The notes under the pieces: generated by a model
What the model saw: the letters and a program-made list of their open reading frames with translations, nothing else
What the model was told of the DNA's origin: nothing
The model's database searches: none
Position numbers and translations under genes: made by a program
Shown here: one piece after another, positions 1-64,000 of the stretch
Numbering within the stretch: position 1 is the first letter of the stretch
How the letters are laid out: each line of letters opens with the position of its first letter
NCBI GenBank assembly: GCA_934085585.1
Contig: CAKOHI010000004.1
Location: 16,064 to 80,063 of the forward strand
Source of the DNA: an uncultured Bacilli bacterium
GTDB lineage: Bacteria; Bacillota_I; Bacilli_A; RF39; UBA660
Reading direction: 5' to 3'
Length of the DNA: 64,000 nucleotides

Positions 1-122
1 TAGTTATCATCATTAAAATTAATACCTATGGCACTGATTATTGCTAAATCATTAATTTCTTTATAATCGTAACATCCTGTACACAGTAATAGTGTTATAA
101 ATAATATTATTATTTTTTTCAT
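1..122 (-). CDS. Ger(x)C-family spore germination lipoprotein, N-terminal part only (runs off window)
   Basis: Minus-strand ATG at 122-120 overlaps the stop of the upstream GerA-like gene (ATGA). My translation is MKKIIILFITLLLCTGCYDYKEINDLAIISAIGINFNDDN: a signal peptide with a TGC lipobox, then the EINDLAI motif typical of GerAC/GerKC N-termini. It is absent from the ORF track because the window edge truncates it. Confidence 0.7.
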   Translation of the reverse strand, partial: MKKIIILFITLLLCTGCYDYKEINDLAIISAIGINFNDDN

Positions 123-1543
123 AGGTCCTCCGTTTGTTTAATTATGTTTTTATGAGTAAATAATGTACTTCTTCGTGTGTCTTTTTTTAAGGCTTTTTTT
201 AATACTGAATTATTAAAATATTCTTTGTTAAATGGAGAAATCGGAGCAAAATATGGTTTGCCAAATGAATTTGTACTTGTAGTGTATATTAAAAAGTAAA
301 ATAATCCTAGAGTTATTCCGTATAAACCAAAAAGTCCACTTAAAACAATAAATGCAAATCTAAAAAATCTTAAAGCATTGTTTATTTCAATAGTTGTAAA
401 GGTTAGGCTAGAGATAAAAGTTATGGCAATTACAATTATGGTAATGGGAGATGCGATACCAGCGGAAACTGAAGCTTCACCTAGAACTATGGCTCCGAGT
501 ATGGAAATTGCTGATCCATAACTTGATGGAAATCTTAGGTCACTTTCTCGTAAAATTTCGCATACAAATAGCATGATTAATGTTTCTATGATGGTAGGAA
601 AAGGTACTCCGTCACGCTGAATAGCAAAATTTAGAAGAAGGCTTGTAGGAATTGTTTCTTGATTATAATTCATTACTGCTATATAAATTGCCGGAGCCAT
701 CATAGATATTAAAAATGCTGTTATTCTTAAAATTTTAATAAAATTTACATTTTTGCTTTTATTATAATTGTCTATTACTGGATTAATAAAATCAATAAAA
801 AAAGCCGGTATGATAAGGACAAAAGGAGAAGTATCTACGACGATAGCAATTTTTCCTTCCATTAGTGAAGTTGCAACAATATCAGGTCTTTCGGTTTCTA
901 TGAATGTTGGATACACACTATTTTCTTCATTTCCAAGAAGAAAACCTAAAGAAGATGAATCTACTATGCCATCAATATCAATTGAATCTATTTTAGCAAG
1001 AAGGTTATCTACTAAAGATGTATTAGCAATGTCTTCAAAATATAAAATACTTATATTAGTAAGGGTTTTTCTGCCAATTGTTCTAGATTCCGTTTTTAAA
1101 GAGCTTGATTTAATTCTTCTTTTAATTAAGCCAATGTTTGTTTGAATGTTTTCTGTAAAAGCATCTTTGGGTCCATTGATGGAAGATTCAACTTCGCTAT
1201 TTGATACTGCTCTGGAAATATCTGCTCTTGTTTCAATAGCATAAACTTTATTTTGAATAACTATTAAAGAAAAACCATTTGTTAAGTAAAATTCACATTC
1301 ATCAATATTTTTAATTTCTATTGTATTCGGAGCTGCAATATATGAAGATATGTTGTTTTTAGTAATTTCATCTTTTTTTAATATAATATTTTTTAAGATG
1401 TAATCATTTACTTTGTCACTACTTGATACAGTTTCTAAATAAACTAAATAAATTGTTTTAAAAAAGGATAAATTTATTTCTTTTATGACAAAGTCAGGAC
1501 ATTTATTGAATTCAATTTCTAGTCTTTTAATTATTTTATTCAT
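119..1543 (-). CDS. Spore germination protein, GerA/GerKA A-subunit family
   Basis: ORF 119-1570. It has a soluble N-domain with GPKDAFTENIQTNIGLIKRRIK followed by a multi-TM C-terminal half, as in the GerAA/SpoVAF family. The track start is a TTG; I chose the first ATG (MNKIIKRLE, 1543), which is preceded by GGTGA. It is followed directly by the C-subunit gene, with no B subunit in between. Confidence 0.85.
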   Translation of the reverse strand: MNKIIKRLEIEFNKCPDFVIKEINLSFFKTIYLVYLETVSSSDKVNDYILKNIILKKDEITKNNISSYIAAPNTIEIKNIDECEFYLTNGFSLIVIQNKVYAIETRADISRAVSNSEVESSINGPKDAFTENIQTNIGLIKRRIKSSSLKTESRTIGRKTLTNISILYFEDIANTSLVDNLLAKIDSIDIDGIVDSSSLGFLLGNEENSVYPTFIETERPDIVATSLMEGKIAIVVDTSPFVLIIPAFFIDFINPVIDNYNKSKNVNFIKILRITAFLISMMAPAIYIAVMNYNQETIPTSLLLNFAIQRDGVPFPTIIETLIMLFVCEILRESDLRFPSSYGSAISILGAIVLGEASVSAGIASPITIIVIAITFISSLTFTTIEINNALRFFRFAFIVLSGLFGLYGITLGLFYFLIYTTSTNSFGKPYFAPISPFNKEYFNNSVLKKALKKDTRRSTLFTHKNIIKQTEDL

Positions 1544-1608
1544 ATAATCACCATTTATAATATTTACCAAATAATGGTATTTATGCTAAAATGTTGGTAG
1601 TGATGATT

Positions 1609-2790
1609 ATGAAAGTTGAAATTGTTAAATTAGATGACTTTGGACGTGGTATTTGTTTTGTGAATGATAAAGTTACTTTTGTACCAAATACATTGCCTGG
1701 TGATATTGTAAATATAAAAATAATAAAAGAAAATAAGAAATATAATGAAGCTATATTGATTGATTTAGTTAAATCTTCAAGTAAGAGAATTGATGCTCCA
1801 TGTCCTTATTTTGGAATATGTGGAGGATGTAGTTTACAAGCATTATCTTATGAGAAAGGTATTAATTATAAAAAAGAAAAGGTAATCAATTATTTTAAAA
1901 AAATGGGGATAAGCATTACTCCAAAAGTTATAGTAAATGATATACATTATAATTATAGAAATAAAATTACATTAAAAGTTGTAAATGGAGTAGTGGGATA
2001 TTATAAATTAAATAGTCATAGTGTTGTGGAAGTAAATAAATGTTTGCTTGCCGAAGAATGTATAAATGATGTAATAAGTATTGTTTGTGGTATGGGTATT
2101 ATAAATGGTGAAGTAATAATTAGAAGTAATTATAAAAGTGAAATATTAATTATAATAAATAGTAAAGATAAAATAAATATTACAAATATAAGTAATAATA
2201 TAAATGGTATAATATTAAATGATGAAGTAATATATGGAAATGATTATTTTTATGAAGAAATAAATAATATTAAATATAAAGTATCATATAAAGCATTTTT
2301 TCAAGTTAATAGAAATGTTGCAAGTAAAATGTTTAAGTTAGTTGAGAAATTTATAAATGTTAATGATTGTGTTCTAGATTTGTATTCTGGAGTTGGTACT
2401 TTAGGTTTAAGTGCTTCAAAAAATGCTAAAAGTGTTGTGGGTGTTGAAGTAAATAAAGATGCTGTAGATAATGCTAATCAAAATGCTTTAATAAATAATT
2501 TAAATAATGCTAAATTTATATATAGTGATGCCAGTAATATTAAAAATATTGATGTATCATTTAATAAGTTAATTGTTGATCCCCCTAGAGCTGGTTTAAG
2601 TAGGGAAGTAATAGATTTTATTAAGTTTAAGTTGCCAGATGAAATAATGTATATTTCATGTGATTATCATACACAAGCAAGAGATTTGAAATTACTAGAT
2701 AGTTATGAAATAATTGATTCATATATTTGTGATTTGTTTTCTTATACGTATCATGTTGAATGTATTTGTTTTTTAAGAAAAAAAAGGTGA
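1609..2790 (+). CDS. 23S rRNA (uracil-5)-methyltransferase, RumA/RlmD-like (TRAM + Fe-S + SAM MTase)
   Basis: N-terminal TRAM-like segment (MKVEIVKLDDFGRGICF...GDIV), Cys cluster CPYFGICGGCSLQ, SAM-binding DLYSGVGTLG, and DPPRAGL plus ISCD motifs. The ORF opens at 1591; the ATG at 1609 gives the natural MKVEIV start. Confidence 0.8.
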   Translation: MKVEIVKLDDFGRGICFVNDKVTFVPNTLPGDIVNIKIIKENKKYNEAILIDLVKSSSKRIDAPCPYFGICGGCSLQALSYEKGINYKKEKVINYFKKMGISITPKVIVNDIHYNYRNKITLKVVNGVVGYYKLNSHSVVEVNKCLLAEECINDVISIVCGMGIINGEVIIRSNYKSEILIIINSKDKINITNISNNINGIILNDEVIYGNDYFYEEINNIKYKVSYKAFFQVNRNVASKMFKLVEKFINVNDCVLDLYSGVGTLGLSASKNAKSVVGVEVNKDAVDNANQNALINNLNNAKFIYSDASNIKNIDVSFNKLIVDPPRAGLSREVIDFIKFKLPDEIMYISCDYHTQARDLKLLDSYEIIDSYICDLFSYTYHVECICFLRKKR

Positions 2791-3290
2791 TTTAATTTGA
2801 AAAAAATATTTTTATACTTATATCCAGTTCGTGAATTTTGTTAAGTCAACTGGAAGTGTAAGCAAAGAAAAATTGTATGAATTGAAATAAAATATGGCTA
2901 CTTGCAATTGAATTAAAATTATGGTAATATAAGTATATATGAAGGAAAAATTCATATATTAAAAAAAGGAAACATTTGATTTTGGTTTGTTGAATGTTAC
3001 CGTTTGTTTATTTGGATGTTTATTTGGATATTAACTATCACAAATAAACATTTTTTTAATGAACGCAAAAGTTTCACTAAAAAATTCTTAAAGCGTTTTA
3101 CCACCATAAGTACCAACTCCTTCCATAAATCCACCCCCCCATATAGAGAGGTAAGTCAATATGTCCGGTTGGTAACACTCAACAATCAAACTGTTTCCAT
3201 AAAATAATTATACCAAAAATGAGCTTTATGTAAATGAGAATGTAATAAAATGTTGCTGTTTAAAATATAAAAAAATATGAAATAAACTAT

Positions 3291-3319
3291 TTGACAAACG
3301 TTAAAAAAAGTAATATAAT
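3291..3319 (+). promoter_or_regulatory. Sigma-A type promoter of the pheST leader
   Basis: TTGACA (3291-3296), 17-nt spacer, TATAAT (3314-3319). Confidence 0.6.
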
Positions 3320-3334
3320 CTAGAAGTAATTGAT

Positions 3335-3541
3335 GGAGAAATTATCAAAGTAGTTAATTTAAAACTTTGTACAGGGAATTGTAGTCATTGATTGAGAGCT
3401 ACAACAAAAAGTTAAATTAATGAATTTCAATAATGGAGTCAAATCGTGAAAGAGCGTTAATCTATTTGAGGTAGTAGAAATACTATAAAAAAAGGTGGTA
3501 CCACGAGCAATTCGTCCTTTTAGGATGTTTGCTCGTTTTTA
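3335..3541 (+). promoter_or_regulatory. T-box riboswitch leader (Phe specifier) with terminator/antiterminator
   Basis: Conserved T-box sequence AAAGGTGGTACCACG at 3491-3505. Terminator stem CGAGCAA (3504-3510) / TTGCTCG (3529-3535) followed by a T-run. Stem I has AGTAG on its 5' side and a specifier loop tGAATTTCAa whose TTC (3426-3428) is followed by a purine. It sits directly upstream of pheS. Confidence 0.85.
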
Positions 3542-3572
3542 TATTTTTGTACCGATGAAAAGGAAGGATAAT

Positions 3573-4610
3573 ATGAAAGAAAAGTTAGAAAAAATAAGAG
3601 AGTTAGGTTTAGAAAAAATTGATGCTACTAAAACTATTCAAGAACTTGAAGATGTTAGAAAAGACTTAACGGGTAAGAAAAGTGAACTTGCCGAAGTTAT
3701 GAAAAACATGGGAAGTTTAGCACCTGAAGATAAAAAGAGTGTTGGCATGTTAACTACAGAAATAAAAAATGTATTTCAAGAAAAGTTGGCAAGTAAGGAA
3801 GAAGAAATTATTGCATCAATGAGTGTTTTAGATGAACCGATTGATTTAACAGTTCCAGGTAAACATGTTAGTGAAGGAGCATTACATCCAATTACACAAA
3901 TGCGTAATGATTTAAATGAAGCCTTTTTATCACTAGGATTTGAAGTTTATACTGAAGATGATATAAGTAGTGAAGAATATGCTTTTGATAATTTGAATTT
4001 TGCTAAAGATCATCCAGCTCGTCAATCTATGGATACTTATTGGATAGAAGGAACAGAAAATAAAGAAGGAGCTGAAAGACTTTGTTTAAAACCACATTTA
4101 ACTGGTGGTTCAGTAAGATATTTGTTAAATCATGGAGCTCCGGCGAGATTTGTATATCCTGGTAAAGTATTTAGAAATGAAACAACTGATGCAAGACATG
4201 AAAGAGCTTTCTATCAATATGAAGCTTTAATTGTTGATAAAGATATATCCTTTTCATCTGGTATGGTAATGATTCAAACTATTTTAGAAAAGGTTTTTGG
4301 AAGAAAAATAAATACAAGAATGAGAGAAGGTTTCTTCCCATTTACAGAACCTGGTTATGAAATTGATATGGAATGTCTTGTTTGTGGCGGAAAAGGTTGT
4401 AAAGTATGTAATCATAATGGTTGGATAGAAGTTATGCCTGGTGGAGTAATTCATCCGAATGTACTTAAATCTGCAAAGCTTGATCCAGATGAATGGACAG
4501 GATTTTATATTAATATTGGTTTAGATAGATTAGTAATGATGCGTTATGGAGTAGATGATGTAAGACTTTTCCATAGTAGTGATTTACGTTTCTTAAAACA
4601 ATTTAAATAA
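3573..4610 (+). CDS. pheS: Phenylalanine--tRNA ligase alpha subunit
   Basis: Class II aaRS motifs (HPARQSMDTYW, FRNE, GxGxDR: GLDRLVMM). The ATG at 3573 follows AAGGAAGGA. The upstream part of ORF 3495-4610 reads through the T-box terminator and is not coding. Confidence 0.95.
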   Translation: MKEKLEKIRELGLEKIDATKTIQELEDVRKDLTGKKSELAEVMKNMGSLAPEDKKSVGMLTTEIKNVFQEKLASKEEEIIASMSVLDEPIDLTVPGKHVSEGALHPITQMRNDLNEAFLSLGFEVYTEDDISSEEYAFDNLNFAKDHPARQSMDTYWIEGTENKEGAERLCLKPHLTGGSVRYLLNHGAPARFVYPGKVFRNETTDARHERAFYQYEALIVDKDISFSSGMVMIQTILEKVFGRKINTRMREGFFPFTEPGYEIDMECLVCGGKGCKVCNHNGWIEVMPGGVIHPNVLKSAKLDPDEWTGFYINIGLDRLVMMRYGVDDVRLFHSSDLRFLKQFK

Positions 4611-4620
4611 GGAGGATAAA

Positions 4621-7044
4621 ATGAGAGTATCATTAAATTTAGTAAAAAAATATATAGATTTACCAGATAATTTAACAAATGAACAAATAGCTTATGATTT
4701 AACACTTCGTACTGTTGAGGTGGAAAGTGTTGAGGATACTGCTAAAAAGTTTCATGATATTATTGTAGGTAAAATAGTTGAAGTAAATAATCATCCAGAT
4801 GCTGATAAATTAAAAGTATGTATGGTTGATATTGGTGAAGATAAAAATGTTCAAATTGTATGTGGGGGATCTAACCTTTATAAAGATGAATTAGTTGTTG
4901 TTTGTAAACCTGGAGCTGAAGTTATTTGGCATGGTATCGGAGATCCAGTAGTTATTAAAGAAACTAAAATGCGTGGGGTATCATCTTATGGTATGATTTG
5001 TGCATCTGAAGAAGTTTTTTTAAGTGATTTCTTTCCCGCTAAAGATGAAACTGAGATAATTGATTTAAGTGGAATAGATTGTAAACCTGGAGATAATATT
5101 GCTGATGTTGTTGATATGAATGATACAGTATTAGAAATAGATAATAAGTCATTATCAAATAGACCAGATTTATGGGGACATTATGGAATTGCTCGTGAAC
5201 TTTCTGCAATATATGATGTTCCATTAAAGCCACAAGAAGTTTTTGAATTAGATAAAAATTTACCAAAATATGATGTAGAAATCAAAGAACCATCAAAATG
5301 CTATAGATATGCAGCAGTTGAAATTGATGGAATTTATGAAAAACAATCACCAATGTGGATGCAATCTTTACTTGTAAAATGTGGTGGAAGACCTATTAAT
5401 GCTATCGTAGATATTACAAATTATGTTATGTTTGCGGTAGGACAACCTCTTCATGCTTTTGATAAAACTCATGTAAGTGGTGATAAGATTGTTGTTAGAA
5501 ATGCTAAAGAAGGTGAAGAATTATTATTACTTGACCATAATTCTATTAAGCTAACTACAGATGATTTAGTTGTATGTGACACTGAAGATGCTATGGCTCT
5601 AGCAGGTATTCGTGGAGGTAGCAAAGACTCTATATTACCTGAAACTAAAGGTATAGTTTTAGAAGTTGCAAACTTTCCAGCATCATCAATTAGAAAAACT
5701 GGTAAAAGATTTGCGGAAAAAACTGATGCTTCAATTAGATATGAAAAAGGAATGGATACACAAAGAGTTGATGAAGGGTTAAATTTATCTTTATCTTTAA
5801 TTAAAGAAATATTTCCAGAAAGCAAAATTGTTAAATTTGCAGATGTTTATCCAGTTGAAACTAAAAAAGAAGAAATAGATGTAAGTGAGAATTTCTTAAC
5901 AACTAGATTAGGTAAGAAAATAGATGATGTTGTTATTAAAAGAATTCTTACTGCTTTAGGTTATGAAGTTACTTTAAATGATGGTGTATATCATGTAGTT
6001 GTACCTACATTTAGATCTACGGGTGATGTGTCTTTAAAAGATGATGTAATGGGAGATATTGCCAGAATATTAAGTTTTGATTCATTTGAAGCTAAACCTA
6101 TTGATATAACAATTGAACACTCTATTAATCAAAGAAAAGTTATACTAGAAAGAAGAATAATGGAATATCTCGCAAATAGATGTGGATTTTATGAAATATT
6201 TACATATCCTTGGATAGATGAAAAATATATTAATGCAGCTGGTATTTCTACGGAAGATACAATTAAACTTGCAACACCACCAGCACCTGAACTTGCAAAT
6301 TTAAGAACTTCCCTAATCCCTGGATTACTTGAAGCAACTGTTAAAAATTTAAGATATTATGAAAGTTTTAAAATATTTGAATGCGCACAAGTATTTAAAA
6401 AGGGTGAATATAGGCCATCTAGTAATGATGAGGTATTACCAGTTCAAAATAAATATTTAGCTGGTGCTATAGTTGGTAAAAATGCTAAAGAAATATTCTT
6501 TGAATTAAAAGGTGTATTAGAAGAAATGTCTAGATATACCCACATGGAAGTATTAAAACTAGAATCTGGAGATAAACCAAGTTGGGCAGATGTTAATGCA
6601 CACTTAAATATAACATTAAATGGTAATGTAATTGGAACTTTAGGATTGCTATCAATTAAAGCTATGAATGATGTAAAAATTAAAAGAACTAACGTAGCTA
6701 TATTTGAAATAAATATGGAAGAATTAATTCCATTTGCTTCTAGAGATAATAAATTTGATCATTTACCTGAACTTCCTTTAGTTGAAAAAGACTTGTCAAT
6801 AATTGTTGATGAATCTGTAAGTTGGGCAATAATTGAACAAACTGTTAAAGGAAAAGTTAAAGAAGTTGAATTTGTGGATGTATATCGTGGAAATCAAATT
6901 CCTGAAGGTAAAAAGTCTGTTACATTTAAGGTTCGTATGATTAATGAAGGTAGTACAATGACTATGGAAGAAATAAATGACAAAATGGATAGAATACTTT
7001 CTTCATTAAGTAAAAGATGCGGAGCTAAATTAAGAGAAGAGTAG
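4621..7044 (+). CDS. pheT: Phenylalanine--tRNA ligase beta subunit
   Basis: 807 aa. N-terminal tRNA-binding (EMAP-like) domain HPDADKLKVCMVDIG, B3/4 and B5 regions, and a C-terminal FDX-ACB-like domain. It follows pheS by 10 nt with a GGAGGA RBS. Confidence 0.95.
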   Translation: MRVSLNLVKKYIDLPDNLTNEQIAYDLTLRTVEVESVEDTAKKFHDIIVGKIVEVNNHPDADKLKVCMVDIGEDKNVQIVCGGSNLYKDELVVVCKPGAEVIWHGIGDPVVIKETKMRGVSSYGMICASEEVFLSDFFPAKDETEIIDLSGIDCKPGDNIADVVDMNDTVLEIDNKSLSNRPDLWGHYGIARELSAIYDVPLKPQEVFELDKNLPKYDVEIKEPSKCYRYAAVEIDGIYEKQSPMWMQSLLVKCGGRPINAIVDITNYVMFAVGQPLHAFDKTHVSGDKIVVRNAKEGEELLLLDHNSIKLTTDDLVVCDTEDAMALAGIRGGSKDSILPETKGIVLEVANFPASSIRKTGKRFAEKTDASIRYEKGMDTQRVDEGLNLSLSLIKEIFPESKIVKFADVYPVETKKEEIDVSENFLTTRLGKKIDDVVIKRILTALGYEVTLNDGVYHVVVPTFRSTGDVSLKDDVMGDIARILSFDSFEAKPIDITIEHSINQRKVILERRIMEYLANRCGFYEIFTYPWIDEKYINAAGISTEDTIKLATPPAPELANLRTSLIPGLLEATVKNLRYYESFKIFECAQVFKKGEYRPSSNDEVLPVQNKYLAGAIVGKNAKEIFFELKGVLEEMSRYTHMEVLKLESGDKPSWADVNAHLNITLNGNVIGTLGLLSIKAMNDVKIKRTNVAIFEINMEELIPFASRDNKFDHLPELPLVEKDLSIIVDESVSWAIIEQTVKGKVKEVEFVDVYRGNQIPEGKKSVTFKVRMINEGSTMTMEEINDKMDRILSSLSKRCGAKLREE

Positions 7045-7050
7045 TAAAAA

Positions 7051-7072
7051 TGACGCTAATGGCGTCATTTTT
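7051..7072 (+). terminator. Intrinsic terminator of pheST
   Basis: TGACGC (7051-7056) / GCGTCA (7062-7067) hairpin followed by TTTTT. Confidence 0.75.
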
Positions 7073-7175
7073 GAATGGAAAAGTATTGACTGATAGTTGT
7101 CTTTTTTTGTATACTGATGTAGAGTATGAAACATATAAAAAATATTCATACTAGTAGTAAAGGCGGTAGTTTTTT

Positions 7176-9178
7176 ATGGAAAATAAAAAGGCAAAAATAA
7201 TATCAATGATAGCAATTATTGCACTAGTTCTAACTGTTGTAACAGCAACATATGCTTATTTTCAAGCTCAAACTGGGGAAGGTTCACAAACAGATGTAAA
7301 GATAACCTCAAGTACCGTAGATACTCTATCTTTTGAAACAGGTTCTTCACTAACTTTTACTGCAGATCAAGATACATTTGCTAATGGTAAAGCAAGTTTA
7401 TCTGATACAACATTTGCTAAAGCTACTTTAACTGCAAATAATAAAACAAATACTGCCACGAATAATTATAATTTGTATTTAAATATATCAGATAATAATT
7501 TTACTTATACTCAAGATATAAGTACACCAGAATTATTACTTCAAATTGTAGATGCAAGTAATAATTCAATAACAAGTATAGATGGACTCGAATATAAAAC
7601 AGTAACAGATAATAAAAATACATCAATATCAGGATTTGATATAACAAATAAAACAGGATTAATAAATCTATTTACAAATAGAGAAATAACAACTACATCA
7701 AGTAAAACAGAAGAATGGACAATAAAGATAACATTTGTAAATTATAATAAAGACCAAAGTGGAAATGCGGGTAAAAGTTTTGATGGACAAATATTAATAA
7801 GTAAAGATACATTTGATAATTATACACCAAATACTATTAATACATTAAGTGCCACAAAAAATGGAACAAACTTAACAGTAAACTTAAATGTAGAACAAGG
7901 AAGTAATGAAATAGATAAGTATTATTATGCAATCGAGGAAACAAATGGACTTGCAATTTTAGATAATACAAGTAAAGTACAAAGATTAAGTAATAGACTA
8001 GCAGTAAGTAACTTAACATATGTAGAAAGTAGTTCAAGTTCACATACATTTACGAATTTAAATAGTACAAAAGATTATAAAGTATCAGCATATGTGATAG
8101 ATAAAAAGAAGATAAAAAGTAATACATATGAATATAACGTAAGTTCAGGTTCATATATATATCCAACAATTAGTAAAGTAGAAACAAGTACAACATCGAA
8201 TTCAATCACAGCAACAGTAACAGCCACCAAAGGAACAAATAATATATCAAAATATTATTATTCAATAGATAATGGAAGTACGTTTATAGAAAGTACAAGT
8301 AATATTATACATTTAGTAATCTTAATGGTGGAAGCTATAGAATAATGGTAAAAGTAATAGATACGAATGGCAAGTATTCAAATAGTTATGTGGTTAGTGA
8401 AAAAATAGAAGCAAGCCAAACATTAGCAAATTATGTCATATCACAATATAATGGAGTACAAGGAAATAATGGAATATATTATCATAATTCAAGTTTAGCA
8501 AATGGGGCAGGAGACAATTCATATAGATATGCCGGAGCAAATCCAAATAATTATGTATGCTTTGGAAGTGATGAAGAAATATGTCCGGATGATAATTTAT
8601 ATCGAATTATTGGAGTGTTTGATGAAAATGTTAAATTAATTAAGACAATTTCAGTGGGGAATATGGAATGGGCTAGTGATAGTCAAAAGACATATTTGAA
8701 TGGAGAATACATATTAAATTTAGGAATATATACAAAAAATATAATAAATACTATGTGGAAGACCGGTGGAAGTTCACCTGAAAATATTATAAATGTAGTA
8801 CCATCTGTAGTATATCAAAATGAAATAAAAAATCCAGAAGATGTTTTTACTAATACTTTGCAAATAGGGTTAATGTATGTAAGCGATTATGGTTTTGCAG
8901 CAAGTCCAAGCGCATGGACAACGAATTTGGAATCTTATAATAGTTCATTAATAACATCTGTAAATTGGTTGTATTTAGGTTTAAAAGAATGGACAATAAC
9001 TAAGGCTGGTGTTAATTATAGTAATGTATATCGAATTGATGATACTGGAACTATAATTTACGAATATAGTCGTGAGGATGGAAAGACAGGTGAAATAAGA
9101 CCAACATTTTATTTGAATTCGAATATATATTATATAACTGGTTCAGGTACTCAATCTGATCCGATTCGTATTTCATGA
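7176..9178 (+). pseudogene. Frameshifted paralog of the SipW-signal/TasA-like secreted protein family, with two extra Ig/FN3-like repeats
   Basis: ORFs 7176-8345 and 8345-9178 together are collinear with the 529/531-aa paralogs at 30908-34113. The first half has the signal peptide (..VTATYAYFQAQ) and N-domain; the second has the C-terminal NSYRYAG..LYRIIGV..SDYGFAASP..EWTI module. The reading frame switches near 8301-8308. The +2 frame upstream of the ATG at 8345 reads YYTFSNLNGGSYRIMVKVIDTNGK, which continues a repeat homologous to HTFTNLNSTKDYKVSAYVIDKKK in the first ORF. Confidence 0.75.
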
Positions 9179-9240
9179 AGTAACTTATAGTTGCTTTTTT
9201 TCTTTTCTTTAATGTATAATTTAGATGGAGGTAAAGAGTT

Positions 9241-10257
9241 ATGAAATTTCCAAAGTTTATAAATAAAGGTAATGTAATCGGGGTAGTTGCTCCATCTGAT
9301 GGAGCTGATAATGAATTAAAGGTTAAAAGATTTAAAAATGCGTGTAAGAAATTAGAAAATTTAGGTTATAAAATGAAATTCTCTGATAGCGTCTTTAATT
9401 CATTTATGGGCAGAAGCACAAGTGAGAAACAAAGAGCAAAAGAGTTTAATGAAATGGTTAGTGATAGTTCCATTGATTTAATAATGTGTGCTTCTGGTGG
9501 TGAATTTCTTTTAGAGATTTTGCCTTATGTTGATTTTGAATTGTTAGAAAATAATCCGAAATTTGTATGTGGTTTTTCTGATCCAACTGGATTGTTATAT
9601 CCTATAACTACAAAATATGATATTGCAACGATTTATGGAAAGAACTTCTCGCATTTTGGAATGGAAGAATATCATAAAAGTGAAGAAGATTTTTTGAAAA
9701 TAATTAATGGTATTGATGTAGTGCAAGATAGTTATGAGAAATATGAAGGGACTTATTTAGATAAAGTAACCGGGTTAGAAAGCTATAATTTGGATAGTGA
9801 TGTAAAATGGATGACGGTTAAGGATGAAGATATATTTATAAGGGGAAGAATTATTGGGGGATGTTTTGATATTATTTCTGATTTAGCTGGTACAAAGTAC
9901 GATGGAATAAATGAGTTTAATGAAAAGTATAAAAATGATGGAATAATATGGTATTTTGATAATTGTGAAAAAAGTATGGATGATGTAATTAGAATACTAT
10001 GGAAATTTAATGAACTTGGATATTTTAAGTATGCAAAAGGTATTATTTTTGGAAGATTTGGAAAAGAAGCAAGTAATACATATGAAACTATAATTGATTG
10101 TTTAAAAGATAGTGTAATAAGTAAGTTGGATATACCTATAATATATAATGCTGATGTAAGTCATAAGGGACCATGTTTAAATATAATTAATGGTGGAATA
10201 GCTGAAATTGAAGTGAAAAATCATAAAGGTAAGGTTAAATTTAGAATTTCTGAATAA
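9241..10257 (+). CDS. LD-carboxypeptidase (peptidase S66, LdcA/MccF-like)
   Basis: VIGVVAPSDGA N-terminus, GGEFLLEILPYVDF, and the nucleophile motif CGFSDPTGL, all typical of the S66 family. Confidence 0.8.
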   Translation: MKFPKFINKGNVIGVVAPSDGADNELKVKRFKNACKKLENLGYKMKFSDSVFNSFMGRSTSEKQRAKEFNEMVSDSSIDLIMCASGGEFLLEILPYVDFELLENNPKFVCGFSDPTGLLYPITTKYDIATIYGKNFSHFGMEEYHKSEEDFLKIINGIDVVQDSYEKYEGTYLDKVTGLESYNLDSDVKWMTVKDEDIFIRGRIIGGCFDIISDLAGTKYDGINEFNEKYKNDGIIWYFDNCEKSMDDVIRILWKFNELGYFKYAKGIIFGRFGKEASNTYETIIDCLKDSVISKLDIPIIYNADVSHKGPCLNIINGGIAEIEVKNHKGKVKFRISE

Positions 10258-10277
10258 ACTTTATATAGAGGGATAAT

Positions 10278-10898
10278 ATGCAACAATTTATATTACATGT
10301 AATAGAACAATTTGGTTATCTCGGAGTATTTTTTCTAATATTAATTGAAAATGTGTTTCCACCGATACCATCAGAAGTAATTCTTTTATTTAGTGGCTTT
10401 TTTAGTACTTATACGAATTTAAGTGTGTTTTATATGATACTTGCATCAACGATTGGTTCACTTTTGGGTGCTATAGTTCTTTATTATATAGGGAAAATAT
10501 TTAATAAAGATAGATTAAAAAAGATAGTTAGAAGTAAAATAGGTAAAATATTATTTTTGAAAGAAAAAGATATAGATAAAGCTGATGAGTGGTTTGATGA
10601 TAAGGGAGATAAATGTGTGTTCTTTTGTAGGTTTGTTCCAATTGTTAGAAGTCTTATTTCAGTACCTGCTGGTATGAGTGAAATGCCATTGTTTAAGTTT
10701 GTTGTTTATACAATATGTGGATCAATGATTTGGAATACAGTATTAATTTGTGCTGGATATAAATTAGGTGATAATTGGGAATATTTTTTAAGTATATTAG
10801 ATAAGTATAAATTGATAGTAATTATAATATTTATTATAGTATTTATATATGTAATAGTAAAATTTTATTTAAAGAGAAGAAAAAGTAAAAATATATAG
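10278..10898 (+). CDS. DedA-family membrane protein
   Basis: GYLGVFFLILIENVFPPIPSEVILLFSGF and FCRFVPIVRSLISVPAGM are DedA/SNARE-associated signatures. Multi-TM. Confidence 0.85.
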   Translation: MQQFILHVIEQFGYLGVFFLILIENVFPPIPSEVILLFSGFFSTYTNLSVFYMILASTIGSLLGAIVLYYIGKIFNKDRLKKIVRSKIGKILFLKEKDIDKADEWFDDKGDKCVFFCRFVPIVRSLISVPAGMSEMPLFKFVVYTICGSMIWNTVLICAGYKLGDNWEYFLSILDKYKLIVIIIFIIVFIYVIVKFYLKRRKSKNI

Positions 10899-10947
10899 AG
10901 CTTTTTCTTTTATTTTGTTATAATATATTTGTTGGTGAGGTGTAACT

Positions 10948-12222
10948 ATGAATGGAAATGTAACATTACTTCCTGCAGATACTTATGTTGTAATAAATAA
11001 AAGTATTTTGTGTGATATTGATAGAAAATATTTAATTTCCTTTTATGAACCAATTATAGGTCATTTAGCTACATCTTTATATTTAACTTTGATTAACGAT
11101 TTAGAAAGTGAAAAACAAATATCAAGAGATTTTACTCATCATCATTTAATGAGTCTTTTAAAGGTGCCATTAAAAGTATTAAAAGAAGCTAGAGAAGTTT
11201 TAGAAGGTGTTGGGCTTTTAAAAACATATTATAAAGAAGGCGATGTTAATCAATATATTTATGAGATTTATTCACCATTAAGTCCGAATGAATTTTTTAA
11301 TCATCCAATTTTAAATATAGTTTTATATAATAACTTAGGTGCTACAGAATATGAATATTTAAAAAAGCAATATCAAAAAGTTAAAGTTGATACTAAAACG
11401 TTTATAGATATAACTAAAAAGTTAGATGATGTAATGGAAAGTGCTGTAAATATGCCAGTTATTGATGTGATTGAGAGAAGTATTAATGATATTGAAGTAA
11501 GTGATCATGTGGATTTTGATTTAATATTATCAAGTATACCAAAAGGAATTATTAATGAAAAAGTATTTACTAAAAAAACAAAAGAATTAATTAATGAATT
11601 GGCATTTATATATAAGATAGATACTTTAAAAATGGTGGAATTAATAAGAAGTGTTCTTAATGAATATGGTATGATAGATAAGAATAATTTAAGAATTAAT
11701 GCAAGAAGAATGTATCAATTTAATAATGGAGCTTTACCAACATTAATATATAGATCTCAACCAGAACATTTAAAGAGTCCTGATGGAGATAATTCAATGC
11801 GTGGTAAAATAATAAAAATGTTTGAAAGTATTAATCCGGTTGATTTTTTAAGAAATAAATATCATGGGGCTAAACCTACGAATAGGGATATTAAAATTAT
11901 AGAAAATTTAATTATTGATTTGGAAATGCCTCCGGCGGTGGTTAATGTTTTACTTGATTATGTTTTAAAGAAAAATAATAATAAGTTAGCTGTTAATTAT
12001 ATTGAAACAATCGCAGGTCAATGGAAAAGAGCAGACTTAAAGAATGCTAAAGAAGCTATGGATTTTGCTGAAAAAGAAAATAAAAAATTTACAAAGAGGT
12101 TGGATGTACCAAAAGATAAAGCTAATATGGAACCTGTTTGGTTTAATAAAGTTAATGAAAAAAGTGAAATGACTGATGCTGATAAAGAAGAATTAGAAAA
12201 TTTGTTGAAGGAGTTTAAATAA
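10948..12222 (+). CDS. dnaB: Replication initiation and membrane attachment protein DnaB (Bacillus-type, DnaD-like; not the helicase)
   Basis: The C-terminal DnaB_2/DnaD-like repeat (PPAVVNVLLDYVLKKNNNKLAVNYIETIAGQWKRADLKNAKEAMDF) and 1-nt overlap (TAATG) with dnaI match the B. subtilis dnaB-dnaI arrangement. Confidence 0.8.
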   Translation: MNGNVTLLPADTYVVINKSILCDIDRKYLISFYEPIIGHLATSLYLTLINDLESEKQISRDFTHHHLMSLLKVPLKVLKEAREVLEGVGLLKTYYKEGDVNQYIYEIYSPLSPNEFFNHPILNIVLYNNLGATEYEYLKKQYQKVKVDTKTFIDITKKLDDVMESAVNMPVIDVIERSINDIEVSDHVDFDLILSSIPKGIINEKVFTKKTKELINELAFIYKIDTLKMVELIRSVLNEYGMIDKNNLRINARRMYQFNNGALPTLIYRSQPEHLKSPDGDNSMRGKIIKMFESINPVDFLRNKYHGAKPTNRDIKIIENLIIDLEMPPAVVNVLLDYVLKKNNNKLAVNYIETIAGQWKRADLKNAKEAMDFAEKENKKFTKRLDVPKDKANMEPVWFNKVNEKSEMTDADKEELENLLKEFK

Positions 12223-13112
12223 TGGAACAAATAAATATGAGTTTAAGTGAAAAAATAGAAAAATCTTTAGAACAAGAATTAGCTAAATCTTTGAAAGATG
12301 AAGATTTTTGTAATTTAATTAAAAGAAATAAGTTGCCTAAAGATGTTGTGCTTAAAAATAATACTAAATTGATGGATACGTGTGATGAACTTAAAAATTG
12401 TAAAACTTGTAAAGGTTTAAATATGTGTAAAAATAAGGTTGAAGGGCATGTGTTATATCCAAGTTATAGTGATGAGACTTTGAAATTTGTTTATGTTCCA
12501 TGTAAATTTCAAAAAGAGTTAGTAAAGAAAAACAATGAAAAAAAAGTAATGCTTAATGAAATTAAAAATGCTCGGATGAAAGATATTGATATAAATGATA
12601 AAAATAGAGTTAAAATTATTAAATGGCTTAAAGATTATTATGATAAATATGAAAAAGTAAATACTTTAAAAGGATTATATTTACATGGATCTTTTGGAAG
12701 TGGAAAAACTTTTTTAATTTCAGCTTTGTTTAATGAACTAGAAAAAAGTAAGAATGCTGTTACTGAAGTTGTATATTTGCCAGAAGTATTAAGAAATATG
12801 AAAGAAGATTTTAGTTTAGTTGAAGATAAACTTAATTATTTAGAAAATGTAGATGTTTTATTGATTGATGATATTGGGGCTGAAAATGTAACTGCATGGG
12901 GTAGAGATGAAATATTAGGAACTATTTTACAATATAGAATGAATAATAAATTAACTACTTTTTTAACTTCTAATTTAACTTTGGATGAGCTAGAAATACA
13001 TTTGTCTTTAGCTAAAAATAGTGAAGATAAAGTAAAAGCTAGAAGAATAATTGAAAGAATTAAACAGTTAACTGAAGATATGGAATTAATAAGTATTAAT
13101 CGAAGAAATTAA
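12222..13112 (+). CDS. dnaI: Primosomal protein DnaI (helicase loader, AAA+)
   Basis: N-terminal Cys-rich zinc module (CDELKNCKTCKGLNMC), Walker A GSFGSGKTF and Walker B LLIDDIG. Confidence 0.88.
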   Translation: MEQINMSLSEKIEKSLEQELAKSLKDEDFCNLIKRNKLPKDVVLKNNTKLMDTCDELKNCKTCKGLNMCKNKVEGHVLYPSYSDETLKFVYVPCKFQKELVKKNNEKKVMLNEIKNARMKDIDINDKNRVKIIKWLKDYYDKYEKVNTLKGLYLHGSFGSGKTFLISALFNELEKSKNAVTEVVYLPEVLRNMKEDFSLVEDKLNYLENVDVLLIDDIGAENVTAWGRDEILGTILQYRMNNKLTTFLTSNLTLDELEIHLSLAKNSEDKVKARRIIERIKQLTEDMELISINRRN

Positions 13113-13172
13113 TTTTTTCTTTTTAAATTTAATTTTTTGTGGTATGATAATATAAAGGTAGGGTGATTAGTG

Positions 13173-14030
13173 ATGGAAAAGTTAGAACCATTATTAAAAG
13201 AAGAGGAAGATAAGTTTTATTTTATAAAGAATAATGAACCTAAAAAAAATAAATTAAGTGATGATAAAAAGAGTTTGATTATTACTTCAGTTTTAGGTGT
13301 ATTCATTTTAATGTTTTTATGGTATTGTTTGTATCCTTTTTATGTAGGTTTTGTTAATTTTGAAGAGGGGCATGAAATTGAAGCAGGATTGATAAAAAAA
13401 GAAGAGGAAGAAGTTCCTGTTACATCTGCAGTAATATCTGATTTATATAAATATGTTAGTAATATAAATAGTTTCTTAACACCGAATGTTTTTGGAATTT
13501 TTTATACTGATCATGAAGTTGGAAGGGATATTTTAGATGATAGTCAAAAATTGGAAGTAATATTTAGATATATGGGAGCTTCATGTGGAAGTGAGTTAAT
13601 AAAAAGTATAGATGATATAAAAAATGCTTCGATGATGATTTTTAATAGTGATAGTGTTATAAAAGTAATAACTGATAATAATCAAGTAAATGGATTTAGT
13701 ATTAATTATAATGAAGCAAATAATAATTATTCTATTGTAGCAGATGAATGTAAAGCAAGTAATGATTTTACATTTAAAAAAGTTGTTAAAGCAAGTAGTT
13801 TAGATGATGAAATTTATATTTATGAAGCTGTTGGATATTTTGTAAATGTTGGAAATAATAAATATGAAGTTTATAGTGATTTATCAAAGAAAACTAAATT
13901 AGGTGATTATATTGATGAAAATGGCAATAAAGAATTTAGTGAAATTAGTGCTTTAAAACAATATAAATGGAAATTTAAAAAGAATAATGATAATAGTTAT
14001 TCTTTAATATCAGTTATTCCAGTTATTTGA
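13173..14030 (+). CDS. Hypothetical membrane-anchored protein
   Basis: ORF with a single TM (LIITSVLGVFILMFLWYCLYPFYV) and an extracytoplasmic domain with no motif I recognise. RBS GGTAGGGTGA. Confidence 0.5.
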   Translation: MEKLEPLLKEEEDKFYFIKNNEPKKNKLSDDKKSLIITSVLGVFILMFLWYCLYPFYVGFVNFEEGHEIEAGLIKKEEEEVPVTSAVISDLYKYVSNINSFLTPNVFGIFYTDHEVGRDILDDSQKLEVIFRYMGASCGSELIKSIDDIKNASMMIFNSDSVIKVITDNNQVNGFSINYNEANNNYSIVADECKASNDFTFKKVVKASSLDDEIYIYEAVGYFVNVGNNKYEVYSDLSKKTKLGDYIDENGNKEFSEISALKQYKWKFKKNNDNSYSLISVIPVI

Positions 14031-14320
14031 TTAAATAAAAGTTTTAGATTATTTAAATAGATTAGTTTATTGGAACTATCTATTTTTTTTATTGGACCAA
14101 AATAAGTATAAAATAATCCGTTTTTATAATATGTAATGGTTACTTTGTTTTGCATGTAGTAGGCATCAATGATAGATTCTTCGATTAGTTTTTTATCATC
14201 ATCACTAATAATTGGTTTGGGTCTTTTTTCTTTTTCTCGCATTAGTGAATATAATATTTCTTTGTTACTTACAACAGAGTTAAAAGGCATCCATTTTATC
14301 ATGCCGCGATCTTTATTCAT
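13997..14320 (-). CDS. YolD-like protein
   Basis: RGMIKWMPFNS motif and ~105-aa size, placed immediately downstream of a Y-family polymerase as in uvrX-yolD / yqjW-yqzH. The ATG at 14320 is preceded by GGAGG with 5-nt spacing. Confidence 0.75.
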   Translation of the reverse strand: MNKDRGMIKWMPFNSVVSNKEILYSLMREKEKRPKPIISDDDKKLIEESIIDAYYMQNKVTITYYKNGLFYTYFGPIKKIDSSNKLIYLNNLKLLFNQITGITDIKE

Positions 14321-15575
14321 GATGTCCTCCGATTTTTTCATTTCTAGCTATAGCTGTTGAATCTGGTAGGAGGCTACTGGCTTTAACAATACTATTTTTA
14401 CCAAATCTAATTTTTATTTCATCAATAGCATTGTTTATTTTCATTTCATTATTTTTTTCTTCGAATGAATCAAATAAATTTAGCTGGATACCTTCTTTTT
14501 TAGTTAGCCCTCCGCATGAGATACTTACTTTTCGGATAGGTAAATTATTGTAATAACGATCAAATATTAAATAACAAATATTAGTAATATCTTTGCTAGA
14601 ATCTGTAGCAGTATCAAGTTTTATGGAATGGTAAAAGCCTCCGTGAATGTCTTTGGAATAACCAATACCAAAACCTATTACCCGTGTTTCTTTTCCACTG
14701 GCCCGTAGTCTAGTAGTTAGAACATCTACCATTTCAGCAATTATTAATTTTATATTAGATTCATTATAATCTTTAAATAAAACTTGGGAATGACTAAAAG
14801 ATTTATCTTTGGGACTAACTTTAAAGTCACTTATTCTACTTAAATCAATACCATTTGCATGATTCCATAGTTCTTGACCCATTACTCCGAATTTATCTTT
14901 TAAGATATTTTTATCAAAATTAGCTAGTTCTTTTATGGTATAAATGTTTAAATTATTTAAATTTTTTTCCATTCTAGGTCCGATTCCCCACATTTTTGAT
15001 AATGGGGTGATAGGCCATAATTTTTCTGGAACATCTTCATAACTCCATTTGGCAATGCCATTTTTGTACTTTTTGGCTTCGGTATCCATAGCTACTTTAG
15101 CAAGTAAAAGGTTTGGCCCAATTCCACATGTTGCTGTAAGTCCAGTTTTTTCTTCGATTGTTTTTAAGATGTCTTCAGCTAGTTCATAGTCGCTTTTTTT
15201 ATATAATTTCAAATAATCTGTTACATCTAAAAAACATTCATCGATAGAGTAGATGTGTAAATCTTCTTGAGCAACATAATCTAGATAAATGCTTACGACT
15301 TCTTTACTTTTTTCTATATATAATTTCATTCGCGGAGGAACAATTTCATAACTTATATTTTTAGGAATGTCATATAATCTAACTCGAGATGGTACACCTT
15401 GTTTTTTTAAAGCTGGAGTAACTGCTAGAGTTATGGCTCCGTTTCCTTGTTTTTTATTTGCCACTACCAAAGGAACTTTGAATGGGTCTAGTCCACGTTC
15501 TATACATTCACATGATGCAAAAAAGCTTTTCAAGTCAATACACATAATATTTCTTTTTACATATAAATCATTCAT
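14313..15575 (-). CDS. Y-family (translesion) DNA polymerase, UvrX/DinB-like
   Basis: IMCIDLKSFFASCECIERGLDP, SIDECFLDVT and helix-hairpin-helix regions. The ATG at 15575 is preceded by GGAGG; the longer track ORF starts inside the operator/RBS region. Confidence 0.88.
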   Translation of the reverse strand: MNDLYVKRNIMCIDLKSFFASCECIERGLDPFKVPLVVANKKQGNGAITLAVTPALKKQGVPSRVRLYDIPKNISYEIVPPRMKLYIEKSKEVVSIYLDYVAQEDLHIYSIDECFLDVTDYLKLYKKSDYELAEDILKTIEEKTGLTATCGIGPNLLLAKVAMDTEAKKYKNGIAKWSYEDVPEKLWPITPLSKMWGIGPRMEKNLNNLNIYTIKELANFDKNILKDKFGVMGQELWNHANGIDLSRISDFKVSPKDKSFSHSQVLFKDYNESNIKLIIAEMVDVLTTRLRASGKETRVIGFGIGYSKDIHGGFYHSIKLDTATDSSKDITNICYLIFDRYYNNLPIRKVSISCGGLTKKEGIQLNLFDSFEEKNNEMKINNAIDEIKIRFGKNSIVKASSLLPDSTAIARNEKIGGHHE

Positions 15576-15586
15576 AACTTTACCTC

Positions 15587-15600
15587 CGAACATTTGTTTA
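15587..15600 (-). promoter_or_regulatory. LexA (Cheo) box-like operator upstream of the polymerase/yolD operon
   Basis: The plus-strand sequence CGAACATTTGTTTA abuts the RBS. It fits the Firmicute CGAAC-N4-GTTCG box with a degenerate right arm, and 12/14 positions match the motif upstream of lexA (26605-26618). Confidence 0.6.
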
Positions 15601-15742
15601 TAACAATATTATATGTTATTATCAGTTAATAATCAATTCCTTATTTTGGTAATTAAATTATAGCAAGATATAAATGGCATATCAATATCAATTTACACCA
15701 TTTAGTATACATGATATAATTAGTAAGAAAGAAGTTGATAAT

Positions 15743-16627
15743 ATGATAATTGGTTCACATGTTAATTTTGGAACAGAACAATTGCTAGGATGTGCAAAGC
15801 AAGCAGTTAGTTATGGTGCTAATACTTTTATGTTTTATACGGGAGCACCTCAAAATACAATTAGAAAAAAAATTGATGAAAATTTAACTTTGGAAGCAAA
15901 AAAATATATGAATGAAAATGGTATTGATATAAATAATGTAATATGTCATGCGCCTTATATTATTAATTTAGCTAATAGAGAAAACGAGATGTCTTGGAAT
16001 TTTTCATGTGCATTTTTAAAGCAAGAGATTGCTAGAATTAGTGAAATGGGAGTTAATTTTATTGTTGTTCATCCTGGAAATAGTTTGAAAATGGATCGAG
16101 ATGTTGCTTTAGATAATATTGCTAGTGCAATTAATTTAATAATTGATGAAAATACTAAACCAATGATACTTCTTGAAACTATGGCTGGTAAAGGAACGGA
16201 ATGTGGAATAAACATTTTAGAAATAAAGAGTATTTTAGATAAAATAGTATTAAAAAATAAAGTCGGAGTTTGTATAGATACTTGTCATTTAAATGATTCT
16301 GGGGTAGACATTTCTAAATTTTTAGATTATTTAAAAGAGTTTGATAATGTAATTGGAATTGCTAATATTAAATGTATTCATTTAAATGATAGTAAAAATG
16401 AAATTGGTACACGTAAAGATAGACATGAAAATATTGGCTATGGAACTATTGGATTTGATAATTTGATAAATGTTTCTTATCTAGATAAATTAAAAGATGT
16501 TCCCAAGATATTAGAAACACCATATATTAAAGATAATCCTCCATATAAATTTGAAATAGAAATGATTAAAAATAAAACTTTTAATAATCATTTAGAAGAA
16601 GATGTATTAAATACTTATCAAAAATAA
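15743..16627 (+). CDS. nfo: Endonuclease IV (AP endonuclease 2 family)
   Basis: MIIGSHV start, CHAPYIINLA, VVHPG, CIDTCH and HLNDS metal-ligand motifs. The upstream 23 codons of the track ORF are probably not translated. Confidence 0.88.
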   Translation: MIIGSHVNFGTEQLLGCAKQAVSYGANTFMFYTGAPQNTIRKKIDENLTLEAKKYMNENGIDINNVICHAPYIINLANRENEMSWNFSCAFLKQEIARISEMGVNFIVVHPGNSLKMDRDVALDNIASAINLIIDENTKPMILLETMAGKGTECGINILEIKSILDKIVLKNKVGVCIDTCHLNDSGVDISKFLDYLKEFDNVIGIANIKCIHLNDSKNEIGTRKDRHENIGYGTIGFDNLINVSYLDKLKDVPKILETPYIKDNPPYKFEIEMIKNKTFNNHLEEDVLNTYQK

Positions 16628-16628
16628 A

Positions 16629-16892
16629 TTATTTTAAAATTGAATTAAATTTTTGAAAATATTCATTAAATACTTGTTTTACTTTAGAAAAGTTTTCTTC
16701 TTTATAATGATTTTTATAACGATCAATATCGAAAATACTTGGATTTTTTAAAACATCTTTCCAATTCTTTTTGATAAAGTTATAGGTAAAATCTATTTCT
16801 TCTGGGCATAATGTTGCCCCTTTTTTTAATGCAAATTTATTAATATCTTCTTTAGTTAATTTATTTATATATGCTCCGATTATATTAAACAT
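16629..16892 (-). CDS. Small DUF2624-like protein
   Basis: 87-90 aa. INKLTKEDINKFALKKGATLCPEEIDF resembles the Bacillus DUF2624 family (from memory). RBS AAGGTGA. Confidence 0.45.
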   Translation of the reverse strand: MFNIIGAYINKLTKEDINKFALKKGATLCPEEIDFTYNFIKKNWKDVLKNPSIFDIDRYKNHYKEENFSKVKQVFNEYFQKFNSILK

Positions 16893-16946
16893 CATAATCA
16901 CCTTAATATATTGTATGTTTTTAATGAAAAAAGGAATACTATTATT

Positions 16947-18881
16947 ATGAAAAAATTTATAAGTTTTGGTGTAATTGTAATGGTTTTTGTGCTTTTTGGA
17001 ATTAAATTAACTAATATATTATTTAATAATTCTTATTATGCAAAAAAATTAGATGAAAAAACTAATATTTATGTTAATGGCACTAGTGCACCTCGAGGAA
17101 GAATTCTTGATACAAATGGTAAGGTTTTGGTTGATAATATTGGAGTAAAGACAATTTACTATAATAAAATAAAAGGAATAAAAAGTAGTGATGAATTAAA
17201 AATAGCAGCATATTTAGTGGAAATTTTAGATGTTGATGAAGGTAATGATAAAGAGTTAAAAAGTTACTATTTAATAACTAATAATAATGGTAAAAATTTG
17301 ATAACGAAAGAAGAGTATGATTTGTTAGAAAAAAGAAAATTAACAAAGGAGGATATAGAAAATAAAAAAATAGAAAGAATAACTGATGAGATGATAAACT
17401 ATGATAGTACAACTAAAAAAATTGCTCATGTATATAATTTGATGAATAATGGTTATATTTATAGTAAAAAGGAAATAGCTAAAAATGTGAGTGAAGGTGA
17501 GTATGCTAAAATTATTGAAAGTAAGATTCCAGGAGTAACCGGGGAACTTTCTTGGGAAAGAGTTTATCCCTATGGTGATACTTTGAAAAATGTTTTTGGT
17601 AGAGTTGGTAGTATTACTAAAGAGTTAAAAAATGATTATTTAAATAATGGTTATGAACTTACTGATTTAGTGGGAATGAGTTATTTAGAAAAAGAATATG
17701 AAGAGTATTTAAAGGGAAAAAAAGCTAAATATAAAGTGGGTAGCGATTATAGTTTAACTAAAGTAAATGAAGAAGAAAAGGGATATGATTTAGTATTATC
17801 AATTGATATAGATTTACAAATGAAAGTTGAAGAAATAATAAAAGATAAAATAAATTTAGGTAAAAGGTATGGAAATACAGAATATTTTAAGGATGGCTAT
17901 GCTATTGTTAGTAATCCTTTGACAGGGGAAATACTTGCGTTGGGGGGACAGAGATTAAATGATGATAATAGTTTTAGTGATATTAGTTTAAATACTACGA
18001 ATAAATCTTATACAATTGGAAGTGCTGTAAAAGGCGCTACGATTGGGGTGGGTTATAAATATAATTTGATTACTCCGGGAGCTTTTATTAATGATGCTTG
18101 TGTTAAATTATATTTAGTGCCTGAAAAGTGTAGTTTTAAAAGACTGGGAAAAGTAAATGATTTGACCGCATTGGCTAATTCATCAAATTATTATCAATAT
18201 ATGATTGCTATAAAACTTACTGGTAATAATTATAAACCTAATGTAAAACTTAATGCTACGAAAGAACATTTTGATATATATAGAAATATGCTTGCTAGCT
18301 TTGGACTTGGTGTTAAAACTGAAATAGATTTACCTGGAGAAGAAATTGGAATAATTGGGTCTACTATTGCTGATGATTTACTTTTGAATCTTTCTATTGG
18401 GCAATACGATACTTATACACCGCTAGAAGTTTTACAATATATTAATAGTGTTGCTAGTGGCAAAAGAATGAAATTGAGCTTGATGAAAGAAATTAGAAAT
18501 AAAGATGGTGTAATATTAAAAAATGATATAAATATTTTAAATGATGTTGATTTAGATGAAGATAGTTTAGAAAGAATTAGGGAAGGAATGAGACTTGTTT
18601 TAAGTGAAGGTACTGGTAAGTTTTATGTTCCTCAAGGACTTGATTTTGCTGGTAAGACCGGAACAAGTGAATCATTTTTAGATACTAATAATGATGGTAA
18701 AGTTGATACTGCCACAATATCATCAACGTTTACAGGTTTTTATCCATCTGAAGATCCTAAATTTAGTTTAGTGGTAATAACACCGAATATTTCTCATAAA
18801 AATGGTAAAACAGATGCTTTTTATTATGGGGCTAGTAAAATAACTAAAGATATTGTTAATTTTTTAAATAGTAATTATTAA
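16947..18881 (+). CDS. Class B penicillin-binding protein (transpeptidase, PBP2/SpoVD-like)
   Basis: N-terminal TM anchor, a dimerisation domain, then SxxK (GSAVKG), SxN (NSSN) and KTGT (GKTGTSE). Confidence 0.88.
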   Translation: MKKFISFGVIVMVFVLFGIKLTNILFNNSYYAKKLDEKTNIYVNGTSAPRGRILDTNGKVLVDNIGVKTIYYNKIKGIKSSDELKIAAYLVEILDVDEGNDKELKSYYLITNNNGKNLITKEEYDLLEKRKLTKEDIENKKIERITDEMINYDSTTKKIAHVYNLMNNGYIYSKKEIAKNVSEGEYAKIIESKIPGVTGELSWERVYPYGDTLKNVFGRVGSITKELKNDYLNNGYELTDLVGMSYLEKEYEEYLKGKKAKYKVGSDYSLTKVNEEEKGYDLVLSIDIDLQMKVEEIIKDKINLGKRYGNTEYFKDGYAIVSNPLTGEILALGGQRLNDDNSFSDISLNTTNKSYTIGSAVKGATIGVGYKYNLITPGAFINDACVKLYLVPEKCSFKRLGKVNDLTALANSSNYYQYMIAIKLTGNNYKPNVKLNATKEHFDIYRNMLASFGLGVKTEIDLPGEEIGIIGSTIADDLLLNLSIGQYDTYTPLEVLQYINSVASGKRMKLSLMKEIRNKDGVILKNDINILNDVDLDEDSLERIREGMRLVLSEGTGKFYVPQGLDFAGKTGTSESFLDTNNDGKVDTATISSTFTGFYPSEDPKFSLVVITPNISHKNGKTDAFYYGASKITKDIVNFLNSNY

Positions 18882-19058
18882 TAAAAAAAGTTATAATAAA
18901 ATAGCTTTTTTTCTTTGTAAAATTATGATTTAGGTTTAAAACGGGGTTATAATATATCTAAAAAGTTAATAAAAATGGAAAATATTATCTAAATTAGTTG
19001 AAAAATCGTATAATTTTGGTATAATTAATAGAGATTGTTTAAGTGAGGAGGAATAATT

Positions 19059-19223
19059 ATGGCAAAAAAGGAAAATCGTAGTGAAGTAACTATGAGATGT
19101 TCTGTTTGTGGTTTTGAATTACGCCCTGTTAGTAAAAATAAAAAGAATACTCCAGATCGTCTTGAATTAAATAGATATTGCCCAAAATGTAGAAAGACAG
19201 TAGCTGCTAAAGAAAAGAAATAA
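19059..19223 (+). CDS. rpmG: 50S ribosomal protein L33
   Basis: Not in the ORF track (54 aa). My translation is MAKKENRSEVTMRCSVCGFELRPVSKNKKNTPDRLELNRYCPKCRKTVAAKEKK, with the CxxC...PDRLEL..YCPKC signature of L33. RBS GAGGAGG. Promoter-like TTGAAA/TGGTATAAT lies upstream (about 18998-19030). Confidence 0.9.
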   Translation: MAKKENRSEVTMRCSVCGFELRPVSKNKKNTPDRLELNRYCPKCRKTVAAKEKK

Positions 19224-19242
19224 TAGAAAAGAGGAATAATAT

Positions 19243-19803
19243 ATGGACATTAATATTAATGACATTAAAAATGGTATGACAATTATTATGGATGGTAATT
19301 TGTATACTATAGTTGAATTTCAACATGTAAAACCTGGAAAAGGACCTGCTTTTGTAAGAATTAAAAGAAGAAATTTAAGAACTGGAGCAGTTACTGAAGA
19401 TACATTTAATACAAATATTAAAATAACTAAAGCACATATTGAAAAAGTTAAAGCTGGTTATTTGTATCAAATGGGTGATACTTATGTATTTATGAATAAT
19501 TCAACTTATGAACAAATTGAACTTCCAGCATCAGTTTTAGGTGATAATGTTAATTTCATTAAAGAAGGTTTAGAAATTGATATTGATAACTATGATGGAG
19601 AAATAATTGGTATTACATTACCAGAAAAAATAGAATATGAAGTTGTTGAAACAGAACCAGCTGTTAAAGGTAATACTGCAACTAATGCAAGTAAAGATGC
19701 TAAAATTGAAACTGGTTATATTGTTAAAGTTCCTTTATTTATAAATGAAGGAGAAAAAATAATTGTTTCTACTAAAGATGGAAAATATTCTGGAAGAGCA
19801 TAA
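19243..19803 (+). CDS. efp: Elongation factor P
   Basis: 186 aa. VKPGKGPAFVRIKRRNLRTG with the conserved loop Lys, and an OB-fold C-terminus. Confidence 0.95.
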   Translation: MDININDIKNGMTIIMDGNLYTIVEFQHVKPGKGPAFVRIKRRNLRTGAVTEDTFNTNIKITKAHIEKVKAGYLYQMGDTYVFMNNSTYEQIELPASVLGDNVNFIKEGLEIDIDNYDGEIIGITLPEKIEYEVVETEPAVKGNTATNASKDAKIETGYIVKVPLFINEGEKIIVSTKDGKYSGRA

Positions 19804-19816
19804 GCTCTTTTTTTTG
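19794..19816 (+). terminator. Intrinsic terminator of efp
   Basis: AAGAGC (19794-19799), loop ATAA, GCTCTT (19804-19809), then a T-run. Confidence 0.7.
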
Positions 19817-19943
19817 TGTAAAAATGTGTATATAAATGTATATCTGGTAATTATTCTTTGTAACCTTTTGACTTGTTTTGTCGAACTTGTTGCAGTAAAA
19901 AAAATTGTATGTATAATAGACATTCAAGAAAGGAGGTGGAAAA

Positions 19944-20867
19944 ATGACTCTCAAGATAAAAGAAGTGCCTTCGAGAGATTCAATTATCAAAAATATTTTG
20001 ACATCTACGGATGCTGGACTTGATTATCTGGCGATGATTGTTTGTAAGGTTTTAGGCTTTTCATATGAAGATTTTACTTTTACTTTAATTCATCCCGTTG
20101 TAAGTGTTAATGAAAACATTGTTAATAGTGAAATAGATTTAGCAATACAAAATGATGAAGTAATAGTTAATATTGAAATAAATAGTTCAAAAGGAAGTAA
20201 AATAGAAAGAAAAAATAATAATTATATTTGTCAGTTGGTTTTAAGACAAACAAAAAAATCTTCAGATTACACTAATAAGTATAAGAAAGTGTACCAAATA
20301 AACTTGAATACTTATGGTGTAACTAAAGATAAGAGATTTGTTGTAATAAGTAAGATACTTGATATAGAATCACACGAAGAAATCCATCCAATGTTTGAAA
20401 TATACGATATAAATCTTGCAAAAATTCTTGATAAAGATTATACTATAGTTAAGGAAGACAAAGAGTCTTTAGAGAAATTACTTTATTTGCTTATATGTAA
20501 TGATAAAGAAAAGATGAAAGAAGTATATGATGGAGATGAGTTTATGGCCAAGATAATCAGAGAAGTAAATACCCAAACAGATGAATTTGATAAATTGCTT
20601 TTTTATAACAGAGAAATATTAGAAGACGAAGATTCAAGAGAAGAGGAAAGACAAAGAGCATTAGCTGAAGGTCGTGAACAAGGTCTAACCGAAGGTCGTG
20701 AACAAGGTCTAACTGAAGGCCGTGAACAAGGACTAACTGAAGGTCGTGAGCAAAGTAAACAAGATATCGCAAAAGCCATGTTAAGTGAAAATTGCGATAT
20801 AGAGTTGATTTCTAAAGTAACTAATCTTACTTACGATGAAGTAGTTAAATTAAAAGAAGAATTATAA
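19944..20867 (+). CDS. Rpn/YhgA-like PD-(D/E)XK nuclease family protein (putative transposase_31 family)
   Basis: The N-terminal ~200 aa resemble the Rpn/TIGR01784-type nuclease core (EIDLAIQNDEVIVNIEINS...). The C-terminus carries tandem EGREQGLT repeats typical of that family (from memory). Strong RBS AGGAGGTGG. Confidence 0.6.
   Translation: MTLKIKEVPSRDSIIKNILTSTDAGLDYLAMIVCKVLGFSYEDFTFTLIHPVVSVNENIVNSEIDLAIQNDEVIVNIEINSSKGSKIERKNNNYICQLVLRQTKKSSDYTNKYKKVYQINLNTYGVTKDKRFVVISKILDIESHEEIHPMFEIYDINLAKILDKDYTIVKEDKESLEKLLYLLICNDKEKMKEVYDGDEFMAKIIREVNTQTDEFDKLLFYNREILEDEDSREEERQRALAEGREQGLTEGREQGLTEGREQGLTEGREQSKQDIAKAMLSENCDIELISKVTNLTYDEVVKLKEEL
20667..20754 (+). repeat. 24-bp in-frame tandem repeat (3 full + 1 partial copy)
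   Basis: GAAGGTCGTGAACAAGGTCTAACC at 20667, 20691 and 20715, with a partial copy at 20739. It encodes (EGREQGLT)x3-EGREQ inside the Rpn-like gene. Confidence 0.9.
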
Positions 20868-20890
20868 TGGATTCTTCTTTTAATTTTTAA

Positions 20891-21340
20891 TTATTTTTCT
20901 TCTTTTTGATTTTTTGTTTCTTTTTTAGTATTTTTAGTATTTAAACTGCCATTAATTTCTTTAGTGTTTTTCCAAATCATGATATTAATCATCATTAATT
21001 CATATGTAATTCTTAATGTTAATGGGCCAAAAATTAATACTATCAAGAATAAAATGAAACTTGTAGATATTAAACCAAATGAGAATAGAACAATAAATAT
21101 AGTTAAAATAATATAAACTATTTTTAAAATTGGTTCAATTAACATTGTTTTGAAATCTAATAGATCTCTAATTTTTTGTAGGTTTTCACTTACTGGCTTA
21201 TCACTTTTAACAAACATGAAGTAAACAGCAATTCCAGCAGCAATAGCTAAAATAATGGCAATAATTGTCCAAACTAGAGTTCCAGCTATTTTAGTTGCAG
21301 TTTTTGTAGTTTCATTTGCAATATTAACGTAATCGTACAT
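20891..21340 (-). CDS. Hypothetical membrane protein (DUF4282-like)
   Basis: 149 aa with 3 TM segments. FKTMLIEPILKIVYIILTIF ... LRITYELMMI resembles DUF4282 (low certainty). Confidence 0.45.
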   Translation of the reverse strand: MYDYVNIANETTKTATKIAGTLVWTIIAIILAIAAGIAVYFMFVKSDKPVSENLQKIRDLLDFKTMLIEPILKIVYIILTIFIVLFSFGLISTSFILFLIVLIFGPLTLRITYELMMINIMIWKNTKEINGSLNTKNTKKETKNQKEEK

Positions 21341-21443
21341 ATTTAAGCTCCTTTCTATTAATATATTATCAAAAATGTAAATTTATTACAATAATAATTT
21401 GTCAAAATTTGTTATTATATGTTACAATTAATACGGTGTTAAT

Positions 21444-21959
21444 ATGATAGCGTTAGTTAAAAATAAAAATAGTCTATTAGATAGTGAAATAAATAATATT
21501 ATAACTAGAGTTAAAGCTTTAATTATTACTAGTGACAATAAAATATTACTTGGTCATTCACATATGGAATATCAATTTCCTGGTGGACATATAGAAGCAG
21601 GTGAAAACTTGTTATTTGGACTTAAAAGAGAATTAAAAGAAGAAACCGGTTTAGAATTTGATACAAGTAAATTGGAACCATTTGTAGTTTTAAATAGTTA
21701 TTATAAAGATTATCCCAAGATAGATGAAAATACTAAAATAATTATATATTATTATATTATTAAAGATGATAGAATACCTAATTTAAGAAATACGCAATAT
21801 ACAGATGAAGAATTAGATGGTAATTTTAGTTTAAGATATATTCCATTAGATATAGTTATAGATGTTTTAAAAGAAAACGTTGATATTTGCGGGGATGCAA
21901 ATGGAATAACTATGGAAATGTTGGAAGTATTAGCATACTTTTTAAAGTTAAATGTATAA
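21444..21959 (+). CDS. NUDIX hydrolase
   Basis: Nudix box GGHIEAGENLLFGLKRELKEETGL (GX5EX7REUXEEXGU). Confidence 0.88.
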   Translation: MIALVKNKNSLLDSEINNIITRVKALIITSDNKILLGHSHMEYQFPGGHIEAGENLLFGLKRELKEETGLEFDTSKLEPFVVLNSYYKDYPKIDENTKIIIYYYIIKDDRIPNLRNTQYTDEELDGNFSLRYIPLDIVIDVLKENVDICGDANGITMEMLEVLAYFLKLNV

Positions 21960-22003
21960 AAAAATAAGTCTTTTGCCATAAATAAAGGGAAAGGACTTTT
22001 AAT

Positions 22004-22780
22004 ATGGCAAAGTATAAAGTTGATATAACAGGAATTAATACTAGTGAAATCATAGTGTTAAGTAATGAAGAAATGACTAAATTATTTGTAGAATATCAAA
22101 ATGGAAATTTAGATGCAAAAGATAAATTAATAAATGGAAATTTAAAATTAGTTTTAAGTATACTTCGTAATTTTAATAATAAAAATGTCAATTTAGATGA
22201 TTTATTTCAAGTTGGGGTTATTGGACTTATTAAAGCGATAGATAATTTTGATTTGTCATATGGATTAAAATTATCAACATATGCAGTACCTCTCATTATT
22301 GGGGAAATTAAAAGATATTTAAGGGATAATACTGCGGTTAGAGTGAGTAGAAGTACAAAAGATTTAGCTTATCAAATAATAAAGTTTAAAGATAGTTATT
22401 TGAGTGAACATGGTATTGATGCTAATCCAAGTGTTATAGCATCGGCATTAGGAATAGATGAATATTTAATTAGTTATGCTATGGATGCTATGCGAGATCC
22501 AGCTAGTTTGTTTGATCCAATTTATAATGATGGTGGAGATACAATATACTTATTTGATCAAATTGCTGATACAAAGGATAAAAATAGTGATAAAGATATG
22601 ATAATCTCTTTAAGAAGAGCTTTGCTTAAAATAAAGGAAAGAGAAAAAAATATATTATTACAAAGATTTATGGTTGGAAAGACTCAAATGGAAATTGCAG
22701 ATGAAATGGGGATTAGTCAAGCTCAAGTGTCTAGATTAGAAAAAAGTGCAATTGAAAATGTTCGTAAACTAATAAAATAA
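22004..22780 (+). CDS. sigG: Sporulation sigma factor SigG
   Basis: KVDITGINTSEIIVLSNEEM, LINGNLKLVLSILRNFNN, DDLFQVGVIGLIKAIDNFD, STYAVPLIIGEIKRYLRDN, DPIYNDGGDTIYLFDQIAD and GISQAQVSRLEK closely track B. subtilis SigG. It is followed by ylmC, as in Bacillus. Confidence 0.88.
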   Translation: MAKYKVDITGINTSEIIVLSNEEMTKLFVEYQNGNLDAKDKLINGNLKLVLSILRNFNNKNVNLDDLFQVGVIGLIKAIDNFDLSYGLKLSTYAVPLIIGEIKRYLRDNTAVRVSRSTKDLAYQIIKFKDSYLSEHGIDANPSVIASALGIDEYLISYAMDAMRDPASLFDPIYNDGGDTIYLFDQIADTKDKNSDKDMIISLRRALLKIKEREKNILLQRFMVGKTQMEIADEMGISQAQVSRLEKSAIENVRKLIK

Positions 22781-22805
22781 TTCATATAATTTAAGGGGGA
22801 TTTAT

Positions 22806-23027
22806 ATGTATTTAAGTGAATTACAAAATAAGGATATAATTAGTGTTAATACGGGTGTTAATTTAGGAAGAATTATTGATGCTGAAGTAAATAGTGAAGG
22901 TAAAGTAATAAGTTTAGTAGCTGAAAATAAGAAATTATTTAGAAAAATGTTAAAAAATAGTGAATTTAGTTTTACTTTTGCTGATATTACTAAAATTGGT
23001 ACGGATTGTATACTAGTAAACAAGTGA
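22806..23027 (+). CDS. ylmC: YlmC/YmxH-family sporulation protein (PRC-barrel)
   Basis: 73 aa. MYLSELQNKDIISVNTGVNLGRIIDAEV..GKVISLV matches the YlmC/YmxH pattern. RBS AAGGGGGA. Confidence 0.8.
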   Translation: MYLSELQNKDIISVNTGVNLGRIIDAEVNSEGKVISLVAENKKLFRKMLKNSEFSFTFADITKIGTDCILVNK

Positions 23028-23048
23028 AAAATGTGATAAAATAATAGC

Positions 23049-23516
23049 ATGAAGAAAAAAAGTTTTTTAATTGCTATTATTGTTTTTTTATTTGATATAC
23101 TTATTAAATATATTGTTGATAAGTCTTTTTACTATGCTGAATTAAAAAGCATTATACCTAATTTTTTCTTTTTAACTAAAGTTTATAATGAAGGTGCAGC
23201 ATGGAGTACTTTTGAAGGAGCTAGATTTTTACTTATATTTATTGCTATTGTGGCTTTAATATTTTTAATAATTTATCAAAGAAAATTTAAAGAAATAAAA
23301 AGAAACATTATATCTTTTGGTTTAATTTATGGAGGCCTTTTAGGAAATCTATTTGACAGAATAAGATTTGGATATGTAATTGATTATTTGAAATTTTATA
23401 TATTTGGATATGAATATCCAGTATTTAATTTAGCAGATGTTTCTTTAGTAATAGGTTTTGCACTTTTAATAATAGCAATTTATAAAGGAGAAGATAAAGT
23501 TGGAAATAATAAGTAG
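23049..23516 (+). CDS. lspA: Lipoprotein signal peptidase (SPase II)
   Basis: NEGAAWS, GNLFDR and VFNLADVSL motifs, with 4 TM segments. Confidence 0.9.
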   Translation: MKKKSFLIAIIVFLFDILIKYIVDKSFYYAELKSIIPNFFFLTKVYNEGAAWSTFEGARFLLIFIAIVALIFLIIYQRKFKEIKRNIISFGLIYGGLLGNLFDRIRFGYVIDYLKFYIFGYEYPVFNLADVSLVIGFALLIIAIYKGEDKVGNNK

Positions 23517-24378
23517 TGATAATGAAATAAGAATAGATAAATATTTAACAAGTAAATTAGATTTGAGTAGAGAAACCATTAGTAAAATGATTGATAATGG
23601 ATATATTTTGGTAAATGATAAAAATGTTAAATGTTCTTATAAAGTTAAAGAAAATGATAAAATACTTGTTAAAGATGGCTTTATCAAAGAAATGAATTTA
23701 GAAGCCACGAAGATGGAATTAAATATAGTTTATGAAGATGATTATTTAATGGTTATTGATAAACCTAGTGGTCTTGTAGTTCATCCTGGAGCTGGTAATA
23801 GTAATAATACTTTAGTAAATGGACTGCTTTATTATAATAAAACTTTAAGTAATAAAGATGATTTTAGACCTGGGATTGTTCATAGACTTGATAAAGATAC
23901 GAGTGGACTTATGATTGTAGCTAAAGATGATAAAGCTCATGAAATTTTAGCAGATGATTTTAAAAATAAAAGAGTTCATAGAGAATATATCGCTTTACTT
24001 GATGGAGTGTTTCCTCAAGAAAAAGCTATAGTAGATGCTCCGATTGGTAGAAGTAAAACTTATTTTGATAAAATGGAAGTTACTAAAGATGGAAAAAAAG
24101 CTGTTACTCATATAGAAGTATTAAAAAAATATAAAGATTATACGTTAGTTAAATTAGTGCTTGAAACTGGTAGAACTCATCAAATAAGGGTACATTTATC
24201 ATATATTGGATACCCTGTACATAATGATCCAGTTTATTCTAATAAAAAGTGTAGTAGTTTTGGACAATTTTTACATTCAGCATATTTGAGATTTGAACAT
24301 CCGATTACTAAAGAAGTTTTAGAGTTTAATAGTAAACTTCCAAAAGAGTTTCAAGATTTTATAGAAAATTGCTTATGA
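23500..24378 (+). CDS. rluD: RluA-family 23S rRNA pseudouridine synthase (RluD-like)
   Basis: S4 domain (RIDKYL), catalytic HRLDKDTSGL, and GRTHQIRVH. TTG start overlapping the lspA end. The lspA-rluD order matches Bacillus. Confidence 0.88.
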   Translation: MEIISSDNEIRIDKYLTSKLDLSRETISKMIDNGYILVNDKNVKCSYKVKENDKILVKDGFIKEMNLEATKMELNIVYEDDYLMVIDKPSGLVVHPGAGNSNNTLVNGLLYYNKTLSNKDDFRPGIVHRLDKDTSGLMIVAKDDKAHEILADDFKNKRVHREYIALLDGVFPQEKAIVDAPIGRSKTYFDKMEVTKDGKKAVTHIEVLKKYKDYTLVKLVLETGRTHQIRVHLSYIGYPVHNDPVYSNKKCSSFGQFLHSAYLRFEHPITKEVLEFNSKLPKEFQDFIENCL

Positions 24379-24679
24379 TTTTAATGAATGTTATGATATT
24401 AATTATAATATAAGGTAGGGATGCAAGAGGAATATATCCCAGAACTTTTTTAATATCATGTAAAAGTAAAATAGAAAATAATATTAATAAAATAGAACTA
24501 ATTAAACCAAATAAATAATTTTCAAAATAAAAATAAAAAATAGAAGTAGAAAAGTTTAATAAGTAGTTGGTAATAGTTGAAAATATAAGGGCATCATTAA
24601 AAAGATGATAATTATTTATTTTAAGTAATACAGTTACTAATAAAAATAAACTTATAATGTAAAATAGATATTCTATCAT
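24359..24679 (-). CDS. Hypothetical small membrane protein
   Basis: 106-aa, 3-TM ORF with RBS-like AGAGGTG upstream. No recognisable motif. Confidence 0.4.
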   Translation of the reverse strand: MIEYLFYIISLFLLVTVLLKINNYHLFNDALIFSTITNYLLNFSTSIFYFYFENYLFGLISSILLILFSILLLHDIKKVLGYIPLASLPYIIINIITFIKIISNFL

Positions 24680-24741
24680 GTAGCACCTCTTTACTAATGC
24701 TATGTTTTATTGTAGAATATTATGACAAGGAGATGGAATAA

Positions 24742-25902
24742 ATGTCTAATGTAATGATTAGAAAAAGTGATCAAGTAATGATGAGTTTAGTTCATTATTT
24801 TGTAACTAAAGAAAATTATGCTCCGATTAATGTTCAAGGAGTAAAAGATGAAATTTGGCTAGAAAATTTAAATGGACCATATAGAATAATTAGAATAAGT
24901 TGTAATTCAATAATTAATGAAGAACAATATAAATTTGATATATTTAAAATGAAACATGTAATGAAGCAAATAAAGAAAAAAACTTTATCGATAAAAATGA
25001 ATGCTTTAAATATATGTTTAGATATTAGTAAAAAAATAGATCGAGGTAATGTGAAAGATATTGAAACAATTAGGGCAGAAAGTTTAAATGATATAAAGAA
25101 AAATGAAGATATAACTAAAGTATTTCCTGATATTACAAATAATTTGTTAGAGAGTAATGATGGTTTAGAATTAATTATTAATGTTACAAATGATATAAAT
25201 GAAAAAACTGAAGAAGAAAATAAAAAATTTAATGATGTGTTTTCTCAAAAAAGAATTATTTTTACAAATGTTATTTCTTTAATATGTTTAATTATGTATA
25301 TAATAGTTGGAATTTATGGTAATAATATATTAAATTTTAGTGCCAATGTATTAGTTAAATTTGGTGCTAATAATATATTACTTGTTAAAAATGGTGAAAT
25401 ATGGAGACTTATTACTTGTTCTTTTTTACATGTAGGCTTTATACATTTTTTACTTAATATGTATTCTTTAAGAGTTATTGGTCCAAGTGTGGAAGGTTTA
25501 ATAGGTAAGGGAAAATTTGTATTTATATATTTGTTAAGTGCTTTAAGTGCTAGTTTGATGTCTTTAGTATTTATGGATTCTAATATAGTTTCTGTAGGTG
25601 CTAGTGGAACTATATTTGGTTTGATGGGAGCTTTACTTTATTTTGGATATCATTATAGATTGTATTTAAATGATGCTATTAAAACTCAAATTATACCTGT
25701 TATTGTATTTAATTTACTTATTGGATTTATGATTTCTGGAGTTGATAATGGTGCTCACATCGGAGGGTTAATCGGTGGATATTTAGCTACGATGGCAATT
25801 GGTATAAAAAATAAATCTGAAAAAAGAGATATGATTAATGGTTGGATTGTTTTAATTTTATATCTAGCATTTTTAAGTTATATTGTATTTTTGGTTAAAT
25901 AA
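24742..25902 (+). CDS. Rhomboid-family intramembrane serine protease with N-terminal cytoplasmic domain
   Basis: WRLITCSFLHVGFIHFLLNM, catalytic GASGTIFGLMGA, and AHIGGLIGG in a 6-TM core. Confidence 0.85.
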   Translation: MSNVMIRKSDQVMMSLVHYFVTKENYAPINVQGVKDEIWLENLNGPYRIIRISCNSIINEEQYKFDIFKMKHVMKQIKKKTLSIKMNALNICLDISKKIDRGNVKDIETIRAESLNDIKKNEDITKVFPDITNNLLESNDGLELIINVTNDINEKTEEENKKFNDVFSQKRIIFTNVISLICLIMYIIVGIYGNNILNFSANVLVKFGANNILLVKNGEIWRLITCSFLHVGFIHFLLNMYSLRVIGPSVEGLIGKGKFVFIYLLSALSASLMSLVFMDSNIVSVGASGTIFGLMGALLYFGYHYRLYLNDAIKTQIIPVIVFNLLIGFMISGVDNGAHIGGLIGGYLATMAIGIKNKSEKRDMINGWIVLILYLAFLSYIVFLVK

Positions 25903-25903
25903 A

Positions 25904-25930
25904 AATATCGAAGTGTTTGGCTTCGATATT
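25904..25930. terminator. Bidirectional terminator between the convergent rhomboid and lexA genes
   Basis: AATATCGAAG (25904-25913) / CTTCGATATT (25921-25930), flanked by A-rich sequence on one side and T-rich on the other. Confidence 0.7.
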
Positions 25931-26557
25931 TTATATTTTTCTATAAAGACCAATTGCTGTACCTAGAATAGTAATGTTTTTAAATATTAATGGTTCCATT
26001 GTATCATTTTCAGGTTGAAGTCTTATATGATCTTTTTCTTTATAAAATGTTTTAAGTGTTACTTCATTTTCATCAGTCATTGCAACTACAATATCACCGT
26101 TTTTGGCTGTTTGGCATCTTTTTACTATTACGTAGTCGTTATCAAAAATACCTCGATTAATCATTGATTCACCACTTACATGTAAGGTAAATACTTCACC
26201 GGATTTTGGCATTAGGGCAGCGGGTAGATCAAAAAATTCATCTGGTTGTTCAATCGCTGTAATTGGACTTCCTGCTGTAATTTTTCCAAGTAAAGGAACT
26301 TTTACTACGTCTTCATTTTTTTCTAAATACTCATTTTCTACGAGCAATTCAATAGTTCTAAATTTGTTGCTTGATTGTCTAATACAACCTAATTTTTCAA
26401 GATTTTTAACGTGAACAAATACTGTAGCGGGACTATTTAAACCAATTCCGGCCCCAATTTCTCTCACTGCGGGTGGATAACCATGTTCTGCTATAAATTT
26501 TTTTATGTAATTTAATACTTCTTCTTGTCTTTTTGTAAGCTCTTTTTTCTCTTCCAT
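25931..26557 (-). CDS. lexA: LexA repressor
   Basis: LTKRQEEVLNYIKKFIAEHGYPPAVREIG winged HTH, an AG-type cleavage region (KITAGSPI), and an S24 peptidase core (VSGESMI ... VVKR). Confidence 0.95.
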   Translation of the reverse strand: MEEKKELTKRQEEVLNYIKKFIAEHGYPPAVREIGAGIGLNSPATVFVHVKNLEKLGCIRQSSNKFRTIELLVENEYLEKNEDVVKVPLLGKITAGSPITAIEQPDEFFDLPAALMPKSGEVFTLHVSGESMINRGIFDNDYVIVKRCQTAKNGDIVVAMTDENEVTLKTFYKEKDHIRLQPENDTMEPLIFKNITILGTAIGLYRKI

Positions 26558-26578
26558 AAATTCTCCTTTTCTAATTTT

Positions 26579-26618
26579 ATTTTACAATACTTTTTGTAAA
26601 AAGTCAAACAATTGTTTA
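26579..26618 (-). promoter_or_regulatory. lexA promoter with overlapping LexA-box-like operator
   Basis: On the minus strand: TTGACT (26607-26602), 17-nt spacer, TAAAAT (26584-26579). The 14-mer CAAACAATTGTTTA (26605-26618, plus strand) overlaps the -35 and matches the operator at 15587-15600 at 12/14 positions. Confidence 0.6.
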
Positions 26619-26626
26619 TAAATTTA

Positions 26627-26655
26627 TTGACACGAACAAATATATGTATTAGAAT
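26627..26655 (+). promoter_or_regulatory. Divergent promoter of the 46-aa ORF, with a CGAAC half-site in the spacer
   Basis: TTGACA (26627-26632), 17-nt spacer beginning CGAACAAAT, TAGAAT (26650-26655). Confidence 0.5.
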
Positions 26656-26682
26656 AATATCAGAAAGACGAGGTAATGGAAA

Positions 26683-26823
26683 ATGATGAATGTATTGAAA
26701 AAGTATAGTGGAGTTTTATTCTTCTATTTAGCAATAGTGGGAATGATACTACTTGTTAATTTAAGGTTTAGTAAATTGGATGATACCTCGAGTAATAATA
26801 CTATAATTGCAATGAGTAAATAA
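26683..26823 (+). CDS. 46-aa single-TM protein divergent from lexA (candidate SOS-induced division inhibitor, YneA/SosA position)
   Basis: Not in the ORF track. GAGG sits 9 nt upstream of the ATG. My translation is MMNVLKKYSGVLFFYLAIVGMILLVNLRFSKLDDTSSNNTIIAMSK. It has its own promoter and a downstream hairpin terminator. Confidence 0.5.
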   Translation: MMNVLKKYSGVLFFYLAIVGMILLVNLRFSKLDDTSSNNTIIAMSK

Positions 26824-26843
26824 TTAATAAAAAAGTAAAAAAG

Positions 26844-26861
26844 CCTGCAAATGCAGGTTTT
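26844..26861. terminator. Hairpin terminator
   Basis: CCTGCA (26844-26849), AA, TGCAGG (26852-26857), then TTTT. An A-run on the other side makes it potentially bidirectional (tRNA side). Confidence 0.6.
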
Positions 26862-26873
26862 AATTTGTATATA

Positions 26874-26950
26874 TGGTGTCCTCGGTGAGAGTCGAACTCA
26901 CGCTCTAACCCTTAGGAGGGGCTTGTTTTATCCAACTAAACTACGAGGAC
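26874..26950 (-). tRNA. tRNA-Arg (anticodon CCU)
   Basis: The reverse complement GTCCTCGTAGTTTAGTTGGATAAAACAAGCCCCTCCTAAGGGTTAGAGCGTGAGTTCGACTCTCACCGAGGACACCA folds as a cloverleaf. It has a 7-bp acceptor stem, GTTT/AAAC D stem, anticodon loop CTCCTAA, T-arm GTGAG-TTCGACT-CTCAC, and an encoded CCA. Confidence 0.92.
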
Positions 26951-27055
26951 ATAATAGTATTTTATCATAATTAAAAAAAATAAACAACTCTTTATAAAAT
27001 GTATAGACAAAAGATATATACTTGCGTATAATAAATATTATTAATCGGAGGTAAG

Positions 27056-27904
27056 ATGATAGATGAATTAAAAAATGAAAATATTAAATTTAAAGAAATA
27101 TCTGAAAAAGAAGCATTAAATTATTTGAAGCAAAATAATAATTATTATAATATATGTTTATACAAAAATTTATTTGAAAAATATTATATAAATGGTAAAT
27201 ATATAAACAAATATATAGATTTAGATTTTGCTTACTTGAAAGATTTAGCAATTATTGATTTTGAATTAAGGCTACTACTTTATAATATGATTAGTGATGT
27301 AGAACATTATTTGAAGTTTAGATTGTTAAAATTTATTGGAAAACAAGAAAATAAAGTTGTGAAAATGTATTTAAAAAGCAAAAGATTTAAAAATATTAAA
27401 AATAAATTTGATATAAATATTTCATTAAATCAATTGTTAGATATAATTCCATTTGGTAAGTTAGTAGATTTTTATGAATTTGTAGTAAAAGTATTGAATT
27501 TAAAAGATGAAAAAAAATATATAATAGTTTTAAAAGAAATTGTTACGTTGAGAAATAGGGTGTATCACAATGATAAAATTCTCGTTAATTTAAATGAAAA
27601 TAGTAATAATTATGTAAGTAGTTTTATTGTTTTAGAATATTTAAAAAAATGCGATATTGATAAAGATGTTAGAAATTTTAGAATTTTAAATCCTACGATT
27701 AGACAGTTAACTTGTTTGTTATATATATTTAATATTTTTGTAACTAGCAATGAAGTAAAAGATCACGTTAATAAATTATTAAACGATTTTATGTTTGAAA
27801 GAGTAGTGCGTAATAAGAAATATTTTACAAATAATGAATTGTTAAAACAAATTTATATATATTTTGAAAAAATAATTATAAAGGAATTTGCAAATGGCCA
27901 TTGA
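27056..27904 (+). CDS. Abi_2 (AbiD/AbiF-like) abortive-infection family protein
   Basis: 282 aa. The N-terminal EKEALNYLKQNNNYYNI..Y, central DLAIIDFELRLLLYNMISDVEHYLKFRL, and LRNRVYHNDKIL match the Abi_2 family pattern (..YxFDxxLR.., ..RNxxAHxxRL..) as I remember it. Confidence 0.68.
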   Translation: MIDELKNENIKFKEISEKEALNYLKQNNNYYNICLYKNLFEKYYINGKYINKYIDLDFAYLKDLAIIDFELRLLLYNMISDVEHYLKFRLLKFIGKQENKVVKMYLKSKRFKNIKNKFDINISLNQLLDIIPFGKLVDFYEFVVKVLNLKDEKKYIIVLKEIVTLRNRVYHNDKILVNLNENSNNYVSSFIVLEYLKKCDIDKDVRNFRILNPTIRQLTCLLYIFNIFVTSNEVKDHVNKLLNDFMFERVVRNKKYFTNNELLKQIYIYFEKIIIKEFANGH

Positions 27905-28077
27905 CTTGCACAACGTTTTGTGATAATATTGATTTATTAGGAAAGATGGTAGTGCATTTTTATACGGGAAGGATGAGAATTTTTCCCACAATTTGTGCGA
28001 GATGGTGTGATGAGTGCCACTCGGGGGTATGTGACGGACTGCTCCATACGAGAATCATGACGATGATTCTTTTTTTT
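27901..28077 (+). ncRNA. Unassigned GC-rich structured RNA / attenuator-type leader upstream of tkt (promoter + ~140-nt RNA + terminator)
   Basis: TTGACT (27901-27906), 17-nt spacer, TGaTAATAT (-10 at 27924-27929). Hairpins include GGGAA/TTCCC (27966-27987), CGAG/CTCG (about 27998-28024) and GTATG/CATAC (28026-28048). A strong terminator AGAATCAT (28051-28058) / ATGATTCT (28063-28070) is followed by T7. The segment is far more GC-rich than its surroundings. Confidence 0.5.
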
Positions 28078-28132
28078 GCTTTTTTTTTTAATCTATGGTA
28101 TCATTTTATTATCATATAAGGAGTGATAATAA

Positions 28133-30133
28133 ATGAGTAAAATGGATGAGGTAGCAATTAATAGTATTAAAATACTTGCTTTAGATATGATTGATAAAGC
28201 TAAAAGTGGACATCCAGGTATAGTTTTGGGAGCAGCTCCAATTCTTTATGCTTTATATAAGGAACAAATAGATGTTATTCCAAGTAATCCAAATTGGATT
28301 AATAGAGATCGTTTTGTAATGTCTGCAGGTCATGGTTCAGCATTGTTATATTCAACATTATATCATATGGGTTATAATATAGAGCTAGAAGAGTTAAAAC
28401 ATTTTAGAGATTTGAGTAGTCTTACACCAGGTCATCCGGAGGTTAGAGTGACTCCGGGAGTGGATGCTTCGACTGGACCTCTTGGACAAGGTGTTGGAAT
28501 GGCTGTTGGAATGGCACTAGCAGAACGTTATTTAAATGCTATTGTAAATATTGAAGATAAAAAGTCTAATTTAATAGATTATTATACGTATTGTTTATGT
28601 GGGGATGGAGACTTAATGGAAGGAATAAGTTATGAAGCATTAAGTTTTGCTAGTACTCAAAATTTAAATAAATTAATTTTACTTTATGATAAAAATAATG
28701 TATCTTTAGATAGTGATACAAAAAATACTTTTACAGAAGATATTGAAATAAGATTTGAAGCATTAGATTTTAATATAATTAATGTAAAAAATGGTAGTGA
28801 TTATAAAGAAATATCTAAAGCTATTAAATCTGCTAAAAAAAGTGATAGACCTTCGATTATTATATGTAATACAATTATTGGTGAAGATTCTGTACTTGAA
28901 GGAACTAATGCTGTACATGGAAAACCTTTAGCTAAAGATGATTTAGAAAATATTAAAAAAGAATATAAAATAACTAATGAAGCATTTGATGTTAGAAAAG
29001 ATGTTTTAGAATATATTCAAAATTATGTTAATAAAAGAGTTTCTAAAAAATATTTAGAGTGGCAAGAAGAATATACTAATATAAAAGAAGAAAATAGTAA
29101 TTTGCATGCTTTAGTTAATTTATTAGAAAGAAATGCTTTTGTAATAGATTTTGATGATACTAAATTTAAAATAAGTGATGAGTATAGAGAAGCTTTAAGA
29201 GAATCAAATCACAAGATTATGAATTTTATATCTCCGAAAAGTCCTTTTTTCCTTGGAGGTTCTGCGGATTTATCTTCTTCATGTAAAACAAATTTAGATA
29301 AATCTACGATTCAAAGTTTTGAAAATCCAGTTGGTAAAAATATTTATTTTGGAGTAAGAGAACATGCAATGGGAGCAATACTTAATGGAATGGCTTTATC
29401 TAATTTAAAAGTTTTTGGATCAACTTTTTTATCATTTAGTGATTATTTGAAACCAGCGATAAGAATGTCAGCTTTAATGAATTTACCAGTTACTTATATT
29501 TTTACACATGATTCCGTATATGTCGGTGAAGATGGACCAACACATGAGCCAGTGGAACAATTAACAATGCTACGAACAATACCTAATTTTATTACTTTTA
29601 GACCTGCGGATATTAATGAAATAATGGGTTCTTGGGAATATATTTTAAAAAATAATTGTCCGACGGCTTTAGTAATAAGTAAAGAAGAAAGAAGTAAACA
29701 AAAAAATACTAATGCTAAATTTGTTAAATATGGAGCTTATATGGTTCGTAAAGAAAAATATCATTTGGATGGTATTATTATTGCAACAGGGCAAGAGTTA
29801 GAAATGGCAATGGAAATATCTAAAGAACTATTTACTTATGGAATTGATACAAGGGTAGTTTCTATGCCAAGTATGGAATTATTCTTAAAGCAAAATCCTA
29901 AATATGAAGAACAATTATTACCTAAAGATGTTCCAACATTTGTAATTGAAGCTGGAAATAGTTTAATCTGGAATAGATTTGCAAGTAGACCTGAATATAT
30001 TTTCGGAGTAAATAAATTTGGAATGAGTGGTAAAAGTAATGATGTTGTTAAATATTTGAAGATAGATAAAAATACAATTTTAGAGCATATTTTAAATATT
30101 TTGAAAAAAGATGATATCATCGACATAATTTGA
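28133..30133 (+). CDS. tkt: Transketolase
   Basis: 666 aa. SGHPG, the TPP-binding GDGDLMEGISYEA, and the pyrimidine-binding and C-terminal domains. RBS AAGGAGTG. Confidence 0.95.
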   Translation: MSKMDEVAINSIKILALDMIDKAKSGHPGIVLGAAPILYALYKEQIDVIPSNPNWINRDRFVMSAGHGSALLYSTLYHMGYNIELEELKHFRDLSSLTPGHPEVRVTPGVDASTGPLGQGVGMAVGMALAERYLNAIVNIEDKKSNLIDYYTYCLCGDGDLMEGISYEALSFASTQNLNKLILLYDKNNVSLDSDTKNTFTEDIEIRFEALDFNIINVKNGSDYKEISKAIKSAKKSDRPSIIICNTIIGEDSVLEGTNAVHGKPLAKDDLENIKKEYKITNEAFDVRKDVLEYIQNYVNKRVSKKYLEWQEEYTNIKEENSNLHALVNLLERNAFVIDFDDTKFKISDEYREALRESNHKIMNFISPKSPFFLGGSADLSSSCKTNLDKSTIQSFENPVGKNIYFGVREHAMGAILNGMALSNLKVFGSTFLSFSDYLKPAIRMSALMNLPVTYIFTHDSVYVGEDGPTHEPVEQLTMLRTIPNFITFRPADINEIMGSWEYILKNNCPTALVISKEERSKQKNTNAKFVKYGAYMVRKEKYHLDGIIIATGQELEMAMEISKELFTYGIDTRVVSMPSMELFLKQNPKYEEQLLPKDVPTFVIEAGNSLIWNRFASRPEYIFGVNKFGMSGKSNDVVKYLKIDKNTILEHILNILKKDDIIDII

Positions 30134-30178
30134 CAAATTAATTGAAGCCTTTATGTTATTATAATTTTGGGTGATAAC

Positions 30179-30595
30179 ATGAGGGCTTTTTATATTTTTA
30201 AAATTAATAAAGAAATGGGGGTACTTCTTAAAGATAGTCCATATAATTTATATAAATCTTTGGAAGATATTTATTTGCTTGATAAAACTAGTATAGGTAT
30301 AGGGAAAGATTTACTAGATCAGTTAATAGTGCCAATTGATAAAGAAAGATATAATAGATTAATTTATGAACTAAATAAAGATAATGATTTTTATATGAAA
30401 AATGGAGATACACATAAAGTAGTTAATAAATATAGAAAAGAAGAAACTATTATAACTGTTAAAAATAGTCATATCTTACTAAAAACTAATATTATTAATA
30501 GAGATATTAAGAAATTTTTACCTATTACTGAATTATTTGCTTGTGATTTTCAAAATAAAGATTATTTCTGGCTTGAACAGTTAATTTATTTATAG
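30179..30595 (+). CDS. sirA: SirA-like protein (sporulation inhibitor of replication; YneE position)
   Basis: It lies immediately after tkt and before yneF, as in B. subtilis. The size (~138 aa) and the C-terminal ELFACDFQNKDYFWLEQL resemble B. subtilis SirA ..CFLAMDFNSKRYGWLNPV (recalled, not searched). Confidence 0.55.
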   Translation: MRAFYIFKINKEMGVLLKDSPYNLYKSLEDIYLLDKTSIGIGKDLLDQLIVPIDKERYNRLIYELNKDNDFYMKNGDTHKVVNKYRKEETIITVKNSHILLKTNIINRDIKKFLPITELFACDFQNKDYFWLEQLIYL

Positions 30596-30624
30596 TAAAA
30601 TAATTATATAAAGGAGATTATTTT

Positions 30625-30834
30625 ATGGGTAAATTAATATTATATTTAATAATTGGAATTATTATTGGTTTAGTTATTGGATTTTTTCTTGCTAGATTAT
30701 TAATGAAAAAAACACTTGAAAAAAATCCTCCGATAAATGAAAAAATGATTGAAGCAATGATGAGTTCAATGGGAAGAAAACCAAGTCAAAAACAAGTTAA
30801 ACAAGTAATGCAACAAATGAATAGATTTAAATAA
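30625..30834 (+). CDS. yneF: UPF0154 family small membrane protein YneF
   Basis: 69 aa with an N-terminal TM, then NPPINEKMIEAMMSSMGRKPSQKQVKQVMQQMN, the YneF/UPF0154 signature. Confidence 0.8.
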   Translation: MGKLILYLIIGIIIGLVIGFFLARLLMKKTLEKNPPINEKMIEAMMSSMGRKPSQKQVKQVMQQMNRFK

Positions 30835-30907
30835 AATCTATTCATTTTGCTTTACAAATAAAGTTTCACTTGATATAATTTATCTAGAATAAGGATTGTG
30901 ATTTTAG

Positions 30908-32497
30908 ATGAAGGATAAAAAGAAATGGATATATTCTATATTATGTTTATTTATTTTTGTTGTGGGTGTTTCTTTTGCTTATTTTATTGCCCAAAATGGT
31001 AATGGTGCTGTTGGAAATATTGATGTAATATCTAATTCTTTAGATGATTTGAATTTTTCTGCTGGGGACCCAATAAGCTTAAAAATAACTCAATTTAATT
31101 TTACACAAGGGGGAGGCAATTTAAGTGATTCAACAACTGCTACTGCGTCACTTAAAGCCAATAATTCTACAAATAAAGCAAGTTATACGTATAATGTGTA
31201 TTTTGCTGTTGATTGGAATTTTTTTAAAGTGTCAAATAATGAAAATTATCCAGATATTATTTTAACGGTTATTGATCCATTGGGTAGTGAAGTAACATCA
31301 ATAGATGGTTTAACATATTATGATGGATCTACCACAAAAGGTGTTAGTGGTTTTGATATTACAACTTTTGAAGGGGTAAAAACAATTGCTGATAATTATA
31401 CAATTACTTCAAATTCTAGTACGACTTATACAACACAAGATTGGCAATTTAAAGTCACATTTATTAATTATGATTTTAATCAAAATTATGATGCGGTTAG
31501 AAGTATTAATGCAAATATAGTTATTCAAAAAGAAAAATTACCTAAAACATTAGCTGATGTTTGTTCAAATGGTGATAATTTAGCAAATTGTATAACAAAT
31601 TTAAGTCAAAAAAGTGTAAGTGGAGCAACAAATATATATTATCATGATTCAAATTTAGAAAATGGGGCAAATGACAATAGTTATAGATATGCTGGGGCAT
31701 CAGAACAGGTAAATAATTTTATATGTTTTGGTTCAACAACAAGTCCATGCCCAACAAATAATTTATATCGTATCATCGGAGTAATAGATGGCAAAGCAAA
31801 ATTGATAAAATATGATTATATGACAAAAGAAGAATTAGGAACTAATGGAGATTATCAAGGTGAAATAGCTATAAATACAGATTATTATAAAGGTAGCTTA
31901 TCATCAATTGGTGAATATTATTGGAATTATAAAGCTAATACAACAATAAATGATGGACAAGGTTCAAATACATGGAGCACAAGTTTATTTAATAAAACAA
32001 ATTTAAATACAAATTTCATAAATTATCTAGGAACAACATGGTCAAATAAAATAGCAACAACAACATGGAAAGTCGGAGGGAATATGTGGGACAATATAGT
32101 AAACAAGACTCCGTCTAAAGCATATCAAAATGAAATAGTAAATCCAGATGCAACAAATACTACAGATAATGCAACAATTTATAATGCAAAAATAGGTTTA
32201 ATGTATGCAAGTGATTATGGGTTTGCGGCTAGTCCGGGGGCTTGGACAATAAACTTGCTTAATTATTGGAATGATCTTTTAACAAAAAATAATTGGATGT
32301 ATATGGGGCTTTATGAATGGACTATTTCCCGAGATGCAAGCGATTCATCCACTGTGTTTCGTGTGCATCGCGGTGGTGATGTTTGTGCTTATAGTGCGTA
32401 TGGCCATCTTGGAGGACGTGTGTCTTTTAATCTTGAATCTTCCGTAACCTATAAATCAGGGACTGGAAGCATGAATGACCCAATAATTATAAATTAA
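30908..32497 (+). CDS. Secreted protein, SipW/TasA-type signal peptide + TasA-like N-domain + conserved C-terminal lectin-like module (paralog B)
   Basis: 529 aa. The N-terminus is MKDKKKW-hydrophobic-VSFAYFIAQNG. It is collinear with 32527-34113 and with the split gene at 7176-9178. C-terminal motifs: NDNSYRYAG, CFGS..CP..NLYRIIGV, IGLMYASDYGFAASPGAWT, and EWTISR. Confidence 0.8.
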   Translation: MKDKKKWIYSILCLFIFVVGVSFAYFIAQNGNGAVGNIDVISNSLDDLNFSAGDPISLKITQFNFTQGGGNLSDSTTATASLKANNSTNKASYTYNVYFAVDWNFFKVSNNENYPDIILTVIDPLGSEVTSIDGLTYYDGSTTKGVSGFDITTFEGVKTIADNYTITSNSSTTYTTQDWQFKVTFINYDFNQNYDAVRSINANIVIQKEKLPKTLADVCSNGDNLANCITNLSQKSVSGATNIYYHDSNLENGANDNSYRYAGASEQVNNFICFGSTTSPCPTNNLYRIIGVIDGKAKLIKYDYMTKEELGTNGDYQGEIAINTDYYKGSLSSIGEYYWNYKANTTINDGQGSNTWSTSLFNKTNLNTNFINYLGTTWSNKIATTTWKVGGNMWDNIVNKTPSKAYQNEIVNPDATNTTDNATIYNAKIGLMYASDYGFAASPGAWTINLLNYWNDLLTKNNWMYMGLYEWTISRDASDSSTVFRVHRGGDVCAYSAYGHLGGRVSFNLESSVTYKSGTGSMNDPIIIN

Positions 32498-32526
32498 TTA
32501 TAAAATAATGAGGAATAGTGATTAAA

Positions 32527-34113
32527 ATGAGCGATAAAAAAAGATTAATAATTACAATAGTAGCAATGTTAATTTTAGTTGTTGGAGTTACTTTTGCATA
32601 TTTTATTCCACAAATAGGAGGTAGAGTTTTACGAAAACTTAATGTAGTTGCAGATACTCCCGATGATTTACAATTTTCAAGTAGTGGAATTGAATTAAAA
32701 CTTACACAATTTAATCTGGTTAAAAATGGTGAAAATTTAGAGGATTCTTTTGTTGCTAGTGCAAGTTTGAAAGCAAATAGTACAACAAATACAGCTACAT
32801 ATACTTATAATGTTTATTTTAATGTTAAAAGTAATAATTTTATTTATACTACAACTGAAAAAAAAGCGGAAATAATATTAACAGTTCTTGATCCAGATAA
32901 TAATGAAATTACTACTCTTGATGGGTTAACTTATTTGGATGGTTCAACTACTAATGGTGTAAGTGGCTTTGATATTACAACATTAAATGGATTAAAAACT
33001 ATTGCAGAAAATTATACAATAACGTCAAATTCAAGTAATGATTATAATTATCAAGATTGGAATTTTAGTGTTACATTTATTAATTTGGATACCAATCAAG
33101 TAGAAAATGAGGGAAAAGAATTAAAAGCAGAAATAATTATACAACAAGATAAATTGATGACATCTCTTGATGAGGTTTGTACCAATGGTGATAATTTGAC
33201 AAAATGTTTAACAGATTTCAGTTCTAAAAGTGTAAGTAGTATATCAAATATTTATTATCATGATGCAAATTTAGAAAATGGAGCAAATGATAATAGTTAT
33301 AGATATGCTGGTCCAAGTGATAAAGTAAATAACTTTATATGCTTTGGTTCAACAACAAGCCCATGTCCAACAGATAATTTATACCGAATAATCGGAGTAA
33401 TAGATGGAAAAGTAAAATTAATAAAATATGATTATATGACTACAGCAGAATTGGGAAGAGATGGAGATTATTCACAAACCTATAAAGAATGGGGAATGGA
33501 TAGTACTTATAAGGGAACATATGGAGATGGAGAAAGAATCGGAGTATATTATTGGAATTATAAAGAAACAAATAGTGCAACCAATACATGGAGTACAAGT
33601 TTGTTTAATAAAACAAATTTAAATACAAATTTCATAAATTACATAGGAGAAGAGTGGTCAAATAAGATAGCAATGACAACATGGAAAGTAGGAGGAAACA
33701 CATATGCAAATATAGCAAGTGCAATTCCATCAGTAGCATATCAAAATGAAATAACAAATCCAAATGCCACAAATAGTACTGATAATGCTACAGAATATCA
33801 AGCAAAAATAGGATTAATGTATGTATCAGATTATGGATTTGCAGCAAGTCCAAGTGCATGGACATTAACAATGGATTCCTATAATAATACAACAGCAACA
33901 AATAATAATTGGATGTATATGGGTCTTTGTGAATGGACTATTTCCCGTATTGTGGACGATTCGAATACTACGTTCCTTGTGTACGGCGATGGTGGCGTGA
34001 ACGGCTACGGCGTGTACTTCAGCTATGCGGGGCGTGTAGTATTCAATCTCGTGTCTTCCATAACCTACAAATCTGGATCAGGAACTATGAGTGATCCTAT
34101 TATAATCAATTAA
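32527..34113 (+). CDS. Secreted protein, same family (paralog C)
   Basis: ~528 aa (the ORF opens at GTG 32518; the ATG at 32527 gives MSDKKRLII..VTFAYFIPQIGG). It shares long stretches of near-identical DNA with paralog B, and is a tandem duplicate 20-30 nt downstream of B. Confidence 0.8.
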   Translation: MSDKKRLIITIVAMLILVVGVTFAYFIPQIGGRVLRKLNVVADTPDDLQFSSSGIELKLTQFNLVKNGENLEDSFVASASLKANSTTNTATYTYNVYFNVKSNNFIYTTTEKKAEIILTVLDPDNNEITTLDGLTYLDGSTTNGVSGFDITTLNGLKTIAENYTITSNSSNDYNYQDWNFSVTFINLDTNQVENEGKELKAEIIIQQDKLMTSLDEVCTNGDNLTKCLTDFSSKSVSSISNIYYHDANLENGANDNSYRYAGPSDKVNNFICFGSTTSPCPTDNLYRIIGVIDGKVKLIKYDYMTTAELGRDGDYSQTYKEWGMDSTYKGTYGDGERIGVYYWNYKETNSATNTWSTSLFNKTNLNTNFINYIGEEWSNKIAMTTWKVGGNTYANIASAIPSVAYQNEITNPNATNSTDNATEYQAKIGLMYVSDYGFAASPSAWTLTMDSYNNTTATNNNWMYMGLCEWTISRIVDDSNTTFLVYGDGGVNGYGVYFSYAGRVVFNLVSSITYKSGSGTMSDPIIIN

Positions 34114-34193
34114 TGTAAATTGATTGTAAAATATATTTACTTTTTAAGAATAATTTGGTATTATAAAAATATGTAGAGTAAAGAGGTGGAAAT

Positions 34194-34937
34194 ATGAATT
34201 TCATATATGATTTATATCAAAAAGATAATTTTACTTTAATACTAGTAGTTTTATTGGTTATATTAATAATTGCTTTTGTTGTTGTATACTTTTTTGGTAA
34301 AAAAGATCAAAAACTTGAAGAAACAAAAAGGTTACAAAAGATTGAACTTGATACATTTAAAGAAGAAAAACTTGAACCAGTTAAATTAGAAGTAAAAGAA
34401 GAAGTTCCAGTTATTAAAAATGAAGAAGTAAATGTAACAGAGTTTAAACCAGAAGTAAAAGAAAATGTTGATGTAATTGTTGATAATGAAGTAAAAAATG
34501 AAAATGAAAGTATTATTAAACCATTATTTAAAGATACTGAAGAAGAAAAAAGTCCGATTAGTATTAGTGAATTACCTGATATAAAAGAAGATGATAGTGA
34601 ACTTGTAAATGGTCTTAATAGTTTGGAAAGTATTAAAAATGAGTTTAATAGTATTGAAATTCCAGAAGTAAAAGAAGAAAAGGTGGAAGAAAAACCAATA
34701 TTTAAACCAAGTCCACAAATATTTAGCTCTGTTTTTGTTGACAAGAGGGAAGATGATATTGTAACTAATAATAGTAATAATGAAAAAGAAGTTGTTACTA
34801 AAGTAGAAGAAGAAAAAAATGATAATAGTACATCTAAATTATTTACTATAATAGATGATGAAGATGAAGAAATGGAATTACCTTCACTTAATAAAAATGT
34901 AGATGAAGTAAGTGGAGAAGTATATACATTAAAATAG
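34194..34937 (+). CDS. Membrane-anchored, E/K-rich low-complexity acidic protein
   Basis: 247 aa with one N-terminal TM ([20 protein letters not shown]). The remainder is dominated by E, K, V and N with loose EVKE/PEVKE repeats. The acidic tail is [16 protein letters not shown]. Confidence 0.6.
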
Positions 34938-34972
34938 AGCTAATGCTCTATTTTGTTTTTTTAGGAGGAAAT

Positions 34973-35302
34973 ATGGCAAGTATAGAAGATTTTATGAAAC
35001 TAGATATAAGGGTTGGAACAATAATAAATGCAGATGATTTTTTAAAAGCAAAAAGACCTGCATATAAATTAACGATTGATTTTGGAGATGAAATAGGTAT
35101 TAAAAAGTCATCTGCTCAAATAACTAAATTTTATGAAAAAGAAGAACTAATCGGTATGCAGATATTAGCAGTAGTTAATTTTCCACCACGCCAAATAGCT
35201 GATTTTATGTCAGAAGTATTAGTTTTAGGTACATATAGTAATGATGGAGTAATATTAATAACTCCAGAAAAAGAAGTTGAAAATGGCGATAAATTAGGTT
35301 AA
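34973..35302 (+). CDS. csaA: tRNA-binding domain protein CsaA
   Basis: [35 protein letters not shown]...[20 protein letters not shown] is the CsaA/EMAP-type OB fold. The ATG at 34973 follows GGAGGA. Confidence 0.82.
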
Positions 35303-35327
35303 AATAAAAAAGAAATGAGGTAGTATT

Positions 35328-35543
35328 ATGAAGTATGGTTCTAAAGTATATTTTATATTATTAGCAATTAGTATTTTACTATTTTTGTTAGAATTAATAT
35401 TTAAAATTAAAGGTGCAATTGGGCTTACTTTGTGTGTACTTTCTCTTTATTTTTTTGTAGGATCTATTATAAAAATAATTAGATTCTTACAAATTGTTAA
35501 TGATGATTTTATGGAGAATATTGATATTTTGTTTTTCTTATGA
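35328..35543 (+). CDS. Small 2-TM protein, translationally coupled to the radical SAM gene
   Basis: 71 aa with RBS GAGG upstream. Its stop overlaps the start of the next gene (ATGATG). No recognisable motif. Confidence 0.5.
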   Translation: MKYGSKVYFILLAISILLFLLELIFKIKGAIGLTLCVLSLYFFVGSIIKIIRFLQIVNDDFMENIDILFFL

Positions 35544-36322
35544 TGAAGAAAGTATATGTGGAGATAACTAATAATTGTAATTTGAAATGTTCGTTTTGTA
35601 TTCATAATAAAAGAGAAGCAAAATATATGAGTATGGATGAATTTAAAATTATATTAGATAAATTAAAGGGACATACAAAGTACCTTTATTTTCACGTTTT
35701 AGGTGAACCTTTAATTCATCCATTAATAAATGAGTTTATTAATGAAGCAAGTAAGGATTATTTTGTAAATATTACTACGAATGGATATTTTATAGAAAAA
35801 ATTAAAAATAATAATAATATAAGACAAATAAATATATCTTTACATAGTAATGTAGGTGATGTAGATAATTATTTAAATAGAATTTTTGAAGTAATTGATG
35901 ATTTAAAGAAGTATACTTATATTAATTATAGATTATGGGTTGGAAGTAATAAGAAAATTATTCATAAATTGGAAGAAAAATATTGTAAAAAGATTACTAA
36001 AAGTATGAAGCTTGAAGATAATGTATTTATCGATATAAATGAAGAGTTTGTGTGGCCTGATTTAAATAATCAAATTTATAATGAACATGGTTTTTGTTAT
36101 GGTTTAAAAGATCACTTTGGTATTTTAGTAGATGGTAGTATTGTTCCTTGTTGTTTAGATGGAAATGGGTGTATTATTTTAGGCAATATTTTTACAAGTA
36201 ATATTGATGAGGTACTACATAGTAAGAGATCACAAGAGATGATAGTTGGGTTTAATAAGAAGTTGCTGGTTGAGGATTTATGCAAGCATTGTGGATTTAT
36301 AAATAGAAATACTTTAAAGTAA
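35540..36322 (+). CDS. Radical SAM protein with short C-terminal Cys-rich (SPASM/twitch-like) extension
   Basis: CNLKCSFC (CX3CX2C) at residues 12-19, a GEPL-type motif (VLGEPLIHP), and C-terminal Cys residues CYG...PCCLDGNGC...CKHCGF. Confidence 0.8.
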   Translation: MMKKVYVEITNNCNLKCSFCIHNKREAKYMSMDEFKIILDKLKGHTKYLYFHVLGEPLIHPLINEFINEASKDYFVNITTNGYFIEKIKNNNNIRQINISLHSNVGDVDNYLNRIFEVIDDLKKYTYINYRLWVGSNKKIIHKLEEKYCKKITKSMKLEDNVFIDINEEFVWPDLNNQIYNEHGFCYGLKDHFGILVDGSIVPCCLDGNGCIILGNIFTSNIDEVLHSKRSQEMIVGFNKKLLVEDLCKHCGFINRNTLK

Positions 36323-36359
36323 ATTGGTTTTGTGTTATTATTTAAATGGTGATGTATTG

Positions 36360-37460
36360 ATGAATAATTTAGCATGTAAAAATGAAGATGCAATATATTT
36401 TGAAAAAATAGATAAAGATTTTAGATTACCATTTTCTAGGGATATAGATAGAATTTTATATTCATTATCTTTTCAAAGATATATGGATAAAACACAAGTT
36501 TTTTCTTTTAAAGAAAATGATCATTTAACTAAAAGAATGATTCATGTTTTATATGTGAGTAAAATTGCTAGAACTATTGGAAGAGCTTTAGATTTGAATG
36601 AAGATTTAATTGAAGCTGGAGCTTTAGGGCATGATCTTGGTCATACTCCGTTTGGTCACGTGGGTGAGGCAATACTTAATAAAATAAGCTTAAATGCTGG
36701 ATGTGGATATTTTAATCATAATGTCCATAGTGTAAGACTTTTAATGAATATAGAAAATTATGGATGTGGTAAAAATATTACATTACAAACTTTAGATGCT
36801 ATTTTGTGTCATAATGGAGAAATTGTTGAAGGATTATATAAACCTAAAAATAAAACAAAAAAAGAGTTTTTAGAAGAATATAAAAATACATATCTAGATA
36901 AAGATGCTTGTAAGAAACTTACTCCGATGACTTTGGAAGGCTGTGTTGTTAGAATAAGTGATTTAATAGCTTATTTAGGTAGAGATATAGATGATGCAGT
37001 AAGAATGAAATTACTTACTTGGGATGATGTTCCTAGTAAAATTACAAATATACTTGGTAAAAGTAATAGAGATATAGTTAATACATTAATTAATGATGTG
37101 ATAAAAGAAAGCAAAGGCAAAGCCTATATTAAATTGAGTAATTCTGTTTTTGAAGCAATAAAGGATCTTAAAGATTTTAATTATGAAAATATATATTATA
37201 AAGCTTATACTAAAGAAGAAAAAAAAGAGTTAGAAAATATGTTAAATACTTTATATGATACTTATATAAATGATTTAAATACAAATAATAAAGATAGTAA
37301 TATAATTAAGTCATATTTAAATAATATGAGTGAAGAATATAAAAGTAATAATAGTAAAGAAAGAATAGTTATTGATTATATTGCAGGTATGACTGATGAT
37401 TATACTTTAAAAGAATATAATAAAATTTTAAAAAGTAAGCATAATAAAGGTGAGGTGTAA
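36360..37460 (+). CDS. HD-domain phosphohydrolase, dGTP triphosphohydrolase-like
   Basis: RTIGRAL..LIEAGALGHDLGHTPFGHVGE is the dGTPase-family HD motif, with the C-terminal DYIAGMTDDY motif. The track ORF begins at a TTG; the ATG at 36360 is more likely. Confidence 0.75.
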   Translation: MNNLACKNEDAIYFEKIDKDFRLPFSRDIDRILYSLSFQRYMDKTQVFSFKENDHLTKRMIHVLYVSKIARTIGRALDLNEDLIEAGALGHDLGHTPFGHVGEAILNKISLNAGCGYFNHNVHSVRLLMNIENYGCGKNITLQTLDAILCHNGEIVEGLYKPKNKTKKEFLEEYKNTYLDKDACKKLTPMTLEGCVVRISDLIAYLGRDIDDAVRMKLLTWDDVPSKITNILGKSNRDIVNTLINDVIKESKGKAYIKLSNSVFEAIKDLKDFNYENIYYKAYTKEEKKELENMLNTLYDTYINDLNTNNKDSNIIKSYLNNMSEEYKSNNSKERIVIDYIAGMTDDYTLKEYNKILKSKHNKGEV

Positions 37461-37461
37461 A

Positions 37462-38727
37462 ATGAAATATAAAACATATAATTGTAATTCTTTTAATATT
37501 TATACTATAAAAACAGATAAATTTAAAACAAGTCATATGGAAGTAATATTTAGAAATATAGCTAAAAAAGAAGAAATGGGGAAATATTCATTTTTAGCTG
37601 ATATGATGAGTGAATCATGTAAAATGTATCCGAGAAAAAAAGATTTAATTACTAAATTTGAAGAACTATATAAAATAATTATATACGCATCCACTGTAAG
37701 GGTAGGTAATGTATTAGATTTACATGTATCCTTGGATTTTATTAATCCTTTTTATATAGATGATGAAAATTATATGGAAGAAGTTATTAAAACTTTATTT
37801 GAAATAATTGAAAGACCTAATGTTGTTAATGATGAATTTGATTTAAAAACATTTAATATTGTAAAGGAACGTATTAAAAGAGAAATTAATTCTTTAAAAG
37901 AAAATCCTGTAAAGCAAAGTATAAAAGAAGCTTTTAAAGAAATGGATAAAGATAGTCCAACATCTTATGAACTTCTTGGTACGATTGAAGAATTAGATAA
38001 TATTACACCATCTAGTCTTTATGATGCTTATAAAAATTTAAGAAAGAATTTTAAAGTTGATATATTTTTAATAGGTAATTTAGAAATGGATGATGTAGTT
38101 AGTTTAATTAAGAAATATTTTAAAAATAGGTATATTGTTGATGGTTCTTATGAAATGATGGTGGATAATAAAGTTACTAAAAAAGTCCATGAAAAGAGTT
38201 TAAAAAGTGAAAATATTCAAACTAATTTAGTAATGTTATTTAATTTAGATAATTTAAGTGAACAAGAAAAAAATATTACTATGAATGTATTTAATTATTT
38301 ATATGGAAATGGAGGGCTTACTTCAAAACTATATAAAAGTATCAGAGAAGAAAATAGTTTATGTTATGCAATTAATAGTATGTATTTAAAATATGATAAA
38401 TTATTGATGATTCAAATATCATTAGAACAAAATAATGTAAAAAAATGTATTTCTTTAGTGAAAAAAGAATTAAAAAATATGGTAGATGGTAATTTTACGG
38501 ATTTAGAAGTTGAAGATGCTATTAATAATATGATTATTTCACTTGATATGACACTTGATAATAATGTAGCTATTTTAAATAATTATGTTTTTAATGTTTA
38601 TGATAATTTACCTATGATTGAAGATAGAAAATTAGCATTTAAGAATGTTAAAAAAGAAGATATAGTTAAGGTAGCAAAAAAAGTTAAGTTGAATACAGTA
38701 TTTGCTTTGGAAGGGAAGAGTGAATAA
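37462..38727 (+). CDS. M16-family peptidase-like protein, non-catalytic subunit (no HxxEH)
   Basis: 421 aa with an insulinase-like two-domain layout, but the HxxEH zinc motif is absent. It overlaps the next M16 gene by 1 nt (TAATG). Confidence 0.7.
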   Translation: MKYKTYNCNSFNIYTIKTDKFKTSHMEVIFRNIAKKEEMGKYSFLADMMSESCKMYPRKKDLITKFEELYKIIIYASTVRVGNVLDLHVSLDFINPFYIDDENYMEEVIKTLFEIIERPNVVNDEFDLKTFNIVKERIKREINSLKENPVKQSIKEAFKEMDKDSPTSYELLGTIEELDNITPSSLYDAYKNLRKNFKVDIFLIGNLEMDDVVSLIKKYFKNRYIVDGSYEMMVDNKVTKKVHEKSLKSENIQTNLVMLFNLDNLSEQEKNITMNVFNYLYGNGGLTSKLYKSIREENSLCYAINSMYLKYDKLLMIQISLEQNNVKKCISLVKKELKNMVDGNFTDLEVEDAINNMIISLDMTLDNNVAILNNYVFNVYDNLPMIEDRKLAFKNVKKEDIVKVAKKVKLNTVFALEGKSE

Positions 38728-40010
38728 TGGAAGAATTAGTTTTAAAAGGCTTAAATGAAAAGATATATGTGTATAATACTAAATGTGGACTTCCAATATA
38801 TATGTGGGTAAATGAAAAAGTAAGTAGTATGTATGCTTCTTTATCTGTAAAGTATGGTTCAATTCATACAAAATTTAAAATAGGGAAAAAGACTTATGAA
38901 GTACCTGATGGTATTGCTCATTTTTTGGAACATATAAAATTTAATATTGATGAGGAAACTACAGCTCATGATGAATTTTATAAATTAGGGGGAGATGCAA
39001 ATGCTTTTACAACTTTTGATTATACTAGTTATATTGTGTTTGCTACTAAAAATAAAAAAGAAAATTTAGAAGAATTACTTAATTTTGTTTATAATCCATT
39101 TTTTACTAAAAAAAGTGTAGCTAAAGAAAAAGGGATTATTGTTGAAGAAGCTAATATGGGACTTGATGATCCTTATAGTATAGTGTTTTTTCATACACTA
39201 TCAAATGTGTTACAAAAATCAAAATATAGAAATACTATAACAGGGACGCCAGAAGATGTTAATAGCATAAATCTAGAAGATGTTAAATTAGTTTATGATG
39301 CTTTTTATCATCCTGAAAATATGTTTTTAACTATAACTGGTAATTTTAATCCTTATGAAATGGCAAGTGTTGTTGAAGATAATTTATCTAAAAAAAGTTT
39401 CGGAAAGTATTTGCAACCAATAGTTATAAAAGAATCTGAACCTAAAAAAGTATTAGAAAAATATAAAGAAGAAAGGATTAATTTAACTTATCCAAGAGTG
39501 AAAATTTGTTGTAAAATGGATATGAATAAATTTAAGGACTATTCTATATTAGAACTAAAAATTCTTTCTAATTTAATTTTTAATATAAATTTTGGCGCTA
39601 CTTCTGATTTTAGAGATGAACTAATGGAAAAAGGACTTATTCAAGGAATGAGTGTTGCAACAGATATTTATGATGATACTTTTGTTATTTCAATTAGTGT
39701 AACAACCAATTTTAAAGATGAAGTTATAAAAAGAATTAAAGATAAATTAAATGATTTACAAATTAGTGATATTGATTTTAAAAGAAAAAAGAATGCTACG
39801 ATAGCAACTTTAATATTAGATTATGAAGATGTAGAAAATGTTAGTTATAGAATTCAAGATGATGTTTTAAATAATGGGGGTATTGTAACTAATCTAAAAG
39901 AAATATTAGAAGATGAGACTCTTGAAGATTTAGAAGAATTAATTAATTTATATGATTTAGATAATTTGCAAATTAGTGTATTTTTACCAAAAGAAAACCA
40001 AAAGGATTAA
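38727..40010 (+). CDS. M16-family zinc peptidase (insulinase-like), catalytic subunit
   Basis: GIAHFLEHIKF (HxxEH) plus a downstream E (VEEANMG). Confidence 0.8.
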   Translation: MEELVLKGLNEKIYVYNTKCGLPIYMWVNEKVSSMYASLSVKYGSIHTKFKIGKKTYEVPDGIAHFLEHIKFNIDEETTAHDEFYKLGGDANAFTTFDYTSYIVFATKNKKENLEELLNFVYNPFFTKKSVAKEKGIIVEEANMGLDDPYSIVFFHTLSNVLQKSKYRNTITGTPEDVNSINLEDVKLVYDAFYHPENMFLTITGNFNPYEMASVVEDNLSKKSFGKYLQPIVIKESEPKKVLEKYKEERINLTYPRVKICCKMDMNKFKDYSILELKILSNLIFNINFGATSDFRDELMEKGLIQGMSVATDIYDDTFVISISVTTNFKDEVIKRIKDKLNDLQISDIDFKRKKNATIATLILDYEDVENVSYRIQDDVLNNGGIVTNLKEILEDETLEDLEELINLYDLDNLQISVFLPKENQKD

Positions 40011-40033
40011 TAAATAACCTTTTGGTTTTAATA

Positions 40034-40636
40034 TTATCTGTTGTAGAATTCAACGATAAGTTGTTCATTAATTTCTGGATTAAGTTCACTTCTTTCTGGA
40101 AGTCTAACAAATTTACCAGTTAATTTCTTTTCATCCATTTCTAGGAATGCTGGAACAGTTCTCTTTTGTTCAATTGCATCAAGGATTGCTGGATGGTTCA
40201 TTGAGTTTTCTTTAACTGAAATGATATCTCCGACTTTAGTAGTGTATGAAGGAATATCAACCTTTTTACCATTTACTAAAATGTGTCCATGATTTACAAT
40301 TTGACGAGCGCTTCTTCTAGTTCTAGCCATACCAAGACGATAAACCATATTATCAAGTCTTGATTCTAGTAGGATAAGTAAGTTTTCCCCAGCAATACCA
40401 TGCATCTTTGAAGCTTTGTCAAATACTTTGTGGAATTGTTTTTCATTAAGTCCATAAAGAATTCTTACTTTTTGTTTTTCTTGCATTTGGATTCCATATT
40501 CACTTAATTTACGACGACGGTCTTGTCCGTGTTGTCCTGGTGCATATGGTCTTTTTGCTAATTCTTTTCCGTTTTCAAGAGTAGAAAAACCAAGTCTTCT
40601 AGATTTTTTATAAGCTGGTCCTGTATATCTTGCCAT
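40034..40636 (-). CDS. rpsD: 30S ribosomal protein S4
   Basis: [16 protein letters not shown]... with an S4 RNA-binding domain. The ATG at 40636 is preceded by GGAG. Confidence 0.95.
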
Positions 40637-40826
40637 AAAATCTCCTTTCATTTTATTTGCAAAATATTTAACTTCGTTATATCTAATAAATAGGGAGTTT
40701 AAATAATTTTACTAGGGCAGTCCTAGTTACTTTGTTCCATATAGGTTTAAACACATTATTTATAGGTATAACCCTGCCTAAATAACTTGCAAGTGTATTA
40801 TATAATAAATGTATGCTTGTTGTCAA
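40637..40826 (-). promoter_or_regulatory. rpsD promoter and long structured 5' leader
   Basis: On the minus strand: TTGACA (40826-40821), 18-nt spacer, TATAAT (40802-40797). About 150 nt of leader contain hairpins such as ACTAGG/CCTAGT (about 40711-40727). S4 autoregulation through its leader is known in Bacillus. Confidence 0.5.
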
Positions 40827-40972
40827 ATAAAAATTGTAATTGTTTATTTATTTTATTATGACAAATAAAAACATCTAGGTTAATTTAACTTATATATTTG
40901 GACTAAAAAATTTTAAAGCAAATGCTATAATTTGTTGCTTTTTATAGACTCGTATGTTAAAATAATTTTTAT

Positions 40973-41191
40973 GGAATATCCAGTTGATTGGATGCTACCT
41001 TCTACAATATAAATAAGAGGTTTGATTCTATGACTAAAGATGGAATTATCATCGGGTTATGGTTGATCATTATTCTTCTCATTTTGGTTTTACTGCTAAA
41101 ATAGAAGTAAATAAAAACGCATCTAGATCAACCGTGTTGATTTAGATGCCCACAACTTTGGTAGCATCCAACATGCAAAATTGGATGTTCC
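40973..41191 (+). repeat. Long-range inverted repeat bracketing a 24-codon ORF
   Basis: TTGGATGCTACC (40988-40999) is perfectly complementary to GGTAGCATCCAA (41160-41171). GGAATATCCA (40973-40982) pairs with TGGATGTTCC (41182-41191) with one G-U. Confidence 0.85.
41030..41104 (+). CDS. 24-aa hydrophobic peptide (candidate type I toxin)
   Basis: Not in the ORF track. AAGAGG lies 9 nt upstream of the ATG. My translation is MTKDGIIIGLWLIIILLILVLLLK. The candidate promoter is TTGCTT (40935-40940), 17 nt, TGtTAAAAT (-10 at 40958-40963). The 3' hairpin CATCCAA/TTGGATG (41165-41187) is followed by a T-run. Confidence 0.5.
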   Translation: MTKDGIIIGLWLIIILLILVLLLK

Positions 41192-41254
41192 ATTTTTAAT
41201 TTATGCAAATTGTTTTGCTATATACATATTATCATAAAAGTGGCTTTTTGTCAA
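41112..41254 (-). ncRNA. Candidate antisense sRNA (antitoxin) convergent with the 24-aa ORF, including its promoter
   Basis: Minus-strand TTGACA (41254-41249), 17 nt, TAATAT (41231-41226), immediately after the def stop codon. About 100 nt downstream is a 14-bp hairpin (41149-41119, GCATCTAAATCAAC/GTTGATCTAGATGC) followed by TTTTT on the minus strand. The transcript would be fully complementary to the 3' UTR of the peptide mRNA. Confidence 0.45.
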
Positions 41255-41257
41255 AGT

Positions 41258-41812
41258 CTAAATTTCTCGCATTTTATTTTTATCTTTATATGGATTTTTA
41301 GGATCTATTTTATCTACGAATAAAATTCCATCTAAATGATCTATTTCATGTTGGAATGCTACAGCTAAATCTTCACGAGCTCGCATTGTTTTTTTATTTC
41401 CTTCATAATCATAATATTCAATAGTTATTCTAGCATGTCTTGGAACTATGCCTTCAACTTCACGATTAACACTTAAACATCCTTCGCCTTCACCAACATA
41501 AATTAACTCTTCACTTTGACTAATAATTTTAGGATTAATTATTATATATTCTTCAAAGGTTCCTTTTTCTTCTAGTTCATTGGCTATAACAAACATTCTT
41601 TTTAAATGCCCTAGTTGGACAAAAGCCATTCCCATTCCAGCTCTTAAATCGTATTTTTCAGCAATTTTTTCGTCTTGGCTCATTTCTAAATATTTAATTG
41701 TATCTTCAGCAAGTTTGCGATCTTCTTTACTTACTGGAAATGTAACATCTTTACTTTTTTGATGTAATATTTTATTTTTTTCATCTAATATTGTAATGTT
41801 TGGTAATTTCAT
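41258..41812 (-). CDS. def: Peptide deformylase
   Basis: GMGMAFVQLG, EGCLS and HEIDHLDG motifs. The ATG at 41812 is preceded by AGGTGA. Confidence 0.93.
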   Translation of the reverse strand: MKLPNITILDEKNKILHQKSKDVTFPVSKEDRKLAEDTIKYLEMSQDEKIAEKYDLRAGMGMAFVQLGHLKRMFVIANELEEKGTFEEYIIINPKIISQSEELIYVGEGEGCLSVNREVEGIVPRHARITIEYYDYEGNKKTMRAREDLAVAFQHEIDHLDGILFVDKIDPKNPYKDKNKMREI

Positions 41813-41886
41813 ATATACTTCACCTGGAACATAGTATATCAAATTTTTTTTGAAAATGCAATTTTCATTGTAATTGCTAGGCTTTT

Positions 41887-42393
41887 ATGGTAATATTTGC
41901 TTGGGAGATGATTTTCTTGGATATTCAAAAAAGACTTAAAATGATATTAGATAAATTTGCAGAATGTAGTAACGAGTTGGGTATTATTGATATTACCAAA
42001 TTTGCAAGATCATTTGGATTTATTGTTAATGAGAGTAGTGATTTACCAAATGATATAAATGGTAAAATTAGTTCAGCTAATAATAATAAAAAAATAATTT
42101 TAAATATTTACTTTAGTAAAGAACAAAAAAGATATACGATTGCATATTTGATTTCTTCATATTTAATATTTTATAATAATGAAATTTTTTTAGGTAGTCA
42201 TGTTTTAGATAATGAAATTGATGCTGTTGCATCTTTTGCAAGAATATTACTTGTGCCTGATAATAAATTAAAGGCTTGTAATACAAGAGATTGCGAGGCT
42301 TTAGCATCTTATTTTTCTGTACCTATAGAAATAATTAAATTAAGATTAAAAGAAGTGTTTAAACCAAATATATTACAAAGAAAAAAGGACTAG
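41887..42393 (+). CDS. Hypothetical protein, possibly a degenerate ImmA/IrrE-like (DUF955) domain lacking HExxH
   Basis: KIILNIYFSKEQKRYTIAYLISSYLIFYN ... ARILLVPDNKL is laid out like the ImmA/IrrE core (..vn..l...qrFtiaHELgHyll...lLmP), but the His/Glu ligands are replaced. The start codon is uncertain. Confidence 0.35.
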   Translation: MVIFAWEMIFLDIQKRLKMILDKFAECSNELGIIDITKFARSFGFIVNESSDLPNDINGKISSANNNKKIILNIYFSKEQKRYTIAYLISSYLIFYNNEIFLGSHVLDNEIDAVASFARILLVPDNKLKACNTRDCEALASYFSVPIEIIKLRLKEVFKPNILQRKKD

Positions 42394-42419
42394 TTTTGAT
42401 GTAGCCCTTTTAAATTTAT

Positions 42420-42605
42420 TTAATTATTGTTATTATTCCAGCTCCAGCCAGCACCTAAAATGATTACTAAAAGAATGAATAATACAATCCAAATAGCAGC
42501 ACCTATGCCATAACCACTAGTGTATCCAGCATATGTAGGAGCTCCACAAGCACCTTGAGCGCCGTATCCTCCGCCATAATAGCCAGTATTTCCATAATAA
42601 TACAT
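42420..42605 (-). CDS. YjcZ-like small sporulation membrane protein (G/Y-rich)
   Basis: 61 aa. A G/Y-rich N-terminus is followed by AAIWIVLFILLVIILGAG, the TIGR01732/YjcZ-type core (from memory). RBS AGGAGG. Confidence 0.65.
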   Translation of the reverse strand: MYYYGNTGYYGGGYGAQGACGAPTYAGYTSGYGIGAAIWIVLFILLVIILGAGWSWNNNNN

Positions 42606-42735
42606 AATATACCTCCTTTTTGTATCTACTATAATTTATTATAAATGACGATTTTTTGACATTAAAATAACCCAAGTTTTCAAAAAAAACTTTAATTTGT
42701 TTGTAAATATGATAATATTATTATAGGTGAGGAGT

Positions 42736-43893
42736 ATGCGAAAAATATTTTCTAAAATGGATATTCCATTATTTATAATGATAATACTTTATGTTATTTT
42801 AGGATTAGTAATGATTTATAGTGCTTCTAGTATTACTGCAGTTGTAAGATATGGATATCAACCTTATCATTTTTTTATAAGACAAGCGATATTTGTTTTA
42901 GTAGCTTTTTTTATAGGCTTGTTAATTGTTTTAAGGTTTCCAACTAGAAATTATGGAGCTTTAGCTTGGCCTTTGGTGTTTTTGCTGATTGGATCTTTGG
43001 CACTTTTATTTGTAAAGGGGAAAATTGCTGGTGGTGCAATAAGTTGGTTTGATTTAAAATATTTTAAAGTGCAACCTAGTGAGTTTGCAAAATCAATTTT
43101 AGTAGTGTTTATGGCTGTTTATTATAATAAACTTCATTATAAAAAGGTAAAAAATGTTTATGCTTATTTTGTTCCGTTGGGATTTGCAGCAATTGTTATT
43201 GGGCTTGTGTTTATGCAACCTGATTTAGGAAGTGCAGCTATTATTGCTGGTATTGTATTTTTAACTTTTATAAGTATTCCTATTGTTCAAAATAATATTA
43301 TGAAATTTATTAAAATATTTGCAGTCGGAGTAATTATTGCTGTTATAGCTGTGCTTTATTCTGGTAATGATTTTTTAAGTAGCATTCAAAAAGGAAGACT
43401 TAATTTTAGAAATCCTTGTTCAAGATATACTGAAACTACTGGATATCAAGTGTGTAATGGGTTTATTGCTATAAATAATGGTGGTTTATTTGGGGTTGGT
43501 CTTGGAAATTCAAGACAAAAATATTTATATTTACCTGAATCTCATACAGATTTTATTTTTCCAATTATTGTTGAAGAACTTGGACTTGCAATAGGTATTT
43601 TAATTATTTTAGGTTATGTTTATATTTTAGCAAGGATTTTAAAAATTGCTAAATCAAGTGAAAATCTACGATGTTCAATTCTTGCCTATGGAACTTTTTG
43701 GTATTTTACGTTACATATTTTAGTTAATTTACTCGGAGTACTAGCTTTAATTCCTTTGACTGGTGTACCACTTCCATTTTTAAGTTATGGTGGATCATTT
43801 ACTGTTAATGCGATTATAATGGTTTTTGTGGTAGAAAGAGTAAATATTGAAAATAAAATTAATAAAACTAAAAGAGAAATAAAAGCTTTATAA
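42736..43893 (+). CDS. FtsW/RodA/SpoVE-family peptidoglycan glycosyltransferase (SEDS)
   Basis: 10-TM protein with QPSEFAK, MQPDLGSA, PESHTDFIF and GVPLPFLSYGGS motifs. The ATG at 42736 follows AGGTGAGGA. Confidence 0.88.
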   Translation: MRKIFSKMDIPLFIMIILYVILGLVMIYSASSITAVVRYGYQPYHFFIRQAIFVLVAFFIGLLIVLRFPTRNYGALAWPLVFLLIGSLALLFVKGKIAGGAISWFDLKYFKVQPSEFAKSILVVFMAVYYNKLHYKKVKNVYAYFVPLGFAAIVIGLVFMQPDLGSAAIIAGIVFLTFISIPIVQNNIMKFIKIFAVGVIIAVIAVLYSGNDFLSSIQKGRLNFRNPCSRYTETTGYQVCNGFIAINNGGLFGVGLGNSRQKYLYLPESHTDFIFPIIVEELGLAIGILIILGYVYILARILKIAKSSENLRCSILAYGTFWYFTLHILVNLLGVLALIPLTGVPLPFLSYGGSFTVNAIIMVFVVERVNIENKINKTKREIKAL

Positions 43894-44007
43894 ACGGTTT
43901 AAAATTAATGCTTTTTAACAAATTAAATTTGAGATGAAAACATAAGCAGATCCAATAATTATTGAATAAAAGAAGAAATATTAGAAATAATATAAATGGT
44001 GATAAAT

Positions 44008-44757
44008 ATGCCTAATATACATTCTAATATTTCTTTTGCTTTAGTAAGTATTCCTGTGTTACTTAATCCTGTTATTAAAAATAATGATACTTCTTTTAAT
44101 CAATTGCATAAAAAGTGTTTGGAAAGAGTTAAATATATAAAATATTGTCCAAAGTGTAAAAAAGATTTAAAAGAAAGTGACATTGTAAAAGGGTATCAAT
44201 TTGAAAAAGATAATTATTTAATTTTTAGTAAAACTGAACTTGATAATTTAAAACCTGATTGGGATAAAGAGATTGAAGTAATATCATTTATAAAAGAAGG
44301 TAGTGTGCCTCCGTGGTATTTTGAAAAAAGTTATTTTTTAAATACAGAAGGGAAGTCTAAAGCATATAATTTGTTTTATGAGGCTTTAAAGAAAACAAAA
44401 AGGGTAGCTTTAGTTAAAACTGTAATTGGGCCAAAATTTTATTATGGAATATTAAAGTTAGTTGAAAATGGAATAATTTTAACGACGTTATATTTTGAAG
44501 AGGAAGTAAGAATGCCTGATAAAGAAATGAATATCAAAGTAACAAATAAAGAACTTGATTTAGCTATTAAACTAATTGAAAGTATGGAAGGGGTTTTTGA
44601 ACCTAATAAATATAAAGATGAATATCAAGATAGAATTAAAAAAGCTATTGATGAAAAATTGGATGGAAAGAAAATTACAAAAACTAAAAGAAGTAGTAAA
44701 AAGCAAATTAATGATTTAATGAAGGCTTTAGAAAAAAGCTTAAAGGATAAAAAATGA
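44008..44757 (+). CDS. ku: Ku protein (NHEJ)
   Basis: ISFALVSIPVLL at the N-terminus, a Ku core, and a basic K-rich C-terminal tail. Confidence 0.85.
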   Translation: MPNIHSNISFALVSIPVLLNPVIKNNDTSFNQLHKKCLERVKYIKYCPKCKKDLKESDIVKGYQFEKDNYLIFSKTELDNLKPDWDKEIEVISFIKEGSVPPWYFEKSYFLNTEGKSKAYNLFYEALKKTKRVALVKTVIGPKFYYGILKLVENGIILTTLYFEEEVRMPDKEMNIKVTNKELDLAIKLIESMEGVFEPNKYKDEYQDRIKKAIDEKLDGKKITKTKRSSKKQINDLMKALEKSLKDKK

Positions 44758-45623
44758 GTTTGTGGAAAAAAGAATTTACACCGATGCTTCTTAAAGAAGT
44801 AGATGAAGTATTTGATGATGAAAATTATTTATACGAAGTAAAATATGACGGAATAAGGGTATTAGTTTTTGTAAGTAATGATAGTGTTGTAATAAAAAGC
44901 AGATATGGTATGGATATAACAAAGTTATTTCCAGAATTAAGTTGTTTAAGTAAAATAGTTAGTGGTAAAGTAATATTTGATGGAGAAATTATAATTTTAG
45001 ATGATGGAAGGGTGTCTTTTTCAAAATTACAAAAGAGATTTCATTTAAAAAATAAAAGAACTATTGATTTTTTAAGTAAGACAAATCCAGTTGTTTTTAT
45101 GTGTTTTGATGTATTATATGAAAATAGGGATTTAATAAATTTAAGTTTGTTAGAAAGAAAAGAAATATTAAATAATTATGAAGATAATGAAGTATTTGTT
45201 AAAAGTACATATGTTTATGGTAAAGGAAGTAAGTTGTTTAAAGCAATAAAATCATTGGATATGGAAGGTATTGTAGCCAAAAAAATAGATAGTAAATATT
45301 TAATTAATGAAAGAAGTGATAATTGGATAAAAATAAAGAATTATAAAAGCGATGATTTTTTAATACTTGGTTATATTAATAAAGAAAATGTTATTAGTTT
45401 AGTATTAGGTGAGTTATTAAAGGGAAGAATTGTGTATGTTGGAAAAGTTAGTTTGGGAAAGAAAAGAAGTTTAGCTAATAAAATTATGAATATGAAAGAA
45501 GCAAAAGCTTTAATTGATATAAAAGATAAAGATGTAATATATGTAAAACCTAATGTAAAATGTGAGGTTAAATATTTAGAAAGAACAAGTAATGGGCTTT
45601 TAAGACAACCTTTTATACCTTGA
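44754..45623 (+). CDS. ligD: ATP-dependent DNA ligase (LigD ligase domain only)
   Basis: Adenylation motif I EVKYDGIR, FDGEI, EGIVAK, and an OB domain. It is only 289 aa, with no polymerase/primase or phosphoesterase domain. It overlaps the ku stop (ATGA). Confidence 0.85.
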   Translation: MSLWKKEFTPMLLKEVDEVFDDENYLYEVKYDGIRVLVFVSNDSVVIKSRYGMDITKLFPELSCLSKIVSGKVIFDGEIIILDDGRVSFSKLQKRFHLKNKRTIDFLSKTNPVVFMCFDVLYENRDLINLSLLERKEILNNYEDNEVFVKSTYVYGKGSKLFKAIKSLDMEGIVAKKIDSKYLINERSDNWIKIKNYKSDDFLILGYINKENVISLVLGELLKGRIVYVGKVSLGKKRSLANKIMNMKEAKALIDIKDKDVIYVKPNVKCEVKYLERTSNGLLRQPFIP

Positions 45624-45777
45624 AAATGTCAAAAATAAGTAAAAATATATAAGTTTTTTTAGAAAATATATAAAATTTGCGAATTAGTTATTGATTTTAC
45701 CTAGTTTTTTTGGTAGTCTTAATATGTAAGGACAATGTTCCTACAAAATATTTTAGATAATAGGGAGGTATAATATT

Positions 45778-46050
45778 ATGTCTAAAACAGAATTAGTAGA
45801 ATTAATTGCAAAAGAAGCTGGACTTTCTAAAGCTGATGCTGCTCGTGCACTTGACGCTACAATTGCAGGTATTACTGCTGGATTAAAAAAAGATGGAAAG
45901 GTTGCTTTAGTTGGTTTCGGTACTTTTAGTGCTAAAACAAGAGCTGCTAGAGAAGGAATCAATCCATTAACAAAAGAACCAATTAAAATTCCTGCTAAGA
46001 CAGTTGCTTCATTTAAAGCTGGAAGCAAATTAAAAGACGCTTTAAATTAG
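45778..46050 (+). CDS. hup: DNA-binding protein HU
   Basis: [27 protein letters not shown]...GFGTF..R.AR.GINP.T, the canonical HU sequence. RBS GGGAGG. Confidence 0.95.
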
Positions 46051-46125
46051 TAAATTTGAAAAGTTGATTAATTTCAACTTTTTTTTAATGGCGTTTTGGA
46101 GTATAATATATGTAAGGTGGTAATT

Positions 46126-47169
46126 TTGAAAAAAAGATTAATTTGGTTACTAGGATTAGGTTTAACTTTAATAATAGTACCTTTTGTTATAAATGTTTAT
46201 AGTATTTTTAGAATAATTGGTTTGTTACTAGGAATAATTCTTATAACAATAAGTTTTTGTTTAAAGAAAAAAAGAAATATATTTTTAGTTTTATTGGTGC
46301 CAATTTTGTTGTTTGTGGCAAGTTATGGTTTAGATACATTATTATTTTATAAATTAAAGCATGTGCCTGTATTTAGTTATGCAATTAAAAGTAGTAATAA
46401 AATGTTTACATATAATAGTTTTTTTTATAGAGTATTTGATTGTAATAATAAGCTTTATTTAGATTATGGTTATAAGAAGAATTATTTGTGTGAAAATGAT
46501 TTAATAGATGTTTTAGATATTAATAAATTTTTACAAGATCCTAAATACACTTACCATGAATATAAAAATAAATTTGTAAGAGTTCATGGTAAGATTAGTA
46601 AAATAAGTGGAAATGAAAGTATTGAACTAGCTTCATATACGAGTAGTGAAGAATCTTTAAATGGTTATGTTAATTTTAATTTAGATTATACTTTAAATGT
46701 TAAAAGTAATGAAATATTAAGTAGTTATAGAATTTATGATTATATTGATGTAATAGGTAGAGTTGATAGTTATAAAAATAATACAATATATTTAATTGAT
46801 ACTGTTTTAATACCTAGTGATATATATGATAGTTATAGTTTTGAAATTATTAATAATAGCGAAGAAAAATTAACTAATTTAGTAAAAGAAAAAGATTATT
46901 ACTATTATGGAATTAGTTCATTAAATATTAAGTATGATCAAGATAATATTTATGAACTTAATTATCTTTTGACTGATGGAAGAATTGCTTTAAGTGATTT
47001 TTATAAAAATAAAGGATATGAAGTAATAAAAGATAATGAAGAAGTAATGATTGCTAAAAAATATATTTTAGATAAATTTGTGATTGTGGAATGTAGTAAT
47101 GGTAAAAATATTGTTGCTAATAAAAGTTTTAAAATAAGTAGTGATGTATGTGAGTTAAGAATAGATTAA
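46126..47169 (+). CDS. Hypothetical membrane protein with extracytoplasmic domain
   Basis: The TTG at 46126 follows AAGGTGG. It has three N-terminal TM segments, then a ~270-aa domain with no motif I recognise. Confidence 0.5.
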   Translation: MKKRLIWLLGLGLTLIIVPFVINVYSIFRIIGLLLGIILITISFCLKKKRNIFLVLLVPILLFVASYGLDTLLFYKLKHVPVFSYAIKSSNKMFTYNSFFYRVFDCNNKLYLDYGYKKNYLCENDLIDVLDINKFLQDPKYTYHEYKNKFVRVHGKISKISGNESIELASYTSSEESLNGYVNFNLDYTLNVKSNEILSSYRIYDYIDVIGRVDSYKNNTIYLIDTVLIPSDIYDSYSFEIINNSEEKLTNLVKEKDYYYYGISSLNIKYDQDNIYELNYLLTDGRIALSDFYKNKGYEVIKDNEEVMIAKKYILDKFVIVECSNGKNIVANKSFKISSDVCELRID

Positions 47170-47211
47170 AAGTATATTTTAAACTATAAGTGTTGCTGAA
47201 AATTTTATTAG

Positions 47212-47249
47212 AAACTTGTACTTAAATGGTTGACGGAGTACAAGTTTTT
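47212..47249 (+). terminator. Terminator hairpin whose loop carries the -35 of the next promoter
   Basis: AAACTTGTACT (47212-47222) / AGTACAAGTTT (47237-47247), 11 bp perfect, then TT. TTGACG (47230-47235) sits in the loop, with TGTATAAT at 47252-47259. Confidence 0.6.
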
Positions 47250-47290
47250 GTTGTATAATGATTTTATATCGAGAAAAGGGGAAAGTGCCT

Positions 47291-47890
47291 TTGGAACATT
47301 ATTTTACAAACAATGAAAATCTAAAAAGTGAGTTAAGAAAACTAGTATATAAATATGAAGATAAAACTTTAGAATTTTTTAGTGATAATGGAGTTTTTGC
47401 TAAAGATAAAATAGATTATGCTTCGAGGTTATTAGTTGAGACATTTATAAAAGAGAAATATAATGAAAATGGTAATGGAGTTATACTAGATGTTGGTTGT
47501 GGATATGGATTCATGGGTATAACAGTAGGAAAAATATTAAATAGAAAAGTTGAATTAGTAGATATAAATAAAAGAGCGCTTCATTTAAGTGAAAGAAATA
47601 TAAAATTAAATGAAGTTGATGGGAAAGCATACGAAAGTAATGCTTATGATTGTGTAAAAAATAAATATGAATATATAATAACTAATCCACCGATTAGAGC
47701 CGGAAAAGAAACAGTGTTAAATATTTTGAAGGGAGCTAAAGATCATCTTTTAGATAATGGTGAGCTGTGGTTTGTCATAAATAAAGACCAAGGTGCTAAA
47801 TCGACAACAAATGCGTTAAAAGAATGTTATAATATAGAAGTTGTAGCAAAAAGTAAAGGTTTTTTTGTGTTTAAAGCAAAAACTAATTGA
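47291..47890 (+). CDS. Class I SAM-dependent methyltransferase, RsmC/YbxB-like
   Basis: DVGCGYGFMG (motif I) and ITNPPIRAGK (NPPxH/R-type motif). It lies directly upstream of rpoB, like B. subtilis ybxB. The TTG at 47291 (MEHYFT) follows AAGGGG; the track ATG at 47258 lies inside the -10 box. Confidence 0.72.
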   Translation: MEHYFTNNENLKSELRKLVYKYEDKTLEFFSDNGVFAKDKIDYASRLLVETFIKEKYNENGNGVILDVGCGYGFMGITVGKILNRKVELVDINKRALHLSERNIKLNEVDGKAYESNAYDCVKNKYEYIITNPPIRAGKETVLNILKGAKDHLLDNGELWFVINKDQGAKSTTNALKECYNIEVVAKSKGFFVFKAKTN

Positions 47891-47996
47891 CAAATTAACA
47901 TTTTGGCTTTACAATTTTAAATTGGTGGCGTATTTATTTTTTTAAATAAAAGCGAAGAAAAAAATAGTCTTAAAAAATTGTGTATGGGGTGATATC

Positions 47997-50900
47997 GTGG
48001 CTTATAAAGTTAAAAAATTTGGTGACTATCGTGAAAGAAGAAGTTTTTCGAAGACGAAAAACGTTTTAGAGTTGAATGATTTATTAGAAGTTCAAAAGAA
48101 ATCATACCAAGAATTTCTAGAAACAGGTATTAAAGAAATATTTGAAGATTTATTTCCAGTTGAAAGCTTTACTGGTAATATATCACTAGAATTTGGTGAT
48201 TATTATTTTGATGAACCAAGATACTCTATAAAAGAAGCAAAAGAAAGAATGGTAAACTATGCAGCACCATTAAAGGTTGAAGCTCGTCTTTATATTCATG
48301 AAACTGGGGAAGTTAAAGAACAAACAATATTCCTAGGTGATATGCCTTTGATGACTGATGCGGGTACATTTATTATCAATGGGGCAGAACGTGTAATTGT
48401 ATCACAATTAGTTCGTAGTCCGAGTGTATATTTCAAAAAAGAAATTGATAAGAATGGACGTCATATTTTAGGTGGAGAATTAATACCTAATAAAGGAACC
48501 TGGCTAGAATATGAAACAGATGCTAGAGACGTTTTATATGTAAGAATTGATAGAACAAGAAAAGTAACTGTTACAACATTTTTAAGAGCTTTAGGTTTAT
48601 CTAGTGATGAAGACATTTTAAGTATTTTTGGAGATAATGAATATATTAAAAATACTTTAGAAAAAGATTCAACTAATAATACAGATGAAGCTTTAATTGA
48701 AATTTATGAAAAATTAAGACCTGGTGAACCAGCTACGTTAGATTCATCAAAGAACCAATTAATTACAAGATTCTTTGATAGATTCCGTTATGATTTAGCT
48801 AAAGTTGGTCGTTATAAATTTAATAAGAAATTAAATGTATTAGATAGACTTGAAGGTTTAACTTTAGCAGAACCATTAATAGATAGAAAGAAAACACTTG
48901 CTAAATCTGGAGATGTTTTAACTAGAGAATTACTAGAAGAATTAAAACCATATTTTGCAAATGGGTTAAATGTTAAAGATATATTAATAAATGAAGAATT
49001 AGATGATTATAAAACTGTTCAAACAGTAAAAGTAGTTGATCCAACTGATAACAAAAAAACATTTAATGTTATTGGGGTAGATCAAAGTATTGATATTAAA
49101 CGTCTTACGATACCTGATGTTTATGCGTCTTTAAATTATTATATAGGTTTACATAAAGGAATAGGTACTGATGATGAAATCGATAATTTAGGAAATCGTC
49201 GTGTTCGTCAAGTTGGTGAACTTATTCAAAATCAATTTAGAATTGGTATGGCTAGAATGGAAAGAGTTATTCGTGAAAGAATGACTACGCAAGAACTTGA
49301 TACCGTAACACCTAAAACATTAATTAATATTAGACCAGTTACAGCAGCTTTAAAAGAATTCTTTGGATCAAGCCAATTATCAAAATTCATGGATCAAATA
49401 AATCCAATTGCAGAATTAACAGATAAAAGACGTTTATCAAGTCTTGGACCTGGAGGGTTATCACGTGAACGTGCTGGTATGGATGTTCGTGACGTTAATG
49501 CGTCTCACTATGGTCGTATTTGTCCGATTGAATCACCAGAAGGTCAAAATATCGGTCTTATTACATCACTTGCAGGTTATGCTAAAATTAATGATTATGG
49601 ATTTATAATGACTCCATATCACAAAGTTGTAAATGGTGTTGTTACTGATGAAGTATGTTATTTAACTGCTGATGAAGAAAGAGGACATGCTATTAGTCAA
49701 GCTTCAGTAAAACTTGATGAAAATGATAGAATTATAGATGATGAAGTAGTAGCTCGTTATAATGGAGATACACTTTATGTAAAAAGAGAAAAGATTGATT
49801 ATGTCGATGTTGCTCCGAGTCAAGTTGTTGCAATTACTACAAGTTGTATACCATTCCTAGAATTCGACGATGCTCATAGAACCTTAATGGGTGCAAACAT
49901 GCAACGTCAAGCAGTACCACTTCTTACTTGTGAAGCACCAATTGTTGGAACAGGTGTAGAATGTATAGCTGCAAGAGATTCAGGATCAACTATTGTTGCA
50001 AAAGCTGATGGTGTTGTTGAATATGCTGATGGCTTAAAAATTATAGTTAAAACTGCTGGTGGTAAAGATACATATCATTTAGCAAATTATGAAAGAAGTA
50101 ACGCATCAAGTTGTATTAATCATCATCCAATTGTTAAAGCTGGGGATGTAATTAAACGTGGTCAAGTTATTGCTGATGGTCCATCTACAGATATGGGTGA
50201 ACTTGCTTTAGGTAAAAACTTAACTGTTGCCTTCATGACATTTGAAGGGTATAACTATGAAGATGCTGTTATCTTAAATGAAAAATTAGTAAAAGATGAT
50301 GTTTATACATCACTTCATATATCACATTACGATATTGATTGTCGTGATACTAAACTTGGACCAGAAGAAATAACAAGAGATATTCCAAATGTTGGGGAAG
50401 ATGCTCGTAAGAATTTGGATAGCAATGGTATTGTTAGAATCGGTACTGAAGTTAGAGATGGAGATATTTTAGTTGGTAAAGTTACACCAAAAGGTGTTCA
50501 AGAATTAACTAGTGAAGAAAAATTATTACATGCAATCTTTGGTGAAAAGACTCGTGAAGTTAGAGATACATCATTACGTGTAGAACATGGTGCTGGTGGT
50601 ATTGTTCATGATGTTAAAGTTTATACTAAAGAAAACAGTGATGAACTTCCAGCTGGAGTATCAAAAATCATAAGAGTATATATTATTCAAAAACGTAAGA
50701 TTCAAGTCGGAGATAAAATGTCTGGGCGTCATGGTAATAAAGGGGTTATTTCTTTAATATTACCTGAAGAAGATATGCCTTATTTACCAGATGGTAGACC
50801 AGTAGATGTTATGCTTAATCCATTAGGGGTTCCATCTCGTATGAATATCGGACAAATCCTAGAATTACATTTAGGAATGGCTGGTAAAAAATTAGGAGTT

Positions 50901-51623
50901 CATTATGCTACACCAGTATTTGATAGTGCAACTTGGGATGATATTTCTGAAGAAATGAAGGAAGCTGGTATGGCTCTGGATGGAAAAGTTGAATTACGTG
51001 ATGGTAGAACTGGAGAACCATTCGATCATAGAATTAACGTTGGTGTTATGTATATGGTTAAACTACATCACATGGTTGATGATAAACTACATGCAAGAGC
51101 AACTGGACCTTATTCACTTGTTACTCAACAACCTTTAGGTGGTAAAGCACAATTTGGTGGACAACGTTTCGGAGAAATGGAAGTTTGGGCATTATATGCT
51201 TATGGTGCAAGTCATGTTTTACAAGAAATCTTAACTGTTAAAGCAGATGATATTACAGGTCGTGTTAAAGTTTATGAATCACTAGTTAAAGGTAAAACAA
51301 TTGACCAAGCTGGTGTTCCTGAATCATTCAGAGTATTAGTTAAAGAATTCCAAGCATTAGGTTTAGATGTTCAAGTCGTAGATAATGATGATAATGTTGT
51401 AGAATTCAAAGACATTGAAGAAGATGAAGATGATAATGAAGCATTTAGAATTGATGAAATTGATGTTACAACAAATGAACTTAATAATGAAGAAGAAAAT
51501 TTAGAAGAAAATCTTGATGATTTTGATGATGGATTTGAAGATGAAGATGATTTAGATAGTCTTGAGTTTCCATGTGATGCCCTAGAAGAAGAAATCATAG
51601 ATGATGGGGAAGGTGAAGAATAA
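47997..51623 (+). CDS. rpoB: DNA-directed RNA polymerase subunit beta
   Basis: 1208 aa, near-collinear with Bacillus RpoB ([30 protein letters not shown]...). GTG start. Acidic C-terminal tail. Confidence 0.98.
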
Positions 51624-54600
51624 TGATAGATGTTAGTAAATTTAAAGGAATTAAGGTAAGCATTGCTTCACCTGAAAAGATTCGTTCATGGTCTTATGGG
51701 GAAGTAAAAAAACCTGAAACAATTAATTATCGTACCCTTAAACCTGAAAGAGATGGTCTATTTTGTGAAAAAATATTTGGACCAACTAAAGACTTTGAAT
51801 GTTCATGTGGGAAATACAAAAGATTAAGATATAAAAATATTGTATGTGATCGTTGTGGTGTTGAAGTTACTCGTTCAAAGGTAAGAAGAGAAAGAATGGG
51901 GCATATTGAACTTGCTGCCCCTTGTTCTCACATTTGGTTCTTTAAAGGTGTTCCTTCAAAAATGGGACTTGTTCTAGATATGTCTCCGAGAGATTTGGAA
52001 GAAGTACTATATTTTGTAAGTTATGTAGTAATTGATCCAGGTGCAGCACCTTTGGAAGTTAAACAAACTTTATCTGATAAAGAATATCGTACTTATTATG
52101 AAAAATATGGTAATAGTTTTAAAGTAGGTATGGGAGCTGAAGCTATTAAAGAATTATTAAAACAAGTTGATATTGATAAAGAAGTTGAAGATTTAAGAAA
52201 AGAACTTGAAAATACAACTGGACAAAAAAGAATTCGTCTTGTTAAAAGACTTGATTGTTTAGTTGCATTCCAAGAGTCTGGAAATAAACCTGAATGGATG
52301 GTACTTGATGTGTTACCAGTTATTCCACCAGAATTAAGACCTATGATTCAACTTGATGGTGGTAGATTTGCTACTTCAGATTTAAACGACTTATATCGTA
52401 GAATTATTAATAGAAATAATCGTTTGAAGAAATTACTAGAATTAGGGGCTCCAACTATTATTGTTCAAAATGAAAAACGTATGCTTCAAGAAGCTGTTGA
52501 CTCATTATTTGACAATGGTAGAAGAGGAAGAAGTATTACTGCAGCAAGTAATAGACCACTAAAGAGTTTATCTAGTATGTTAAAAGGTAAACAAGGACGT
52601 TTCCGTCAAAACTTATTAGGTAAGAGAGTTGACTATTCTGGTCGTTCTGTTATCGTTGTTGGACCAAATCTTAAAATGCACCAATGTGGTTTACCTAAAG
52701 AAATGGCTATTGAATTATTTAAACCACATGTAATTAATGGCATTGTAGAAAGAGGTCTTGCTCACAATATTAAAGGAGCTAAAAAATTAATAGAATCTCG
52801 TGATGAATCAATCTGGGATATTGTTGAAGATGTAATTACTGAACATCCAGTATTACTAAATAGAGCCCCAACACTACATAGACTTGGTATTCAAGCATTT
52901 GAACCAGTACTTGTTGGTGGTAAAGCTATTAGACTACATCCACTAGTTTGTGCAGGATTTAATGCAGACTTCGATGGTGACCAAATGGCTATTCATATTC
53001 CACTTTCTGAAGAAGCAAAAGCGGAAGCTAGAATATTAATGTTAAGTGCTAATAATATCTTAAATCCAAAAGATGGAAAACCAATCGTTACGCCAAGCCA
53101 AGATATGGTACTTGGTAACTGTTATTTAACTATTGAATATGCTGGTGAGGCTAATGAAGGTCATGTATATAAAGATCCTAATGAAGCTTTAATGGCTTAT
53201 GAAAGAAAAGAAATAACTCTACATACAAGAATCGCTATTCCTGTAAATTCATTTAAATATAAATTATTTACTGATGAACAAAGAGATAAATATTTAGTTA
53301 CAACTGTAGGTAAATTAAAGTTTAATGAAATATTACCTGATACATTCCCATATGTAGAAGAAGGTACTAAAGATAATATTGAAGGAATTACACCTGATAA
53401 GTATTTCTTACCAATGGGGGCTAATATTCCTGAAGAAATAGCTAAAATGGAATTAGTTACTCCATTTGTTCAAAAGACTTTAGGTCAATTAATTGCACAA
53501 GTATTTAAAAGATATAAAACTACTGAAACATCTATAATGCTTGATAAATTGAAAAACTTAGGTTTCAAATATTCAACTATCGCTGGTATTACAGTATCTT
53601 TTGCAGACGTTGTAAGAAGTGAACATAAGGGTGAAATAATTGAAGCTGCTAAAGCAAAGGTAGATAAAATTAATAAACAATATCAAAGAGGTTTAATTAC
53701 TGATCAAGAAAGATATCAAAGTGTTATTGAAGTTTGGACTAAAGCAACTGATGATGTTAAGAATGAACTTAAAGCAATAAGTGAAAATGACTTTGATAAT
53801 CCATTATTCATGATGATGAACAGTGGTGCTCGTGGTAAGATTTCAAACTTTACCCAACTTGCTGGTATGCGTGGGTTAATGGCAAAACCAGATGGTTCAA
53901 CTGTAGAAATTCCAATTACATCATCATTTATTGAAGGTCTATCTGTGTCTGAATTCTTCTTATCAACACACGGTTCTCGTAAAGGGGATGCTGATACCGC
54001 ATTAAGAACTGCAGACTCTGGATACTTAACAAGAAGACTAGTTGATGTTGCCCAAGATATAATTGTTAAAGAATATGATTGTGGTACACATCAAGGGCTA
54101 GTAGTTTATGACTTACTTAATGAAAAAGATAATTCAATTATTGAACCACTTGCTGAACGTATTTTAGGTAGATTTGCATCTAAAAGAATTGTTAATCCAG
54201 AAACAAAAGAAGTTATTGTGGAAGCTGGTGAAATGATTAATGAAAATGCAGTTATTAAAATTACTAAAGCTGGTATTAAAAAGGTTGAAATTAGAAGTGT
54301 TCTAACATGTAAATCAAATAATGGGGTATGTCAAAAATGTTATGGACGTAACCTTGCAACTGGTAACTTGGTTGAAAAAGGTGAAGCTGTTGGTATTATG
54401 GCTGCTCAATCAATCGGTGAACCAGGTACACAGTTGACCATGCGTACATTCCATACCGGTGGTGTTGCATCAGGTGATGATATCACTCAAGGGCTACCAA
54501 GAGTTGAAGAATTATTTGAAGCACGTATTCCAAAAGGAAAAGCTACGATTGCTGAAGTTACTGGTAAAATTATTGGTATTGAAGAAAACAATGGTAAACA

Positions 54601-55357
54601 TACAATTACTATTGAAAATGAAGCTGGATGCCATGAACACATTACAAATTACAATATGAAACTTCGTGTAGCTATCGGAGATGAAGTTGAGGCTGGAGAT
54701 AAATTAACGGAAGGTGTTATTTCACCAAAAGAATTGCTTGCTGTAACTGATCCACTTACTGCACAAGAATACATATTGAAAGAAGTTCAAAAAGTTTATA
54801 AATTACAAGGCGTTGATATTTCAGATAAACACATTGAAATTATTTGTAAACGTATGATAAATAAGGTAAGAATTACCGATGCTGGAGATTCAGATTTTGT
54901 TGAAGGTTTGGCCGTATCATTAAGAGACTTTACTGAAGGTAATAAGCCAGTTATTATGGCTGGAAAGACACCTGCTAAAGGTAATCCAATTATGCTTGGT
55001 ATTACTAAATCATCTTTGGAAACAGATTCATTCTTATCAGCTGCATCATTCCAAGAAACAACTAGAGTGTTAACTGATGCTGCTATTCATGGTAAAGTTG
55101 ATAGACTTCAAGGTCTAAAAGAAAACGTTATTATTGGTAAACTAATACCTGCAGGTACTGGTTATAGTCAATATAATAATATTGATATAGAACTTGAAAA
55201 AGCTTTACTTAATGATGATGCACAAGAAGTTTTGGAAGAAAAATTAATGGATAATGATGATATAATATCTGATACTCAAAATATTATTGATGAAGCTGAT
55301 GATTTTGATGAAGAAATAGATACTGAAGAAGAAATTAATGAAGAAGATGCTGAATAG
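51623..55357 (+). CDS. rpoC: DNA-directed RNA polymerase subunit beta'
   Basis: 1244 aa. Zinc-binding CSCGKYK..CDRCG and catalytic NADFDGDQM. The start overlaps the rpoB stop (TAATG). Confidence 0.98.
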
Positions 55358-55369
55358 GCATCTTTTTTC
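55344..55369 (+). terminator. Intrinsic terminator of rpoBC
   Basis: AAGATGC (55344-55350) / GCATCTT (55358-55364) followed by a T-run. It overlaps the rpoC stop codon. Confidence 0.7.
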
Positions 55370-55703
55370 TATTTTTTACTGAATAATTAATAGAATTTCT
55401 GTAACTATATCATTTTATTTTTCTAGATACAGTTGAAATATTTCTATTTAATAATTTTGCCATTTCTTTAAAATTACTTATACAAGGTAAGATGTATATA
55501 GCTTATATTTATTACTCCTTAATGTTTGACTAGATACTAACATAATATATGTACTTTTTTATTGAAATTTCAAGTATTGCACTTGTTATTATAAATTATC
55601 AAATAAAAAAACAACCAAATCTGGTTGATTTATATTATAAAATATTATCGTAGCAACAATATGAGTCATTTACAAAAAAATTAGAAACAAATAATTATGT
55701 TAA

Positions 55704-56741
55704 TTAGAAACTTCTTCCATATTGCTGTAAATTATTTTGTTGCATATTTTGTTGTAAATTATAGTAATAACCTACTGCATAACGATAATTATCATTAAAT
55801 TTAAAGATAACTTGTTCCAAATGCTTTTTTAAAACAGGATCATTCTCCATTTGATATCTATTATTTAAATATTTGGCTAAAACTTTTAAATATTCTTGAA
55901 CATTATAACAATCTACTTTCCTACCATTTTCTTTAAAATCAGTTAGTATTCTTTTAGATATATTTTCTAAAGTCACCCAATCTCCTTCTGTAGTATACTT
56001 TATAAATTTATCTTTTATTCTAAGCGGATCATATAAAATCCCATATAATAAATCGTTATAATAAACAGTTTCATTATCAGTTTGATATTTTGCCTCGAAT
56101 GTATTTTGTGATAATCTATTATAATCACAGTCATAATTTGTAAATGCCTTTATAATGCACACTCCTAAAGGAAATAATTCACTATAACCATTTCCTATAC
56201 CATAATTATTTTTTATACTTTCAATTCCGTTTCCGTTAATTACTTGGTCCTTGACATTTTCATAATATGAACAATAAGCTGACATATCGGTTACAATCTC
56301 ATTAAATAATACTGATGCTTGTGAGTCATTTTGATCAGTTCTTGGATTTGACAAGTTTCGTTCATTTATTTTTCCCCCTACATTTAAAATCATTTTTTTA
56401 AAATTTGTATTTAGTCTTATTGTTTTGTTATTTAAAAGATTAGCAAATGCATGAAAAAATTCATGTCTCATATCTATTCTGTAATGATGGATATTAGTAG
56501 TATTTTTTAAGGGTGGTAAGATTACAACGACTTTTTTTACATATAACTTAAATTCACCATTATCCTCTTTAAAATCTATTTTAGGTACTGTAGCTGCTGT
56601 ATGTGAAATATCAAGTCCTTCATTAGTAAATTGAACTTCTACCATGCTTTTAAAAATTTCAATTAACTGTTTAACTTGCTGCTCATCTTTACTTATTAAT
56701 TTAGCAACATCATATATAGCATTGTTTATTTCATTTTCCAT
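55704..56741 (-). CDS. Hypothetical protein with HExxH motif (putative metallopeptidase, unassigned family)
   Basis: ~345 aa. The only recognisable motif is IDMRHEFFHAFANLL (HEFFH). The tail is Q/N-rich (YYYNLQQNMQQNNLQQYGRSF). Flanked by long non-coding AT-rich DNA. Confidence 0.5.
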   Translation of the reverse strand: MENEINNAIYDVAKLISKDEQQVKQLIEIFKSMVEVQFTNEGLDISHTAATVPKIDFKEDNGEFKLYVKKVVVILPPLKNTTNIHHYRIDMRHEFFHAFANLLNNKTIRLNTNFKKMILNVGGKINERNLSNPRTDQNDSQASVLFNEIVTDMSAYCSYYENVKDQVINGNGIESIKNNYGIGNGYSELFPLGVCIIKAFTNYDCDYNRLSQNTFEAKYQTDNETVYYNDLLYGILYDPLRIKDKFIKYTTEGDWVTLENISKRILTDFKENGRKVDCYNVQEYLKVLAKYLNNRYQMENDPVLKKHLEQVIFKFNDNYRYAVGYYYNLQQNMQQNNLQQYGRSF

Positions 56742-57315
56742 GTTTACCACCATTTAGTTTTTAAGCATTGGCTCATAAATAACTTCTACCTTTCTATAGA
56801 AAGTATATAATACCCCCCTTCCTGGTGTCAAGTTAATTCCCGCAGAAATATTCTATAATGTAAAACTTATGTACTGGTAAAAACAAAAAAGAAACTATGT
56901 GAAAGAATATGAAGTTATTACTAAACTTTCTACTACCTAATGATTAGAAATAGGTATCCTTTATAAATGGTAAAAAAAATCATAAAACTATTTCAAAGAA
57001 AATTAAATAAAAATTTGAAATATATCATAAAAATTATCTTTTTCCTAGATATATCTGGTTAAATGCTCAAATCAAATTAATTGTCACTGATATGGCATTA
57101 TCATGCACTTAATTTATTTAACAATAGAATCGCTTGTAAATGATATTATAAGAATGTACAAAAAATGTAATATAAAAATGCACAATATTGTACATTCTTT
57201 TTGTTATACTTTTATAGATTTAGGGGGTATAATATGAAATAAATAAATTAAAGCAAGAGGTATTGTAATGAAAACAACTATTTAAAGTGGTGATATTTTA
57301 GAAGAAAAAGCATTT

Positions 57316-57543
57316 ATGCTTTCTAAAATATTTGCTAATAAGCTACCATTATTTGATTTTATTAATTCTTTTTTTGATTATATAAATTATGGTTATCAGA
57401 TGATTGATAGAAAAGTTAATGTATTAAAATTAAATAATGATAATTGGGTTATTAATTATGATGATAAAGATAGTGTTTGTTTAAATATATGTGGTATTTA
57501 TCAAATCATAATTAATGATATTACTTTTGAAAAAGTAGTTTAA
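57316..57543 (+). CDS. Hypothetical 75-aa ORF (weak)
   Basis: ORF only. No convincing RBS and no motif. It lies in the decayed accessory patch and is followed by the hairpin TAGGTCGA/TCGGCCTA (57545-57565). Confidence 0.2.
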   Translation: MLSKIFANKLPLFDFINSFFDYINYGYQMIDRKVNVLKLNNDNWVINYDDKDSVCLNICGIYQIIINDITFEKVV

Positions 57544-57589
57544 GTAGGTCGATGATGTCGGCCTAAATTAAATTGAAGGGACGAAAATT

Positions 57590-57925
57590 ATGAATTATTA
57601 TAATGAAATAAAAACAGAAATAATAAATAATGAAATAACTAAAAAAATTAAGGATTATTTAAAAATAAAAGTGATTTAACAACATATTATAATGTAGGTA
57701 AACTACTTAGTGAAGCTGGTAAGCATTATGGTGAAGGTATATAGAAGAATATTCAAAAAAATTAAGTAAAGAATTAAATAAAAAATATGAAACAAGAACT
57801 TTATTTAGAATGTGTCAATTTTATTTGTTTGTAAATGACCAAAAAGTGTTACCATTGGTGTCACAATTGATAATGAGTTATTATTTACAATTATTGCCAT
57901 TAAAAGATAAAGATAAAATATTAAA
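57590..57925 (+). pseudogene. Relic of a DUF1016/YhcG-like (PD-(D/E)XK nuclease) gene: N-terminal fragment with frameshifts
   Basis: Three consecutive frames read MNYYNEIKTEIINNEITKKIKDY.. / ..KNKSDLTTYYNVGKLLSEAGKHYGEGI* / EYSKKLSKELNKKYETRTLFRMCQFYLFVNDQKVLPLVSQL.MSYYLQLLPLKDKDK. Together they resemble the first ~115 aa of DUF1016 proteins. There are at least two frame breaks, and the nuclease core is missing. Confidence 0.55.
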
Positions 57926-57955
57926 TAAAAAACTTGAGTTTATTTTACCCAAGTT

Positions 57956-59185
57956 CTAATTTGCTCTAGATCCAATCGGAGCTATATTTAAATCTTGTCC
58001 TAAAGATTTTAAGACTCCGGTGTATTTCTCATAAAGTCTTTCATAATCTTTTAGATATGTATCATCAGTCATTTTGCTAAATGGTATTACGGTATGTTTG
58101 GTATGAACTGCAGTTGTTACAGGATTACCAGTATATTTTGTGAATATCAATTCTCCCCCTAGATTATCAAATGTCATTTTTACTTCATCATCTTTAGTTA
58201 CAGTTTTGGTTATATCTAAAGTAGCCATAAATCCAATTAATTTATTCCAATCTCCATTAGTTCCACCATATTGATTAGAAATAAAATTTCCCAAAGAATA
58301 CATTACAATTGTATCGCCGATTTTAGTAATAGGTTGAAGTATATGTGGATGATTACCAATTACTATATCAACTCCGAGTGAAGATAGATATTCAGCAATT
58401 TCTTTTTCTTCTTCATTTGGCATATTAATGTATTCAATACCCCAGTGCATTGCAACGATTAAAACATCAACTTTATCACGAACTGCTTCAATATCTTTTT
58501 TGACTTGTTCCTTATCATAAAGGTTTAAAAGATAACTTTTTCCAGAAGGCACTTGCAAACCATTTGTTATGGTAGTATAAGATAGCATTGTGTATGTTAT
58601 ATTATTTTTCTCTTTTATAATAAAGTTATTTCTCATTTCTTCAGAGTCATTCATTCCACTATATAGGGTGTCTGTTGTTTTAAAATATTTTACTGTATTT
58701 AAAATTCCTTTTTCTCCTTTATCAAGAGAGTGATTTGATGCTAATGATATAGTATTAAATCCTGCATCACGCATAGCATCTACATAAGCACTTGGTGTAT
58801 AAAACATGGGATATCCTGTATAAACAATAGAATCATCACCAGTTGGAGTTTCTTGATTGTAATAAGCTATGTCATAATCTTTAACAATATCCTTAACATA
58901 TTTTACAGCATCTGTAAAATCATAAACGCCATTTTTATAATAGTTTCTAAAAATTACGCTATGAATAAGGCCATCTCCAGTTGCAAGTAACTTTAATTTA
59001 TATATTTGATCTTTTTTTGTCTCAATATTATTACTGTTATTTTTTAAAGGCGTTTTATCCGTAGTCTTCGGAGTATTAAAATAATTATAAGCATTATAAG
59101 TTAAATAACTGACTAAACAAACTAGTATTATACTTAAAAATAATTTTATAATATTTTTTTTAAATTTTTTCTTTTTTCTTCTCAT
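57956..59185 (-). CDS. CapA-family (PGA_cap) metallophosphatase-like protein, membrane anchored
   Basis: N-terminal TM, LLATGDGLIH, SLASNHSLDKG, MHWGIEY and VIGNHPHILQP, the CapA/YwtB family pattern. A terminator hairpin AACTTG/CAAGTT lies just downstream (about 57921-57950). Confidence 0.72.
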   Translation of the reverse strand: MRRKKKKFKKNIIKLFLSIILVCLVSYLTYNAYNYFNTPKTTDKTPLKNNSNNIETKKDQIYKLKLLATGDGLIHSVIFRNYYKNGVYDFTDAVKYVKDIVKDYDIAYYNQETPTGDDSIVYTGYPMFYTPSAYVDAMRDAGFNTISLASNHSLDKGEKGILNTVKYFKTTDTLYSGMNDSEEMRNNFIIKEKNNITYTMLSYTTITNGLQVPSGKSYLLNLYDKEQVKKDIEAVRDKVDVLIVAMHWGIEYINMPNEEEKEIAEYLSSLGVDIVIGNHPHILQPITKIGDTIVMYSLGNFISNQYGGTNGDWNKLIGFMATLDITKTVTKDDEVKMTFDNLGGELIFTKYTGNPVTTAVHTKHTVIPFSKMTDDTYLKDYERLYEKYTGVLKSLGQDLNIAPIGSRAN

Positions 59186-59186
59186 G

Positions 59187-59558
59187 TTAATCCTTTAATA
59201 AATTATATACTTCATCTTTATCTAAATTATGTGTTTTATGCATAAAATCTGGAAGTAAATGTAAGTGAATATGCTTTATAGCTTGTGAATCACCATAGTT
59301 TATTAAAAATGTTAAAGCACTTTTATCTAATTTAAACATTAAATCTTTTGTTAATTCTTTAGCTTTTTTAAACATTTTAATTAGTATTTCATCTGAAACT
59401 TCATAAATATCTTCAAAATGTTTTTTAGGAATTATTAATGTATGACCATCAGTATCTGGAAAAGCATCAAGCATTACAAGTATGTCATCATCTTCATAAA
59501 GTATTTTAGATGGAACTTCCTTTCTTACTATTTTACAAAATAAACAATCATCTTTCAT
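59187..59558 (-). CDS. HIT-family nucleotide hydrolase (Hint-like)
   Basis: CLFCKIV, then the histidine triad HIHLHLLP. Confidence 0.88.
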   Translation of the reverse strand: MKDDCLFCKIVRKEVPSKILYEDDDILVMLDAFPDTDGHTLIIPKKHFEDIYEVSDEILIKMFKKAKELTKDLMFKLDKSALTFLINYGDSQAIKHIHLHLLPDFMHKTHNLDKDEVYNLLKD

Positions 59559-59630
59559 TCTAACCACCATAATAAGTATATCAAATCGTGTGTACTTTTG
59601 TAAAGTAGCTGCATATACTTAATTAGGAGC

Positions 59631-60173
59631 GTGATTAATTTGTCTAGTTTTAAGGAAATAGTTACTAAAGCTGTTATTGGAAAAGCTAAAAAGACTAATA
59701 GTAATTCTTTTACATTATCTCCGGAAGAAGTTCCAAATACCATTTTAGGTTGTTGGGTTATCAATCATTCATTTAATGGCGTTAAGGGGAAAAATAATTC
59801 AGTTATGATTAATGGTAGTTTTGATGTAAATGTTTGGTATTCTTATGATTCAGATAAAAAGACTGCAGTTACAACTAAAAGATTTAATTATAATGATAAT
59901 TTAAATGTTCCACTTCGTAATGAAACTAATATTGATGGAGCTAGTGAAATAATAGTTAGATGTTTAAAACAACCAACTGTTTCAAATGTAAAGATTGATT
60001 CTGGTAACGTATTACTTGATATTGAAAAAGAAATGGGCGTAGAAATTGTCGGAGATGCTAAAGTTAAAATAAGTGTTGAAGATGATTATGATGATTATGA
60101 TGAAATTGTTGATGAAGAAGAAGTAGATGAAATTGTTGATAATGTTGATGAAAATTATTTAGATAATAATTAA
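59631..60173 (+). CDS. cotE: Spore coat morphogenetic protein CotE
   Basis: 180 aa. FKEIVTKAVIGKAKK, ILGCWVINH and DVNVWYSY parallel B. subtilis CotE (EIITKAVVAKGRK, ILGGWIINH, DINVWYSY), and the C-terminus is acidic. GTG start after GGAG. Confidence 0.8.
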   Translation: MINLSSFKEIVTKAVIGKAKKTNSNSFTLSPEEVPNTILGCWVINHSFNGVKGKNNSVMINGSFDVNVWYSYDSDKKTAVTTKRFNYNDNLNVPLRNETNIDGASEIIVRCLKQPTVSNVKIDSGNVLLDIEKEMGVEIVGDAKVKISVEDDYDDYDEIVDEEEVDEIVDNVDENYLDNN

Positions 60174-60201
60174 AATAAAATCACCTCGAAAAAAGGTGGT
60201 T

Positions 60202-61914
60202 TTATTCTTTTACTAATGGATTAAAATTACTGATAGCATTAATTAATTTAGGATGTTTGATGATGAAATGAATAGTAGGGTTTTCTTCTTTAGATATAAT
60301 TACTAGTTGCTTACTTAATATAGTTACTGTTATATTTTTAAATGTAGATGTTTCTAATTTATTTAACTTATAGTTTTTATTCTTTTTAGAAAACTCTATT
60401 GTTTCGTCTAAATGTTGTAAATATTCTTCATATGTATAATTAATTCTTTTTTCATAAAATATATCTGAAAGTAATAAGTTCGGTTTAGTATTTTTAAATT
60501 CTTCCTTTGAAAATATATGGATATTGTCACCTATAGGGGATGAATTTAGAATAGAGTTGTAGGTTAAGGTTAAGTTATTTTTATAGTTTATTATTTTTGT
60601 AATATCATTTTTATTTATGTTATTTCTTTTTAGTATAGATGTAAGAAGATTATTGCTGATAGTAAAAAGAGGTAAACTAGATAAGTATCTTGTTCGAGGT
60701 TCATTTATCTTGTAATAATCTTTTAGAAAATCATTATATAAATCAGCAGTATCTTTTTTATATATATTCATTAATGGACTAGCTTTTTTTAATAAACTTT
60801 GTGATTTTTCTTGATAATATGCTACTTCTTTTTTGTTATTGGTTAAATAATATTTTCCTTTGTTATGGTATCCATTTATTGATTCACCTGCTAGGGCTAA
60901 ATTATTTGATACATAGGTTAGATTTTGATAAATATTTGTTTTAATATCTTTAAAATAATATGGAGTTACTTGGCCAGTCATATATATTGGAATCCAACTT
61001 TCAAGTCCTAGCATCATTTCATTAAATGGTCGATCTAAATTATGTATAATATTTAAATGAATACCTTTTTTTAACATACATGCTATACCAAACATCCATT
61101 TTTTTCCGAATTCTATATCTTTGGCCATATCTTCCATTGGCATATCACTACACATAAATACCTTATTATTTTTAGTTAGAACAGTGCCTTTAAAAAAATC
61201 AAGTTCTCCTTTTTTCATTTCTTCAATTCCATAATAAGTTTTGGTTTTCGTTATGTAAAAAGGTATATTTGGTATTTTTAATTCATCAAATTTTATAGCT
61301 TTAATATAATCATTTAAATTAAAATTATCTAAATTTGTTAAGAATGTTTCTATTTTAGTTTCTTTTGTATTTTTATTATTTGTTAAAAATATAAGTAATT
61401 GATCATACAATGTATTTTGATTTAATTCCTTATAATCAATATTTAAGATACTAGCTAGTTTTTTTAAATCTTCACTTGTATTATATTTATTTATAATGTA
61501 TGTTACTACTTTTTTGGAAAATTCAATTGGTTCACTAGGTTTAGTTTTTCCATATCTAATTCTTGATATGTGAGATGAATCAAATAGGGTATATTTTGAC
61601 ATGTCTTTTAAATTTATTTTTAAAGTATTTATTAAGTCATTTAGGTTTTTACTAAATGTTTCATAGTCAAAATCATCTTTATTTAAAGAAGTGTTAATTT
61701 CAGATTCTATTTCTTCTTTTTTATATTTTTTATTACTTAATGTTGTTAGGGCATCAATGATTTTTTTAGCTTGAATACTATCTTTTTCGGGAGTTCTTTG
61801 ACTACTTCTGTATCTACTTATTACAGAAGGAGAAATACCTGTTAAATCTGATAGTTTTTTTGAGCTGCATTTAAATTCTTCTAGATATTTGTTTAGTAAA
61901 TCACTAAATTTCAT
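60202..61914 (-). CDS. Large HTH (XRE-like) domain protein, putative transcriptional regulator
   Basis: ~570 aa. The N-terminus is LSDLTGISPSVISRYRSSQRTP (HTH), with a second HTH-like segment MSKYTLFDSSHISRIRYGKTKP. The ~400-aa C-terminal domain is unassigned. Confidence 0.55.
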   Translation of the reverse strand: MKFSDLLNKYLEEFKCSSKKLSDLTGISPSVISRYRSSQRTPEKDSIQAKKIIDALTTLSNKKYKKEEIESEINTSLNKDDFDYETFSKNLNDLINTLKINLKDMSKYTLFDSSHISRIRYGKTKPSEPIEFSKKVVTYIINKYNTSEDLKKLASILNIDYKELNQNTLYDQLLIFLTNNKNTKETKIETFLTNLDNFNLNDYIKAIKFDELKIPNIPFYITKTKTYYGIEEMKKGELDFFKGTVLTKNNKVFMCSDMPMEDMAKDIEFGKKWMFGIACMLKKGIHLNIIHNLDRPFNEMMLGLESWIPIYMTGQVTPYYFKDIKTNIYQNLTYVSNNLALAGESINGYHNKGKYYLTNNKKEVAYYQEKSQSLLKKASPLMNIYKKDTADLYNDFLKDYYKINEPRTRYLSSLPLFTISNNLLTSILKRNNINKNDITKIINYKNNLTLTYNSILNSSPIGDNIHIFSKEEFKNTKPNLLLSDIFYEKRINYTYEEYLQHLDETIEFSKKNKNYKLNKLETSTFKNITVTILSKQLVIISKEENPTIHFIIKHPKLINAISNFNPLVKE

Positions 61915-62044
61915 AATAATATTCACCTAAAGGTATTATACTATATATAGGTGTAGTTGTCATTAAAAACAATGCTTTAGATGGAAACTTAATTGTTATG
62001 TTATTGTATATAAATTATAATATTATTAGGAATGGAGAATATTT

Positions 62045-63130
62045 ATGAATAAAAAGAAATTAATTATTATTGTTTGTAGCATAGTTTTGGTTGCAGGTTT
62101 AGGATTTGGAATTTATAAAGTAACTAAATCAAATGATACAAATAATAATGGGGGAGTTATTAAAACAGATAAGGGTAATGTTAAAATAGTTAAAAATGCT
62201 GCTAGTCAAATTGTTTTGGAAGACTATAGTGATGCTAATTTTAATATGAAAATACCTAAAGGGTGGAAAGTTCAAACACTTGGAGACTATATTCATTTTA
62301 CAATTAAGGTTTATAATCCTGAAAATCCAACATATCAATTTTTCTTTAATTTAAAAAGTGAAGGATATAATAAATCTGAAGAAGCAAAAAGATGGCAACA
62401 AAAGTTTTATCCGAATGATATGTTTGCTAAAACTGCAGTTATAGCTACGAAGGATACTGAAGGATTTTATAAAATATTTAATGAAATGGGGCCTTTAAAT
62501 AATAATGCAACATTTACGTTTCCTATTTTGACTGATTTTACGGTTATTGAAAATTTAGGAAAGAGTTCGCTTGGTGGTGATGTTTTACGGGCATCATTTA
62601 AAGATGAAGCTGGTAAAGATGCTGAAGGATTGTTTACAGCTTATGTTTATGATGCAGGACCATATTATGTTTCAGAAGACTTCATGTCAACAAAACAAAT
62701 AGATATTTACTTTTTAAGTGTTTATGATGCTATTTTTGTAACTACTCCGAAAGATGAATTTGTTGATTGGGAAGAAACATTAAATAAAGTTTCAGCATCA
62801 TTAGAATTTACTGATGCGTTTATGAATGGTTTTAATCAAGAACAAGATGCAGTTATGAAAACATTTCAAAATGTAAGAAGTATTTGTAATCAAATTTCTG
62901 ATGGTATTATGGATTCTTGGGAAAAAAGAAGTACAACATATGATATAATGAGTCAAAAACAAAGTGATGCTACACTTGGATATGAAAGAGTTTATGATAC
63001 AGAAACTAATGAAATTTACAAAGCTTATAATGGATTTACAGATGATTATGATGGAGAAAGATATAAGTCTATAAGTGATGATATGTATACGAAGAAAACA
63101 GATGGCTATATCGAAAAAATAGGTGAATAA
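62045..63130 (+). CDS. Hypothetical exported/membrane-anchored protein
   Basis: 361 aa with an N-terminal signal anchor KKKLIIIVCSIVLVAGLGFGIY and no recognised motif. RBS GGAG. It is divergent from the HTH gene. Confidence 0.5.
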   Translation: MNKKKLIIIVCSIVLVAGLGFGIYKVTKSNDTNNNGGVIKTDKGNVKIVKNAASQIVLEDYSDANFNMKIPKGWKVQTLGDYIHFTIKVYNPENPTYQFFFNLKSEGYNKSEEAKRWQQKFYPNDMFAKTAVIATKDTEGFYKIFNEMGPLNNNATFTFPILTDFTVIENLGKSSLGGDVLRASFKDEAGKDAEGLFTAYVYDAGPYYVSEDFMSTKQIDIYFLSVYDAIFVTTPKDEFVDWEETLNKVSASLEFTDAFMNGFNQEQDAVMKTFQNVRSICNQISDGIMDSWEKRSTTYDIMSQKQSDATLGYERVYDTETNEIYKAYNGFTDDYDGERYKSISDDMYTKKTDGYIEKIGE

Positions 63131-64000
63131 TGAAAGATAAAAAGACATGGATAATAGTAGGTTGTTTAGTTTTAGTAGTATTAGTTGTGGCAATAATTTT
63201 ATTTAATAAAAAAGATAGTGAAACTGATGATAAAAAAGATGATAAAGATGTAACGTCATTAGTTTTAGAAACTGCTAAAAATAGTAATAAAAATGCTAGT
63301 GATTATAAAAAGTTTTTAGGGGGAGAAGTATTAAGTGAAAGCACTTATTTTAATGAATATACTTTTATAAGTAATAATAAGACTTATGTTTTTGATCCTC
63401 AAAAGTTGGAAAACGGAGAGTTTAGTTATAGAAAAGTTTTAGATATTCCGGAAGATTTAAAAATAGTTAATATAGGAATACCTGTGGGAGCAGATATTTG
63501 TTTTATAACTAGTGATGATGTTTATTATAGAATTGAAGATACTAATATAGATAATAAAGTAGAAGATAGTTATAATATGTTTGCTAATGCAAAATATGAA
63601 TTACAAAAGTTTTATGACTCATATAGTAAAGAAACGTATGGAGAAAAATTAGATTATGATTTAATATTTAATTTACATATGGTTAAAGATAATATAATTT
63701 ATAAATTAACTATTCCATTTGAAAGTTTTTATGATAAGAAATTTTATCCATTTACTAAAACCAAAGTTGAAGGAAATTATGAAGGGGAAAAAATATTAAA
63801 TGTATATAATGATAGAATAATAAGAACTGATAAGGCTTTTTATGAGATTGTAGATTATTATAAAGATGGAGAAAGAACTACAACAACATTGAAAATGAAA
63901 ATGCTAACAAAATATTATGATGAAGTATTAACATTTACATATAAGTATGTGGTGCTTAAAGATTATACTTTAATACCTATTAGTGATACATTAGTAAATC
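63130..64000 (+). CDS. Hypothetical exported/membrane-anchored protein (3' end outside window)
   Basis: Not in the ORF track because it stays open to the window end. The ATG overlaps the previous stop (TAATG). My translation starts MKDKKTWIIVGCLVLVVLVVAIILFNKKDSETDDKKDDKD..., and I found no stop through 64000 in this frame. Confidence 0.55.
   Translation, partial: MKDKKTWIIVGCLVLVVLVVAIILFNKKDSETDDKKDDKDVTSLVLETAKNSNKNASDYKKFLGGEVLSESTYFNEYTFISNNKTYVFDPQKLENGEFSYRKVLDIPEDLKIVNIGIPVGADICFITSDDVYYRIEDTNIDNKVEDSYNMFANAKYELQKFYDSYSKETYGEKLDYDLIFNLHMVKDNIIYKLTIPFESFYDKKFYPFTKTKVEGNYEGEKILNVYNDRIIRTDKAFYEIVDYYKDGERTTTTLKMKMLTKYYDEVLTFTYKYVVLKDYTLIPISDTLVN

Follow-up and report, generated by a model that had tools for sequence, protein, structure and literature searches.

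The locus raises two linked questions: whether a diversity-generating retroelement (DGR) wrote the unusual block of codons found near the C-terminus of two tandem paralogs in an uncultured Bacilli bacterium, and whether such an element is still acting on them. The window, by which we mean the whole stretch of 64,000 nucleotides that was analyzed, contains both genes and, in each of them, a variable region (VR), which is compared below with the template repeats (TRs) of related loci such as L004 and L025:

30908..32497, + strand: paralog B, an ORF of 529 aa with an N-terminal hydrophobic helix carrying a TFAYF-like motif, a beta-sandwich domain, and a C-terminal DUF6273-like domain ending in the VR
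32324..32424, + strand: VR of B, 101 nt in the register of the L004 and L025 TRs, enclosing the block at 32333-32416; appears frozen
32527..34113, + strand: paralog C, 528 aa from the ATG at 32527 (the listed ORF starts at GTG 32518)
33940..34040, + strand: VR of C, 101 nt, enclosing the block at 33949-34032; appears frozen

Homologues of C begin MSDKKR, which supports the ATG start. B and C are 64% identical, and the domain assignments, which were made on C, were carried to B by this homology. The block of B (32333-32416) reads DASDSSTVFRVHRGGDVCAYSAYGHLGG and that of C (33949-34032) reads IVDDSNTTFLVYGDGGVNGYGVYFSYAG. An earlier note on this DNA had given the same coordinates and translations, which are correct, and the conserved flanks that it described, NNWMYMGL(Y/C)EWTISR and GRV(S/V)FNL without indels, are borne out by a B/C alignment that is ungapped here.

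The blocks stand out in their base composition. Adenine makes up 0.17 of the B block and 0.18 of the C block, compared with 0.39 and 0.41 in the remainder of each gene (p about 2e-5), and the GC fraction is 0.50 and 0.55 compared with 0.29 (p = 1e-4 and 2e-6). The GC spike reported earlier for C is real, with the block lying within the GC-richest 84-nt window of the 64 kb, where the AT skew goes negative. The NNY core is also present, at 21/28 and 20/28 codons compared with about 52%, however, the enrichment is modest (p = 0.03), and the statement that the paralogs differ at almost every codon was too strong, with 18/28 residues differing. Because amino acid identity between B and C is equally low in other segments (33-36% at about residues 26-60, 187-220, and 306-330), the block is set apart by its composition and not by its divergence. 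Divergence at the second codon position peaks in the block, where it reaches 0.54, the top of all B/C windows.

Several of these observations would suit an account in which the blocks are ordinary paralog divergence, driven by positive selection or by gene conversion, their codon bias is a matter of chance, and a retroelement was never involved. Equally divergent segments occur elsewhere in the genes, the NNY enrichment is weak when taken alone, and gene conversion between B and C does happen. Against this account, the adenine depletion and the GC spike reach high significance and occur nowhere else in the genes, and the relatives of B and C speak against it as well.

With C as the query, we recovered at least 7975 homologues at E<=1e-5, with B among them as P0012. 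The exact B protein occurs on 16 contigs and the exact C protein (P0124) on at least 23. Judged by sequence, B and C are members of a large family of predicted surface proteins of uncultured low-GC human-gut Bacilli. Close homologues adjoin complete DGR cassettes composed of a TR, a MutS-like gene (MSL), Avd, and a reverse transcriptase (RT). At L004, the target is accompanied by a TR at 11187-11287, a MutS_I-like ORF, Avd, and RT, and 23/23 TR/VR mismatches fall at TR adenines. Loci L022-L029, from eight samples of a sister species, have an identical TR and eight different VRs, with 15-26 mismatches per VR and 149/150 of these at TR adenines, while the target genes differ outside the VR at just 3-62 of 1758 nt. 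L023 and L027, for example, differ at 3 of the 1758 nt outside the VR and at 21 of its 101 nt. Two orthologous loci, L040 and L041, are without an RT within 10 kb, and their VRs show 20 and 26 mismatches to the L004 TR, 46/46 of them at A and 0 at non-A. Because the VRs of these loci mismatch the L004 TR at adenines only, remote targeting occurs in the B/C family. Across 116 homologues, columns at the AAY codons of the TR have entropies of about 3-3.4 bits, and those at scaffold codons mostly <1 bit (0-1.4). The MutS-domain-I-like ORF of the relatives' cassettes scores 22-27 bits in Pfam (threshold 20.6). A search of viral_contigs for the TR end and spacer motifs gave 0 matches, which argues against a phage-borne element.

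[quoted passage not shown] The relatives' cassettes resemble it in that AAY codons abound in the TR, mismatches fall specifically at adenines, the VR occupies about the final 100 nt of the target ORF, the 3′ end common to TR and VR is GC-rich, and Avd and RT lie downstream. Unlike BPP-1, the relatives' element is cellular and has an extra MutS-like gene, and it targets not a tail-fibre tip but a DUF6273-like protein anchored at its N-terminus; the window itself has VRs only.

We compared both blocks with the first 87 nt of the L004 TR, which is heterologous to B and C so that an adenine bias shows ancestry and not a current TR/VR pair: the C VR is mismatched at 20/35 A sites and 3/52 non-A sites (p = 1.2e-7), and the B VR at 25/35 A sites and 16/52 non-A sites (p = 4e-4). 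From homology and from this bias against a heterologous TR, we infer that the B and C blocks are variable regions once written by a DGR, a process that is seen directly at the level of the family. The variable columns match the AAY codons of real TRs codon for codon, C agrees with the L004 TR at 49/52 non-A sites with 20/35 A sites changed, and the homologues are proven DGR targets, all of which is hard to square with ordinary divergence and a chance codon bias. That reading is close to refuted, and we assign it very little probability.

The earlier note had argued that, with T in one paralog and C in the other at third positions, one template cannot explain both. This is answered by the family TRs, which contain both AAC and AAT codons. 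By our count from the printed sequences, third positions of C agree with the L004 TR in 15/16 variable codons, and B appears to stem from a different TR variant. The non-A mismatch rate of B (16/52) is high. C keeps GC-rich, TR-like scaffold codons, and its VR ends in GCG GGG CGT GTA GTA, whereas AGR-type VRs and the TR-like sequence of L042 have GCG GGG CGT GCG T. This 3′ end of the C VR is unlike both TR types seen. A TR in the species' genomes could, for example, take the form ATTTCCCGT, then about 26 codons, with the end AAY GCG GGG CGT GCG T. No cognate TR of B or C was found in the 64-kb window or in the 10-kb flanks of related contigs. L042 was the sole return of a metagenome scan for an AGR-type TR and was considered as the TR of C; it is shorter, solo, and from another genome, and we rejected it as not cognate. 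It has conserved flanks, and the 760 nt that separate it from the end of the locus contain no RT.

The statement that the window lacks the retroelement itself was borne out for RT, Avd, and TR, and MSL is absent too. We found no second copy of the B or C block in the 64 kb (blastn, word size 7), no TR-like AAY run or TR-flank motif with degenerate patterns, and no RT, Avd, or MSL by motif scan ([LIV]GxxxSQ / YxDD) or by tblastn with the L004 and L025 proteins. The place where a cassette would be expected from the sister species can be located precisely:

16911-18881: penicillin-binding protein (PBP) gene, neighbour of the empty site
18886..18947, no strand: empty site, 62 nt where the sister species has a 5.6-kb island
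19059-19223: rpmG, neighbour of the empty site
19944..20867, + strand: PDDEXK_2 (nuclease/transposase-like) gene following efp (Pfam PF12784, E=1.7e-9)

The homology breakpoints equate window position 18885 with L025 position 2735 and window position 18948 with L025 position 8359. The sister-species island comprises the target, TR, MutS-like gene, Avd, RT, an 81-aa ORF, and a PDDEXK_2 gene at its end; on the L025 contig, B/C orthologues would lie about 13 kb downstream of the RT. The PDDEXK_2 gene that follows efp in the window is missing there in about half of the same-species contexts shown (L030-L039).

Absence of a cassette from the window would still allow B and C to be live remote targets of one or more cassettes elsewhere in the genome, with two TR variants, that act rarely or conditionally while the dominant VR stays the same in assemblies. 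Targets that have no RT within 10 kb are demonstrated in the family by L040 and L041, published surveys include some targets located >100 kb away from their RT (PMC5758913), DGRs may act in episodes (bioRxiv 10.1101/2024.11.15.621889), and the scaffold codons retained by C are GC-rich and TR-like. The variation among samples points the other way. Five samples show 0-2 SNPs per 3206 nt of the B-C region and unchanged VRs. These are assembly consensus sequences, in which low-frequency VR variants within a sample are invisible, and the strains compared may be recent clones. The C VR is identical in these five independent samples and the VRs are the same on at least 23 contigs, whereas among DGR-positive strains that are equally close in background about 20% of VR bases differ. 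Clusters P0012, P0131, P0132, and P0133 and loci L016-L020 all carry the B VR without change, bar a single synonymous SNP at 32383. Cluster variants of B and C have their differences outside the VR, with the exception of P0127, an allele of C in which 37/500 residues differ outside the VR and 4/28 inside; a protein that is 7% diverged thus keeps 24/28 VR residues. The 62 distinct proteins share 27 VR strings, which recur on different backgrounds, and some are found on both B-type and C-type N-termini. Also against live targeting, the GTA GTA boundary of C departs from the AGR-type TR end, and the syntenic PBP/rpmG site is empty in 10/10 contexts shown with the species' exact EF-P. A weaker point is that, of the 120 best RT homologues listed, 0 are on a contig as long as the species' 1.2-Mb scaffold. 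We consider live remote targeting of B and C unlikely.

Ongoing focused diversification, which had been proposed for these blocks, is unsupported in this lineage because the VRs are invariant, both across samples and across alleles that differ elsewhere, and neither the window nor the syntenic site has a cassette. A search of related strains for polymorphism confined to the block codons gave the opposite picture, with B and C VRs unchanged and differences mainly outside them. The proposal that the blocks are DGR targets fares better, as they appear to be DGR VRs at the C-terminus of a DUF6273-like domain whose homologues have complete cassettes and adenine-only mismatches. Gene conversion, also invoked earlier, does seem to move VRs, including between B and C, however, it would act as a reshuffler of VRs that a DGR had written before. 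Present variation thus appears to be a small set of fixed VR haplotypes spread by recombination, including between the two paralogs.

Together this suggests that the B and C blocks are probably relic VRs, written earlier by a DGR and now fixed alleles moved by recombination, with the cassette missing. In the relatives, the RT copies a TR of mostly AAY (AAC/AAT) codons set among fixed scaffold codons, misincorporating at adenines, and with Avd and the MutS-like accessory protein the copy replaces the VR, leaving NNY codons between fixed scaffold codons. The same process probably wrote the B and C blocks, which would explain their adenine depletion, their GC spike, and their stop-free sequence rich in Y, G, S, D, and N. 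In the species of the window, which has no cassette in the 64 kb or at the PBP/rpmG site, the VRs appear no longer to turn over and to persist as a few fixed haplotypes that recombination shifts between strains and tandem paralogs. Either the lineage lost its DGR, or VR-bearing 3′ modules were imported by recombination from DGR-positive relatives. The 3′ half of C has 77-92% DNA identity to L040, a CAG:460-type target, and its 5′ half 55-63%, a mosaic that supports at least some import. More tentatively, we speculate that diversification may have two stages, in which a mobile DGR island flanked by PDDEXK_2 visits a genome, writes VRs in several paralogs, and is lost, after which the library of VR alleles is redistributed by B/C gene conversion and by recombination between strains and species. 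If this is true, the window is a snapshot of the post-DGR stage.

The family has two further members to consider, one of them in the window:

7176..9178, + strand: third family member A, as ORFs 7176-8345 and 8345-9178 with a 1-base overlap

The L025 target matches both halves of A by tblastn, and the second ORF is P0255, present as an exact copy on 20 contigs. The segment of A equivalent to the VR (about 9003-9100) has no DGR signature. It is A-rich and slightly longer, as had been described, but by about 3 residues and not 4. We also considered A as a possible TR and rejected it, since the segment has no AAY run and does not align to the VRs past the flank. The fourth paralog, D (P0084, L043), has a scaffold of C's type and a static VR, and no RT, TR, or cassette was found within 10 kb of it.

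The N-terminal motifs VTFAYF and VSFAYF can be seen in the window's proteins and may resemble SipW-dependent or camelysin-type signal peptides, which have T[FY]A[YW]F there. A Pfam trace of Peptidase_M73 at the N-terminus (E=0.028) occurs on the L025 target only, and a profile search against PDB sequences gave just non-significant archaeal pilin matches to the N-terminal helix (E=0.13). An AF2 model of the full-length protein from 116 close homologues was set aside, as its C-terminal half had pLDDT <50 and its Foldseek matches were not meaningful. For the C-terminal 297 residues, a diverse alignment gave an AF2 model with pLDDT 90.3, in which the VR (residues 244-271) forms beta-hairpins. The best Foldseek match of this model is the N-terminal DUF6273 domain of PDB 9qa6 (E=4e-8, probability 1.0), with further matches to DUF6273 phage proteins; classical C-type lectins and the Lcl domain match weakly (E of 0.4 or more). 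The modelled domain is DUF6273-like and loosely C-type-lectin-like, and a CLec-like fold, as raised earlier, is a candidate for it. A, B, and C have no match to Pfam DUF6273 (PF19789, gathering threshold 23.5 bits) even at E<=10, and none in an NCBIfam scan. Two homologues exceed the DUF6273 threshold, P0358 (23.9 bits) and P0263 (31.5 bits), the latter sharing 47% identity with the C-terminal domain of C (E=2e-74). Membership of B and C in DUF6273 is therefore a prediction from transitive homology and fold. Published work describes DUF6273 as a DGR-target domain whose fold is C-type-lectin-like (PMC10743442, PMC11792537), and the family likely comprises predicted ligand-binding surface proteins whose binding site is, or was, DGR-written.

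Several described systems share parts of this arrangement. DGRs that contain MSL form 'architecture D' of Wu et al. 2018, which includes the Legionella pneumophila DGR (PMC5758913); like the relatives' cassettes they have a small MutS-domain-I-like ORF with Avd and RT, but they belong to another host lineage and another target family, and the window is without a cassette. In Treponema denticola, one TR serves tvpA and seven remote targets as scattered paralogs (PMC5758913), much as a TR of L004 type serves L040 and L041. Treponema denticola has RT and TR in the same genome, whereas for B, C, and D neither was found in the regions searched and the VRs are static. DUF6273 proteins are DGR targets of gut phages, in Faecalibacterium prophages (PMC11792537) and as tentaclins (PMC10743442), and share with B and C the domain superfamily, a VR that closes the domain at its C-terminus, and a fold predicted to be C-type-lectin-like. 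The phage proteins are receptor-binding or decoration proteins, whereas B and C are chromosomal, tandem, below the Pfam threshold, and equipped with an N-terminal membrane/signal helix. PDB 9qa6 is the N-terminal DUF6273 domain of the Thomasclavelia ramosa IgA peptidase (PMC12402451), like B and C a secreted protein of a low-GC gut Firmicute, but it is fused to an M64 peptidase, has 15% sequence identity, and is not known to be a DGR target.

An origin and a likely role can thus be proposed for a very large gut-Bacilli family without a direct Pfam or NCBIfam match. One genus offers a natural comparison, in which one species has an active cassette at a defined chromosomal site and another an empty site with static VRs. 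Such a species pair could be used to measure the decay rate of DGR-written sequence, the selective upkeep of VR alleles, and the takeover by recombination after loss of the retroelement. Orphan VRs of this kind are overlooked by DGR surveys that start from the RT, and an adenine-poor, GC-rich NNY block in an AT-rich genome may serve as a mark of past DGR activity.

One further ORF lies next to the tandem pair:

34194..34937, + strand: a membrane-anchored protein of 247 aa, charged and of low complexity, on the 3′ side of C

In L040 and L041, the remote DGR targets also precede a protein of comparable size, 243-244 aa.

Paralogs B and C lie in tandem, and each carries a variable block:

30908-32497, paralog B, 529 codons
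32333-32416, variable block of B
32518-34113, ORF of paralog C, 528 codons, start probably the ATG at 32527
33949-34032, variable block of C

The translations of both blocks agree exactly with those in the earlier note, and the B/C alignment bears out its description of conserved flanks and a block region free of gaps. The blocks are locally GC-rich, as claimed (0.50 in B and 0.55 in C vs 0.29), and the GC-richest 84-nt window of the 64 kb contains the block of C. The adenine fraction is 0.17 in the B block and 0.18 in the C block, vs 0.39 and 0.41 in the remainder of each gene (p about 2e-5). NNY codons are enriched, however only modestly so, at 21/28 and 20/28 vs about 52% (p=0.03). The proposed hypervariability between B and C stands in part: divergence at second codon positions is higher in the block than in any other window, but three other B/C segments match its 36% amino-acid identity, so B/C divergence alone is not special. 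The block is distinguished by its composition together with second-codon-position divergence.

Neither Pfam nor NCBIfam recognized paralogs A, B or C. A protein search with C returned at least 7975 homologues, with genome labels including uncultured Bacilli, Firmicutes bacterium CAG:460, Clostridium sp. CAG:609 and uncultured Tenericutes; where sample or isolate names indicate a source, it is gut metagenomes. Across the aligned columns of 116 homologues, high and low entropy alternate. Residues 475, 478, 480, 481, 484, 486, 487, 490, 492-495 and 497-500 reach ~3-3.4 bits and hold the residues that NNY codons can encode, while the scaffold (A476, S479, A482, F483, V485, G489, V491, V496 and R503) mostly stays below 1 bit, with several columns at zero.

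Some relatives carry complete diversity-generating retroelement (DGR) cassettes. At locus L004, from CAG:460, the gene of a family member precedes a 101-nt repeat (11187-11287), beyond which come a small ORF, an ORF resembling Avd and a reverse transcriptase (RT) with GNMTSQ...YMDD motifs. The downstream repeat copy, which encodes ISRNADNSNNAFNVNNDGNVNNNNVNNNNGVRA, differs from the variable region (VR) at 23 positions, all 23 of them adenines of that copy, the template repeat (TR). Pfam identified RVT_1 in the relatives' cassettes, a bAvd-like match below threshold (E=2e-6) and, in the small ORF, MutS domain I (22-27 bits; threshold 20.6):

L004 11442-11879 and L025 5312-5686, MutS-like ORF, 124-145 aa, between TR and Avd

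This ORF corresponds to the MSL accessory gene, and the cassettes to the MSL-containing "architecture D", of Wu et al. 2018 (PMC5758913). Using an RT 78% identical to that of L004 (P0144), we gathered loci from eight different samples (L022-L029). They share one TR, identical in 8/8, and their VRs differ in 8/8, with 15-26 TR/VR mismatches per VR, 149/150 of which fall at TR adenines. Outside the VR, the target gene differs at 3-62 of 1758 nt in the seven loci that are in register. Full-length B/C-like proteins are also encoded at the orthologous loci L040 and L041, where an RT is absent within 10 kb. The two VRs are distinct, with 20 and 26 mismatches to the L004 TR and zero at non-adenines, and therefore remote targeting occurs in this family. 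These loci show that the family of B and C is DGR-diversified.

We compared B and C in register with the first 87 nt of the heterologous L004 TR. C differs at 20/35 adenine sites and 3/52 other sites (p=1.2e-7), and B at 25/35 and 16/52 (p=4e-4). The earlier note had objected that, with T vs C differences at third positions, one template cannot explain both blocks. This objection falls because the TR itself mixes AAC and AAT codons, and C tracks that mixture in 15/16 variable codons, as counted from the sequences. B must be either older or the product of a different TR variant. We are highly confident that both blocks are DGR-written VRs, and ordinary divergence without any retroelement, for which the three equally divergent B/C segments might have spoken, is essentially excluded.

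The 3′ end of C (GCG GGG CGT ...) is of an "AGR" type that also occurs in other VRs and in a TR-like sequence at L042; the last two codons at the end of C's VR are GTA GTA in place of GCG TCC. The L042 sequence (about 760-860, minus strand; 24 codons, ending AAT GCG GGG CGT GCG TAG) has conserved upstream and downstream TR flanks and lies between a small membrane protein gene beside ftsH and a prepilin-type (GFTLIE) gene. The 760 nt to the end of the locus contain no MSL, Avd or RT, and the sequence may be an orphan TR. The B orthologue of sister strain L021 (9792-9911) has a less GC-rich block (0.41) with the A/T-ending scaffold codons TCA, GCT, GTT and GTA, and looks like a more decayed VR or the product of an AT-richer TR.

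As the earlier note had reported for RT, Avd and template repeat, our searches of the 64-kb window found no RT, Avd, MSL, TR or TR-flank motif. The window is syntenic with DGR-positive loci. The sister-species locus L025 reads AP endonuclease, penicillin-binding protein (PBP), a 5.6-kb island, rpmG and efp, where the island comprises target, TR, MSL, Avd, RT, an 81-aa ORF and PDDEXK_2. The corresponding features of the window are:

16911-18881, PBP gene
18886-18947, empty site, 62 nt, replaced by the 5.6-kb island in the sister species
19059-19223, rpmG

The homology breakpoints are 18885/18948 in the window and 2735/8359 in L025. Flanking genes are about 81-83% identical between the two lineages, which are therefore different species. 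The exact sequence of the window's EF-P returned 10 same-species contexts, one on a 1.2-Mb scaffold 96-98% identical to the window, and the PBP/rpmG site was empty in 10/10. At 19944-20867 lies a nuclease/transposase-like PDDEXK_2 gene that contains an (EGREQGLT)n repeat; 3′ of efp, some strains of the species have this gene and others an 87-aa ORF. In the sister species it ends the DGR island, and it may be linked to island mobility.

The VRs of the window's species are static. The exact C protein occurs on at least 23 contigs, and the 3.2-kb B-C region shows 0-2 SNPs when five independent samples are compared, with the VRs unchanged save for one SNP that leaves the protein unaffected. Within the 90% clusters, differences from B or C are confined to sequence outside the VR. 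P0127, the most divergent C allele, has 37/500 residues changed outside the VR and 4/28 inside; in DGR-positive strains of comparable background divergence, about 20% of VR bases differ. A fourth paralog, D (P0084, L043), with a C-type scaffold, lies elsewhere in what appears to be the genome of the window's species; its VR is equally static, with no cassette within 10 kb. Of the suggestion that the blocks are targets of focused diversification, DGR writing is very well supported, but ongoing rewriting is unlikely. The main rival reading is that a DGR outside the 64 kb acts on the blocks only rarely; remote targeting of the kind seen at L040 and L041 would suit it, but with the VRs static in five samples we consider it improbable.

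The 62 distinct B-, C- and D-type proteins share just 27 VR strings, and by our grouping these form about a dozen haplogroups. The same string can sit on several backgrounds, B-type and C-type N-termini among them, which indicates gene conversion between the tandem paralogs. At the DNA level, C is 77-92% identical to the CAG:460-type target L040 in its 3′ half and only 55-63% in its 5′ half. Against the L021 allele, identity is 99-100% in some parts of C and 62-77% in others; C is thus a mosaic. Most likely, the VRs are relics in which rewriting has ceased, left by cassette loss or imported with recombined 3′ modules, and would now be shuffled as fixed alleles. We consider this combined account, beginning with DGR writing, probable. 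DGRs, MSL accessory genes, remote targets and DUF6273 targets have all been published; an addition of moderate interest is the matched pair of cassette sites, one occupied and one empty, the latter accompanied by VR haplotypes that stay static.

A full-length model of C was poor in its C-terminal half. A second model, covering the last 297 residues (232-528; window 33220-34110), drew on a more diverse alignment and gave pLDDT 90.3 and pTM 0.90; in it the VR is predicted to form beta-hairpins (model residues 244-271). Among PDB entries this model most resembles the Thomasclavelia ramosa IgA peptidase (9qa6, E=4e-8), whose N-terminal domain carries a DUF6273 annotation (PMC12402451); the Legionella Lcl C-terminal domain and classical C-type lectins matched more weakly, and a viral library yielded DUF6273 phage proteins and receptor-binding proteins. 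P0263, a homologue with 47% identity to C's domain, scores above Pfam's DUF6273 threshold. In phage DGR targets, DUF6273 is described as C-type-lectin-like and as carrying the VR at its C-terminus (PMC10743442, PMC11792537). Because the best structural match is the IgA peptidase domain, we speculate that ligands of this domain family could include host immunoglobulin or glycoprotein.

The third family member has a different organization:

7176-9178, paralog A, two ORFs with a one-base overlap (TAATG at 8343-8347)

Since 20 contigs carry its second ORF in exactly this form, a sequencing error is not the cause of the split. In A the segment equivalent to the VR is A-rich, without a DGR signature, and the N-terminal half has repeated KYYY(A/S)I motifs absent from B and C. 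The N-terminal hydrophobic helix of B (30908-31000) and C (32527-32620) ends in TFAYF/SFAYF, which we take to be reminiscent of SipW-dependent (TasA/camelysin-type) signal peptides; its only matches were weak ones, to Peptidase_M73 on a homologue (E=0.028) and to archaeal pilins (E=0.13). Residues about 45-210, after the helix, are confidently modelled as a beta-sandwich. A gene of ~245 aa, matched by size and position, lies 3′ of a family member in the window (34194-34937) and, in another species, at the remote DGR targets L040 (11703-12437) and L041 (11712-12443), and the window's product is membrane-anchored, low-complexity and highly charged.

Follow-up and report, generated by a model that had tools for sequence, protein, structure and literature searches.

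The cassette of about 340 nt that lies between def and rpsD in the window, by which we mean the whole 64-kb stretch of DNA analyzed, is very probably a type I toxin-antitoxin (TA) module and would represent a new family, as judged from its sequence and that of its relatives. A new type I TA pair had been proposed here in the preliminary description, and this proposal is supported in silico by four lines of evidence: an open reading frame (ORF) that is coding and under selection, a conserved 5'-3' clamp and anti-Shine-Dalgarno (anti-SD) element in the mRNA, an antisense gene whose promoter, stem-loops and terminator are conserved, and the way in which the family occurs in several copies, as an indel and in decayed forms. 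The window contains an intact copy, with the following features.

40863..40878, strand not assigned: direct repeat AAATAAAAACATCTAG, repeated at 41109-41126 (AAATAAAAACGCATCTAG), with the toxin half between the copies
40923..41254: the cassette
40923..40931, plus strand: upstream extended -10-like element TGCTATAAT, read from the sequence; may be a second toxin promoter
40935..40963, plus strand: toxin promoter; -35 TTGCTT (40935-40940), 17-nt spacer, extended -10 TGtTAAAAT (40955-40963)
40970..41200, plus strand: predicted toxin mRNA of ~230 nt, both ends placed from promoter and terminator
40971..40999, plus strand: 5' arm of the clamp; helix a 40971-40985, helix c 40988-40999
40996..41002, plus strand: anti-SD ACCUUCU, directly 3' of the clamp's 5' arm; pairs with the Shine-Dalgarno sequence (SD) in the minimum free energy (MFE) structure
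41015..41020, plus strand: SD AAGAGG, with the ATG 9 nt downstream
41030..41104, plus strand: 24-codon ORF, stop included, encoding MTKDGIIIGLWLIIILLILVLLLK, a putative membrane toxin
41160..41193, plus strand: 3' arm of the clamp; helix c' 41160-41171, helix a' 41179-41193
41163..41197, plus strand: toxin mRNA terminator, the alternative local fold of the 3' arm; AGCATCCAA / TTGGATGTT then CCATTTTT, as AGCAUCCAA / UUGGAUGUU then CCAUUUUU
41108..41149, minus strand: antisense intrinsic terminator; hairpin 41149-41119, U-run 41118-41108 (GUUUUUAUUU after the hairpin)
41108..41220, minus strand: predicted antisense (antitoxin) RNA of ~113 nt, its ends placed in the same way; SL1 (41218-41205), single-stranded AUAAAUUAAAAAUGG, SL2 (complement of the 3' arm), terminator
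41226..41254, minus strand: antisense promoter; TTGACA (41254-41249), 17 nt, TGaTAATAT with the -10 hexamer at 41231-41226

The ORF with AAGAGG 9 nt before it and the promoters on both strands had been read correctly in the preliminary description. The toxin promoter is unlisted by a consensus scanner because its -35 is weak (3/6 consensus positions). Its position is conserved family-wide and across peptide types, with the form TTGC(T/A)T-17-TGnTAtAcT, and many copies share a TATAAT-like hexamer abutting the toxin -35 (ATGCTTATAATGCTTGC in types C and E). The window has the weaker SD, AAGAGG, where its closest relatives have AGGAGG. The antisense promoter matches 10/12 consensus positions plus the TG, begins with its -35 only 3 nt past the def stop codon, and is by consensus match much stronger than the peptide promoter. 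Of the 58 distinct family sequences, 40 have an exact TTGACA with the 17-nt spacing. The direct repeat matches the left half of the def terminator of the related genome L001, and may be a footprint of cassette gain or of a route of loss.

The window peptide has 24 residues with 18 hydrophobic ones in a row. Considered alone, the window ORF is not above chance; 13 ATG-initiated short ORFs (sORFs) of 18-40 aa with >=75% hydrophobic residues are present in the window, three of them with an SD-like motif. The genome is AT-rich, and chance hydrophobic sORFs are common in it. The evidence for translation comes from comparison. Related peptides of 22-32 aa, with the pattern M-x-x-K-D, a hydrophobic helix and K, occur in the same position behind a strong SD in 53 copies among the matches listed, and the peptide types A-F are joined by intermediates such as MLKKDFLVLGLWLIIILLILVLLLK. 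The ORF of the window and that of copy L115 differ by 9 synonymous and 6 conservative replacement changes (pS = 0.53, pN = 0.11; Fisher p = 7e-4), and over divergent ORF pairs pN/pS is 0.08-0.3 (Fisher p = 7e-4 to 5e-6). Since these ratios are well below 1, the ORF is coding and under purifying selection.

Another explanation would be that the region holds mere terminators on the def and rpsD sides, or a non-coding MITE-like inverted repeat, and that the ORF is a chance product of AT-rich DNA. The minus-strand hairpin does terminate def here, a similar hairpin terminates def in L001, hydrophobic sORFs do arise by chance, and at the DNA level the arms form an inverted repeat. However, the frame, start, stop and length of the ORF are held through 24% nucleotide divergence with a pN/pS of 0.2, and the same cassette is found in many unrelated contexts (beside tRNAs, behind other genes and in tandem). 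The conserved unit also reaches past the arms on both sides, and the conserved G-U pairs in the arms are mismatches at the DNA level. This explanation is disfavored by the family conservation, the pN/pS values and the cognate-arm energies given below, and we give it almost no credence.

The fold of the mRNA is the second line of evidence for a TA module. The RNA from 40970 to 41205 has an MFE of -80.9 kcal/mol, compared to -44.1 +/- 4.3 for dinucleotide shuffles (z = -8.7; 0/200 shuffles equal it), and its MFE structure contains 27 long-range pairs, including both long-range helices. Of the two helices in the preliminary description, the perfect 12-bp helix stands (40988-40999/41160-41171); the second, given there as 10 bp with one G-U, is in fact 15 bp with two G-U pairs (40971-40985/41179-41193). 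The alternative proposed for the 3' arm, a local stem followed by a T-run that acts as terminator, is also present; it reaches -13.0 kcal/mol in isolation and its position is kept in all copies. Folded alone, the 5' arm forms a small local hairpin, AUCCA/UGGAU. The suggestion that CCTTCT masks the ribosome binding site agrees with the predicted CCUU/AGAGG pairing, which appears in the MFE structure of the full-length RNA and of nascent transcripts of 62-140 nt. Relatives have matching anti-SD/SD pairs of other sequence, for example CCUCAC/GUGAGG.

These features extend over the family. By folding, all 39 of 39 distinct family mRNAs have 23-32 long-range 5'-3' pairs, the first 17 tested have z-scores of -5.5 to -10.7, and the SD is largely base-paired, with a median unpaired probability of 0.16. 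Covariation of the clamp was judged from cognate versus non-cognate arm energies and from hand-registered pairs. Column-pair counting on the MAFFT alignment was dropped because a one-pair length difference placed the arms of group 1 and type E out of register, so that the columns were non-homologous. Cognate 5' and 3' arms pair with ~-38 kcal/mol and non-cognate arms with ~-20. Inside type E a compensatory change is found (TCTACC/GGTAGA versus TCTGCC/GGCAGA), and between groups the clamp shows exchanges of G-C to A-U, A-U to G-C and U-A to A-U, plus co-inserted pairs. The fold statistics and the conservation across genomes are far above chance. Blocking of the 3' arm is predicted to lower the accessibility of the SD in group 1 and to raise it in type E.

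On the opposite strand, the 14-bp hairpin followed by a T-run that had been noted before is confirmed, with its stem at 41149-41119 and one A-C mismatch on the minus strand. At the window locus this antisense terminator doubles as the def terminator. It is kept in all copies, orphans included, and in type E its stem has a minus-strand G-U pair whose plus-strand equivalent would be a C-A mismatch. The antisense RNA is predicted to fold into three stem-loops, terminator included. As had been claimed, it is complementary at the sequence level to the 3' UTR including the 3' arm, with ~93 nt of overlap; the predicted energy of the antisense/3' UTR dimer is -165 kcal/mol versus -39.5 for the clamp. 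The 5' arm of the mRNA is a near copy of antisense SL2, with C-to-U and A-to-G transitions. Neither SL1 nor the single-stranded 5' stretch of the antisense RNA falls within the overlap with the toxin mRNA; both are highly conserved, for which the search motif partly accounts. Read-through from def, without a dedicated promoter, could also be a source of antisense sequence.

The search query for the family was an exact motif taken from the 5' part of the antisense gene; conservation of this motif is therefore by construction, and copies without it were missed. The search for further copies that had been suggested gave none elsewhere in the 64-kb window and none near def in 80 related genomes, but at least 111 copies in total in metagenome-assembled genomes (MAGs) of related gut Bacilli and in gut metagenomes. 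About 30 of the copies come from GTDB species genomes that belong to a single clade of uncultured gut Bacilli, with 1-4 per genome and three in tandem in L084, and the motif scan of gut metagenomes gave at least 77 family members (120 loci listed). At def-rpsD the cassette is present in the window and in two sister species, L002 and L003; L001 and L004 lack it there. Motif matches in the Bacillus cereus group, Pelagibacteraceae, Campylobacter and others are due to chance and lie inside coding regions. Among viral contigs (IMG/VR) there were 12 motif matches but no family member, and no recognizable prophage carrying the cassettes was found.

In about half of the copies the toxin half is lost or broken while the antisense gene is kept; among the matches listed, 58/111 have no recognizable ORF and retain the promoter, stem-loops and terminator of the small RNA (sRNA). 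Decay has proceeded by internal deletions of the toxin half, by SD mutation together with a W11-to-TGA stop, and in L123 by promoter loss, a frameshift and an IS605/tnpB insertion, with the antisense gene retained each time. The missing toxin ORFs imply that the antisense RNA may have a function of its own. This could be taken further by considering the minus-strand transcript as the actual unit, a trans-acting regulatory sRNA in multiple copies, with the plus-strand ORF and arms as secondary or decaying passengers. The high conservation of SL1 and the single-stranded 5' stretch outside the overlap, partly caused by the search motif, would fit such a role, as would the copies that have kept only the sRNA parts. 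It does not explain the purifying selection on the ORFs, the conservation of the toxin promoter and SD, or the covariation with the 3' arm of a 5' arm that lies outside the sRNA. Moreover, orphan sRNA genes are to be expected in a type I TA family because paralogous mRNAs with near-identical 3' UTRs allow cross-neutralization. We consider the sRNA explanation very unlikely.

Coding constraint shows a peptide of importance to the cell but says nothing of toxicity, and many small membrane proteins are non-toxins (reviewed in PMC10730256). The peptide could be a small membrane protein that does no harm, for instance a regulator or part of a membrane complex, and that is tuned by a cis-antisense RNA without there being a TA pair. 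Against this stand the several divergent paralogues per ~1-Mb genome, the tandem arrays, the presence or absence between sister species, and the repeated knock-out of the peptide half with conservation of the antisense half. The translation blocks are layered, with an anti-SD hairpin in addition to the clamp, and the antisense promoter is far stronger than that of the peptide. All these traits are what one typically sees in toxins and would be unusual in small proteins with a housekeeping role, which makes a harmless peptide improbable.

For the cassette as a type I TA module we infer transcription, toxicity of the peptide, a step of RNase III cleavage and the biological role, as follows. The modest plus-strand promoter would give the ~230-nt mRNA for a 24-aa single-helix membrane peptide. 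Once the mRNA is completed, its 5' end would clamp its 3' end through the helices of 15 and 12 bp, and the modeled product is a compact RNA that is probably stable and translated poorly. The near-consensus minus-strand promoter just past def would yield the ~113-nt antisense RNA, which should be fully complementary to the 3' UTR of the mRNA, the 3' arm of the clamp included. Since SL2 is a near copy of the mRNA 5' arm, both would compete for the same 3' arm, and the perfect antisense duplex should outcompete the clamp. RatA/txpA and SR4/bsrG suggest the next step by analogy: RNase III would cleave the duplex, and degradation of the mRNA would follow. For some subfamilies a tighter sequestration of the SD upon antisense binding is predicted as well. 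Upon loss of the antisense RNA, the peptide would be made and would presumably damage the membrane.

A more far-reaching picture, which we offer tentatively and hold to be possible rather than probable, is that of a lineage-specific, modular type I TA superfamily of small-genome gut Bacilli that is run by a three-way RNA competition. The mRNA 5' arm would then be a degenerate copy of SL2 that binds the same 3' arm, and the mRNA would switch between a self-clamped dormant form and an antitoxin-bound form marked for degradation. Orphan antitoxins would be kept as 'immunity' genes that cross-neutralize paralogous or incoming cassettes with the same 3' UTR.

So far, Proteobacteria, Firmicutes and Tenericutes are the only groups with reported type I TA systems, and predicting such systems is difficult (PMC12390103); the 24 families in T1TAdb come from genomes already treated in the literature (PMC8594479). 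The present family was found from raw sequence with the backing of comparative genomics, and would add to the type I TA families. Its host lineage is uncultured, abundant in the human gut and has genomes of ~1 Mb, for which several copies per genome are a notable load. Among the more than 100 natural variants there are at least six peptide types on two or three RNA chassis, as well as null alleles of natural origin and orphan antitoxins. They form a ready mutational series for the cooperation of a clamp with a 3'-overlapping antisense RNA, for cross-protection by antitoxins and for the decay of toxin genes. The cassette further draws attention to small genes and sRNAs in these MAGs that go unnoticed by current annotation pipelines.

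Database searches are in agreement with the earlier remark that the peptide is unlike known toxins. With the six peptide types as queries, Pfam and NCBIfam (E <= 10) gave no meaningful match and no Fst-family or TxpA/BsrG toxin, and the PADLOC defense models gave no match. Rfam at gathering thresholds found only a tRNA in the whole window, and with E <= 10 the region 40600-41320 gave noise alone (snoR104, ST7-AS2, psRNA6). In the literature on type I TA in RF39 or Tenericutes, or on gut small proteins, no description of the cassette family was found. Hallmarks of type I systems are SD/anti-SD pairing, 5'-3' long-distance interactions and, in Gram-positives, 3'-overlapping antisense RNAs (PMC8594479, PMC6733600, PMC8167048). 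At the sequence level the cassette has a small hydrophobic ORF with its own ribosome binding site and coding constraint on a short mRNA, an antisense gene with promoter and terminator, and an mRNA fold that sequesters the SD and locks the ends.

The peptides of Ibs/Sib and ShoB/OhsC of E. coli are, like that of the cassette, very short (18-26 aa) and almost wholly hydrophobic. These systems also have multiple chromosomal copies, but their hosts are Gram-negative and no homology to the cassette was detected. Unlike the cassette antisense RNA, Sib spans the entire ORF of ibs, and OhsC is divergent without any overlap (PMC8594479). Fst/RNAII (par of pAD1) and SprA1/SprA1as share with the cassette a Gram-positive host, convergent transcripts with close or shared terminators, a small membrane peptide and a repeated sequence common to both RNAs. 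In par the shared repeats provide complementarity at the toxin 5' end and an interaction outside the overlap (PMC8594479), whereas the shared element of the cassette makes the mRNA 5' arm resemble the antisense RNA and not complement it. The cassette peptide has no charged C-terminal tail of the Fst type, and neither an Fst toxin nor an Rfam antitoxin model was matched.

In its mRNA the cassette resembles aapA/IsoA of Helicobacter pylori and hok/Sok of plasmid R1, where the full-length mRNA is locked by a 5'-3' long-distance interaction with a sequestered SD, several chromosomal copies exist and the fold is conserved by covariation (PMC6733600, PMC5416894, PMC8167048). Local hairpins of the cassette could likewise serve as metastable structures during transcription. 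IS elements have inactivated hok homologues (PMC6733600), as has happened in copy L123. The anti-SD of hok and aapA lies at the 3' end, whereas that of the cassette is local and immediately 3' of the 5' arm. In those systems the mRNA is trimmed at its 3' end before the antisense RNA binds the 5' UTR or the start of translation, whereas the cassette antisense RNA complements the 3' UTR and would compete with the 5' arm. The hosts also differ, being Proteobacteria and Epsilonproteobacteria for hok and aapA and Bacilli for the cassette, and there is no sequence similarity.

The cassette can also be compared with txpA/RatA and bsrG/SR4 of Bacillus subtilis (also bsrE/SR5 and yonT/SR6), where convergent RNAs likewise overlap at their 3' ends (PMC8594479). 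Their peptides are longer (38-59 versus 24 aa), neither peptide nor RNA shows sequence similarity to the cassette, and unlike in txpA/RatA and bsrG/SR4 the window antisense RNA stops short of the ORF. The cassette mRNA has a 27-bp 5'-3' clamp with its 3' arm as the antisense target, and we know of no equivalent clamp in these systems. The systems agree in having a small single-helix membrane peptide and an antitoxin promoter stronger than that of the toxin. Binding of SR4 at the 3' end causes a structural change around the SD (PMC8167048, PMC8594479), and in group 1 of the cassette 3' blocking is predicted to reduce SD accessibility. In txpA/RatA and bsrG/SR4 an extended 3' duplex forms and is then cleaved by RNase III, and the same action would be expected for the cassette.

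The 606-nt spacer between def and rpsD holds all the elements that the preliminary description had assigned to a candidate type I toxin-antitoxin (TA) pair. The 24-codon open reading frame (ORF), its Shine-Dalgarno (SD) sequence, both promoters, both terminators and the two mRNA arms were found where they had been placed, although some details required small corrections. The perfect 12-bp helix between the arms stands, but the second helix, described as 10 bp with one G-U pair, comprises 15 bp with two. The plus-strand promoter is present with a weak -35 (3/6 consensus positions), and to the 14-bp minus-strand hairpin one A-C mismatch should be added.

Features of the cassette and its flanks

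40034-40651, minus strand: rpsD (Pfam Ribosomal_S4 and S4)
40935-40963, plus strand: toxin promoter TTGCTT-17-TGtTAAAAT, predicted from sequence
40971-40985 with 41179-41193, plus strand: 15-bp clamp helix with two G-U pairs, computed pairing
40988-40999 with 41160-41171, plus strand: perfect 12-bp clamp helix, computed pairing
41030-41104, plus strand: candidate toxin ORF, product MTKDGIIIGLWLIIILLILVLLLK, SD AAGAGG 9 nt upstream
3' arm, plus strand: alternative local fold as terminator, AGCAUCCAA/UUGGAUGUU followed by CCAUUUUU
41149-41119, minus strand: antisense terminator, 14-bp hairpin with one A-C mismatch, followed by GUUUUUAUUU
41254-41226, minus strand: antisense promoter TTGACA-17-TGaTAATAT, 10/12 consensus positions plus TG; its -35 begins 3 nt past the def stop codon
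41258-41842, minus strand: def (Pep_deformylase)

The predicted mRNA (40970-41205) folds at -80.9 kcal/mol, compared to -44.1 +/- 4.3 for shuffled sequences (z = -8.7). Its minimum free energy structure contains both long-range helices of the clamp, the pairing of the 5' arm with the 3' arm, as well as the anti-SD/SD helix by which the ribosome binding site had been suggested to be masked. The completed clamp comes to -39.5 kcal/mol, about 20 better than the two separate hairpins (-6.2 and -13.0). In predicted nascent transcripts of 62-140 nt the anti-SD and SD are already paired and the 5' arm is locally folded. For the minus-strand RNA the predicted folding energy is -32.8 kcal/mol (z = -3.9). 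Directly upstream of the toxin -35 lies a perfect extended -10, TGCTATAAT (40923-40931, plus strand), where many copies of the family keep a TATAAT-like hexamer (ATGCTTATAATGCTTGC); this element may serve as a second promoter and yield a 5'-extended toxin transcript.

On its own the window ORF is unremarkable. The window contains 13 comparably hydrophobic ATG-initiated small ORFs. Three have an SD-like motif, and the two other than the candidate toxin ORF sit within larger genes. Out of frame within the M16 peptidase gene, for instance, is a 24-aa hydrophobic ORF preceded by an SD-like motif (38995-39069, plus strand; MQMLLQLLIILVILCLLLKIKKKI), a case which shows that such ORFs do arise by chance in this AT-rich genome.

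A homologous cassette with a different peptide was found beside tRNA genes in L073, a relative whose Def is 70% identical. The motif common to both cassettes, TTAATTTATGCAAA-N4-8-TTGCTA, corresponds to the 5' part of the antisense RNA and was used for scanning. In GTDB species genomes it occurred at 53 loci, about 30 of which are true members by nhmmer, all in the window's own clade and with 1-4 copies per genome. Metagenomes added at least 77 members among the 120 matches listed, many from records named human gut metagenomes. In the species genomes, the non-member matches (Bacillus cereus group, Pelagibacteraceae and others) fall within coding regions by chance, and none of the 12 matches in IMG/VR viral contigs was a family member. 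At least 111 copies were collected. A peptide ORF is present in 53 and missing from 58, of which eight are cut by contig ends. Copies can stand in tandem: in locus L084 (970-2197) three copies of type E follow one another at intervals of about 457 nt, two of them with an insertion of ~19 nt that enlarges the antisense terminator loop, and L253 (235-924) has two adjacent copies of different peptide type.

In full-length copies the spacing between ORF and antisense motif is constant, and GGAGG-like SDs precede the ORF. Six peptide types were distinguished.

Peptide types of the cassette family

Type A (window): MTKDGIIIGLWLIIILLILVLLLK
Type B (L073): MSKKDFLIFFFQLLSSFYYYYYL
Type C: MNAKDTFILMQFCIIIYLLIIITLLLIIK
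Type D: MKAKDNCIQFLLKIILLQLIVIIILLIK
Type E: MKNKTFILRVLDFICTILFLVILLIAIVKK
Type F: MNIKDVVIVIMFSIIIILLTIIIVLVK

Intermediates from metagenomes, among them MLKKDFLVLGLWLIIILLILVLLLK and MFKKDFLILGLWIIIILLILTLMFK, connect these types, which thus form one superfamily with a shared plan, M-x-x-K-(D/T/N), about 18 hydrophobic residues and K. The window ORF differs from its homologue in locus L115 at 24% of nucleotides, with start, stop and length all kept. The differences comprise nine synonymous changes and six conservative replacements (I/M, I/L, L/I, L/V, K/R), giving a pS of 0.53 and a pN of 0.11 (ratio 0.21; Fisher p = 7e-4). Pairs of type E ORFs gave pN/pS ratios of 0.08-0.3, with p down to 5e-6. 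By these substitution patterns the cassette ORF is a gene under coding constraint.

The mRNA architecture is conserved by covariation as judged from the alignment. Across types the toxin promoter TTGC(T/A)T-17-TGnTAtAcT is retained, the 5' arm lies directly past the predicted start and is directly followed by the anti-SD, and the 3' arm is conserved while also serving as terminator. All 39 distinct mRNAs have 23-32 long-range pairs in the predicted fold; z-scores for the first 17 tested range from -5.5 to -10.7. Three arm versions can be compared in register: TTGGATGCTACC/GGTAGCATCCAA in group 1 (types A, C, D and F), TTGAGTGTCTGCC/GGCAGACATTCAA in type E, and TTGGGTGGAGCC/GGCTACACTCAA, with one pair broken, in L073. 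They show G-C to A-U, A-U to G-C and U-A to A-U exchanges, as well as G-U intermediates and two co-inserted pairs, and type E itself has both TCTACC/GGTAGA and TCTGCC/GGCAGA. Cognate arm dimers reach about -38 kcal/mol, group 1 with type E arms only about -20. The anti-SD/SD pairs likewise vary in sequence but stay complementary (CCUUCU/AGGAGG, CCUCAC/GUGAGG), and the median unpaired probability of the SD is 0.16.

Of 58 distinct family sequences, 40 have an exact TTGACA as the antisense -35 with a 17-nt spacing, and the -10 variants TAATAT, TACGAT and TATTAT are preceded by TG. The predicted RNA of about 113-125 nt consists of a 5' stem-loop (GCAAA/UUUGC), a single-stranded stretch AUAAAUUAAAA, stem-loop 2, exactly complementary to the toxin 3' arm, and the terminator. 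Between groups, a C-G pair of stem-loop 2 is exchanged for U-A. The type E terminator stem contains a G-U pair when read on the minus strand; its plus-strand counterpart would be a mismatched C-A, so this stem is selected on the minus strand. In group 1 and type E alike, the toxin 5' arm nearly duplicates stem-loop 2, but its loop is shorter, and C-to-U and A-to-G transitions have replaced Watson-Crick pairs with the G-U pairs of the clamp. Both would therefore compete for the toxin 3' arm. The cis-antisense duplex over the overlap reaches -165 kcal/mol, far beyond the clamp. In the window, def transcripts must also cross the antisense gene before reaching its terminator, so that the def 3' UTR carries the antitoxin sequence.

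Judged by its Def relatives, the window belongs to a clade of uncultured gut Bacilli, with records labelled Bacilli, Tenericutes, 'Firmicutes bacterium CAG:460' or 'Candidatus Onthocola' and complete-looking contigs of about 1 Mb. Only 9 of 80 species genomes have def adjoining rpsD. Of the closest relatives, two (L002 and L003) share the ~600-nt spacer and its cassette, whereas L001 (Def 99% identical) and L004 have cassette-free spacers of about 270 nt; the ~340-nt cassette is thus an indel between sister species. The L001 site (3553-3640) looks like a decayed remnant, since its def terminator resembles the cassette antisense terminator and a degenerate antisense -35 is kept. The L004 site, whose def terminator is unrelated, resembles an empty site. 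The toxin half of the window copy is bordered on both sides by a direct repeat of 16-18 nt, AAATAAAAAC(G)CATCTAG (40863-40878 and 41109-41126).

Many copies have lost the peptide half and kept the antisense gene. At one orthologous locus, L125, L096 and L119 carry independent internal deletions and L088 and L105 are intact. Window positions 62982-63999 are syntenic with the L125, L096 and L119 loci, where the orphan antisense gene follows about 2.8 kb further; by this synteny, the source genome may have another cassette copy just past the window end. At def-rpsD, members of the L003 lineage (L003, L182, L242 and L249) share type A null alleles, in which the SD AGGAGG became AGACGG and the W11 codon TGG became TGA; def and rpsD of the genomes with this TGA allele contain no TGA as sense codon. 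In L168 the type A peptide (MTKDGIIIWLWFIIILLILVLLLK) and its SD are intact. L123 has lost the toxin promoter and acquired a +1 frameshift in the ORF with the antisense gene untouched. In this region (L123 4180-5904) a 1.39-kb IS605-family tnpB element (380 aa; Pfam OrfB_IS605, HTH_OrfB_IS605, Cas12f1-like TNB), inserted just behind the toxin ORF, separates it from the intact antisense gene; L108 has the same junction. The same asymmetry is known from chromosomal type I toxins, where hok genes are inactivated by IS elements and txpA and bsrG acquire suppressor mutations (PMC6733600).

Other features surround the locus. The rpsD promoter is a perfect consensus (TTGACA-18-TATAAT, 40826-40797, minus strand). 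Its leader of ~145 nt (within 40652-40826, minus strand), highly conserved among relatives and with a GC-rich hairpin at 40711-40727, had no Rfam match and is probably an S4 autoregulatory leader. A 168-aa ORF (41887-42393, plus strand) gave a borderline Peptidase_M78/IrrE-like match (21.9 bits, cut-off 22), and a 61-aa ORF rich in Gly and Tyr, with a hydrophobic helix at its C terminus (42420-42605, minus strand; MYYYGNTGYYGGGYG...) had no Pfam match.

In silico, the cassette is supported by coding constraint, clamp, SD sequestration, the antisense gene and its multi-copy, indel and decay behaviour. The comparative evidence supports the earlier proposal of a new type I TA pair, and we consider it quite likely that the cassette is a functional or recently functional module of this kind. 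Both promoters would be transcribed, the peptide would be toxic at the membrane, and the mRNA-antisense duplex would be degraded by RNase III; the module could stabilise genomic regions, provide defence or be purely selfish. When the 3' region was blocked in silico, SD accessibility decreased in group 1 (window, 0.40 to 0.31), as in SR4/bsrG, whereas it increased in type E, and in view of these opposite shifts we do not commit to a translational effect.

No match was found in Rfam for the cassette region, even at E <= 10, in Pfam or NCBIfam for the six peptide types, or in PADLOC for the cassette peptides, and searches of the literature yielded no description of the family. Membership of TxpA/RatA, BsrG-E-H/SR, YonT/SR6, Fst/RNAII, hok or aapA fails on homology, which argues for a new family within type I TA. 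In organisation it is like the Gram-positive TxpA/RatA, BsrG-E-H/SR, YonT/SR6 and Fst/RNAII systems, with convergent genes, a 3' overlap and a strong antitoxin promoter (PMC8594479, PMC8167048). The predicted mRNA follows the logic of hok and aapA, in which a 5'-3' clamp is combined with SD sequestration and local co-transcriptional hairpins (PMC6733600, PMC5416894). The predicted pairings make the cassette a hybrid of these features, in which the antisense RNA is directed at the clamp's 3' arm and the 5' arm acts as a mimic of the antitoxin.
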